Assembly: GCF_001194135.2 (NCBI RefSeq)
Contig: NC_068986.1
Location: forward strand, 70,609,288-70,673,287
Direction: 5' to 3'
Source: Octopus bimaculoides
Lineage: Eukaryota
Length of the DNA stretch: 64,000 nt
The position numbers and the translations under genes were made by a program. Position 1 is the stretch's first letter. Every line of letters begins with the position of its first letter. Below, in pieces: positions 1-64,000 of the stretch. The notes under the pieces are model-generated. The model did no database searches, was not told the origin of the DNA, and saw only the letters and a program-made list of their open reading frames with translations.

Positions 1-184
1 AATACCACAAGGCACTTTGTTCAGTTCTCCAGTGATTCAAGGCAGTCTGTATGCAACTGTCTACATTCATATACAAAATTCTCCTTGTAAATTAAACAAT
101 ACATGAAGGCAAATCTCCCATCATGGCCTCAACAATGCAATGGTTTTTATTCTTTTGTTCTTTTACTTATTTTTTTAAGCCTAG

Positions 185-335
185 TACTTATTCTATTGGT
201 CTCTTTTGCCGAAATACTAAGTTACAGGGACATAAACACACCAACACCGGTTGTCAAGTGGGGGAACAAACACAAAGACACACACGTAGATATATACATA
301 CAGCAGGCTTCTTGGTGGCTTGATGGGGGACAAAT

Positions 336-372
<37 letters not shown>

Positions 373-495
373 NNNNNNNNNNAGGCTTTGGTCAGCTTGA
401 GGCTATAGTAGAAGACACTTGCTCAAGGTGCCTTGCAGCAGGACTGAACCTGGAACCATGTAGTTGGGAAGCAAGCTTCTTACCACACAGCCATG
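185..495 (-). mobile_element. SINE (tRNA-derived head, internal microsatellite), broken by an assembly gap
   Basis: Contains GGCTATAGTAGAAGACACTTG and GTACTTATTCTATTGGTCTCTTTTGCCG blocks that recur, for example, near 8890-9035, 11660-12260, 14480-14560, 15205-15590, 36165-36320 and 58080-58450. Confidence 0.8.
373..382. other. Assembly gap (10 N) after a (CA)n tract
   Basis: Ns in the sequence. Confidence 1.
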
Positions 496-2266
496 CCTAC
501 ACCTGCAAAGTATTATCCTTTATATTTGCAGAAGTAACATTAACCAAAAACAAAATCATTTAATCTAGTTACTCCACTGATCAACTTGTGATTTCAAATG
601 CAATCAACACTAACCAATGCACTCCCTCTTCTGTGCTACAGTGATATTGACACTGCTCTAAGTTATACAAGACTATTTTTTAACTATAAATTAGTAGAGA
701 AAGGCAGCGCCCATGATCTATTACAGGACCTCTGAGACAGGTGAGAAGAAAGTATCCTCAAACCACTGACCTGGCCTGATTGTGTGCAACAGAGTGAATT
801 CTGCTAAAGGAATGCCAGTTGCCAGGTACAAGTGTTAAACTGGGTTACAGATTAAATTTACTACCCACGTAGGATCTGGTGAGATTTGAACTCAGAATGC
901 AAAAAACCAAAACAAATATTTCATCTGATGCTCTAACATTTCCACTAGCCTCCCTCCCTATGCTAGTACTAGTATGAAAGGCAATGTTGACCTCAGTAGG
1001 ATTTGAACTCAAAACACCAAGTGCTGGAATAAATACCACAATGCGTTTCATCCCATATCACAACACACACATGCACACATGTATGTTTGTGTGTGTGTAT
1101 GTGTGTGTGCATTTATCTAGATATTAGTCAGTAACTATCACTTGTAAAGCAGTCACACTCACAGTTGTGAATGTATATATGTATTATTGTTTCCAATCTT
1201 CCATGGAAACATGTCAGGTCATTGGGAAATATCACTTTGCTGGCTTGTTTCAGGGTTGATGACAAGAAGGGCACAGGTGCATAGCTTTGAACACTACTCA
1301 CCTCGCCCCTCACCCCTTCCTCCATTGATCTTTGTACTGAGTCTATGTCAGCATCACTTTAGTGTCTACTTTTCCATGCTTGCATGGGTCAGACAAAATT
1401 CATTGAGGTAGATTTTCTATGAGTGATGCTAACATAGACTCAGTACAAAGATCAATGGGTGGGGTGAGGTGAGATGAGGGGGAGGGTCAGTATTCAAAGC
1501 TATGCACCTCTGCATGCACATATGCTTTACAACTCGTACCTAAAAAATTAAATGCATGCAGATGAAATCTGATACATTTTATTGAAGAAATTTGAGCAAT
1601 GCTTGCTTAGATCTGATTGCTTGTATAGATGTGCATATATTTTACAAAGAAAGACAAAATTTCTATTCACAGCAAAAAAAATTGGAGGGAAAATTGCAGT
1701 GGTGGGGGAGATTTATATCCGGGGACGATGCTTATCAGAGAATAGTATTTTCAGAATAACCTTTTTCGTCTTTAACAGATGAGAAACAAAAATATAAGGG
1801 AAAAGAATGAGAGAAAATAATGGAAAATGTAATAGCGAAAGTAAGAGAGACAAACAAGTAGATAGACAAATAGATAAATAGACATGCATAGACACTGATA
1901 TATAAGAGGAAGAATTGCAGCTGGTGGCAAAACCTATGATAGTATGGGGAAAAAAACAACTATGTAAATTGATGACCATCAAGATAATACACTAGACACA
2001 CACACAAGCTATGTCAAGAAGATTGTAACTTGTATACTGACAAATATAGATGTACATGCAGATATATTGGACAAGACAGAATTGATGCACTAGTTCAGAT
2101 AGACAAACTTAAAATCAAGACAAGAGAGAATAGACAGACATATTGGTAGGATATATAGATACATTAGTTATTTCAACACATACCTTAGTTTAACATACAC
2201 CAAAAGTAGTTCACAAATTTCTGTAGCCCCTTTCAAACACAGGCATTTTACAAAGCCCATTACCTC

Positions 2267-2304
<38 letters not shown>

Positions 2305-2499
2305 TGCACACACACACACACACACACACACAATGAGCTTCTTTCAATTTTTGTCTCCCAAATCCATTCACAAGGCTTTCATTGGCCTGGGGCTATAGTA
2401 AAAGACACTTGCAGAAGGTGCCAAGCAGTGAGACTAAGCCCAAGAAGGGAAAAAGCTCCTAGACCTCACAGTTATGTCTGCATTAACTCTCATCTGTGC

Positions 2500-2665
2500 A
2501 TCCAAAACTATCATCAAGAAGTTGCCTTAATAATTCAGAATGAAGTCGTTGATCTTGCTGAGAACACTGTGGATTCAAAAGAGTCTCCTCTGCCAGTTTG
2601 TGTACCGTAGATGTGTAGGTGTTTGCAAGGTCCAACCACAAAACTACCAGATCTCCTTTGCTTTT
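2500..2665 (-). mobile_element. Non-LTR retrotransposon RT fragment, HERO/R2-superfamily-like
   Basis: KGDLVVLWLDLANTYTSTVHKLAEETL, then frameshifted HSVLSKINDFILNY*GNF; resembles the KGDLAVLWLDLANAYGSIPHKLV motif as I recall it from HERO-clade RTs. Confidence 0.6.
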
Positions 2666-4835
2666 CTTCTTTTAAGAACTGATAAAAATGAGATTATAGT
2701 GGAGTCCTTTCAGAGGAACAGTTGAAGCAGAAAGCTATTGTTGGGAAAGTGGCAATAGTGTATTCAGGCTTGGGCTATTTTCTATCTTGACATATTATAT
2801 ATGCCAAAGGAAAAGAGTGACATCTCCAAAAAGAAATCTATGCAAGTACAGGGGAAGTTCTACTGACCACAAACTAGCTAAATATAATTACTTAGTTAAA
2901 ATTTGCATCACACTTTAAAACTTTGAATTTATTAGATTATACTTTTAACACATAATACTCCTTACTAGGTCGTGCAGTCATTATGACTCAGTTCATTTAT
3001 AAGAGGCCATTTTTCTGTGCAGTTTAAAGGAAAAATATTTAACTGTCTTATACATGGCTAGATGCTTTTATCTTGTAGTTCACATGCTATAATTTACCAC
3101 ACCCTAACAAACCACAAAAAGTCCATTACAATTATTTTATAAATATTATTAATAAACACCAGGTGTTCAAGTATGGAGCTTTGCTTGTTGTAGACTAGTG
3201 TTAGCAACAATATATTTACAATATATCAATATATTTATAAATATTGATATAGGCAAAACATGCTGTGGCATATACATGAGAAGAAACTGTGGTAGGTAAG
3301 GGAGATACATTAACCAATAATAGTATGTATAAATATGGAGATTAAGGGTTGGGGTGGGCAGTCTCCAACAGTATTTCTTAAGAGTAACTATCAAGATAAT
3401 GGAAGCTTTCAAGGGAGGGCATTGAGAAAGATTTATCGAAATTAGTGGAGAGCGTAGAGATAGCTGGATGCACTAGGAGAAAAAAGTGCTTCATGGAGAA
3501 TTAAGCTAATGAAATTTATGAGACTAAGGATGTTAAGTAGGAACGGGAGAAAGACTAACATGACTAAATATCTGTTAGATAGAAAGAAAGAAGTTACAAG
3601 GTGACTTTTTATAGAGCAGCACCATCATCATCATCATTTAACATTGGTTTTTCATGCTGGCTTGGGTTGGACGGTTTGACAGGAGCTGGCCAGTTGATGA
3701 GCTACTCAGGTTCCATGTTTGTTTTGGCATGATTTCTATTGCTGGATGCCCTTCCTAACACTAACCACTTTGCAGAGTGTACTGGGTACTTTTACACAGC
3801 ACCAGCTAGGATACTTATACTTGGCACCAGCACGGGTGCTTTTTTTGTGGCTCCAGCACCCATGAGCCCACAAGATTAGGATTGTTCAGCTGAAGAGAGA
3901 TGTAGGGGACATGCCCTATGCAACGACAACCACAATTTTATTTAGTTTGATGTATCTTCTCAAGTACAAAATCTGAAAAAAGTTTGTGAAGGGCACACAA
4001 GATACATAGTATAAATTTAATGGAATCAAGAGGCAGAGAGAACTTTTTAACCAAGGAACAGTTATCTAAGAGAGAGATGGTTAAATATATAAACAAGTGT
4101 TAGTGTTGTAAGGTGGGGGAGCAAAATAGCAATGGATGAGCTATCTAATTTTCTCATGTCCCATCAGTAAGTGAAAACTCTATAGAAATGGCTTGGCTAC
4201 AGTGAAAGAGAAAGGAAGTGGGGACTATGAACATCCAGCTTTTAATGAAGATTTACGTTGATGAAAGTATATATTTGTGTGTGTGTGTGTCTTAGTGTCT
4301 GAAAGAGACATGTATCTTATGCTTCTACACAGTTCAAAGATTTGAGCAAAGTCAACTCCAACATCAGGACTTATTTCATGCAAACATGAAGGCACACTTT
4401 CCTCCAAATGAAAACATGACCTGTCATTGTGGTTTTGTGGCACAGAGTAAAGCAGGCCTTCCCATCCACTCTAGAAAGCATGTAGTAAATGATCCAGAAG
4501 CACTCAAGCAAACTGCATCCTCAATTTGTTCCATATGCAAAAAGGTTTGCAAGGCACCAGCAGACCTCATGACACTCATGTGTATCCAAAGAACATAATT
4601 ACTGCTTTCTTTTACTGAACCCTCATTTGCTATTTACGATGAAAGAATCTACCATTTGTGTTTTCCATTGGAATTATTTAAGTTTTTTCCTTTGCAAAAT
4701 TCAAGCAAAGTAGCAAGACTCTTTTGCTTAAGTCAAGACAGACAGCTCTTGAAGTCTGTGGTATTCTGAATTGGTTTGTAAGTATATGTATGTGTGTGGA
4801 TAAACTTGATAAGAATAAATGAGCATTACCATTAC

Positions 4836-5600
4836 TCAAATGATTTGTTTATTTCCAGGCTTCCATGCAAAAAAATTATGTTTAGTTATGGAGAATATTA
4901 CCTTGTTTGGAAAAGGGTGAAGGCTAATGGATGACAAGAATGCCATGTTGAATAGCCACGTTGAGTCGTTCCATTTGTTGAACATAAAGTTCTGTGTTGA
5001 CTGTTTGGTTCCATTCAAGCAATTCATAATGAATAATCCCTTCCTAGTCCCACCATACACACAACATTGTTTTACGCGAATGAAGATCTTGTTTCACGTG
5101 CTGTGTCGCTTGTTTACCAGGGCTAAGCCATTCCTTACGCTGCTTCATATTGATGTACAAGCACCATTTTTCGTTGCCAGTAACGATTCGGTAAAGAAAT
5201 TGTTGCTTGTGTCCATGAGTTGAGCAGTGATGAGCAAGCAAACCAGTGGAGATTGTGACTCGTTAATTTTTGTTGTTGTCACTTAAAGCATGCGGAACCC
5301 ATGCTCCATACTTCTGAACCTTTCCCATCGAGTGAAGATGCTTCTCTATAGCAGTGTGGGAGCATTCCATTTTCTCTGCCAATTCTCTTGTTATTTGACA
5401 AGAATTTTCGTGCAAAAGTTGGTTTAATCGCTCTTCATTGAACTCGACTGGACGGCCAGAATGAGGTGCATCTTTGGGGTCAAACTTTCCATTTGCATCC
5501 TCCTTCACAATTGCTGGCCTTGTGCCAAAATTTGAAATCAATATGAACTGTGAAAATGCATTTTGTTAAAATTCCATTGAGTTATCAAAGCAGTTTTTCT
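4836..5600 (-). mobile_element. Decayed mariner transposase
   Basis: ORF-track fragments DAPHSGRP...WVPHAL, IVTGNEKW and KTMLCVWWD in different frames; the 5' end is interrupted by a SINE 3' tail (CTGGCCTTGTGCCAAAATTTGAAATC). Confidence 0.9.
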
Positions 5601-6002
5601 AATAAAAACAAGCACTTGAACTTTCAATATATTAGGAAAATATCTTTAATTTCTTTTGTAATATTCTCTTTTATTGAGAAAAATGAATCATTCTGATTTG
5701 ACTTTTTAAGAATTTAGTTTTTATAACAGACTGTATTGAATGTAATTTACCTATTTAAACATACGTAAAATGTATGTGAAGTTATTTTTCGTGCATATCC
5801 AGTGTTTGTATAAAAGTCGTTGCTTATTTTTTATTTTGCTTGGAGCCAAGCTTCTGCCAAGTGTCTGTGTAAAAATCATTGCTTTTTTTGTAATTTTATT
5901 TGGTGCTAAGTTTCTGATAAAGTCCTGAATGTTAGATTTTTCTCTTCAAATTGTTTGATTATTGAAATGATTAAAATTGTTGAAATCTTTTTTATATTTC
6001 AG

Positions 6003-6083
6003 TTCAAAATTGAATATGACATCTTTCCATCCGTTTTCACAGCTATCTTCCAGGATTTGAAAATAAAACCTCCAGACTATCAA
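6003..6083 (+). CDS. Divergent actin-related protein, internal coding exon A (upstream exons not found in window)
   Basis: tttcag|TTC...CAA|gtaaga; 81 nt, phase 0/0; encodes FKIEYDIFPSVFTAIFQDLKIKPPDYQ, which aligns with the actin region [22 protein letters not shown] and joins in frame to exon B. Confidence 0.85.
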
Positions 6084-6468
6084 GTAAGAAATTACAACCT
6101 TCCTTTGCTAAATGAGTGAAAATTTATGTAAACTATAATTTGTTTTATGTTATCGTTAGGAATTATATCATTGCTTGATAACAATGAGTAGGAATTAGAT
6201 CAACACATAATGAAGATAAATTTTAAACTATCAAAAGCCACATTGTTCATCAGTGTAATGTTTTTATCATTTTCTAGAGGATACATCTTCATAATTCTAT
6301 AAGTTACAAAACAAACATTTAGGCAGCATTTACTCAGAATCAAATGGTAGAGTTATGTGCTGCTTGCATCTGTTTACAAAAAGCAATCTATATTCTCTCC
6401 TACCACTTAAAAGAATATGTGTGTGTGTATTGATTGATAATGTACAAGTATAGGTGTGTATGTATATA

Positions 6469-7800
6469 CAGGGTGTGGAGTATTCATTTGCTTGATGACT
6501 GTCTCAGGAAAAACTAAAACAATGTTTTTATTTTTTTGTGATATATTCATCAAATTTGAGTCAGTTTGTCTTCATGACATGTTCTGTCAATCTCACTCAA
6601 TGAACCCACTTTTGATTTTGATGACAGCCCCCAGGCAACCTTAGAACTGGCTACAGGTTTTCGTCACTATCTCCCATTTTAGACCCTTGAAGGCCCTGAT
6701 AATCCTGGTCCTCGGCTTACCTCTCATGCTGCAACTAAATTTGTTGGTCTCTCATTCCACTGTGCCTCACACAAACAAGTTGCGTAGGTTGCAGTCAGGC
6801 AAGTTGGGAGGCCAAATGTCAGGTGCTGTATGATTGAAGAAATTATCCAACAACCAGGACTAGGTCTTCCAGCTGATGTGGCAGGGCACAGAGCTTTGCT
6901 GCCATATGTACAGCCTCGCTGCAGCTACCCAGTCAATCCAGAACTTCACTACCTCGCTCATATCACAGATGTAGCCATCAGTGTTCAGCCTGAGGCTCTC
7001 AGAGAAGAAGTGGGGTAGCATGGTGTCACCTTCACTACTGACAACACCAAAGTTCATGATTGTCACTGGAAATTCCATCTGCATGACTCTGAGCACGTCC
7101 TTGGGTGAGACAGAAAGCTACCTATTATTCTGTGAGTTGATCTTCTGGTGTTGGCTGAAATTCTTCTCATCAGAGAAGAACCACAGCATGTCTAGCTCCA
7201 GTGAGTGTTTCAACTTGATCAGCTTCTTGGTGTGCTTCAGTTGCTTTTCCTGCATTGCCTTGGAAAGAAATTGTCCCTTCTTCATCTTGTATGAAAAGTA
7301 GTGAATGTTCTCATGCACCACCTGCCTGATGAGCTTTTCATTCACACCTTCCTTCCAGGTGGTGGCATGCATCAGCTTGCTGAGATCATTGTTGATGACC
7401 TCCTGGATTTCAGTGACAAATTCCAGCATTCTGATAGCATTAGATCATCAATTATGAGCTTTCCTCTCTACTGTCACCTCGTAGTTGAATCCTGAATCTT
7501 CCGACTTCTTTCTGACCTCTTTCACCATCCTTCGATTGTTGTTGAGGAAGAGTGCAACGTTACATAATCGGGCTGTTATCTAATACTTTGTTGAACCCTT
7601 AGCATGAAACTGATTAGCTATAATAGATATGTAATTCTGTACACTTTGATTAATATATATACATATATATATATATTTCTCTCACAACTGAAACAGTGTT
7701 GCTGTTTCACACAGGCATCCAGAGAAGGTTCACCAACTGATTAGTATAAAGTTACTCACAAACACTCACAGCCTGGTTAATACAGGTTGATAACACATTT
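6469..7800 (-). mobile_element. Decayed maT (DD37D) Tc1/mariner element
   Basis: WFFSDEKNF...NSQNNR, FGVVSSEGDTMLPHFF, WQQSSVPCH...WPPNLPDCN; 37 residues between the 2nd and 3rd catalytic positions; left end TA|CAGGGTGT at 6467-6476. Right end not resolved. Confidence 0.85.
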
Positions 7801-7974
7801 ATATCCTGATAATACCCAGTGGATGCCCAATTTCATGCAGACCTAATGAACTCACTGCATAATTCAATACCCAACTATTATTCCTTGATGTATTGATGTG
7901 AAAGACAGAGGTGGGTTTCGAAACATTAAAGTATTGAAAGCTATCAGTTGCTGAACTGTATTTAAAACTATCTC

Positions 7975-8530
7975 TCTAGCTTGTGTTCAGTGTGTGTGTG
8001 TAGAAGGGAATTGTCTAATGCCTATGTTATCAGGCAAATTAATCTTCAGTATGTCAGATTATATAGACAAAATGAGTCACTTGAAGTTTATATTCCTGAA
8101 TTATACCCACCATCAAGTATCAACCATACTCTGGACATCTTACTTCCTTGGGTATGGACACATTATTAACCATCTTTCCAACAACAACCTTTGGGTACCA
8201 TTTTGGATTCTGTATTTCTGACACTCATTGACATGCTTACAAAATCAGACAACACAGCATCCATGACTTCCAGAGGCATTTTTTCACACTCAGAGTTGCT
8301 GAAGCATGGAATAAACTACCCACATCAGTTGTTATCTATCAGGACACTACATCCTTCAAAACTTCCAAGCTTCTTGAAATTCACCAACAGTACACCTGAT
8401 GCCCCTAACCCCCATATTTTCTTTTTAATAGACATCTGCTGTTCACTTCTTGTGCATATTCTTTGTACTGTTCATGCAGTTTTGGTTTGTTTTTTTTCTG
8501 ATGAGTTGTAGTACACCTGAGCACTGTATA
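7975..8530 (+). mobile_element. CR1/L2-like LINE 3' fragment
   Basis: RHFFTLRVAEAWNKLPTSVV...SFKTS C-terminal motif; related to 37560-38400. Confidence 0.75.
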
Positions 8531-8858
8531 TGATAAGTTCTTTATATATTACAAATATCTTAACCATTATATGAAGTTACAGTCATTCTTGAGTTAGAGA
8601 TTAAACCAAAACCCATTATGTCTCAATTTGTCTGAAAAAAATTCAGAGAATCTGTAGTGTATTAGAAACTGTGTTCGAAAGTAACACCAAATTTTTTAAA
8701 TTCTTTACCTGAATTAAATCTAGCCAACAATGGCAAGAACATAAGAGTGGCATCTATATCTCATGAATCTGTGGAATATTTTATGAAAGAGAAACCAAGG
8801 TTATAAAAGAGAAAAATAAGAAGGGGGCAAACACAAACGTAGACACAAAGACAAACTC

Positions 8859-8890
<32 letters not shown>

Positions 8891-9167
8891 GATGGGATTC
8901 TTTCAGTTTCCATCTACCTAATCTACTCACAAGGCTTTGATTGACCCGGGGCTATAGTAGAAGACACTTGCCCAAGTGCCATGCAGTAGGACTGAACCTG
9001 GAACCATGTTAGGAAGCAAACTTCTTAGCACACACCCACCACAATTTTTATAATTACAATATATTTTTAAAGAATATTTCATTATTTATATGAGTCCAAT
9101 TTGATTATTTTGTATCCATTTTTTTTTTCACAATAGTCTATAACATGTTTCTGTCTTTATTTTAAAG

Positions 9168-9360
9168 GTCATGCTGGTTATGCCTTTGAATATTAGTAAA
9201 AAAGATAAGGAAAATATTATGAAAATATTGATGAACCGGTTTCATGTACAAGGAGTGTGTATGGTAACCCAAGCTGTCACAGCTCTCTATTCCTACAAAT
9301 CCAAATCTGGTATAATGGTTGATATTGGTGAAAGACTGGAGGTTATTCCTATTTATGATG
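9168..9360 (+). CDS. Divergent actin-related protein, exon B
   Basis: tttaaag|GTC start; VMLVMPLNISKKDKENIMKILMNRFHVQGVCMVTQAVTALYSYKSKSGIMVDIGERLEVIPIYD aligns with actin VLLTEAPLN...[31 protein letters not shown]. The 3' boundary needs a GA donor (see findings). Confidence 0.9.
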
Positions 9361-9790
9361 GAAAGTAACATTTTTTTATTATACTATCCTTTTATTATTC
9401 ATATGTTAATTGTATGTTAAGTTGTATGTCTTTAACCCTTTAACATTTAAACTGGCTATATCCAACCAAAATAATCTATTTGTTTTATCTTCAAACTGGC
9501 CAGATCCAACCTCTCACACTTACCCTACAATATTATTCTAAAAATAAATAATCACATCATTGAAATCTCAAAGCTTCAAGGTAAAGCATGACTAATTCCA
9601 ATCAGTGTGAATAAATAAGTATTACATTTGATACAGAAATCTGAATGTGAAGGAGTTAGATATTTTACTCTGACAAAACAATATTCTATGAGGTTTGAAC
9701 CCTAACCCTTTTGATACCAACTTACCTGAGCCCACCCCTGGTTCTATTATACAAATTTCCTGTTTTAAAGTGTTCTAAATTAAAACCTTC

Positions 9791-10095
9791 CATCATCATC
9801 GTCGTTTAACGTCCGTTTTCCATGCTAGCATGGGTTGGACGATTTGACTGAGGACTGGTGAAACCGGATGGCTACACCAGGCTCCAATCTGATTTGGCAG
9901 AGTTTCTACAGCTGGATGCCCTTCCTAACGCCAACCACTCAGAGAATGTAGTGGGTGCTTTTACGTGTCACCTGCACGAAGGCCAGTCAGGCCAGTACTG
10001 GCAACGGCCACGCTCAAGATGGTGCATTTTATGTGCCACCTGCACAAGAGCCAGTCCAGAGGCACTGGCAACGATCGCGCTCGAAAATCCTAAAA
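9791..10095 (-). mobile_element. RTE-derived 3' end / SINE with (GAT)n tail
   Basis: Near-identical reverse complement of 61545-61835 and similar to 50760-51100; shorter copies near 3620-3870, 10537-10770, 13020-13250, 16250-16410, 32600-32830 and 34540-34900. Confidence 0.85.
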
Positions 10096-11541
10096 TTTCA
10101 TATTAATTTATGCTCCTAATTCCAGTTAAATAATGACAAAGTTGTTTTATTAACTTCATTATTTTCAAAATTAATTGAAACAAAAGCATTGTATATCATC
10201 AGATATATGATAATAAAAGGGTTAAGAGAGAGTTTTAAATGAGTGCAAGTAAAAAAAAAAGTGATTAGGGACCCAACTATAAAAGTTCAGTACATTTTTA
10301 GACATGAAGCAGCAATATTAGGATTGCTTTATCGACAAAAATGTAAAATCTCACTAATGGAAAGAGCTTTCATTACTCCTACAATATGTAGATTTACATA
10401 TGCTTGTATACTGAGTTGAAAAAAGTAACATTTTTAATGTTGAATTCTTCTGAGATTTCATAATGATAAAGTTTATATTGCAATGTCACACATCTTAATA
10501 GTTGTTTATTTAATAAGAAGAATTTTGAATTAATCCATCATCATCGTCCTCATTTAACATCTATTTTCCATGCTGGCATGGATTGAAAGGTTTGACAGGA
10601 ACTGGCAAGCGAGAAGACTGCACCAAGCTCTGTTGTCTGTTTTGGCATGGTTTCTACAGTTGGGTACCCCTCCAAATGCCAACTATTTTGCAGAGTGTAC
10701 TGAGCGCTTTTTGCATGACACCAGCACTGATGAGATTGCCAAATAACTTGAAAAACAAGACCCCCTTCACCTAGCAAGCTGAGAATGGCATTGAGGGAGG
10801 TGGATTTGTGTCAGATGATGAGAGGTGAGAGCATGAATAGGACAGAAATAGGAGGAGAAACATAGCTAGCTCAGCAGGAGCAAGAGAGGAAAGAGAGAAA
10901 GAGCAAAGATGGTGAAGATGGAGCAGGTGGTGACAGATGGAGTCCACTTAAGTTACAGGGTGGTGTACATAAATGAAATGGAAGCAAAAATTGAATAAGT
11001 TGAATGGGATGGATAAGTTCAGGAGATTGCAACGAAAGGAAATTGGGAGGCAGAGGGAAGGAAATGTAGTGTGAGTGGACACAAATAGAGAGAGAGGGGG
11101 GTGTTAAGAGGATATGTTGTAGGGGAGAGATCCAATTGTGTGCAAGTGGGTCTACAAGGGTGCAAAGGGAGAATGAGAGATAGAGGGGACAGGGAATACA
11201 GAGAGAGAGATGTACTTAGGTGGTTGGTTGGTTAGGGTGGAGAGAGGTTTGTCAGGGACAGGTTGTGTGTTGGAGCATGAACATGAGTGACATGCCTTTA
11301 TGGCCTCAATCCATAAAAAAGAATTTATAACAGCTTGAAATGTTGAATGAAGCATGACTTTCACAGTCTAATTTTTAAAGTTATTTTTAGATTGATGTGG
11401 GAAGGGAGGACAATTTTAAGCTGAAATTAACTGAACAGATGGAAATATTTTCAACTTTACTGAAAACATGTATCAACTAAATACAGCAATATATGTGAAT
11501 GTTTATGAGTGTATTTGTATACACTCATACAAAGAAATATG

Positions 11542-11545
<4 letters not shown>

Positions 11546-11596
<51 letters not shown>
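11546..11596. repeat. (TA)n microsatellite
   Basis: About 25 TA units; other (CA)n/(TG)n/(TA)n tracts near 337-372, 2270-2332, 14103-14145, 31080-31940 and 36420-36900. Confidence 0.95.
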
Positions 11597-11598
<2 letters not shown>

Positions 11599-11775
11599 GT
11601 CCAACCCATGGAAAGCGGACGTTAAACGATGATGATGATGATATATATATACATACATACATACATACACTGGGTGGCACCTTGGGCAAGAGTTTTCTAC
11701 TATAGCTTTGGGCCAACCAAAGTCTTGTAAGTGGATTTGGTAGATGGAAACTGAAAGAAGCATGCCATATATATA

Positions 11776-11994
11776 CACAAGGAAATGCTGAAAAGTTCCT
11801 GGCTTTGAGTAAAAGAAAATATAGAAGGATCAGATAGTTATGATTTTATTCAACATATTCCCCTCTAAGATTCATACACTTATTGCATTGGTCCTTCAGT
11901 TTTTCTAAGCCTTGTAAAAGAACTCGGAAGATTAGGCCTCTTACCAGGCTTTTCATGATACTCTTAAAGCCAGGAACTTTTCAGCACCCCCTCG
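11776..11994. mobile_element. Mariner-type MITE with about 30-bp TIRs and TA target duplication, nested in a SINE
   Basis: Left ...TGCTGAAAAGTTCCTGGCTTT; right AAAGCCAGGAACTTTTCAGCA...CCCTCG; TA at 11774-11775 and 11995-11996; SINE 11660-12260 continues on both sides. Confidence 0.85.
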
Positions 11995-12670
11995 TATAAA
12001 TGTGTGTGTGTAATATATATATATATATCAATGAGTGTGTCTTTGTGTCTGTATTTGTACCCCACCACTGCTTGACAACTGGTGTTGGTGTGTTTATGTT
12101 CCAGTAACTTAGTGGCTTGGTGAAAAAAACGATAGAATAAGTGCCATGCTTAACAAAATAAATAAGTCTTGAGGTCAATTCATTTGGTTAAAAAGTCATC
12201 AAGGTTGTGCCCCAGCATGGCCACAGTCTAATTACTAAAACAGATGAAAGATAAATGATAAAAGAATTCACACAGGGTAGTAAATTCCTGAGTAAGTCAT
12301 GAAATGAATCAATTGATTTAAAGTACATGTGTGAAACAGAAACCTGTCTGAGCTTAACATGACTGTGGCACTCATAAATATCTGTCTCAAAGACACTGGG
12401 ACAAAAGAATTGATCTTTATTTCTATATTTCATTTAATATAAGCTAGTATGTAAAATAGGGTTGGATCCAGATATAGTAAGACATGAGAAGGATGGTGAA
12501 GGAAGAAAGAGGTGGGGGAGTTGTTCAAAGGTGCAGGTTGAACAAGGGAAATTGAGAGTTAGGAGAAAGATACATCTGAAACCAGATACCATGAAAATTT
12601 CATGTCAGATTGGGGAATGATAAGTGGGTGTAGCTGTTGGCACTTGCTACTCCTTACTGTTTTTTTTTTT

Positions 12671-12694
12671 NNNNNNNNNNNNNNNNNNNNNNNN
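12671..12694. other. Assembly gap (24 N)
   Basis: Ns in the sequence. Confidence 1.
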
Positions 12695-14100
12695 GTCTCT
12701 TTAAAATAGAAATCTCCAGCTTTGTATTGTTTCTGATAAGAAAAATTAATTTTCAATTGCTGCTGCATAAAGTCAGTAACAATTGAAGAATTGTTGCTTA
12801 TTATAAACATGATCAGTTATTTTTAATTATCTAAAAAATCAATATAGCAATAAGTATAATCAACACAAAAAAGGTTATAAAAAAAATTAAATAATTTTAT
12901 CAGTTTTGTATTGTTGACTGTAATATTGTTTATTGTAATCATGTTTTTATAACTTTAACAATAATAATTTCACATATAGCACTCAAAACAAAACACATTT
13001 TTCAAACTAGGTAGTCATTGTTATCATCATTTAATGCCTGCTTTTTATGCTGGCATGGATTGGATAGCTTGACAGGAGCTGACAATCCAGAAGACTGCAC
13101 CATGTTCTACTGTCTGCTTTTACATGGTTTCTAGTGCTGGATGCACTTCTTAATGCCAACCACTTTGTAGAGTGTACAAAGGTGCTTTTTACATGGCACC
13201 AGCGCTAGTGAGATCACCAACTTATAAGACAAGATCCCTTCAACTAAATGGGGAATAGAATAAAGTGGGGTGCATTTGTGCTAGGTGATGAGAGGTTAGA
13301 GTATGATAGAGGGACAGAAACAGATGCCCTGCAGTGGAGAAGATTCTTTGCTACTCCAGTTGGAAAACCAAGAGGCGAAGATGTAAAACATATTTCAGCA
13401 TTCCAAACCCAGGTCCAAACTTCCTGATCAAAATAATTTATCACTTTCATAAGAATTGAATGAGCAAGCACTCCAGTCTACTCGGACATTCTGTAGGGCA
13501 AGCAGAATAGCTTAGTGATAGTACATTACCTCTATCTGACTGGTAGGACTTAGACAAACGTCTGCCAGTCCAACAATGAGTATCAAGGATTATTTCATAC
13601 AGTCATAACAGTGGACTATAAAAGAGGTTAGGGATTTGTTTTGACCAAGCTTTATTTGTTATTACAGTTGCCACTACAACTGTTACATACCTCACTCTTG
13701 CAGAAGCAGATGCAAGCACTCTCATTTTTCACTGAGGAAACCCAAACCCAGGTGCCTTCTTAATATTGATATCTTTCCAGTTTCTCTTACTCAGAAAATT
13801 TCCCTGCTAACAAAATGAAACAGTCTTAAATCATCATTATCATTTTCATATTCACTTTCCATGCTTGTGTAGGACATACAGAATTTTTTGAGGTAGATTT
13901 TCTGCAACCAGATATCTTTCCTGTCACCATCAACCCTCTATTTCTAATATTTCTCCATGGCTGGACATGTTTTCACAGGAGATTGGCAATGAAGAACAAA
14001 CTTTTATGATAGTGACACTTGTTTACAATAATCACATATATGTTAAGACAAAGAGACACCTACTCACACACATCTACAATCACCCATATATGTGCATATA

Positions 14101-14147
<47 letters not shown>

Positions 14148-14793
14148 GTTCAAAACAGTATGATTCAGAATCTGATTCAAACTGTTTTGGACAATACATG
14201 TAACTCCCAATAAATGTGTAGAGTGCCCTTCCTTTTGTTTGTCCACTCACTCATATATATATAACTCTTCGAAACACTAGTGTTGAATGGTGGCAGCTGA
14301 TGAAGGAAATGTTCTCTATGTGGCCTGTGTGTTTTCTGTACTTGTTTATCATTTTGTCTACGTTTTGTTTGCAATCCTGTACCCAGATATGCATCTATAT
14401 ATACAGGTAGATGTAAGTATGTACATACATGTACGTATATATGCATATACTCATTTATTATTTGTATTATATATATATATATATGCATGCACACACACAA
14501 TGGGCTTCTTTCAGTTTTCATCTACCAAATCCATTCATAAGGGCTATAGAAGACAAAGCAATTTTTAAAATACCTGATGATGCATTTCCCACTCCCTAAA
14601 TTCAAATTTATCTTTTCAATCAAATTTAGCCTCTTTTAAGATGTAAGCTTCAAAATATGATTTGCTGTTTTCTTGCTGCTCAAAATCTACAAATTTTCTT
14701 TCACTGTTAGTATACAATACCCCTTAATGAGTATAATGTGCTGTATAATTTATTTCTGTTCTGACATTTATTTCCATCTCTTTTCACCTACAG

Positions 14794-14936
14794 GATTTGC
14801 AATTGAAGGGGGACAATCAGTTCAGTCATATGGTGCTGGCAAAATTCGGCAGTCATTGAGATCTGGATTGGCAAAACACAATTTTCCTTTGTACTCACCA
14901 TTGGAGCAAATTCTTGTTCGATATGTTATGGAGCAG
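14794..14936 (+). CDS. Divergent actin-related protein, exon C
   Basis: cctacag|GA TTT (phase 1) to GAG CAG|gtaatt; (G)FAIEGGQSVQSYGAGKIRQSLRSGLAKHNFPLYSPLEQILVRYVMEQ, corresponding to actin GYALPH...EIVRDIKE. Confidence 0.9.
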
Positions 14937-16024
14937 GTAATTTTTAGGTTAATCCTAATTATTGAATTTCATTTTCTAGTGTGGTATCATATCTAATTTA
15001 AATATGGTTAATCTACTAATTATCAAATCAGTAATTGAATGTCAACAAAGTTAATTATTATCTACTCATAGAGAGACTTCTAAAATTGAAATGTCAAGAA
15101 ATTTAACTTTACCATTCTCTCTTTGCTATTTTAACAGAAGAGAGATACCATGAATCCATAAAATGCTTTACTTCAATAACTAATGCAAATATCTGGTGCA
15201 GGTGTAGTTGTATGGTAAGAAGTTTGCTTCTGAACCACTTGGTTCAGTCCCACTGTGTGACACCTTGGGCAAGTGCTATATCCCTGGATCTTAAGAGTGG
15301 ATTTGGCAAATGGAAACTGAAAGCCCATTGTGTGTGCATGTGCACATACATACATGGTTGTGTGTCTCCATCACAAGATAGATGTAAATGAGTGTGCTAT
15401 CTTGCAAGCAGTGTTATTTCCATTGTCTGTGAAAATATGTCTGGCCATGGGGAAATATTATCTTACTTGGAAACAGGTGAAAGCTGGTGACAGGAAGAGT
15501 ATTCAACTATTGAAAATCAGCCTCAAATGAACTCCATCCAACCCATGCAAGCATGGAAAAGTGGACATTAAAATGATGATGATGATCTGACTTTACAAAT
15601 GCAACCTACCTATAACACACTATCATCATCATCATCATGTAACATCTACTTTTCCATGCTTGCACAAATCAGATGGAATTTTCATTGAGGCAGATTTTCT
15701 ATGACTCGGTGCCTTTCCTACTACCGACTCTCACCTGGGTAAGGCAAGGTAATATTTCCCCATGGCCAAACATATTTTCCATGGAAGACTGGAAATGTAC
15801 ACTATCACTTTTAGGATAGTGATTAATCATATAACAAAAGGATTTATTGCATTTCATTTTCATATAACTGATTTTATATATTGTAGCAATTATTTTCTGC
15901 TTAGAATAAGACATTTTAAAGCAGACTGGGTTGCACAGTTCATATCCAAATAACTTGGAAACAGAACAAAATTTAAGAAATCAGAGCCTTTTTTTTTTTT
16001 TTTTTTAATATTATCTAGTAATCA

Positions 16025-16240
16025 TAAGGTGGCAAGCTGGCTGAATTGTTAGCATGCTGGGTAAAATGTTTAGCAGCATTTCGTTCCATCTCATGCTCTG
16101 AGCTCAAATTCCAGTGAACTTGAGTTTGCCTTTCATTATCTTGGGGTCAATAAAATAAGTACTAGTTGAGTACTGAGGTCAACTTATCCCCTCTCCCAAA
16201 ATTGCTAGTCTTGTGCCAAAATTTGAAATCAATATTAATT
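16025..16240 (+). mobile_element. tRNA-derived SINE (second family)
   Basis: AAGGTGGCAAGCTGGCTGAATTGTTAGCA...TGAGCTCAAATTCC...CTTGTGCCAAAATTTGAAATC; other copies near 33775-33975, 57215-57380, 59825-60040 (+) and 19070-19275 (-). Confidence 0.85.
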
Positions 16241-17007
16241 AGTAATCTTTTGTCCACTCTGCTGGGTGGCTGGTGTTAGGAAGGGCATCCAGCTGTAAAA
16301 ACTGTGCTAAAGCAGACACAGAAGTCTAGTGCAGACATCTCCCTAGCCAGCTCCTATCAACCCATGCCAGCATGGAGAACAGACATTAAAGGATGATAAT
16401 GATGATGAATCACTGACAAAATCTTTAAAGTAATTAAATCAGAATTTTGTGACATAACACTGCAAGCACACCAGTCGGAAAATAAAAAAGGGACCTAATT
16501 TTTTGATGGGTAGAAGTTCTGGATAAGGAATGAAGAGGTCTTGGTGAATAATTATCTTGTATGTAAACACTAAAAGCTTTCTTTTTTCATTTGCTAAACT
16601 ATTAATACTCTATGAAGAAAAAGAAAAGCACATGCATTCCATGAATTTCCTCCAGACTGAAATTATTTTCTATCTTTTAATGAAATGTCTCACTCCATAA
16701 ACTGTTTAATTAGTAAGTCACAGGTTATAATCATGCTGGTGATTTCTAAAAAGGATGAAATACATAATTACCACCGACTAGAAATTTTAAGTACTTCATA
16801 ATAAGTGAATGAAAAATAAAATAGGTGAACTCTATGCATCTTTTCCTTATAATTCTTCAATTTCAAATTTCTAGTCCCACCAAATAATATGAAGAAATGT
16901 TTATCATCTTTCCTACTAAGGGAAAAACATTATCTAGAATGTTTTCAAAGATAAGTTTTTAATGCATTAATGAAAGATTTGAATAATATTCTATAAATAT
17001 TTTTCAG

Positions 17008-17123
17008 ACGTGCTATGTATCCAAAAATTATGAAGAAGAGATACAGAAATATATGCAGCAGCCAGAGAAGTTCTTGTCATCAGTATATTTAAACAAATAT
17101 AATATACCAAAAGACACCTATAG
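17008..17123 (+). CDS. Divergent actin-related protein, exon D
   Basis: ttttcag|ACG to TAT AG|gtattg; TCYVSKNYEEEIQKYMQQPEKFLSSVYLNKYNIPKDTY, corresponding to actin LCYVALDFEQEM. Confidence 0.88.
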
Positions 17124-17928
17124 GTATTGTATTGATAAATCAAATATAATTAATGGAATTTTTTTTTTTTAAACTACTAGTAAACTAAAAGGAAAATAAA
17201 GAAAGCTTTTAGCAATAAAAAAAGTTTCACAAAAACCTTATATTTCAGGCACAGAAGGAAGCAGTTCAAGAAATATCTAGTTACATCAATTTCGCTATTT
17301 TATTTAAACTGCTCAACATTAGAGTTAGCAGCAGTAGCAGCAACTCTCCAACTGCTAGTACAAGCAGCTCTCTTATTGGTGGTCAGTGAGGGGAGGTAAC
17401 TCATCTTGACGATTGAAAGCTTAAACAAACATTGTCGAAAATCTTCTGTAATTATGGTGGTAGTAGAAGATGGTGTTGGTGGCGTAAGTTATTGTTGCGG
17501 TGGATGCCCCCTGGTGAGAAGTGGGCTGGTCCACTACTAATAAATAGTGGACTGACACAGTCAGTAGTGTCAGTGAGGTATGCTGTTCGGGGCAGTCTCA
17601 CAAAGACAATGAAATACATCATCATAATGCGGGACATAACAGTTATGATTTTGGTTGTAGCCACCGCGCAGTTTAAATGAAATCTATGAGGCTAGACATT
17701 TTTGGAGCTGTTTCGTTCTGAAGAAGGATCTTTGCACCTGAAATATAAAGGTTTTTGTAGATCTTACTGCATTGTTAAAAGCTTTTTTATTTTCCATTTC
17801 TTTTTCTACTTTTGTGCTACATTGCTTCGAGTGAACTACAATTCTCTTATCAGTAAAATGTCATTTGAAGTTAACTAAAATAAAACATGAAAATATATTT
17901 ATTAATGAAATATTTTCCTGTCTTACAG

Positions 17929-18075
17929 CACCATAAGCCATGATATTAGCTGCTTTGCAAGTCCTGAAGGTTTCTTTAATACAGACCTGTGGGGTATGGA
18001 CTATCCCACAGTTCAAGCCCTGGTATTAAAAGCAATTAATGCATGTCCAGTGGATAACAGGAGGCATATGTGCAG
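17929..18075 (+). CDS. Divergent actin-related protein, exon E
   Basis: cttacag|C to TGC AG|gttggt; (S)TISHDISCFASPEGFFNTDLWGMDYPTVQALVLKAINACPVDNRRHMC, corresponding to actin TIGNERFRCPEALF...CDVDIRKDLY. Confidence 0.9.
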
Positions 18076-19623
18076 GTTGGTAAAAATATTATTCCTGTTA
18101 GGTCCAAGGTTAATGTTCATGAAATTGATTCAATATCTATTACTGGTTCTTTTTTCTCAGTCCCAAAAGGATGAAATGGTAAACTTTGGCATCTTCCTGT
18201 TTTAGTCATCTGCATTAAAGGTTGTATATGAGGTAATAGTTTGGGAGACATTTTATCTAGAAAAAGATATATTCGTGACTTGATAATCCAAAGAAATTCA
18301 AAGAAAGGCTAACCTAAACTTCTTATTTGCTCCTCAAGATTGATTTGTGTTGCAATATTTTTCTTTAAACCTATTAGGTTTTTTTTTTCCTTTTTATTTG
18401 TTTTCTTTCTTTTATGAAATTTTATATCCAGTTTTCTTCCGCTTGTTAGTGAGGGGAGGTAACTCATCTTGACGATTGAAAGCTTAAGCAAACGTTGTTG
18501 AAAATCTTCCGTAATTATTCAATATCAACACTTGGCCTTACTTTATAAATTTTTTTATTTTCCATCATTGATATACAATTAGTAGTTTTAAGAAACAAAA
18601 TTAAACACTGCTACCAATCTAGAGAAGTGAACGTGATTAGGTTTTCATTTCTTTGTTGATGACAATTGTTAACGTCTCTTGACTTCATTTAAATATTTCT
18701 ACAGATCAGAAACTTTGGCTATTAAATGTCCTCATTTGTAATCTAAGATATTGCTTATTATTTTAGTGGTTCATATAATTAGCAAAAATTACATCATACA
18801 TTTATTTACAGGTCATCAATAACAAAAAAATACCAAATCAATATTAAAAACTAAGAAAAAATAAGGCTTTTCACTAAATAAAAAGTATCTTTTAAAATAC
18901 TTTATTACTTTTATTGGATTTATAAAGTTTATGCCAAATGAATAGTGATTTTGTGGGGTTTTTAAATTTTTTATTTTATTTCGAGAACTGAAACAGATAG
19001 GATGCACAACTCCATTTATCTCAGACTTACTAATGAATGCTATTCCAAACTATTTAATGAGTAATAATCCTTTCAACTATTGGCACAAAGTCTGAAGTTT
19101 GGTAGGTGTGGGGTTAGCCAATTACATCGACCTCAGTACTCAACTGGTACTTATTTCATTAACCCTGAAAGGATGAAAGGCAAAGTCAACCTTGGTGGAA
19201 TTTGAACTCACCAGAAGAAATGCCACTAAGTATTTTGTCCAGTGTGCTAATCATTCTACCAACTTGCCTCCTTTATTTGATTAGTAATAAGGATGATCTC
19301 CAACTTCAAACATCAATACTTGCTGAATGTCCTTTTTTTTCCATAAAGTCAGTTGTGACATTAACAAGGGATTTGTTTTTTTAAAGCAAGATGTAAATGC
19401 CTTTTCAGGAGTATAACAATAACAGAAGTAAGGTTTGGACTTAAAAGAAATATAATCAGTTCAGTACCTTGACTCCATAGCCATTATTTCATTTATATAC
19501 AGATATTTGCAGAACTATCTTAACCGGGGCATCTGTATTAAAAGAAAACCAAAATTAAATAAATGCAAGTTCCTTTAAACAAGAGGTTGTCTAGTTTTAT
19601 TCTTCTTGTGAATATCTTAACAG

Positions 19624-19723
19624 AGCTATCTACCTAAGTGGAGGTGTAACAATGATCCCTGGATTTGCAGCAAGATTGGAGAAGGAAGTTCAAAAACTAG
19701 TCAATCCATCTCTTCTTGTGCAG
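19624..19723 (+). CDS. Divergent actin-related protein, exon F
   Basis: cttaacag|A to GTG CAG|gtaaga; (R)AIYLSGGVTMIPGFAARLEKEVQKLVNPSLLVQ contains the actin adenosine motif (LSGGTTMYPGIADR). Confidence 0.93.
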
Positions 19724-19860
19724 GTAAGATATACAGATCCTTAAACTATAACTTATGAATATAGATTGTGAAAGTGCTTACTACAAATGGTTATTATTAA
19801 TTTCTAAATTTTGGAACAAGGGCTCCAGTTTTATAGCGAAATGAAGTAGTCATGTTGACC

Positions 19861-22000
19861 ATCATCGTTTTACATCACTTTTACCATGTTTGCATCAGAG
19901 AGATAGGTCTTCTCCAGTACAACACTTCATTATGAGTTAAGGCCCTTCGTTAGTTCTTTCATGAGGTTAAACCTTCACCACCTCATCATGCCTTCCTTGG
20001 CCTCCCACTTCTACAGTTTCCATCCACTTGAAATTCTCATCATTTATTCATACAACTGGCTTCCTCCATGCACATCATGTGCCTGTACTAGCTTAGTCTT
20101 TTCTCTTGTTCACTACATTTATTTTAATTTTTTTTTAACTGTATGTGCTTCATCATACATGCTCGCTAACATTACACATCCAGCATGCTCACCTCATTTC
20201 CCTTCATCTTGCACACATTCTCTTCATTCAATGTCCATGTATCACTAGCATGCAACATTGTACTTTACATACAAACATCGTACAATCTACACTTAACCCT
20301 CTTCTTACTCTGGAATATCCACTTCCACTGTTAAATCTATCATCTATTTAATACAGTAATATTTCAAGGAAGCTTGTCATACCCAACAACGTAACAGTAC
20401 TTGAGAAATAAATTTCCAAAATGTTTAGTAGAATATTTGAAAAAAATCTATTTCTTGTGTTCTTTTACAACTAACTACTCTTGTGCAAAGTCATCCCACA
20501 ACACTTCCTTTAGGTTATGTTGAGTATACGATACACAATTCCAGTCTACTCCTTTTCTGCATATTTACATGTGTAATGTTAGTGTACATGAATGAGAGAA
20601 AAAAAAAGTGAATTAGATGTAGTGAACAAGAAAAGACTAAGGAGACAATAGAGTCTTGTCTCCTTTCTTGCTAATTTTTTTTACCTTTGCTAGGTTAACT
20701 TTCAATTCTAGATTCTGTTTGCATGTTTAAATTTTTTGTTCTAAATCTTCAGTAGATTCATCTAGGAGAACTAAGCCATCAGTATATAGAAGTTCTCAGA
20801 CAGCCAATCTTAAACTTCCTTGTTAAAGCTTCAAGAACTATAATGGACAGTAGGGAGTTGAGAAATGAGCCCTAGTGCACACCAACTTGTACATTGAACT
20901 CATGACTGAGAGCTTGGTGTCCTGTCAGCTTCCTCCAGTTCAATGACTGCTAGTTATTCAAGCTTGTCTCTCCATGCTGTGTATATGTCTAGCTTCTTTT
21001 CTAGCAACCTTATATTTTTTGATTCCACTCATCTTCCAATCTGTTAAGGCCATGTCTAATTTAGCATTCCAACATCATGTTACCTTCCATCTGGCTGGAC
21101 ATAATCTTGCTCCAAGCACAAATCTGGCCTGTGACATTTTAGCAGTTATCTAGTGATCCCATAGAAATTCCCAGTTGCCCTCAATTTCAAGTTTTGTCTC
21201 CACTTCTTTGAATCTATGCCTGACTGAATGATCCTCTAACTTTCATACCTTCTTTCTCCAGGCTGTCTTGTCTTCTGAATCCTCTTACCTTTGATGTTAT
21301 TTGTCACTTGCCTTTATGTTGAGTGCTACATTCTTCACCAGGGAAAAATATAGTGTTCACAAATAGTTGTCTATCCAGTTTCTTGTTGAATATGAAGTCT
21401 ACCTGGATTGGTAATCATGTGGCTGGACGGCTGGTTTCCTGAAGTTAGTGTTTCAAGTAATTAGGTTATTTGCACTCTTGCAGCACAGAACTCCAGTCCC
21501 TCCCCATTCTTTGTATCATACTCATATCCTCTCTCTACATACATGAGAGTAGTCCGTGTTCATTAATACCACTAGCAATGATAATGAAGTCAGTCATTTG
21601 TTATTAGGGTAAACTGCAAAAGGACTTCATTGAGGTACTTTTGCTCATCTGTCACTCCTGATTGTCATATATATGCTCAGGTAACTATTGCCTATGGCTA
21701 ATCTAAGTTTAGTTAATTACTTCATCTGCCAACAACATGCCTACTTCATCCAACCTGTTTGGTTGCGGTTCCCTTTCCACTTACCTTTTTTACAAAGCAC
21801 ACATCATGCAATCATTTGATGTCTGTTTGAAGAGTTCCTAGCTGACTTCCTCCACTAGCATTAACAGTCCTATACATGCAAATAGTTTTGCATTGTTTGT
21901 GACTGTAATAATTTTGCCATACCTCTATTAGCATACCTCAATTACCAATCACTTTACAGCATAGACTGGCTACATTTACTCATCACCAGCACTAGAAAGG
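19861..22000 (-). mobile_element. Heavily decayed RTE LINE
   Basis: 3' region at 19861-20400 resembles the reverse complement of 50100-50640; endonuclease remnant (QSGVTDEQK) near 21560-21690. A further 3' fragment lies at 22930-23290. Confidence 0.65.
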
Positions 22001-23492
22001 ATGTCTGTCAGCACTGAAGTGTTCGTTCCCTCCACACTGTCAGTTTTTGTTCAGAGGGATTTTCTTCACTGCAGCTTTTGGAGATCCAGTCCATGTCTTC
22101 TCTGTGCAGATCTTTTAGATTCAGAGTTACTGTACCAGATGGAGTGTCTTGACTATGGTGAGTTTTATTCCACCCTGCAGAATTTTATTCAAGGTTATCT
22201 GCAGTGCAAAATTTTATTCAGAATTACCACTCGTCTCATCATGCTGCCTGCCTTATGATTCACAGGGCCACACTTCCAAGCAATCATCAGAATTGCACAG
22301 GTGACGACATAGAAGCAGCTGGTCATATTTGTCAAAATAAGGAGATAGAACCAATCAACATGTCAATAAGCAGTCTTGATAAATAAAATATTGCTTTAAT
22401 TTAATCTCATGTTATCCACATACATCAGTGAAATTGCCAATTATTACAATCAATATAGTAGGTACAGAAATAGTGAAATAATCAAATATGAAAATCAAAT
22501 GTCATTTGTAGCTCAAGAGATCTTACAAAGTAGATGAGCAAGAAAACTTAAGCGTATTCTAACTTTTAAGAGTACTAAATTTTATTGATTACCTAAAAGC
22601 AAAAATCAATTCCAGTAAAATATTAATATTAAAATACTAAATACTGTAGCACTCTATTATGTCTGCATACCACCATTGCATGTGTCCGATCTTTGGATTT
22701 TCTTTAACAAATCCCTTAGTTAATAATGAGATGCAGGTCTGCCACAGTCACTATGTAAAAGGATTTTCATAAACAAAATATTTTTACTTCATAGTCTAAT
22801 GAATCTCTTAAAGCAACATAAATTCTTGCTTTATTACCACTAATCAATCACATTTCATTTACTATCATTTGCTACATTTCAGTTGTCTCTAAGTGTTAAA
22901 TATTCATCATTTTACATGAGAGGGGGAGGGTCTTCAGCACAGCTTCACCATGAGTCGCAGCCCTCTGTCATCTCCTTTCTGAAGTTCAGTGTCATGCAAC
23001 TCAATCTTCAAAATTTCATCCTGTCTTCTTTAGCCTTCTTTCACAAGTTCTGTCCATAAGTACTTGGTACTAATTTATTTATACAACTGGCATCTTTCAT
23101 AAGCATGCCATGCCTATACATAGTCTTGTCTTTTACAAGCTGCAGCCTATTAATTCTTCTACAGTTTTTCTCTCATATGTATTCCATAATACATACACCA
23201 CTAGCATTACACATTGAATGTCCATGCTATCATGCAACAGTGTGCATTCATGCAAGCATCAAGCAATCTGCACTTCATTTAGAAAGAGACCCGTAAGGCA
23301 ACTAAAAGAGCTGGAGGCTGGAAGAGAATCTGGTCACCATGCCAGCACAGGAAGGTGAATGTGAAATGATGATGATAACTAAATGTTATCTAAATATGAA
23401 ACAGTGATTTTTAAAAATATACAAAATTGGTAATCTTTCTTGTATGATAGTATAAAAAACATTACTGATATTTAATTTCTACTTCCTTATAG

Positions 23493-23636
23493 GTTCATTC
23501 GTCTCCCCAAAGATACCATGCAGCCTATATTGGAGCTTGCATTCTAAGTGCACTACCAGAGTTCCAAAACCACTGTATTTTAGCAAATGAATGGAAAAGA
23601 GAGGGTACAAGAGCCTTTCAAAAATGGATTTATTAA
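23493..23636 (+). CDS. Divergent actin-related protein, terminal exon G
   Basis: ccttatag|GTT to TAT TAA; VHSSPQRYHAAYIGACILSALPEFQNHCILANEWKREGTRAFQKWIY*, corresponding to actin [35 protein letters not shown]. Exons A-G total 924 nt, one open frame. Confidence 0.92.
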   Translation, partial: VHSSPQRYHAAYIGACILSALPEFQNHCILANEWKREGTRAFQKWIY

Positions 23637-24583
23637 ATTGCTATATTTGATGCTAATTTCTCAGTGAAAAAAATACAAATTATAAATATTTCCTGTCTAA
23701 ATTACTTACACAACTTACTGTATTATAATAACCTTAAAACCCAAAACAAGTTTATACTTTGAATTTTTTTTTTTTTTTTCCACATAAAATTTTTATGCTT
23801 GGATCATCCACATTTCCTTGTCTTCCAGTAATTAATGCTTCTCTCAAGACACTCACAGCCTCACTTAATTTCTTTTTCATTATGATAAAAATACTACTGC
23901 AATAATGGGCGCTATAATTTCCAAGAAGTTAAAGGCATGACTTCTTTTACTCAGAAACAATAATAATATTGTTGCAAATTAAAGAAATAAAATGTTATAT
24001 ATTATCCACAGGTTTCAGAACTCTGTTTCACAGTGAGTAAATAGAAGGAATATTTTAAAAGATGAATTATTTAATAAAGGCTGAAGTAAAACAATAGTGG
24101 AATTAATTTAATTTATTTGTAATAGACAAATTAGTGTTTATACAGTGCAGACAATAACAATTACCAAGTAGTCTTGAAGAAGTGGAAATAATCAATACAG
24201 GATGAGATCTTATGAAGTAGATTAAAATTTAAGAAATTTAACACAAATATGTGAAAGAGATGGAGGGGAATATTTCTTTTGAATGATTAAAAAAATCATA
24301 GCAGTCAGCTGAAGATTTTAACAGAAGAATGAAAAGTAGAGTCATTAGTTACTAAGACTTTGGATGGTTGATATATATATATATATATATATAAATGGGT
24401 AGAAATTGAATGTTTAATAGGAAGATGCCACTGAAACAAGCTGATGAAAGAAGAAATGAAAAAAAAAAATAAATGTAAGAAAACTTTTAATGACTGCAAG
24501 CAAAAAGTAGAATTTCAAGATCTAATACAGTTTATATAGAGAAATGAAAACAATGGATGGCCTCTGTAAAATTTTGTTAGTCT

Positions 24584-24998
24584 TCAGCTTTGTGAAACAC
24601 TTCTGCTTCTTGACTGCCGTGTAAACTTGTCCCTAGATCTACTGCGTGACCGACTAGATGAATGAGAATGATCTGGTTTCACTGCAACAGTTTCTTGTTC
24701 TCCATTTGTTTTTCCTTTGGAAGCACTTCGGGATCTACTTCTGGAACGGCTAACAGATCTACTTCTTGATTGACTAACAGATCGAGAACGGCTCTTTGAT
24801 CGCGATCTACTTTTGTCTCGTCGATAGTGATCTGGACTAAGTTTGTCTCGACCTCGTCGATGTTCACTGCTTGGACTACGTCGTCTTCTGTCTCTACTAC
24901 TACTCCTGTGGTCTCTACTACGACTGCGATCTCTACTATGAGACCTTGTTCGAGATCTTCTGCGACGCCTGTCTCTGGATCGTGACCTTGATCGAGAT
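24584..24998 (-). CDS. SRSF7-like: SR splicing factor, terminal RS-domain exon
   Basis: Minus-strand acceptor tttgtag|A TCT CGA (phase 2); long RS dipeptide tract ending SRSVSQS*; stop at 24584 as in the ORF track. Confidence 0.93.
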
Positions 24999-25093
24999 CT
25001 ACAAATTGAAAAAAAACAATATAGACATATTACACACAACATACATCAAATTTATTCTGAAACAGTGAAAAAAAAAAAAAAACTGATAAGTAC

Positions 25094-25227
25094 CTTCGTC
25101 TTCGGCGTGGAGATGGTGATCTGTAGTAGCTACTGCGCTCAGGCCTTCTGTAACCATAGTAACGATCATCAGGGCAATCCCGAGCCCAATGTCCAGGTCG
25201 ATGGCAGCGATAGCATTCATCATAGCC
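25094..25227 (-). CDS. SRSF7-like: SR splicing factor, CCHC zinc-knuckle exon
   Basis: tgtttag|GGC to CGA AG|gtactt; GYDECYRCHRPGHWARDCPDDRYYGYRRPERSSYYRSPSPRRRR contains C-x2-C-x4-H-x4-C. A 95-nt intron separates it from the RS exon, in frame. The ORF track shows a different frame. Confidence 0.93.
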
Positions 25228-26436
25228 CTAAACAAATTTATAGTTTATTTTCATTAGATGACATAATCACTACAATGTAAAAAAATACTTTTTCCTATGA
25301 TGAACTCAAATTACTATTACTGTAATTAAATTATTCATAAGTATTAAAAAAATGTTATCTTTTGACATTTGTATTCATCTAATTGAAAAGAGGTGACTTA
25401 GTAGATGTGTTAAAGCACTGAACAAAATGCCTTACACTATTTGCTCCGACACCCATCATTCTGAGTTCAAACTCACTTAAGTCTTTCATCTTTTTGGTGT
25501 CAGCAGAAAAAGTATCAGTTCAGGGTAGGTAGATTGGTGAACTGTTAAAGCATCAAATGAGATAGATACTTTGGAGTATCTGACAGCAGTACCTGCAACA
25601 GTACTGGTACCAAGCTGTATTGGATTTTAAGACGAGCTTTTTCCTTAAATAACACTAGTGCAATGAAGAGAGATAAATGCATGAGCAACTGCTAGTTTTT
25701 AGCAACAAAAAAAAAAAATCCCTTTGATAGGGCCTACATAAATTGGTGCAGATACATGGTCAAACCTTCCCAACTTGGGATTTAATTGAATATTAAGTGA
25801 CAATCATTGGTGCTGCAGTCAGCCTTGAAAACATTTACATTAACACAGGCAAATGTTCAATTTATAGACATTTTCACGTAAGGAAAAAAAAAGAATGTAA
25901 ATGTAAAAAGTACTAATGGTGATCATGTAATTTTTAAACCCAAAAATGAATGTTAAAAACTGAGCAAACAAACCCTTAAAATATATTTCTTGTACTGAAA
26001 GAAAAGATTAAATATTTTACATGGTCAGATAGAGGAAAAGTTGAAAGTAATTGATTTTCTGAATCCTATTTATATTTTATTTTATCTTACAATATCTCAG
26101 CAAGTTAGATGATTAAAAAAATTACACAAGATTAACCCTTAACTTCCTGGATTTAACAGGATTACATCAGTTAACCAGCCCCGAAATACATAATTACAAA
26201 AATCGTATTCGCCTTATTTGCATTCATTTTGAAGGAAGCGGAGAAAGCTCGAATGGAAGGGAGAAAACTCTGATCCTTTTCATCCTCCTTGTAGCAGAAT
26301 CATTATAGTAGAGAACCCTAAATACTGGACACAGATTAAAACCATGCAGTGGATCCTTTGTTACAAGGCCACAGGGAAAGAATGAATGTTTAAATTTTAT
26401 TTCTGGTTTATTGACTATATAGAAGTCTGCTGTGGA

Positions 26437-26790
26437 GGCGCAATGGCCCAGTGGTTAGGGCAGCGGGATCGCGGTTTCGATTTCCAGACCTGGCGTTGTG
26501 AGTGTTTATTGAGCAAAAACATCTAAAGCTCTACGAGGCTCCGGCAGGGGATGGTGGCGAACCATGCTGTACTCTTTCACCACAACTTTCTCCCTGTTTC
26601 TATTATGCCTGTAATTCAAAGGGTCAGCCTTGTCACACTGAGTCATGTTGAATATCCCCGAGAACTACGTTATGGGTACACGTGTCTGTGGAGTGCTCAG
26701 CCACTTGCACGTTAATTTCACAAGCAGGCTGTTCCGTTGATCGTATCAACTGGAACCCTCAACGCTGTAAGCGACTGAGTGCCAACAATA
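26437..26790 (+). mobile_element. Relatively intact tRNA-derived SINE (third family)
   Basis: Head GGCGCAATGGCCCAGTGGTTAGGGCAGCGG with A-box-like TGGCCCAGTGG and B-box-like GGTTTCGATT; CpG-rich body ending GAGTGCCAACAA. Confidence 0.8.
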
Positions 26791-27806
26791 GCAGTCTGCA
26801 AGGTGTTTCATTCTGAAAAAAATTACCACTTCAATCTGTGCCTTTTTCCTACATTTGTGTAAGTCAGTGTTTTTGCCCACCAATAAAGAACACAAGCTAA
26901 CTGTAAGAATAATAAGAGTATGTAATCCTAGGTTCAAGGAAAAAAAATTGTTTTGCATGAAATCAATTAGTGGTGTAAAGAAAGTCTGAGGACCACTGCA
27001 TTATGAGACTGAGCTTCTGATTTGAAAATATTTTTATGTCTTCTCCACTTGGAGTATCAATACAAAGTACCCTGGTACAACACAATACCTTCACTATTAC
27101 TATTTTTATTCACCCTACTTTTTTTTAACCATTAGACTTTTACTCCGTGTTTTTCTCTTTAGAGAATTCTAAATTCTTTAGATTTTACTTATTGTTTTGT
27201 TTCATAATTAGTTTAAATTCACACCTGTAACCCCAATTTAATAGTGAACTCCAAGTTTATCCTTAATTAGATCAGTCTTTTTTTTTTTACCTCCCTAAAA
27301 GCATTTTGTATTTTTATTTGTAGCTAATTTCATCTTCAGATTACAACTTCCTCTGCTCCCTTTTAAATAAACTTTTTGATATATATCCTTTCAGTGCCTA
27401 CCCCAACCCTACTGGATTTTTACCACTTTTATGTGACTCCTAAAATCTTGTTTCTAATTCCCTAGATTTTTTATTTTCACTATTTTAATTACTTCTTTTA
27501 GTGCAGTTATCAAAGTTTTTCTTATTTCCCCATTAATAACTATATTGCTAATATTTTTCTGTATTCAAGGTCTTAATTTCCTAAGTAGTATTATGATTAT
27601 TACTACTATTAATTTTATTAGTAAGCAATGGACAAGCAGAATCATTTGAGTATTAGACAAAATGTACTATGATCTAAGTTCAAATCTCCTCAAGATTAAC
27701 TTTATCTTTCTTCCACAGGTAATGAAATAGAATACTTGTCCACATCAAGAATCAATTTAAGCACCTTAAACTACACCACTAAAATAGTTTATAGAAAAAT
27801 ACTTAC

Positions 27807-27902
27807 ATTACTGACTAAAGGACGTCTTGGGTTGCCTTTTGCCCATTCTACAATGATACTTGAATTACATACTTCTCGACCATTTTCATATTTAATAGCA
27901 TC
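27807..27902 (-). CDS. SRSF7-like: SR splicing factor, RRM C-terminal exon
   Basis: attacag|GAT to AAT|gtaagt; 96 nt; DAIKYENGREVCNSSIIVEWAKGNPRRPLVSN (RRM helix 2 and beta-4). Confidence 0.92.
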
Positions 27903-29039
27903 CTGTAATAGTGAGAAAAACAATTGGTATGAACATTGAAGAAGCATGGATGAAAATTTTACTGTTTTGTTTTTTTAAATAAGAGGAATATGTTTCTAAA
28001 TTTTCATAATTTAGGGAATGGGAATTAGTAACCCAATTCTAAAACAGCCAAAATTTTTCACTTCTCTTTCTCACATGAGCTTTCTTCTGAAAGAACACAC
28101 ATGCTTAGAGGCGAGTGCACACACACACACACCAATTTTAATAATTTGCGACAATCTACATCATATGATTGCAAAGTTGTATCAAGTGAGAGAATACATA
28201 GTTATGGAGAGCAAGTATGGAACAATTTAGAATACAAGGGAAGAGATTAGGATTGCAATTTCAATACTAAGAAACTTTTGTTCCTAGATTTCAAAATGAA
28301 TGAAAGAGGCAGGAGATACTGCTTAGAGAGATAGGGAGAGGAAAAGCATGAGAAATAGTAAGGTGAGAGAGAATGAACCAAATGACAGGGAAAGTGAAAG
28401 ATTCAAAATGAAATAGAGTAATTTACTAGTACAAAAGTTGTAGGGCTGTAGGATTTTGTTTACATGACAATTGAAAAAAAATATAGGAAAAGTAAAAAAA
28501 AATCAGTATTAAATTGAGTTTAAGAATGTGAGCCAAAATGAATTATGAAACAAAACAAAGTAAAATTTTCTAAAGAGAAAAAGATGAGTTATATATGGAT
28601 TAAACTGGATTTAGCAACTGTGAATGGAATGACAAGAATAAAGAATGGCAAGTGAAAGTAAAAAGCATGAAATAAAAACAGTAAAATTTAATGACAACTA
28701 AAACTCTAATCAACACCTAAAAAATGTTTTAAAGCAATAAAGAAACCTATCAAATTATTGATAATAAACAAGAGAATTCTGTGTGGAAGAAACAGTGAAA
28801 AATACCACTGAATGATGAAATACCAGGAGTTAAGATTCAAAATAAACTAAGAGAGATAAAGAATATAACATGTAAATGAAATAGAACCACAATCTCTAAA
28901 ATATACATCAGATAAAATATATAGGAGTTAGTGTTGAAGTAAAGTAAAGTAAATACAATTAGAAAACTTAATAGGCAGAGCAAGTTGAGATATATGTCTT
29001 GTCCGTCCAAGGTAAAGTTCTGGACAGACAGATATTGAG

Positions 29040-30330
29040 AACATATGTTTACATAGTGAAATCTTTGCAGTACGTTTATTTAATGTATGGTGCTCTTGCC
29101 AAATAGACTAGCCATACTTTCCTGGCTAACACTTAACTCTATATACTATGTTCCATTTGAAAGTGTAGTAAAACTATTGCGATGGGATGAAAGTTAAACC
29201 TACATGTGTGCTAAGAGCAATTGGGGATAGTACTTCCTTGGTAAACTATATCATTATCCAAGCATTTGGAATCTAAGGGATAATTAATAAAGTTACTATT
29301 GTTCATACAAAATAGTTTGTATAGGTTAGAAGAAACTACAGCTTGATCAAAATACAGTAAGATAATTTTATGGTATTAAATATTCTATAGTATCTATGCT
29401 GTGAATGGAAGTGATTTCTAAGAAGGTGGAATTAGCTTTACAGAATACTAAGTTGAAAGGTGTATTACATCATGATATTTCTATTTCTCATGCTAGTGGT
29501 ATGTGTGACAGAATTGTAGGTTGTACTGTTTAAGGCAAAATATTTTCTAAAACTGCTTCTCATGAATGCTTTATTGTAGTATAGACCCTCTTCATTAAAG
29601 AATTGTTTATTAGCAGAGAAGTTATCAATTCTGAAGTAAAATAGCTTATGTCTGTAGTTTAACAAGTCTTTTGATTTCAAAGAAAAATAAAATAAGTAGA
29701 AAAAGTTTAAAGTTACATCTAATAAGTCAACTTTGTTTTTGTTGGCTTCACTAACAATCAAGAGTCCAAATTATTTGTAGAATAAATGGATTTTTTTTTC
29801 TAATTCTACTGCTCTTGACCAGTAGATTTCCTTGCTAAATACCTTTTAAACATGGGTATTTTGGTTTAAGCTGATGAAGCAAGAAACAGCTAACAAGGCG
29901 GTTAATTTCTCCCAAATCTGTCAGATGTATCAAAAGCAGGTGGAAGGTGAATTTTTCATCCATAATGCTTAATATAAATACCAATCATGCGTTGATTATT
30001 ACATTGACATCAGAGTCTTTGATATCAGCAATGGATTTAGTCTTAAGAATAACAGAAAGCAATACTCTTTAATAGAAAAATATTACTCTTTACTATCCAA
30101 TTGTAAGAATTTGGTATTAATATGAGAGATGCCTTCAAACCAACAAATCATTTCTTGTATATTCTGTCATATACATAAGGAAGATACCTCTATAATTTAG
30201 GAGACCTTTGTCAAAATCCCTTAACTAATTTTCACAATATCAGTTTTTATAAGGTTGATCAACCAGATAACTAGCTTGGTAGAGGGAATTAGCTTTTTGT
30301 ACCTCTAATGTAAAATATAAGGGGTATTTG
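29040..30330 (-). mobile_element. Penelope-like element (Neptune-type) RT to endonuclease remnant
   Basis: IQEMICWFEGISH, ANKNKVDLLDVTLN, RNRNIM, NHFHSQHRYYRIFNTIKLSYC and C-terminal LNKRTAKISLCKH, with frameshifts. Confidence 0.75.
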
Positions 30331-31210
30331 TAGCTCAGTTGTCATGAATATTTAAATCTTCACTAATATTTAAATTTGCAGTTATCATGAATGTTTAAAC
30401 TTTCACCATGAGAATCAATGTTTTTTAGAATTTCATGAAGTTTACTAACAGGAATTAGTGATAAAATTATCTAAAAATATATATATTTCACTCTATCTCA
30501 GTTGAAGTTTTTAGTCATATCTGATAGAAAATATTTATGTCACTAACATTGAGATTTCCTTACATCTACATTTTCAACACTTTCCTATATTTTTTCCATT
30601 TTCATTTTAAAAAACGACACAAAAAACCTGTGCATTAATAGACTATTCTTATTCATTTTATCTTCAGAATTAAGGAAGTAACCGGTTCCCTCTCTTCTCT
30701 CCCCAACAAACTAATCCTATTTCTTACCCTCTACAGCATTCCCATCTTTTCCTGTCTTCTATCAACTTAGTTATTGGCACCTTTCTATCTATCCCACTAT
30801 ACACGTACATCTATGATGATTTATAAAATAAATTTTCATTTTAAAAGTGAGAAATGTAAACATCTTAATCCAGAAATTGAAAATGTATATTCTTTCATTT
30901 GATACAACGTTAAATTTGATGTAAATATACAACAAAACAGCCTGCAGTTGACCACAAATTAGTAAAATTCATAAGTACTTGTATTCAGTGTTTTATTGCT
31001 GGAAAACTTTATTCTATCATGGCCACTTACTACATTACAAGCTCTCACAATATATATAAACGCACAAACACACACATATATACGCACAGATGTACAATAC
31101 ATAGTACAAACAAACAGACAATATACATATACACACACAAACATGTATACAGATACACATACAGCACAGATACATATGTATCTATATATATAAAAATAGA
31201 CATTTATACA

Positions 31211-31252
<42 letters not shown>

Positions 31253-31665
31253 ACATATATACACACATAGACATATATATATACATGTACATATATGTAC
31301 ACACACATTAAAACAAAGACTGGAAAGTTCACTTTAAAAATATACCAAACTTTCCAGTCTTTGTTCTGATATATACTTTACACTGCAAATATGACTCACT
31401 AAGATTTTCAACTTGTATGTATGACTTTCTCATTTAAAATAAACATCTACTTACATACATTTGATTACTGGAATGTGCAGATGTGCTTCATAAGTACACA
31501 ACTTTGATTATAACCCCTTCTATACATACATACATACATGTACACACACATATATGTACATATGTGTAAATATACATTTGTACACACACACACACGTATA
31601 TATATATATATATACATACACGTGTATGCATATACCCAGATACATGTGTATGCATATACATAGAT

Positions 31666-31775
31666 ATGTATATGCATATACATAGACATGTATATGCATA
31701 TACATAGACATGTATATGCATATACATAGACATGTATATGCATATACATAGACATGTATATGCATATACATAGAC
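31666..31775. repeat. Minisatellite: 5 perfect 22-bp units ATGTATATGCATATACATAGAC
   Basis: Units start at 31666, 31688, 31710, 31732 and 31754; two degenerate units lie upstream from about 31620. Confidence 0.95.
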
Positions 31776-31787
31776 ACCAATGTTTAC

Positions 31788-31820
<33 letters not shown>

Positions 31821-32886
31821 TAAATACTTTTATATATATTATACACATATATATATACATACATACATAGACATATGTATACTTACATACACAGACACAT
31901 GTATACATACATACGTATAAATACATATAGACACACACATACATGCACCCAGATCTACAAATCCTGGATAGGTCTGAATTCCCCTGCAAAACAACACAAC
32001 ACTGAACTAAGAAAACTGTGGAGTTGAGTCCAGCTGAACTTCTTGTTCATCATAGAGACAGTCCAATACACACACACATACACTGCCCCAACAAGCATTA
32101 CCCCCTCATCTCAACTACTTCTTCTTGACATTATATCCCTTAACTTTTTGTGCTGAGTTTCTGCTTCCATCCGTCATTCTCATTACACCCTTTCGTCTAC
32201 CCATTTTATAGCTACCTCTTAAGTACCTCTACATCTCCCTCTCTACCACTCCCCTGCCTTGCTCATCATCTACCCCTTGAACTATCACCCATGGGTCACT
32301 CTTATCTCTTTCCACCATCCAGCCACTCCTGCTCATCTCTCACTGCATTCATCTCTACCCCAATATCTAACCATCAGCTACTATCCCTTCCTGATCCACT
32401 ACCCATATCATCTTTTGCTTCCTGAAGGTTTTGTTCAAGCAACCCATTGCTATCCCCTTTTTACAGATATTCTCATCCTCTTTTATATAAATGCGGGGTA
32501 GTGCTGTATCTTCTCCACAGCAAGACTCTTCTGCTTGTCCCTGGCATAAAATCTTTCCACCCTCTCAAATACTCACCCCATTTAGTCAAGGAGGCTTTAC
32601 CCATTTCTTGTTCCCCCCTTGCAAGTTACTTGGCAATCCCACCAGTGTTGGTGGCATGTGAAAAACACACCCAGTACACACTGCAAAGTGGTTGGCGTTA
32701 GGAAAGACATCCAGCTGTAGAAACCATGCCAAAAGTGATATGAAGCACAATGCAACCCTATGGTTCACTAGATACTAACAAACCATTCAGCCTATGCCAG
32801 CATGAAAACAGACATTAAATGATGATGATACATATATATATATAATCACAACCCCTTTCTCATAATGTTATATATATATATATATA

Positions 32887-32920
<34 letters not shown>

Positions 32921-34974
32921 GGTACAGGTATAACTAAAAGGTTGAGAACTTTGCTACCCAACCACAAGGTTTTGAATTCAGTTCCACTGCATGGTACCTT
33001 GGGCAAGTGTCTTCTATTACAGTCAAAGCTTTGTGAGTGGATTTGGTAGATGGAAATTAAAAGGAGCTCATCATATATGCATGTGTGTGTGTGTCTCTTT
33101 GTCTTAATATTGCAGGATAGTTGTAAATGAGTATCACTGTCATAGAAGCAAAGTCTTTCATTTCCATTATTCTGTAAAAATATCTAGCCGCAGGAAATAT
33201 TACCTTACTTGGAAAGAAGTAAGGGTTGGTGACAGGAGAGGCATTCAGCCATATAAAATCTGCCTCAATAAACTCCATCTGACCCATGAAGGCATAGAGA
33301 TATGAACATTAAAACAATGATGGTTATATTGTATAAGAGAATTGCATTTTGGCAATTGTATATGAATAAATAGATATATATTTTTGTGTTTCTTTTTTCA
33401 TACTACATTAGTCTTTTGAAATGCTTATCTCTAGGTGTCTAGCTAAATGTATTATCATTTGTAGTAGCAGTGCATTAGCCTTTTGCTGCTAGTCTATTCA
33501 CCTGCTGCCCAATCAGCTATAGACTATCAACTGTAACTAAATGTTATGTACATAGTGTATTTGGTTAGTGGTCATGATCATGTTTCAACTGAGTGAGTTC
33601 ACAGTTCAAATCGGGGCATGTGGTGGGTCATGCAAGGAAGGGTAGTTTGCAAGCATATTTATGACAGTATTGGGGAGTGTACAAGTGACTTAAGGTTACA
33701 TCCTGGACCACTAATTGTTGGTATGAACTATAGAAATTTGTTAAAACTTGTATATCAAATATTAGTGTGCACGAAAGCGGTGAGCTGGTAGAAGTGTAAG
33801 CACAATTGGCATTTGTCCTTTACATTCTGAGTTCAAATGCCGTTAAAATCAGCTTTACCTCTCATCATTTTGAGGTCGATAAAATAAGTACCAATCAAGT
33901 ACTGGGGTCAATGTAATCACTTTAGCCTCTCCCCTGAAGTAACTAGTCTTATGCCAAAATTTGAAACCAATATAAGAATGCATTCAGTTATGTAAAAGTC
34001 AACTAGTTGTTCATCAGGTAAGGTGCAAAATATAAATAAATACAAATGTGTATGTAAAATACATGTGGAGTGGAATATGATATGGCTTCCAGTGATTTGG
34101 CATGGTAGTCATAAAACTGGTATACTGGGTGGTTGTTCCATCAAATCAAAGTAATCAATTATGTTAGCCTGTGAACATGTTGACATCATTCTAGGACTCA
34201 AACCGATGCATAAAATTTAGATAATGTAAGCTTATCCCAGTATTTTAATATTTACTGTAATTGTGATAAATTTGTATTTTGTGTATAAGTCAACTGTTGT
34301 AACATAATGGTTGTCTCCAGCAGTCTTTTTCCTTTTTTTGTTAAAAGGTTACCTTGAACAGGAACTGGGTTTTTTTATGTATACAGATTGTTTTCAAGTG
34401 GGAGCATAGTGTTAGTTAGGGATGGTTTAGGAGGTTATGGTGTTGAATATGATGCAATGTTGCACTTAACTCTTGAGCTGTTATGCATATATACATGTGT
34501 ATGTGTGAATTATTTGACATGTTTCTCAATTCTCCAAGCTAGTTGAGGTTGAATGGTCTGACAGGATTGGATAAGTCGTGTTCAAGGTTTCTATGGCTGG
34601 ATGCCCTTTGTAATACCAACCACTTTACAGAGTGGACTGGGTGCTTTATGCTTAATATATCTGCATATATATATATATATATACATATTTTCATTTGTGC
34701 ATGTGTGTGTGTGCACATGCACACATTTAAACATTCCATCAACATCACCCTCATCATTTTAATGTCTGTTTTTCTATGCTTGCATGGGTCAGACAAAATT
34801 CACTAAGGCAGATTTTCTATGGCTAGACACCCTTCCTTCTGCCAAACCTCACCCGTTTCCAAGTAATATTTCCCATGGTTGCACATGTTTGAACTAAAGA
34901 TCAAAAATGACAGCAACACTAGTTTTACAATTATCATATGATGCAAAGACAAAGGAGTACAAACACTCAGACAT

Positions 34975-35005
<31 letters not shown>

Positions 35006-35039
35006 CATACATACAACAGGCTTTTTAATTTCTCTCTAC

Positions 35040-35940
35040 TTGATACAATCACAAGGCTTTGTTTGGCTATAGTAGAAGACACTTGCCCAAAATACCGTGA
35101 CATGAAATACTATGCCATTTTCTCCAGCATTGCATGTCACATCATCTTGGTCCTTTTTCATATACTCCCTAAGACTAAACAACCAGAGGTCACCCTTCAC
35201 CACCTCAACCCACACCTTCCTGTTTCTATTCACTGTAAGTGATAGACACTTCTTTATACACCGATCCTCACTCATATGCATCACATAACAAAACCAATGC
35301 AGCTGTCTCTCTTGCACATTACATCTCATTCCTCTTATACCCCATTCACCTCAACACACCTGTATTTTGTCATCCATGCACACTGACAGTGCACATCCAG
35401 CAGAGAATGCTTCCTTCATTTCTGTTCGCAAAGTTTTTGCGAGTCCTTTGCATTAAAGGCCCATATCTCACTACCATGTAGCATTGTAGTTTGTATACAA
35501 GATCTCAGCCATTCTGCCTTTCAAACTGAGATAAAAATCATTTGCTACCAACAGAGGTAATAGCTCCCTCAACCTTCTGCACCCTGTTCTTATTCTACCT
35601 ACGATACTTTGAGAACATCTACCACTGCTAATTAGGCCACCTACATAACAGAAGCTATCTACTACCTCTAAGGAACCTAAGGGCATTTGAAAGCATCTAT
35701 CTCTTACGTGATCTTTGTGTTTATTTCTTGTACACAACAGCCACATAGAAATTCTGCTTTCTCTGTTAACCTGCCTCTGATTCCAGTTTTATATTCTAGC
35801 AGCTACAACCCATGGAGCAGCCCTCTTAATCCAAAACCACCTTGTGGCTTTCTCAATAACTTGACTTGCAGACTGAATGGTCCTTTTCTTTTCCACCACT
35901 GCAAAGCCTAATCAGTTGAGGACTTTGCAAAGTGAACATC
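35040..35940 (-). mobile_element. RTE LINE 3' fragment
   Basis: ORF-track fragments LEVVDSFCYVGGLISSGRCSQSIVGRIRTG and RCNVQERQLHWFCYVMHMSEDRCIKKC; homologous to 50040-50640. Confidence 0.85.
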
Positions 35941-36621
35941 TGTAAAGCTTCTTCAGTCCACCTCTATAGGTTCATATTGTGTTTTTAAACTTCTGCTCCT
36001 GGTAATTTGCATATTTCGTTTCATTGATTTCATAAATATGCTCTTTGCAGTGCACTGTAAATTAATAACATGATCAGTGGTTTTGTTGCTTCAGAGATGT
36101 CTGACAAGAAATTGTTAATTACATATATGCTATTTACTCAAATCAACATGCATATACATAGGTACAGCTGTGGCTGTGTGGTTAAGAGGCTGGTTACTTA
36201 ACCATGTGCTCTTAGGTTCAATCCCACTGTGACACTTTGGGTCAGTGTCTTCTACAATAGATCTGGGCCAACCAAAGCCTTATGAATGGATTTGGTAGGA
36301 AGAAATTGGAAGCTCATCATATATACATGCATAATGTATGTAAGATGGATGAAAAGCAGAGAGAAGTCAAAAGGTAGATAGAAGACAGTACAATGGGTTA
36401 CATGAAATATAGGGTTGGCAGAACACACACACACACATATATATATGTGCATATGTGTATATATATATATATTCACACACACAACAAATACCTATATACA
36501 CAGATATAACTTCATACATAAGTTAATAACACTCAGATAAGTATGTGTGCACACACACACCATTATATATACATACATGTATTGCACCCTGACAGACCCA
36601 CATTCACAACCTATATACACC

Positions 36622-36672
<51 letters not shown>

Positions 36673-37559
36673 CATACATACATATATACACACCATTATT
36701 TATACATGTATATGCATATATATATGTTTGTTTATAGATGCATATGTATGTGTATATATAAAAAAAACTACATTAACACACATTATATAGATAGATCTGA
36801 CAAATACATATAGATAATATAAATATATATTAATATACTATATACATTCATATATGCATACACACATATAAATGCATGTATATAATATGTGCATGCAGTT
36901 ATTTATGCATATAGCTCCATACACACATCCCTTTACATACAGAAATGATAGGGAGGCTTTAGTTACAATAAAAGATATCTATATATCCTTACATTCTTTA
37001 ATAGCCAATTACAGTAATGGTGAATCTATATAAAGTATATCTATTTAATTCCGTCCAAAAAAAACTTATTACATAAGACCACAACGCAATGGTGACAGAA
37101 CATAATTATGTGTGTACATTGAAAATGTCTCTATGTCATTGAAATAAAGTGACATTAAGAATTTCTTTTCCTTTTACCTAAGAGAAATACACTCTTGGAA
37201 ATATTTTCTTTCAAGTCTTCAAGATCAATCTTGAGTATAAACAGTACTCATCTTAAAACCAGTCAGAATCGATAACTGCTTTCCTTTAAAAGCATAACTA
37301 CAATATCCTAAAATGTATCCTGAACAGCTTTTAGTTGTGCACCTTAATATGAAGTAAAAAATATATTTTTATATATAATCTATTTACTAATTGCTGTGTT
37401 TTTGCAATTTCGGCAGTAGTTATTTATTCATTCATCTTCGATAGAACTGGTTAGTATCAATATTTTATAAAATAACAATAATGAACTTATTGTATGCAAT
37501 GTTCAAGTGCACTACAACTCATCAGAAAAACTAGCCAAAACTGCAGGAACGGTACAGAG

Positions 37560-38400
37560 AGTATGCACAGAAAGCCAACAGTGAATATAAGTTGTTAAAA
37601 AAAGGAGGCAGGGTATCAGTTGTACTGTTGGCAAATTTCAGCAGGCATGGAAGTTTTGAAAGATGTAGTATCCTGACAGCTACCAAATGATGCGGGTAGT
37701 TTTCCGTGCTTCAGTAATTTTGAGTGTGAAAAATTGTTTCGCAAAGTTATGGGTGCTGTGTTGTTTTTTGATTCTGAAAACATATCCACAGGTGTTTACA
37801 AAAAGATGTCCAAGGTGGTTGTTGTTGTTAGAAAGATGGTGAATAATCTTGTGAGTGTCTGCCAAGTCAGTTGCCAGACATCTAAACTTTAATGTGTCCA
37901 TGCCCAGGGATGCAATACGTTCAAAGTACTGTAGATGCCAGACGGCTGGTATTCATTTGGTTGCACGTTTCTGAACAATTTCCAGGAGATTGATATATTG
38001 TGCAAGATAGGGGTTCCAGACTGGTGATGCGAACTTTAAATAGATAGCTGGAGAGCAGCTGACAAAGGCTTTTCTGAGTGACACTAAAACACCCTCAGTC
38101 TTCTTGACCATTTTAGAGATGTGGTTTGTCCAATGCAAATTGTTGTCAACAATAATGCCCAGGTCATGTTCACTAGCAGACATCCTAGGACTGGTGTTGT
38201 AGAGGGAGTATGTAAAAGTCCGGTTTTTCCTCCCAAAATGCATGGTGGCGCACTTGTCCACAGCCAGCTTCAGTTGCCAGTCAGTAATTTCTGCATTGTG
38301 TTGAAGTCTGATTGCAAGAAAGACCTATAGAGCTTAGGATCTGTTCTTTTTATTTCAAAGTTTGATGTGAGCTGTGTATTTCAACACTAACTTCTTTCAC
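37560..38400 (-). mobile_element. CR1-like LINE 3' fragment
   Basis: DKCATMHFGRKN...EHDLGIIVDNNLHWTNHI...SPVWNPYL...LEIVQKRATK. Confidence 0.9.
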
Positions 38401-39035
38401 ATCCCTGCTAGCACAGTCTAAAAAAACTTCCCAAAGTACTTTTTCATAACTTTCATTATAAATTTACGGAGTTATTGCAATTATCACAATAAATCATGAT
38501 TTTAGTTCTATACAGCATTTTGATAAAAATAAAGAACCAAGACTGTCAACAACAGTATGTAAAAGTTTTGTATTTTTTCCTAGACATCTAAACTGCCTCT
38601 TTTGCAACCTTTCTCCTATTATCAAGTAATGTAAATCAATTACTAAAAGTATATGATTACAAAAACACAGCTTTTTGTACAGCAGATTGACTGTGAGATA
38701 AGGTGGTGAGCATAGTGATTGCAATGTATTGTACTATTACGCCTAACACAGATGAATAAATAGTGCTTATAATAGGGAAGAGACTGATGTAACTGTAGAT
38801 GCTCCAACAATTCGAGTTTTTCTAAACCTTGCATGAGCAAAGTGGATAAATACCTGCAAAATTTTATATCAACTTTTCTAAATAAGTAGAAGTTGAATAT
38901 ATTTTGAAAACTTGAGCTATCATAATGAATTGTTGGTGGGATTGTTCTACAACTAGACATTCTTTCTTCCTATTGCCAGCCTCTAAATAATAAAGTAGAA
39001 CAGATATCTCTATTCAGCAGGGTAGCTGCTTCCAT

Positions 39036-39400
39036 TTATTGCCTCCGCCTTAGCAAAGGTATTGTTTTCAGTCGTGTTTGTTTGTTTGTCCATTGACAAG
39101 GTATCTCAAGAACTGCTGGATGGATTTGGATGAAACTTTCAGAGATGTTTGGCCTTGTGACTGGCACAAACAGATTAGATTTTGGGATCAATCCGGTAAT
39201 AGACAAGGATTCTAGATTATTTTTCCTGTTTTTTTTTTTTAATTTTTGAGAGCGGTCAGGTTCATTTTTAGTATTCTCGTTTGTGAGAGCAGTCGAGTTT
39301 ATTTCAGATATTCTCATTTTAAAAATCATCTCTGGCTAATCGTTGAGAGGACGTTGGTGTTGTCTTGGTGAAGGTTTGCGCTCTGAGTGCTCGTTTCATT
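39036..39400 (+). mobile_element. Non-autonomous Helentron-type (DINE-1/HINE-like) element
   Basis: 5' TTATT-GCCTCCGCC, (TGTT)n tract, 3' sub-terminal GGTGAAGGT followed by hairpin GCGCTC-TGAGTGC; a second, split copy lies at 58810-59792. Confidence 0.7.
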
Positions 39401-42400
39401 TGCTTTTATTTTTTTTGTTAATAACTTAATTACAATATTGTTAAATTTCATAATGCATTATCTTATAACCTCATAACACTTTCTTTTATTATCAATATAG
39501 TCTTTCATTAAAATTTAAATACAAAACATGTAAGGTAATTAAACTATGCAATATTTCAGATTAAAATTCAAGAATTTGACCTAACATTTAAATACACTGA
39601 GAGTCAATCTATCGTAAAAATAAAATCTCGCAAAATGATGTTTAGGTTATGACACCAACTACCAAAATATGATAGATTAGCACAACGACTGCTACACTTA
39701 ACTGCAACTTGAGTTTTGTAATATTAGTCGAAACTAATTTAGCATCAAATGATATCAGATTTTTTTCTTAACAATTATAAGAATTTAAGGAATAAGCATT
39801 TCTCGTGTACACATTAATTTATACAATTTTTCTTTCACAGATATCTATGAAATGCAGCCTCCCTATCACTTAATTACAATTTCAAAACTTTTACCTTGTG
39901 TGTATTTATCAAAGTTACTTTTAAGAACATTTAAAAAACAGTACATACTAAATTTAAACAAGAATGTAATATTATTACATGCAGAAATTGAAGACAATGA
40001 CAAAAAGTGGCAAAGTTGCCATGACATACTGAAAACCATGGGACCAATGGCAGACAGACGCTTGGAAGCCATGATCAGGGCGGTGGGATTGGCGGCTCCA
40101 CCACCTCATGGACAGATGAATATGTTCACAATGGACATGGTCACATGGTAATGGTCAGGTAAGCATGGTCAGGAATTGGAACTGGCAAGGGAGACCATGG
40201 GAACATGGTTAATACCAAAGGCGAAACAGGCCTGGCTATCGGATCATGCTCGGTCTCAAACCGGATCAGGCTTTTCTGCGGCATTTGGCTAGTCTGCTAG
40301 TTTACCACAAATGAAATGTATTAAATGCACATGCAAAAACTATTTTAAAAACAACCTTAAAACAGTCACTAGAATTACAATATGTTTATAACATCAAATT
40401 GTAAGAAGAGGCGGGCACAAATGAGGAAATAATGTACTAGTTTACTAATAAAAATTTATTAAAAACAAATAAAAAGGAAATCAAGACATTTTTACTTTTA
40501 AAAATGTCATTATTAGATATTGCTTTAATCTTATATTCTTTCAACTAATTCATTATGCTAAAGATGCAATTAAAATCAATGTAATTGAACTCATTATGAT
40601 TGAAAATTTTCAAAAATGGTTTAATGTGAAAACTAACAATATTTTTATCTTAGATATTATTTTTATCTTACATATTTATGAAAGGGTGGTTTGAACTTAA
40701 AATCATAATTTCATCATCATTAAAAACTTATAAATATGTATATTATATAAAAATAAAAAGAAATAAACATAAAACAAATGATAAAGTTCATTTTAACTGC
40801 AATAACAGTCTGTTACTAATATATCATAGTTCAAGAGAGTACAATCTAAAATTATTTTTCTTTTAAAAAGTTTAATACTATATTAATAAGTAAACAACTA
40901 TCTTGTAAAAAGGTAGTCAAACCTAAGAAGCATAGTACAACAATGAAACAAGAAATTAGAGATGGCTTTCTTTCAAGAAAATCATTCTAAAATTTTTACA
41001 CCTGAAAATAAAAAATATTTCATTAAAATAGTCCTACAAGAACATAATTTGGGCTAGTGACTAAATCTGTCTACAGTATTTATTAAATTGAAATGAATTT
41101 GTGAAATTATTACACAAATGAAAACAATATCTACAAATTATTAAAAGCTGAAGTACAACTTTATTTTTTCATTAGTGAAACTATATTAAAATTAACCCAC
41201 AGAATATCAAGTTAGCTGGTTACCATTCTGCACCATTTAGTTTACAAATAGATAGAAGTTGTATCTCACACTTAATGTTTTCTTTTTTGCTTTGTTTTGG
41301 GTTGTCTTTACCTTCCCTCTGGAGTTGGCAGGTAAAATGAAAAAGCAGAAACTTCAGATTTATGTGCCCTAATTACCTTGCTAAATGCCATCCAGACTAC
41401 ACAACAGACCCTGCTTCACAACACTATCTAACAGAAATAGTCTGTGAGAGAATAAAGATTATACTATAATTAAATCAGAGGTGAAAAGCAGCACCCATGA
41501 CCCTTTTCAGGGCAGATGAGATTTGTAAGAGGAGGTTAGTCTCAGACCAGAGAGCTGGCCTATAATTAACCAATAGTTACTGTAATTATCCACTTCTAAT
41601 AAATGAATAGATCTTTGACAGGTATACAATATAAATTCCATAGAACTTTCAATAAATGGAGAGTAATCATTAATAGCTTGTAAATAATTATTTGCTATTT
41701 TTGTACAATTTCTGACCCAAGCTAATGAAAACTTGTCTTCATAGAAAACTTGTCTGATATAAAATCAAACAATTGGGGAAAATAATGTAATATTCTATTA
41801 AGATCCAAAATTATATATAGGAGTGTAAAGGTAGGGTTTAATATCTAAAATTTTACCATTAAACATTATTGTAAATAACCATAATGCTTCCTTTCATAAA
41901 ATACTAAAATTCTTTCAATGCACAGAGTTAAACAGCCAGCTGCTATAGTTATTTTCTTAAAAACTCCACACCAAATTAGTATTACTATAATTGGTTTTTA
42001 TAATTATATCATTAAGTTGTCAATTTTCCACAAGGACTTTTACTTAAAGATTACAAGTTAAATTCCATTATTTGTTTCCAGTTTAAGCTGTTTCACATAA
42101 ATATGAGAAATCTTTCTGGCTAATCATTTTCTTAGCAAAAGAGCAATTTTGTCTTCCATTTTACATTGATAGTTTCATGTAAAAAGTTCCCTGTAAGTAT
42201 GTTATATTCTAAATTATTCTTAAAGTAGATTTTTAAAAACTGATTTTTGAAACCAACAGTTCAGCTATGAAGTTGCAGGGGCAGACTGAAAAGCAAGTCA
42301 GGTAGTTTGTCTGTGCAAGTAGAAACGTTTAACTTCTATACTTAAATAAATAACATAGGATATATATTTTTTTTCCTCAATAAATAGTAAATAAACAGAT

Positions 42401-45400
42401 TTATTACAAAAATTTTATTTCAAGGACACATTTAAAATTTTTTTTTTTTGATTAAATCTTAAAAGACGGATTTTTTTATTTCCATTTTTCTTTTCAAAAC
42501 TTACATATTTATTTGGGTATCAATGGTTTCAAAATTATAATCTACAAAATCCTCTGAGACTAAAAAGTGGATAATATCAGTTATATTTTTCAGTAAATAT
42601 TGTACAAAATTTAGATCTTCACAGATAATCATTCACATATATTTATATGTATATGTATTTGCATGTGCATTTGTAGATAACTATAAAAATTAAATCCAAA
42701 GTAGTTTCATGTAGACATCCACACAGACTCTAGCAATATTAAATGGATGTGAAGCAGAGATATAGAAAGACCTGGTAGATAGGTGCTGGTCATGTGATGT
42801 ATGACAAGCTAGATGCATTGTTGGCAACACAGCCAAACTTTTGGTTGATCAGTTATGATATCCATTAGAGCCAGAAAGGAAGACATTGGATCTAATCTTC
42901 AATTTAGGTTTACAAAATTTCTCCACCAAACATATATATATAATCATTTTGAAAACATCTATGACCTAGTTTACTGAATACAAAACAACCAAGCAAGAGG
43001 CTGGTGCTTTATATGTTACTGGTGCTGTGTTGTTTCCATGGTCAATGCACTTCAACTCACAATGTCAGAGCACACCTAGCTCTAAAGAGGTCCTGAAGAG
43101 TTGTGTACTTCATCACTACAAGAAGCAGCTCCACTGAAAAATTAACAAATGATTCATTGACTTGCAGTTTTGAATTTAATTCTTCCACAGGAAAAGTTAC
43201 CTGCAATAAACTGGCATCCTATTTAGTGGGAGGTTTGAACAGATGAGAAATAAGTACCAGACTGGTAACCCACGAAGAAACACATTCATTTCAACATGTT
43301 TTTTTCAATGCTCATATGGTTAAACCAGACATATCTATTTAACATTTGTCACTATAACATTTAGAGTACTTGAACATGCACAAACGAGGCAGAATATGGG
43401 GGTTGTGGCTCTGCAAACATCATATCCTTTATCACATCAATTTAATCTTACCCACTCTCTTTCTCTCACACATACCTTCCCAATAATTATATGCACAGAA
43501 ATAAATTTGACATGAGCACTATAAGCACCAGCAATAAGAAAACTAGGTGTGGACCAAATTCACAAATTTTCAAAACAATGTGAATTGTTCTTTAGTTATA
43601 ATGGAAATTCCTATTTAAATGCTATCATTCTCTGTAAATCATGCATCAAGCTTATATTATGAAGGTAATATTCATAAATATCAGAGAATTTTGAAGAACA
43701 CACATTTATGTAAAAATATTTCATTATCTTTATTATATATTTCTAAATTTATATAGACTCTGTATACAAATGCATGAGTTCCATATAATTAAACATGCTT
43801 GGTTCATATGTAGTGTGTATGTATTTTACAAAACAACACACTTCTCGAATTTGGAAAGATGATTTAACTTACATCTAAAACAGAATTTGAAGACTGTATA
43901 CATGTTCTTCAACATTACAATAATCATAACCTCATAAAGTCAGATATATCATGAAACAAATATACCAACATCACTTAGAAACTCTTAAAAATATTGCTGA
44001 ATAACACTGTAATTCACTGCTTGATTGAGTCAATTACATTGGTAAATGTTATTTAAAATGTAAATGAACTGTATACTTGAGCTTCACACATCCAGCAATA
44101 TTTATATAATTGACTAATAAAGCCTACAGCACTAATGGGATACACCAAATTCTTATCAAGGGATGAGTTTTAATGCTTGGTTCACACATGAAAGAATCAC
44201 ACCCACCAATAGGGGAGAATTTTTTTGTTAGTGAATAAACTACTAAAATTAAAATGGACTGCAATAATAAATCATTCTCAGTTTTATGAATAAATTATAG
44301 ATATAGTTACATTAGTTGCATATCAGAAAAACTATACACCACTACATTGAGAGAAAGAGTGTATGTTTGTGTGTGTTTGTAGATGTGTGTGTGTGTGTGG
44401 CAACAAATAGGTTTGCTGAAACAGAGTACTGAAATTTCAGATCTGAAGTGCTTCCTCACATACAGTTAATATTTGCTGAAGAAAGAATTTCACATATTAG
44501 TTCTCAAGCTTTTCACTACTTTAGTTGTCATTTCTGAGAGTGAAAAACACCACTGAAGTAGACTATAAATTTACCTACCTCCATGGAATTTGCCAACTCA
44601 ATGAAAACTGCAGCTACATTAGACAGGTGTCCATGCCCTTATATTGATGCCTAATCATTCCCTTGGAGAGTGGAAGAATATATGCGGATTTCTTCAAACA
44701 TAATAGAAATAAGATAGAAAACACTAAACACTACATAAGATAACACAAAAACTACATACTGGTCCCTTATTCTCTAAACATCTCTTAAATCAATTGATTT
44801 TTATCTGGCTCTATCCACAAAAGAGCAACCAGTAGAAGAACTATATTGTAATAATAAAATATATGTTATTATATCAAACTGTGTAAATAAAGCTAAATAT
44901 ATATTTTTTTTAAATAAAAAGTACCATAATCTATCTGATCTTATTCTATAAAAAAAATTTCTACATAATTCAGAGAGTATTAAATTATAACAGTTCTTAA
45001 GAAGTTACATTTCAAACTGACACAAAACAGATTTATTTTCTTGAATATTTTAAGGTTTTGAATATTTATAGCAATTCTTTTTTTCAGATGCAATAAAAAA
45101 AAAAAATGAACCTACGGTGTCAAAATTGCAATAAGCTTTAAACTAACCCTTCTATGCAGGTCATGGACATTGGTGTTGCTGTTTTCGTTGAGCAAGTAGC
45201 CGTTATTGAAATGTTTTCAAACTAAAACAAAAATCTCAGGAGTCAATTAATATTTGATATAAAGAAAGAACTTATTTACATAACCACAATCCAAAATCTT
45301 TAATAATTTTGGGTCATTTTTTTTTCTATTACTTTTCTTTACTTCATTTAAAAGATTAAAGTATTATTAAATAGAATGTAATTAATATTACATTAAAACA

Positions 45401-45481
45401 TTACGTTAAAAAAAAACCTTCAAAACAGTTTTACAAGTAAAACATAAATATTATTCAGTAAGACATTCCTAGAAAACATAC

Positions 45482-45522
45482 CTCGGCATCTCGGCGGTCT
45501 TCATAGTCAACAAAAGCATAAG
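45482..45522 (-). CDS. SRSF7-like: SR splicing factor, RRM RNP1 exon
   Basis: atttcag|CT TAT to GCC GAG|gtatgt; 41 nt; (A)YAFVDYEDRRDAE, matching SR-family (G)FAFVEFEDxRDAE; in frame with 27902 across a 17.6-kb intron. Confidence 0.9.
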
Positions 45523-47320
45523 CTGAAATATAGTACAAAACAAAAAGTAAATTTGTTTCTTAAAAACATCAGAGAGCATAACTGTCCATTGACCAATATT
45601 TATAATTAGAATGACACAATTACGAATATCTCAAAAGTATATTTTGTTGAGGTTTTTTTTATACACAATATAAAAGAGTATACATAAAATACTACTATTC
45701 TTTACACTTATGTGTGTTTGCATTTGAATCCACTTCCATTATATCTAGCTGTTTTTGATAAATTTGACAGAAGAGTGACACTTTTGGAATATATATATAC
45801 ACCTGATTCCAAATTTCTTCATTACCCAAAACATAATTTTGCTATAATGATAATATTTTAAGTGCAACTGACTTCTTCAGCTGATTGACTGAATATCTAT
45901 TTTCCAGGTGGTCACAAAATTTATTATTCTCTTCAGTTGCAGTACAGGCAAAGTTAGCTTTATTCCAGGGCTCAACCAAATAACATGGTCTAAATATTGT
46001 AACCTCACTTTCCTTGTTTTGGCTTCACAAATATTCATATCTGAAAATGTAGCACATTTCTGGCAAACACTATTTACTATTGCAATGGAAACATATTTGG
46101 TGATTCTGCAACATGTTAAATCAGTAATTGGATACAAATTGTTACTCTTCTCTTTATATGTATCATGCCTGCAAATGCCAGCAATTATGGATTTCCATAC
46201 CAAAGTCTGGAGATTCGTGATTTTTCTCAGGTTAGATACAGCAGTGGTTTCCTACTACCCTCTGCTGGCTTATTAACAGTTTACTCTACTAGTCCCCCGC
46301 TCTCGAGATTAGCTATGGGGCACAGGGCCTATTTAACATTTCAGCAGAGAGACTGGTTCATATAAGGGCATGTCCACTCACTAGTGAGCCTGTATAACAC
46401 ATCTAGGGACCAGTACTCTTCTGAGTCCTGTATATCTTAACAAGACCATTCATCTGCTATTTAATTTACAGTTGGGGCCCTTGACAGGCACTGCCACTCA
46501 AGCCAGGGCAGTTTTGAGTATAGTGGTGACCATACACTCCTGAACAGAAGTCTCACCACCAGATGCAGCTTAATGCTTCATCCAGGACATAGAGGTCAGT
46601 ATAGAAAACATGAAAATGATAACTCAAATCTCATATATGCCTAGACAAAATTTTATAGGCAAAATGCAGCAAATATAATAAAGAACATTAGGAACCTGCA
46701 CAGAATTACCAGTTACTGAAGCACAAATGAACCCCTTTGGAAACATCAATGTTTCATGACCTCAGTATTCAAATGTACATAACACTAGAAATATATCAGT
46801 AAATGAGGAAAAACATAAGTCCTTTATACAATAAGACCCCTCCTTAACATTGAACAAAGGACATTTAAGCTATATTACCAAGCAGGAGAAAAACTGATCA
46901 TTAACAAAGAGATGGAAGGATATAAAGGTCAGACATATTCCCAGAAATATGTATCAGGCAAACCCAAAAAATAGAGTGTGATGGTGTGAAAGATTTGTGA
47001 AATGAGCAGTGGAACTGTTATGATTTTAATTTTCATATGAGAATAAAAGACAGTGATGTCAGTTAGCATGGCTTGGGGTGTGATGTAGTCTGGAAATTAT
47101 CACTGTCATAGCATAAATAAAGCCATGTGTTATTTTTTAAGCAGTATTTCAGTTCAGTTAGTTCCACAATAAACTTAGAGCTGTGACAATATACAGAATT
47201 TTTACAATAGTTAAAAATCAAACATGTAAAAGACAATGTATAAAATTTTAAAAAAAAAGCAAAATTAAAAACGTTTATGTTGCAAGATTCCTGATGTGAA
47301 ACCATGTGTTAAAATAGATA

Positions 47321-47697
47321 TTGCTGTATCTCAGGATGGTCATTTTTTTTTTCCCAAATAAACACGCGCACTATATATATGTTCTTCACTCGTTTATTAC
47401 TGTTCTTATTTTAACTCGTGTCCATTGTCCAGAAATCTTTCGTCACACATCTGTGACCTCTTCAGTGACACTTTCTGTCTTCATGTGCGTTCCTGCTCCA
47501 CTTAGTCACTTCTAAGCAGAGTAGGAGCACACATGAGGATGGAAACTGTCGCTGAAGAGGTCACAAATGTGTGATGAAAGATTTCTGGACAATGGACATG
47601 AGTTAAAATAAGAACAGTAATAAACAAGTGAAAAACAAATATGTAGCGCATGTGTTTATTTGGAAAAAAAAAAAATTACCATCCTGAAATACAACAA
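47321..47697. repeat. 377-bp foldback palindrome (MITE-like): arms about 185 bp, loop about 6 nt
   Basis: 47321-47505 is the reverse complement of 47512-47697 with scattered mismatches. Confidence 0.95.
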
Positions 47698-48189
47698 AAT
47701 TAAAAAGAAAAAGTGAAATAATCCTATGACAGAAATGAAATCTCTCACAACTTCACAGAGAGACAAGCAAAATTCATTTTCAATCTATTTCTGCTCAACC
47801 ACATAGAGATGAAAAGGGCAAACTGTTTGCAACTATCAATTACAAAAGCTACTTCTAGATACAGTTATCCTCATCTGTACACATCAAATGTCTGTACCAA
47901 CACAATCTTCTCTCTTGCATACTACATCAGATTCCTCTTATACCCAATTTCTCTCTCAGCACATTGTACTAATGTCTTTCATGCACACTTAGATTTTATA
48001 TTTAAAGCAGCATGCTTGCTTCATTTATTTCTAGTTTTCTCAAGTTCTCCAGGCCCATGTCCAACTATCTAGACTTTTAAATTCTAAGTTTAGCTTCCAT
48101 ATCTGGAATTTCCTCAATAGATTCAGCTATGACAACTATACCATCAGCATGTAGGACTTCCCATAGACAACTAGTTTTAAAATCCTGTT

Positions 48190-51100
48190 TATAGCCTGAA
48201 GGACTATAATGAATAAGAGATGCAAATGATCTTATGGTTTCTAATACTAACTTCAGAAAACCTGCCAGCTACCTATTCACCTACCAATCTGGTGGACACA
48301 CTTGTCAAATTGATTACATCCTCAACAGGAAAAGGGAAAGATGGCTACTTATAAATGCCAAAACCTTCCCAGGTGAAGAATGCACCCCACAACATAGATT
48401 AGTAGTTAGCGACTTCAGGATCAGGGCTAAATGGATGACCAGAAGACGGCCAGCATGGGGAAGAAGGGTCTGGAAGCTTAAGGATCCTGCGAATGGACAG
48501 AGATTTAGAGATGTATTACTCGAAGCTTTTGACAAAATAGAGGGGGATATAACATGATGTGGAAGACAACTGGAGGTTTCTATGGGACAACCTGTTGCAG
48601 GCTACTGACCAGATGTGTAGATGGTGCAAAGTCCCCTCTTGACCCAAGGTAACATGGTGGTGGAACAATGTAGTTGATAGGGCCATTAGGGAAAAGAAAT
48701 AGGCATGGAAGGACTGGAAGAACGGCAGAAGCAGGGAATTGCATCAGATTGCCAGAAGGGAAGCTAGGAGACAGGTTTACTTAGTCAGAGGGAAAGCAGA
48801 TAAGAAAAAATTTGCCAATGTTCTGCGTCATGAGGACCAAAGACTTGAAGTGTTTTGTGTTGCAAGACAATGTGTGAGAGAGAATCGTGATATCACAGAA
48901 AAGAAATGTGTCCACATGGATGATGGCTCACTTGCATTTAATGAGGCTGCAAGGAGACTTGGAGATGCCACAATGAAAGGTTGCTAAATGAAGAGAATGA
49001 ATGGGAGAGAGTCTGCTGAATGTTGACCCAACAGAGGGACCAGCTATCCGAATTGACAGTACCTTGGTAGATAAAGCAATTAAGGGTATGAAGACAGGAA
49101 AAGCCCCCGGCCCATCAGAAATCACCGCAGAAATGCTTAAAATATCTGGCGGTGTTGATTATAGTCTAGTCACCCGTATAGTCAATAAGGTGATACATGG
49201 AGGAGTCATACCCAATGACTGGTGTAGCAGCACCATAATCAACTGCTACAAAGGTAAAGGTGATGCATTAGATACAAATAATTACAGAGGTATCAATTTG
49301 TTAGATCAGGTAATGAAAGTCACAGAGAGGGTCACAGCCCAATTAATTAGGGAGAGAGTCAGTCTAGACGAGATGCAGTTTGGGTTTGTGCCAGGGAAAA
49401 ACACCACTAATGCTATATTTCTGGTAAGACAGCTGCAGGAGAAACCTCTGTGCCTGGCTTTCGTTGACATGGAAAAAGCCTATGACAGGGTCCCCCAATC
49501 CCTTATCTGATGGTCAATGCAGAAACTAGGGATAGATGAGTGGTTAGTGAGAGCTGTACAAGCTATGTACAGGGACACTGTCAGTAAGGTAAGGGTTGGC
49601 AATGAGTACAGTGAAGAATTCCGGGTAGGGGTCCACCAAAGATCAGTCTTCAGCCCCTTCTTATTCATCATAGTCCTCCAGAGAAATTGAAGACAGCATG
49701 CCTCTGGGAGCTTCTCTATGCTGATGACTTTGCTCTAATAGCTGAGTCACTATCAGAACTAGAGAAGTTTCAGATGTGGAAGCAAGGTCTAGAATTGAAG
49801 GGCTTTAGAGTCAATCTAGCAAAAACCAAAGTCTTAGTAAGTAGGAAGGTAGACAAACCACAAATCCCTTCAGGTCGATGGTCCTGCTTGATCTGTAGAA
49901 AAGGTGTAGATAGAAACTCCACAAAATGCACCCAGTGTAAGCTATGGACAACATAAGAGGTGCAGCAATATCAAAGGAGGGTTAATGCTCAGGAGCAGTA
50001 AACACTGAAAATGTGCAGAAAACAACTTCCGTCATATTCCAGGGGGAAAAACTACAAGTAGTTGATAGCTTCCATTACCTAGGTGACCAAGTCAGGAGCG
50101 GGGGTGGTTGCTCTGAGAGTGTAGCTGCTAGAATAAGAATAGCCTGGGCAAAGTTCTGAGAGCTCCTACTTCTGCTGGTGACAAAGGGCCTCTCGCTCAG
50201 AGTAAAAGGTAGACTGTATGATGCATGTGTGTGAACATGCCATGCTATATGGCAGTGAAACATGGGCCATGACTGCTAAGGACATGCGTAAGCTTGCAAG
50301 GAATGAAGCTAGTATGCTCTGCTGGATGTGTAATGTCAGTGTGTATACACAACAGAGTGTAAGCGCCCTGAGAGAAAAGTTGGACATAAGAAGGATCAGA
50401 TGTAGTGTGCAAGAGAGATGACTGTGCTGGTATGGTCATGTGTTGCATACGGATGAGGACAGCTGTTGAAAAAGTGTGAAACCCTAGCAGTAGAGGGAAC
50501 CTGTGGAAAAGGTAGACCAAGGAAGACTTGGGATGAGGTGTTGAGGCATGACCTTCGAACATTGGGCCTCACCAAGGTGATGACAAGTGACCGAGACCTT
50601 TGGAGGTATGCTATGCTTGAGAAGACCCGGCAAGCCAAGTGAGACCATAACCGTGACCTATGCCAGTGTAGCATAACCAGCCCATTTAAGAGTATTCTTC
50701 AATCATTGAGCAATAAACTGCACTTGCGAAGACCGATTGAGGCAAGGAAAGTCGTTGTCGTGGCCAATGACAGTACCGCCTGATTGGCATGTAAAAAGCA
50801 CCATTCAAGCGTGGTCATTGCCAGTGCCGCCTGACTGGCTCCAGTGCTGGTGACACATAAAAAGCACCATTCAAGCGTGGCCAGTACCAGTACCGTCTGA
50901 CTGGCCTTTGTGCTGGTGGCAGTAAAAAGCACCCACTACACTCTCAGAGTGGTTGGCATTAGAAAGAGCATTCAGCTGTAGAAACTCTGCCAGATCAGAT
51001 TGGAGCCTAGTGCAGCCTTCTGGCTTGCCAGCCCTCAGCCAAACCATCCAACTTATGCCAGCATGGAAAGCAGATGTTAAACGATGATAATGATGATGAG
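48190..51100 (+). mobile_element. 5'-truncated RTE-clade LINE (endonuclease end, RT, 3' UTR, (GAT)n tail)
   Basis: QIDYIL...QHRLVVSDF; DEMQFGFVPGK...AFVDMEKAYDRVP; LLYADDFAL; frameshifts and stops; roughly 60-bp tandem units at 50760-50940; tail near 51080-51097. Confidence 0.95.
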
Positions 51101-51129
51101 ATTGAGGACTGAGCCTTGATGGACTCCAA

Positions 51130-52910
51130 CTATCATCATCATTTAATGTCCATTTTTGCTAAATTCACTGAAATCCTTGTTGACTCACTTTACTTACTGC
51201 ATCTTGGTTTATGGCTTGTTCAACTCTTACAAGCCATTTGTCAATGCTTAGTTTCCTTAGTGACCACCAAATTACCATACATGGTATCCTGTCAAAGGCC
51301 TTCTCCAAGTCAGGAGTAATGGTTTATTCTTAGCTTGGTGTTTCTCCTGCATCATCTGGACATGAAGCAAAATTGTATTGCAACTCCCTCCATACCCTTC
51401 ATAACCTGATCCAGTCATTAGATTCTTCGATAGCTGCTTCTCTCTAAGGCATCTCCTTTGCCTTTGCAGCAGTTTACAATGATACTGCTATGCCAGTCAT
51501 TAGGTATGACTCTTTCTTGTATAACTTGATTAACTAACTGGGTGATAATCATGTCACTCTACCTCACCAGATATTTTGAGCATCTCCACAACCATCCCGG
51601 ATGGACCTGCGACTATCCTTCTAATACATCCTTGATGGTTTTATTTACCTCACTGCTGTGAACTTGAATTGCTGGTTGTTCTGCAGAGTCAGCAAGTGGT
51701 AGCCCTACTTTATCCCTATACATTCTCCACATTCAGTGGCCTCCCATAATAGCACTTCCATGTCACTCATTTTTTTCTTCTACATCCATGGCAAGTATGC
51801 CTTTATCCTTCTAAATAAACTTCCTCTCAATGACATCTTAAATCTCTATCATAAACTGTCTTGTAATCCTGACATGTGCGAACTTCCTCTTTGCCTCACC
51901 CATAGCCAAGTATACCTATCACCTAGCAACCCTTCTAGTGATTTGATAATGCTGACACCTTCCTTTCAGGCTTTCCAAGTCTGTCACATAGCCTTTACTG
52001 CCCTATCAACTGCATTATTTCACCACCATATTACTTTCAGATCCGCTGAGACTTTGCCCCAGTCACATGTCTGATTTGTAGCCCTAGGCATGCTATTTTG
52101 CAGAAGTTCCTGGTTTCCATCTATGCTACAAGGTCTTCTTTTCTATTGCCAAAATCTGTTCCCATTTACAAGACCTTTTAGTTTCCATATCTTCCTTCCC
52201 TATGTCACATTTTGTTTCTGTGTCAACCTAGCTCTGATTCTGAAGTCACTAGCCACTAATCTATGTTGTATGGTGCTTTCTTTGCCAAGAAAGGCTTTAT
52301 ATTTACAGTAACTCCTCTGTCCATTTTCTTGGTGAGAATGTAATTTATCTGATTTGTGTGTACGCCAGATTGATAGGTGATGGGGTGGTTAGCCAGTTTC
52401 CTAGTGGTGTGTGTTGCAAATTGTTAGATCAGTCGCATCACAGAACTTCAGGAGCTGTACACCCTCCTCATTTCTTGCACCATAGCCATAACCTCCATGT
52501 ATGTCATGGAAATCATTATCATATTGGCCAACATGACTACCGAAGTTGTCAGTCACAATGAAGTAACTGTCAACCAGCATTGAATTAGTCTACAAAAGGG
52601 TTTCATAGAAGCAGCCCATCTGTTCTTCTGTGCATCTTTCCTGTGAGGCATATGCAGAGATAACCATCACTTTTGAGTTGCCTTTAATTTGTCTCTTAAT
52701 TATCCTATTGCATACCCTGGCTACCTGAAATACATTTTTTTATCCTTTTCTCAGCTAACAGTATGCCTACTCTACCCCTGCTGTCGCTATTATCCACAAG
52801 AATTTATATTGCTGTTTTGTGCTTGTGAGGAGTTTGGTAAAGGATCAGTTCCACCTTACTTCTTGTACACATCACATATCCATTCATCTCTACTCTAGCA
52901 TTTTCACAAT
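51130..52910 (-). mobile_element. Decayed RTE LINE 5' half (endonuclease to RT start)
   Basis: Minus-strand remnants QEVRW, VMVISAYASQ, HGGYGYGARNEEG and WWSLRKLSIDKWLVR. Confidence 0.8.
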
Positions 52911-53263
52911 TTCACCAGACCTTGTGTACATGTGTGTGTTTGTATGTGTGTAAATATATATATGACTTTACACACTCATGTGTATTTATGAGTAATTCTA
53001 CTAAGGTAGAAAGGTGAGCATAATAAATTACATCTAGATCAATAGTATAATACAATTTTGCACCAAAAGATCTTTAAAGGAAATTTTCTTATTGCGATGA
53101 ACAGGTAAGATACAGTCAAGAATAACAGTATGCACCACATCAAAATCAGTGCTCGACTCAACTTTTGGTCTTTTTTCATGACTTAGTCTGTACCCATGAT
53201 TTTAAGAGCTTTTGTAACTGGTGGCAGGAAGGGAAGAAGTTATACTCACACCAGAAGGCTTAC

Positions 53264-53287
53264 CTGAACGCTTGCAAGAGTGGACTC
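53264..53287 (-). CDS. Candidate alternative 24-nt in-frame microexon of the SR gene
   Basis: cctttacag|GAGTCCACTCTTGCAAGCGTTCAG|gtaagc; phase 1/1, no stop; would insert GVHSCKRS. No transcript evidence available. Confidence 0.45.
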
Positions 53288-53920
53288 CTGTAAAGGTACC
53301 CAAAAGCCAAGTGGTGGTGTTAAACTTGGTGTTGGATTAAGTCTTTTACCACAAATTAGGACAGGCTTACTAATTTCCACAGTTTCTGTTGACCAAATTT
53401 CACTCACAAAGCATTGGTTGACCTGAGGTTATGGTAGAAAACACTTACTCAAGACAGTGGGACTGAACATGGAACCACACTGCCATGAAGAGAACTTCTG
53501 GACTACAGAGCCAAGCTTGCCTGAGACCATTCATGAGATACTTTCTTACTCTATAATTGAATTGTTAACAATAAGACAGGCATGCAACTTTAAATCATTT
53601 GCTCCAACAAAAAAAAAAATGTTCCAACTATGAATAGAAGAACAAAGCTATTGAAAAATAATGAACCTAAGTTATAAAAACCTGCAATTCTATGCTTGTA
53701 ACTACCAAACTGCTCACACTGGAAACCTATATTCCAATAGTGTTGAAGTAATTCCAAATACTGATGTAAAACAAGATGTAACTTTGACACATTTTACCAT
53801 GATTTAAATGCTTAGTAAAGTTGAGATCAAATAATTTTATATATTTTCATACAAGTTCATATAATCCTTTTTTGAGAAATAGAAGAAAAGAAATCATTAA
53901 ATTTTAAGAGAATTACTTAC

Positions 53921-53932
53921 CCATTTCAGCAC
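53921..53932 (-). CDS. SRSF7-like: SR splicing factor, 12-nt RRM microexon
   Basis: tttttcag|GT GCT GAA ATG G|gtaagt; strong splice sites, phase 1/1; gives (G)AEM(A) directly before YAFVDY. Confidence 0.75.
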
Positions 53933-54743
53933 CTGAAAAATAAATTTAGAAGTTTTAAATATTTGATAATTTTTGCTTTAATATTTTTATTTTAGTTATA
54001 TTTTAAGAAAAAATTGTTAGTAATAAAAATATTGAATCACAAAAAATTAAATTACATTATTACACTATCCATGAATATATTTTATATTAAAATCATAAAA
54101 TCATTAAAGCTTTTACTCCACCTGAAACAAAACAAATTCAATGTGAATAAACACTAAAATAAAGTTGCTTTAATTTCAATTCATAGAAGCCACTGAAAAG
54201 TAAATATTACACAAATGTAACAATAAACATCACTGAACGAAAGAGTGGCTCAAAATATGGATATATCTTGCCTGTCTCTCTACGACAGGTTCCTCTTCCC
54301 AGCAGCTAAGACGCTTCGCTTCACCACAGCAATATATTTAATTAATGAGCTCGACTTAATTGAACCACAAATCTTTTAAAAATTACAAAATCTTGCAATT
54401 TTACTTACACAAGCTTTTAAAATCTCATAGAAAAAAAAGAATACAAGTTATTCTTCCCAATCTGAAATAATTTTGAAATCTTAGTATCCAAAAGAACTTT
54501 TAGTCATCAGAGACTACCATTAACCATTTACTATTCAGGTTACTGCTAAATGTAATACTTATTTATTCACATTGTTTTGAAGTAATCATACTTTGAGATT
54601 TCAATGATGTGACTGTTTTATTTTTACAATGACATTGTAGAGTAGGTGTGAGGAGTCAGATCTGGCAAGTAAAAACATAAAACAGGTACAATATTTGGGC
54701 TGACAGAATCATCATCACCTGCTGATGGCTATTATCTATGACA

Positions 54744-55671
54744 GATCTTTTCCCTTTGAACAGCAGATCGAGAAATTAATTTTCAAACTTCGGACACTGG
54801 TAGAATGTGTCATATAAAACATCTTTTACTCTTAGTGTTTTTTTTTTTCTATAGTTTCAGCTCAGAGCTGCAGCCATGCTGATGCTGGCTATGCTGATGC
54901 TGGAGTTTATATTTTCAAAGTTATTTCGTGTTTAAGTAGTAGTATTTTGGTAATTTCAACCAATCAATGACGTGTATTCAGCTGAATAAAATTACTGCTG
55001 TTGTTTATCAGCAGTATATATTTCGTTTGTCACTGTTATTTATGACATCGTTTGTGTGTTTGTACTGGTTTTAGCTATGGGGGGTTAGTGTTGTTTTAGG
55101 GTTAGGGTTTTAGGGTTAGGGTTTTAGGGTTATGGTTTTAGAGTTAAGGTTAGGGTGAAGGTTTTAGGGTTACGGTTAGGGTTGGGGTTTTAGGGTTAGG
55201 ATTGGGATTTTAGGATTAGAGTTATGGAAAAAAGTGAAAAATGAAGAAATTGGAGGAGGAGAGGGGGCAAAAAAGTCTTTACGAAAATAGTAGCTGAAAA
55301 ACAGGAAAAAATAACTAAAAAACTAAGTAGAAATGCATGAACGATTGTGGTGGTGCCATGAAGTAAACATGCTTCAGATACACTCATTTATTCATACAAA
55401 CGTAACAGAGATGAAATATATCATAAATAACAGTGACAAACAAAATATACACCGCCGGAAGTTGTTGTTGACAAACAACAGCAGTAATTTTATTCAGCTG
55501 AATACACATCATTAATTACCAAAATACAACTTTAACACAAAATAACTTTGAAAATACAAACTTTTCTAGTAAAAGATGTTTTATATGACACATTCTACCA
55601 GTGTCCGAAGTTTGAAAGTGTTTAGTTACAAAAAATTAATTTCTCAATCTGCCATTCAAAGGGTAAAGATC
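54744..55671. mobile_element. Foldback/MITE-like element with long inverted arms and a telomere-like core
   Basis: 54781-54830 is the exact reverse complement of 55568-55617 (50 bp); imperfect homology extends over about 54744-55050 versus 55420-55671. Confidence 0.85.
55084..55215 (+). repeat. Interstitial TTAGGG / TTTTAGGG repeat tract
   Basis: TTTTAGGGTTAGGGTTTTAGGGTTAGGGTTTTAGGG..., degenerating toward the 3' end. Confidence 0.9.
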
Positions 55672-56089
55672 CTATAAGACTTATATATCAGAATATCAGA
55701 AAACTAAACTATTTGACAAAAGAGATGACCAAGCTTTTCTAAAAGCAAATAAACTGACATCAGCTGACATAAATCAATCAACCTTTCAAAACAAAATGCT
55801 ATCACACCAAATAAACTTCAAAGGTGAGTGAGGAAAGAGAAAGTCACAATTCTCAAATTATCTCAAAATGAGGAAATACATGTTAAAAGATCATCAAAAT
55901 GACATGCATCATAATGCAATTGTAGAAATGGTCTAGAAATAATACACTGACAAACTAAGACCTTGCCATAACATCTTTCAGCTGAAATTCAACAGCACAA
56001 CACAGAATACACATACTTACATATCTACAAGACGATTGACTATAAATCAAATAATCAATACTATACGCATATCCCATAAGAAAGCTGAG

Positions 56090-56838
56090 AATATTCAGCA
56101 CAATGAATTTGGCATGACAAAGGTTTCTGCTCAGTGAGTGCCATGTCTTCCGACACCTGATCAAAAGCACACCAGGCTGATCACATCACAGGAAGACCTG
56201 ACATTGTTTCAGGCAGATCCAGCTGGTTTCCTTGAATGTTTCTTAACACACAGGATAATTGTTGATTATCTTTGAACCAGAGACAAAGAGACAATCCATG
56301 CAATGGAAACATTCCCTCCTCACCTGTTCCAAAGAAGGCCAATATTGTTTCATCTGCAGGGAAGGTTGATGGGCCTCAATTTTTTGGGATGCAAGCGGCA
56401 TTGTATTTACTGATTACCTTCAGTAAACATTGATAGTGTAGAAGGGCTACAATGGGGAGTACTATACCAACTTGCTGAGACAGTTACAAAAGGAAATCAA
56501 AACCAACTGCCCAGGAAAACTGACAAAAGGTGTCTTGTTTCATCAGAACAATGCTCTAGCACACAAGCCCTTCGTTTCAATAGCAGTTGTGTGAGACTGA
56601 CTTTGAACTGGTTGGTCACCCTCCTGATGTGGCCTCATCTGACTATCATTTGTTCCCCAACGTGAAAAAACACTTGGCTTGGAACCAACAGGATGAAAGC
56701 TTCTTCACCAATGGAATCCAAGCAAAACTGATAGAAGTATGTGGACTGCAAGAGAGACTACATTGAAAAGTAAACCTCATTTAGTCACATTCCATGAGAG
56801 TATTTTGATCAAGCTATGAACTTTTTAGCCAACCCTCA
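56090..56838 (+). mobile_element. Decayed mariner, irritans-like
   Basis: TKVSAQ*VP, EPETKRQSMQWKH, FWDASGIVFTDYL, KGVLFHQNNALAH, SDYHLFPNVKKHL; right end ...AACCCTCA|TA. Confidence 0.88.
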
Positions 56839-58809
56839 TATCATTTGTAATCTAAAATATTTCAGGAACAAGAAACAAAAAAAAAGAGTATAACAAACAA
56901 AAAGAAGAAAAGTATTTTTAGCATGGATGTTGCATGTTTAAATAGTAAACTGACTAAAACTGTTAAGACAGCAATTAAAATGCTAATTAAATCTTGTGGT
57001 CCTGCACCACAGATAACAACAGCTATTGCTGAATCCAGAACCACATGTAACCATATTTCAGTGTTGTTGTTTGGGGCCAAAAGACAAACTAAGCTATCTT
57101 GTGTGTGTGAAACAAAGTTTAGCATCACTGTTATGATGATTTAAATAGCTGATGTGGTATTGATTAATTTGTGGTATTCTACTCACTTGAATAGCATTAT
57201 TTTTCCCTATTATTAAGGCAACGAGCTGGCAAAATTCTTAGCACACCAGACAAAATACTTAGAGGCATTCCTTCTGGTTTTATGCTTTGAGTTCAAATTT
57301 CACCAATGTCGAATTTGCCTTCCATGCTTTCGGGGTTGATAGTACCAGTTGAGCACTGAGGATCTGTGTAATTGACTAGCCAATAAAATTTTGCATATGT
57401 AATGCTTTACCAATATTGTAGTCAGACTTGACTATGTGTATGAACTAAGTGTACAGTCTGTTAGCATCATTATGGATATATATACAAATACAAATGAAAT
57501 ATATCTATGTGTTTTTGTCAACAAGTATGTGTCACTGGTGTTCTTTAACTCAGTCATCTGTTAATAGCTATATTCGTTATGCAATGCTTCATGTGTGTAT
57601 AAAGTTTGGCCTGTGTTTGAGATTGGATAAATGTATTCTCTGTGTGTATATTTTTGTGTTGGCAGTAGTATCTGTTTGGAGTGTACATGTCTGTGTGACA
57701 CTAAGTTTATATCAAAAGTTCACTGGATGCTTTAAACTTTATAGTGACACATTTGGGGTCATTTGTCTGCCCTAATTACTATAATTCAGTAGCAGATTGA
57801 CTGTTCCTGGTTTTCTCACTAATTGTATCTGTATAATGTTATCGCTGTATCCTATCTACAATATATCTCTACACCCAAGCACCAACAAGCCTTTGGTTTT
57901 ATTTTATTTCGTCTTTTATTTCATTTTTTTTTTAATATTTTATTCGTTATCATTTGATTGAAACCTTTTTTTAGAGGAACATCATTTTCCTTATCTTGTA
58001 CTTGCATTTTTATTTTTAACTTTGTTCTGTTCTTGATTTCTGCATTTTTAAAATTCATCTTTTATCTTTAAATCATTTGTCATTCGACAGCAGCCATGCT
58101 GGAGCACTGCATTGAAGGGTTTGGTAAAGCAAATCAACTCCAGTACTTAAATTTTTTTGTTTTTTTTTTCAAGTTTGGAACTTATTCTATCAGTTTTTTC
58201 TGCTATGTAACAGGGACATAAACAAACCAACACTGGTTATCAAGCAGCAGTGTGGGACAAATAAAAATACAAAGACACATGCGTGTGTGTGTGTGATAGG
58301 TTTCTTTCAGTTTCCATCTTCAAAATCTACTCACAAGGCTTTGGTCAGCCCAGGGCTATAGTAGCAGATACTTACCAAAGGTAACCCCCAGTGGGACTGA
58401 ATCCAGGATCACATGGTTGGTAAGCAAGCTTCTCAACCATACAGCCATGCTTGTATTGCTTTAATTTTTGGATTTTTAGCTCTAATCACTCCAACTATTC
58501 TTATGCTTTATAAATTATTTATATTTGTATCTTTACTTACACATTGATTCTAGGGTGTATAAGGGCAATATATTCAACCTGGTAATTATATTTGGAAATC
58601 TTCACTTTTTCTCATGTTATAGCCTATATTCAAATATATACTTGTTTTATACACCTAAGTGTATAATATAGGAATACAGGAGTTTAATATAGTTTAAATA
58701 TTGAACCATAATCCATACAGTAGCTTGCCATGCACTACAGCACATCATAAAGTGTGTGTGTGAATATGCATATAATACACATATTATTATTATTAAAAAG
58801 AAATCATTA

Positions 58810-59792
58810 TTATTACCTCTGCCTTAGCGAAGGCAGAGGTATTGTTTTCAGTCATGTTTGTTTGTTTGTCCATGGACAGAACCACTGGATGGACTTGAAT
58901 GAAACTTTCAGGGATGTTTGGCCTTGTGACTGGCATGAACTGATTAGATTTGAGGATTGATCTGGTACCTGACAAGGATTCTGGATTATTTGTTATATTT
59001 ACTTTACATGAAGTATTACGATCTTACATTGACTTTCCATGTAAGTTATGGCAGTGATGCTGTTTCCAAAGTTTTATTTTTGCTTCTCTATTATTAATTT
59101 TACTCGCGTCTCTATCTTAGTAGAAACTGATGGATAAAGAAATCAAACTACATAAACAAACGGCAGCAAAACCGTTCAGAAATTAAATAACACTAACATA
59201 TTCAGTGACAATAATAAATTTATCCTCAACAATTTTTAGTTTTACCAATTTTGATTACATCGCTCCTGTTCAAAACCTCTTACCTACTTGACAATTGCAT
59301 TTCTAGCTCTGCCTTGAAGGAAGCTTTACTTCTTGGTTTCAAGTTTTTGTGTGCAATGATGTTGTTAAAACTCCCTTAACAGCACCGTATGCAGGTCCTT
59401 TCCATTTTCTTTCATGCACAGATAAATTTTTTACTATAGACCTTTAAGGTCGTAAAGACACTATATCAGTGAATAGACTAAAAAAGGCCTTCATAGAGAA
59501 AATTGTCCCTGTTCCCACTGCAGACAACACACACACACACAGAGAATTACAAACACAGCCCACACACTCACCTTCACATTCCATGACTACCATTGGGATC
59601 GATCAGGTACTGGACAAGGATTCTGGATTATTTTTGTTTTTTTGAGAGCGGTTGGGTTCATTTTTAGTATTCTTGTTTGTGAGAGCAGTCGAGTTTATTC
59701 CAGATATTCTTATTTTAAAAATCATCTCCAGCTAATCGTTGAGAGGATGGTGGTGCTGCCTTGGCAGGTTTACACTCTCTGAGTGCTCTTGT
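58810..59792 (+). mobile_element. Split Helentron-type element with a foreign insert
   Basis: 5' part 58810-58991 and 3' part 59595-59792 match 39036-39400; about 600 bp of unrelated DNA lies between them. Confidence 0.7.
59340..59525 (+). mobile_element. Ty3/Gypsy integrase C-terminal (GPY/F) fragment
   Basis: One frame, one stop: QVFVCNDVVKTPLTAPYAGPFHFLSCTDKFFTIDL*GRKDTISVNRLKKAFIE. Confidence 0.8.
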
Positions 59793-60089
59793 TATTATTA
59801 TCATTATTATTATTATTATTATATAAAGGCAGCAAGTTGGCAGAATCGTTAGCACGCTGGTTGAAATGCTTAGCGGTATTTCGCCCGTTACTATGTTCTG
59901 AGTTCAAATTCCACCGATGTTGACTGTGCCTTGCATCCTTTCGGGATCAATTAAATAAGTACCAGTCATGCACTGGGGTCGATGTAATCAATCCCCTTCT
60001 CCCAAGCTGCTTTTGTGGCAAAACTTTGAAATTATTATTATACATAATATTATAATCTCATGACAGCCAGTGAATGTTACCAAATGGTT

Positions 60090-61335
60090 TGTTTTATACT
60101 AGAACCCTTCCAGCAATAGAGAGATAAAATTAACAATCATTGGACATGACTGAATGGAAAAGTATGGCTTGGGCTATTTGCTATTGGAGACCTTAAAACA
60201 CATCCAGTTCTTGGATCTCAGAGTTGTACAAATTCCAAACAAAAAACATGGTTGAAAGAATACAGCCAAAACAGAAAACACAAAAGACAATGTTGAGTGT
60301 GTGACCATTTGCTCATTTTGAAAATGATAAGGCCTGGTGTGGATCAAAGCTAGTTGAGAGGAATTTCTTACTAACTATATCAAGAATAAAAAGGCCTTAT
60401 GGTCACATACATCAGCATTGTCAAACACTCCTATCACTACACAGAAGAAGCTGTCTGGGTGAGTCCACTTTACCCAGATCAAACCCTTGTCAAATAGTTT
60501 TCCTGATGTGCATGATGATGTCAATACCATTGTCACAAATTTTAGTACAACTCCTAGCAAAGTTGAGTGCACTATATAAAAAATTGAGAGGGGATAAATG
60601 GTCACACATTCTATAAGCTCAGGAAGGGATTAACTTATGCCCTTAATTCCCTTGGGGTCAAGTCACAACAGAGACCAACTTGAAAATACTTGATTGCCTA
60701 GACTCAAACACAAGTGCCTATAAACTTTTCCAGTAACCAAATGAGAAGCTGACGTATATTAACACAGATTCTTGCCATCCAGCCATGTGAGCACATGAAT
60801 TTCTAACTTATCTTCAAATAAGGAAACCTTTAATGCCACAGCCCTATATTATAACAAGGCTGCTAGTGATTTCAAAGAAGGATAGATTATATATCCAACC
60901 ATAACCCCACCAAAAGAAAACACTACTATAAGGTCACATGGTTTTCACCTCCATTTTCTCTTAATGTTAAAACTTGTCTTGGTAGGATTTTCCTTAATCT
61001 AGTAAAAAAACATTTTCGACAGACACAGAGGTACACGAAAATTTTTAATAGGCATATTTTGAGGTCTTTTAGATGCACAACTAGCATAAAGAAAATTTTA
61101 GTAAATAGATGCAAACAGTGCTGAGGCAAGCTTCTCATGTAGAGATAATGCCACATGCCTGCTAAATAGTCAATGCAGTACAGAAACAATCATTTATGAG
61201 GTGGAAATAATCTCAAATGATCCCAATGGGGCAACAAATGTGTAGAAACATGTTGGTGCTGTGAACAGCCTCTCAAGATCAGACTCAACAACCCAAGTCC
61301 TCATTTAATATCCAGGGGAGATGTAATGTCACAAG
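60090..61335 (+). mobile_element. Penelope-like element (Neptune-type) remnant, second copy
   Basis: PNEKLTYINTDSCHP, VTWFSPPFSLNVKTCLGRIFLNLVKKHF, SCRDNATCLLNSQC...IIYEVE and KSSFN of the GIY-YIG region. Confidence 0.8.
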
Positions 61336-61339
61336 ATTA

Positions 61340-61835
61340 GCAAGATATAGAGTACCTTATCTTCATTGGACACTAAACTCCGCTTGCAAAAACTTTTTGA
61401 GGCAAGTGAAATTGAAATTGAACTAAATTCGACGACTGGCACCCATGCCAACATCGTCTCCTTCATTGGACACGAAACTCAGCTTGCGAAGACTTATTGA
61501 GGCAAGAGAAAGCGAAATCGGGATGGAATCTGTGCCCGTGACATGTGTAAGGATTTTCGAGCGAGATCGTTACCAGTGCCCCTGGACTGGCTCTTGTGCG
61601 GGTGGCACATAAAATACACTATTTTGAGCGTGGCCGTTGCCAGTACCACCTGACTGGCCTTTGTGCGGGTGACATGTAAAAGTACCCACTAGACTCTCTG
61701 AGTGGTTGGCGTTAGGAAGGGCATCCAGCTGTAGAAACTCTGCCAAATCAGATTGGAGCCTGGTGTCCTCAGTCAAATCGTCCAACCCATGCTAGCATGG
61801 AAAGCGGACGTTAAACGATGATGATGATGATGATA
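61340..61835 (+). mobile_element. RTE 3' UTR-derived insertion with (GAT)n tail
   Basis: Ends GCATGGAAAGCGGACGTTAAACGATGATGATGATGATGAT; truncates the Penelope-like remnant. Confidence 0.85.
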
Positions 61836-62689
61836 GATGGATACTGAAAGAAAATGCTGCATAATATAACATGAAGTAGAGACTGCTAGAAAAAGGCAGG
61901 CTTTACCTCAACAGCAATAAGAGAAGCAGATTTTGTTAGGTATTATCTCCCTCTAGCTACACAACAAAGCTCTTTAGTTGTAATCATTGTTACTAGGTAA
62001 ATGTAAATTTTTGTTAAATATTTACCTTGTTATAGCTGCTATGTAAATAAGTATCTACATATAACTTGCATTATATAAAAATTCACTACAATGACTGTTA
62101 CCAAAACACAGAAGTACTTGTGTAAATACAAAAACAAATAAAAAATGCGACAATCCAGTTATGCTGGAGTTTCACTGAATGATTGAATGAAATGAGTGAT
62201 TGACTGATAAGACTTGATAGACATCCACTGGGTGGATAAATAGACAAGTGGGTGGATATATTTGACAGACAGATAATCTAAGAGTTAATATTTATTGTTT
62301 ATACTAAATGTATAAATATTTAGCCCTTGATCAGACAAGATCAAGTGGATACATGATCAAAAATTTTTTAATCATGATCATCTCATTTTTTGGGGGTGGG
62401 TGGGGGAGACAATATTTCAAATACTACATTGAGCGTTTACACTTGGATATTTGAACACATGCAAGCAAACATTTACATAACCCTTTCAACAACCCACTCA
62501 CTTTTCCTATCAAGTATAAAACTTCCAGAGCTGCCAAAATCAATGTAGGTATAATGGAAGGTAGGTCTGGAGTGATTGTTAAATGCTGGAGCTGAGACAT
62601 GTAGACACCATATGGGTAAAGGTATAAATTTTTCTGGGTAGGCAGTATGTTAGTGGAGTAAGCATACTACTAACAGAGAAACTGCTAAA

Positions 62690-64000
62690 GTGATTGAGAT
62701 AGAGTATGGAGTGGAATCATTAAACTTAGAGTAGCTTTAATTAATGTCACAGCAACATTTATCTCTGCATATGCTCTACAATCTGAATTGGAAAATGGAC
62801 AGAAGGACCAATCCCATGAAACCCTCTTGCAGACTACCTTGATGATGAATATCATGATTGGAAGCATGGAGGTTAGTTCAAGGAATGAAGAGAGAACAAG
62901 GTTGCTGGAGTGCTGAAACACTAATGATTTCATAATTTGCAAAACTTTAGAAAACCATCTAGCTACCTGATGACCTATCAATCTGGTGAACACACAAGCT
63001 AGAGAGACTTCATACTCTCTAGAAAATAAGATAGACAAATAAATGTAAATGTTAAGTCTTTCTTAACACAGGTCAGTGGTTAGTGACTTCAAATTTAGAG
63101 CTAAACAAATTCAGAGACACAAATCAGTTTGGCAAAAAGTATGGAAACTTAAAGTTCCATTGAACAGTTAGGAATTTAAAAAAAGTACTAATTGAAATAT
63201 TTGATAATAGGAAGAAAGAAATAAAAGACTTGAGCATAGAAGACAACTAGCATTTCCTACAGTATGACCTGTTGAGGGTTACAGACTAAGCTTGTAGCTG
63301 GTACAAGGTTCCTAAAAGACTGAAGGTAACATGGTAGTAGAACAATGGGACAAACAAAGCTACAATAGCAAAGAGACAGACTTAGAAAGGCATGAAGAAA
63401 AGCAGCAGGGAACTATAGCAGGTAGCTAGAAGAGAAACTAGGCAACAGGTATACATAACAATGCGAAAAACAGAATATAAGAGGTTTGCCAATGTTTAAC
63501 AGAATGAGGATCATAGGTGTGAAGCATTTTGGATTGCATGGCAGTGTACCAGAGAAAATCAAAACATTGTGGGTGAGAAGTGGGTACCAAATGCTATTTA
63601 AAAAAAGGCTACTAAATGTGAAGAATGCATGAGAGAAACAATGTCTTCCCAGCATAGACCCAAGAGACAGCAGTGTGAGAAAAAAAATGGAAGGATATGA
63701 AGTTGGTCCATCAGGAACTATTGCTGAAATACTCAAAATATCTGGCAGAGTAGTGCTAAAGAATGCATGAGAAAAACAATGTCTTCCCAGCATAGAGCCA
63801 AGAGAGGAACCAACAATTCTAATAGACAGCAGTGAGAAAAAAATGGAAGAGTATGAAGTTGGTCCATCAGGAATTACTGCTGAAATACTCAAAATATCTG
63901 GCAGAGTAGTGCCCTATACAGTTAATCAGATTGTGCAGGAAGGTGTCTTACCTAATGACTGGCACAGTAGCATCATATTCAGCTGTTACAAGGATAAAGG
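62690..64000 (+). mobile_element. Decayed RTE LINE (endonuclease to RT start) running off the window
   Basis: Homologous to 48230-49260 (for example GPSGITAEILKISG...VLPNDWHSSIIFSCYKDK). Confidence 0.8.

Follow-up and report, generated by a model that had tools for sequence, protein, structure and literature searches.

The intron that separates the second and third of seven in-window exons of Octopus bimaculoides gene LOC106882864 (window: 64,000 nt of genomic DNA) is most probably a functional, fixed U2-type intron bounded by GA and AG. Introns of the GA-AG kind, a known class that departs very rarely from the GT-AG rule, have few well-documented conserved animal cases, and the present intron is a new example of that class, its junction being annotated implicitly in RefSeq and not described in the literature searched, where no paper was found naming LOC106882864 or its products. 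The initial annotation of this DNA had offered three explanations of the unusual dinucleotide: a genuine GA donor, an allele that disrupts splicing, or one wrongly assembled base. It was the first of these that was supported by the state of the donor in other cephalopods and by selection on the exons downstream.

The gene model was built from open reading frames, tblastn with beta-actin and inspection of splice sites. It consists of seven exons on the + strand, totalling 924 nt including the TAA stop codon: exon A (6003–6083, 81 nt, FKIEYDIFPSVFTAIFQDLKIKPPDYQ, donor CAA/GTAAGA), which is the first exon of LOC106882864 within the window; exon B (9168–9360, 193 nt, encoding VMLVMPLNISKK...GERLEVIPIYD(G)); exon C (14794–14936, 143 nt, (G)FAIEGGQSV...RYVMEQ); exon D (17008–17123, 116 nt, TCYVSKNYEEE...KDTY); exon E (17929–18075, 147 nt); exon F (19624–19723, 100 nt, AIYLSGGVTMIPGF...); and exon G, the last coding exon (23493–23636, coding part 144 nt, TAA at 23634–23636). 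GT is present at each of the five remaining donors and AG at every one of the six acceptors. The proposal that the seven exons form one frame was confirmed, the 306-aa window model being 100% identical to the C-terminus of the RefSeq O. bimaculoides protein XP_052824809.1. These are the last exons of the gene, with earlier ones lying upstream of the window, and the complete LOC106882864 protein (2,468–2,487 aa) combines a PH domain with a C-terminal actin-like domain in a sequence mostly of low complexity, the full-length RefSeq protein carrying both PF00022 and PF00169. The spliced window product matched Pfam Actin (PF00022) with E = 5.1e-41 over profile positions 98–406 of 410, and its alignment with solved actins spans approximately residues 103–367 and includes the PIYEG and LSGGTTM motifs. 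Of the actin-like domain, the window exons supply the last three quarters, up to its C-terminal end. The earlier description of the product as an actin-like protein was thus correct as to the domain, but the 924 nt do not make up a complete protein, only the C-terminal part of one of about 2,470 aa, and the octopus domain is only about 30% identical to actin.

At the junction itself, positions 9355–9370 were read directly as ATGATG/GAAAGTAAC (9357–9369: GATGGAAAGTAAC). Exon B ends in phase 1 with GAT G (position 9360), followed by GA at 9361–9362 and then AAGT, and exon C starts at 14794 (cag/GA TTT GCA, preceded by cacctacag), in agreement with the phase and exon ends first assigned. The non-canonical 5' splice site G/GAAAGTAA (9361–9368, + strand) carries A for T at +2 (9362), and the donor ATG/GAAAGTAA fits the consensus at -1, +1 and +3 to +7, which bears out the original reading of its first six bases, GAAAGT, as GTAAGT altered at +2. 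Joining 9360 to 14794 restores PIYD-G-FAIEGG and the single open frame of seven exons, and among the joins considered it was the only one to keep that frame open. The claimed colinearity with actin held across the junction, which aligned without gaps to conventional actin (PIYDGFAI versus PIYEGFSL in the alignment with solved actins).

The resulting intron (9361–14793, + strand) is 5,433 nt long and has repeat insertions; its counterpart in O. vulgaris measures 2,281 nt. Its 3' end (14750–14793, + strand) is of U2 type, a pyrimidine tract and a branch-like ctgac accompanying the acceptor cacctacag/, so that GA at +1/+2, AG at the 3' end, and a U2-like remainder of the donor and 3' region, genomic features of the U2-type GA-AG class, are present. 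A U12-type intron was rejected, as the donor is GAAAGTAAC and not /RTATCCTT, and the branch motif TCCTTAAC is absent from 14740–14793. As the dinucleotide GA occurs both at the start of the intron (9361–9362) and at the start of exon C (14794–14795), the mRNA alone cannot separate a GA-AG placement from AA-GG or AA-GA, and aligners may put the mRNA junction at differing coordinates within this 2-nt ambiguity. GA-AG is, however, the sole placement that combines an AG acceptor with a consensus-like donor. An in-frame TAA at 9366–9368 makes in-frame donors downstream of 9360 impossible. A hidden exon within the 5.4-kb intron that might restore the frame from the GT at 9365 was also considered, and was rejected because actin, Argonauta, a bivalve transcript and RefSeq all join exon B directly to exon C without an extra residue.

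The history of the donor was followed by reading the homologous DNA in three cephalopods (O. bimaculoides, O. vulgaris and Argonauta hians) and one bivalve. O. vulgaris (OX597819.1) shows the identical TATTTATGATGGAAAGTAACA at the donor, and its exon B ends TATTTATGATG/GAAAGTAACA, letter for letter as in the window. In Argonauta hians, the homologous donor is tat gat g/gtaagtaaag and the acceptor ttcag/GATTTGC, giving a GT intron of unchanged position and phase whose first eight bases match those of Octopus except at +2. The pteriomorph bivalve ortholog likewise has a GT donor (GAC G/GTGAGT) at the same position and phase with the same flanking codons (TAT GAT/GAC G/G...), and its transcript-derived protein reads PIYDGFVIEGG. 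That Argonauta and the bivalve share a GT donor in this place and phase indicates an old intron position at which GT is ancestral. On this comparison, the change of T to A at +2 is placed within the Octopus lineage, after the split from Argonauta and before that between O. bimaculoides and O. vulgaris. Comparison of the orthologous donor, suggested by the initial annotation as a check, therefore favoured a real GA donor.

Further support was obtained from the exons downstream of the GA. Exon by exon, lengths agree among the three cephalopods for all seven; indels and stops are absent and the 924-nt frame is intact, so the earlier impression that the other exons are undamaged was upheld. Between O. 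bimaculoides and O. vulgaris, both of which carry GA, exons C–G differ at 11 synonymous and 5 non-synonymous sites (dS 0.086, dN 0.0099, omega 0.115), and neutrality was rejected (binomial P = 5e-5). A pseudogene or decaying fragment was rejected on the same grounds, with no frameshifts or stops and a dN/dS (omega 0.11–0.14 in this test) far from the expectation of near 1. Purifying selection together with an intact frame in GA-bearing species indicates that exons C–G are still translated in frame; as they were so translated while GA existed, a simple splice-killing lesion is excluded, and the splice-disrupting allele considered at the outset is very unlikely from these data. The clear change from GT to GA, combined with continued purifying selection, makes the locus a natural experiment on a usable donor with A at +2.

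The sequence PIYDGFAIEGG, as produced by the 9360/14794 junction, was found in nine of nine RefSeq sequences examined (O. bimaculoides X1–X3 and six covering O. sinensis X1–X7), these protein models being computational. Use of this junction in RNA is suggested by the RefSeq models, homology and selection taken together, and, as it occurs in all RefSeq isoforms examined, the GA site appears to be constitutive. Protein searches returned no octopus transcript-derived proteins spanning the junction; the word index also missed a 100%-identical RefSeq match, and absence from these searches is consequently weak evidence. Exact look-up of the sense open reading frame (MLVMPL...PIYDGK) and of the antisense one across 9362 matched no record, and exons B and C alone, when used as a homology query, matched one bivalve exon.

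When a donor is mutated from GT to GA, splicing can usually pass its first step but is held up at the second. Because A at +2 normally has this effect, efficient use of the GA donor is not a given. In the mechanism proposed here, the ancestral donor would have been a strong ATG/GTAAGTAA, in which T changed to A at +2 while the rest of the donor stayed intact. U1 would pair in the ancestral register (-1, +1 and +3 to +7) despite the +2 mismatch, U6 would read +4 to +6 (AGT) and thereby set cleavage at G/GA, and the normal AG acceptor would then be used to yield the in-frame PIYDG-FAIEGG mRNA. The GA site has seven register pairs with U1 and a computed duplex energy of -6.0 kcal/mol, which falls inside the range of the five other donors of the gene (-4.5 to -11.0 kcal/mol).

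Efficiently spliced GA-AG introns are found in human FGFR genes and ITPR1 (PMC4176328, PMC7072748), where they are conserved (PMC4176328, PMC2374985), those of FGFR1-3 having been described by Brackenridge et al. 2003 as cited in PMC4176328, PMC7072748 and PMC2374985. The octopus intron resembles them in having GA at +1/+2, an otherwise consensus-like donor, a normal AG acceptor and evolutionary conservation, and also in that tools restricted to canonical sites tend to move the junction to a nearby GT, as happened when the ITPR1 junction was misannotated (PMC4176328). It differs from the FGFR introns in that their GA is an alternative donor needing a canonical GT 6 nt upstream, whereas the octopus site is without such a GT and looks constitutive from the RefSeq models. 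Thousands of GA-AG introns occur in Eurytemora affinis and also in Oikopleura dioica, with a variant U1 put forward for Eurytemora (PMC7072748). The octopus donor, like those of both species, is an animal U2-type GA donor with A at +3, but the conserved AG that precedes GA in Eurytemora and Oikopleura is replaced in octopus by TG (TG/GAA). The supplement of PMC7072748 contained no octopus data, and a 2026 review made no mention of GA-AG.

These precedents raise the question of whether the GA is recognized by a special route, either a variant U1 that pairs with A at +2 or a reliance on a neighbouring GT and intronic enhancers. Such a route is unlikely, though it draws on the variant-U1 hypothesis and on the dependence of FGFR splicing on a nearby GT and intronic elements (PMC7072748, PMC4176328), and a GT does lie 4 nt downstream of the GA site. 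It is also consistent with the unusual conservation of the first part of the intron (9361–9660, + strand), in which 5 of 289 bases (1.7%) differ from O. vulgaris, compared with a mean divergence of 7.3% over 14 intron flanks (P = 2e-5, uncorrected for the 14 windows). However, the GT 6 nt upstream that characterizes the FGFR arrangement is missing, the bases before GA are TG and not the AG of Eurytemora and Oikopleura, and the conserved stretch is in part an old repeat (9463–9646, with a 74% copy at 54533–54702 on the minus strand), while the RNA fold of 9300–9700 is unremarkable (z = -0.8). An Rfam scan of the window gave no matches and hence no snRNA gene, and A-to-I editing was rejected as a means of turning GA into GU, since inosine at +2 would be read as G and not U. 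By analogy with FGFR, the conserved stretch of about 300 nt could contribute an intronic element on which use of GA depends, or could reflect an unrelated local constraint. A more specific and rather doubtful version would have the GA accommodated by this stretch acting as a lineage-specific splicing enhancer, which would have originated, or become constrained, once T had changed to A, with the choice between GA and the downstream GT serving as a switch between full-length and truncated forms. Were this so, the locus would present a natural, datable case of compensatory evolution rescuing a donor whose second step would be expected to stall, and the truncated form would be without most of the actin-like domain.

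Alternatively, the GA might be dead and the gene rescued by a canonical donor nearby. No GT occurs within 9344–9360, the nearest being at 9342–9343 (out of frame), 9328–9329 (in frame) and 9365–9366 (downstream). Use of the in-frame site TTG/GTGAAA (9328–9329, + strand), 33 nt upstream of the GA, would end exon B at 9327 and produce a protein without ERLEVIPIYDG. This site is both canonical and in frame, with a U1 duplex of -5.4 kcal/mol, and it was the donor chosen for O. bimaculoides in 2015 in the model A0A0L8FJY8, a 268-aa "Actin, cytoplasmic" that lacks the 11 residues and runs from ...MVDIG straight to FAIEGG, the rest of the gene being placed by the 2015 set in separate N-terminal pieces. 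The purifying selection on exons C–G is equally expected if this GT is the donor used. The 11 residues, however, align with the core strand of actin that contains VPIYEG and show conservation throughout the family, Argonauta and bivalves included, and no RefSeq isoform of O. bimaculoides or O. sinensis uses the site. The choice made in the 2015 model carries less weight in that its pipeline appears to have been restricted to canonical sites. Moreover, the 33 nt between the 9328 GT and the GA are identical in O. bimaculoides and O. vulgaris, compared with about 2.4 changes expected were they intronic, although this is a weak indication (P of about 0.09). Rescue through the GT at 9328 was accordingly judged quite improbable.

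Still less probable is that the T-to-A change disrupts splicing and that the nearest canonical GT, AAA/GTAACA (9365–9366, + strand; the +5/+6 of the ancestral GTAAGT), is used instead, with the downstream exons decaying or with a regulated truncating isoform as the outcome. Translation confirmed, as first noted, that this join shifts the frame (GGA AAG ATT TGC AAT TGA) and meets a stop at 14804–14806, ending the protein as ...PIYDGKICN*. That very form exists in the O. vulgaris annotation, where CAI9723723.1 ends in this manner and the remainder is a separate gene, CAI9723722.1, whose start, MEQTCYV, falls within exon C. Against it stand the intact and selectively constrained exons C–G of two species described above and the poor quality of the site, which lacks G at both -1 and +5 and has the weakest U1 pairing of the sites compared (-3.2 kcal/mol). 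To our knowledge, PASA and EVM accept canonical splice sites only. Both were used for the O. vulgaris annotation (PMC10700109), and the split model is therefore an expected artefact. Pipelines of this type mis-model LOC106882864, and the site has already produced split or truncated gene models in two annotations.

An error of assembly at a single base, or an allele private to the sequenced O. bimaculoides individual, would need just one T/A substitution, and the v1 and v2 assemblies of this species are not independent of each other, but either is practically negligible and excluded by the same GA in the independent O. vulgaris assembly, made from another species and individual with another sequencing technology (ONT polished with 10x Illumina reads; PMC10700109), and by the avoidance of the site in canonical-only annotations of two species, which indicates that neither assembly offered a GT there.

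The protein family to which the gene belongs was also surveyed. A HMMER scan identified an O. sinensis protein of 2,473 aa (98% identical) and one from Argonauta hians (81% identical), and proteins that combine a PH domain with an actin-like C-terminal domain were found in molluscs (bivalves and gastropods), annelids, arthropods (a firefly, scorpions and decapods) and the choanoflagellate Salpingoeca. Every member is entered as uncharacterised or hypothetical, or bears a generic name ('actin', 'actin-like', 'Actin-related protein 8' or 'PH domain-containing protein'), and this architecture is a widespread family without a name. At the second phosphate-binding loop, where actin has DSGDGVT, the octopus counterpart is DIGERLE (window 9327–9347), and DIGERLE or DIGERME was present at this loop in every cephalopod and bivalve member seen. 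Given this replacement, nucleotide binding by the actin-like domain may be altered or lost.

Mobile-element remnants are dense in the introns and flanks (8880–9050; 5047–5565 and 6727–7444, both on the minus strand; 49000–52600; and 56100–56800) and include octopus SINE copies, mariner/Tc1-like transposase fragments and reverse-transcriptase fragments. One octopus SINE copy ends 120 nt before exon B, and an apparent actin match (HHNFYN, 9037–9054) was rejected as a chance match inside an octopus SINE. Two short runs of N, near 370–390 and 12670–12700, mark assembly gaps. Approximately 1 kb beyond the stop codon of LOC106882864, a convergent open reading frame on the minus strand (24584–25042) has a long Arg/Ser-rich tail (SRSRSRSRDRRRR...) and resembles the final exon of a gene for an SR-type splicing factor; a minus-strand gene of 240–272 aa occupies the corresponding place in O. 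vulgaris, O. sinensis and Argonauta.
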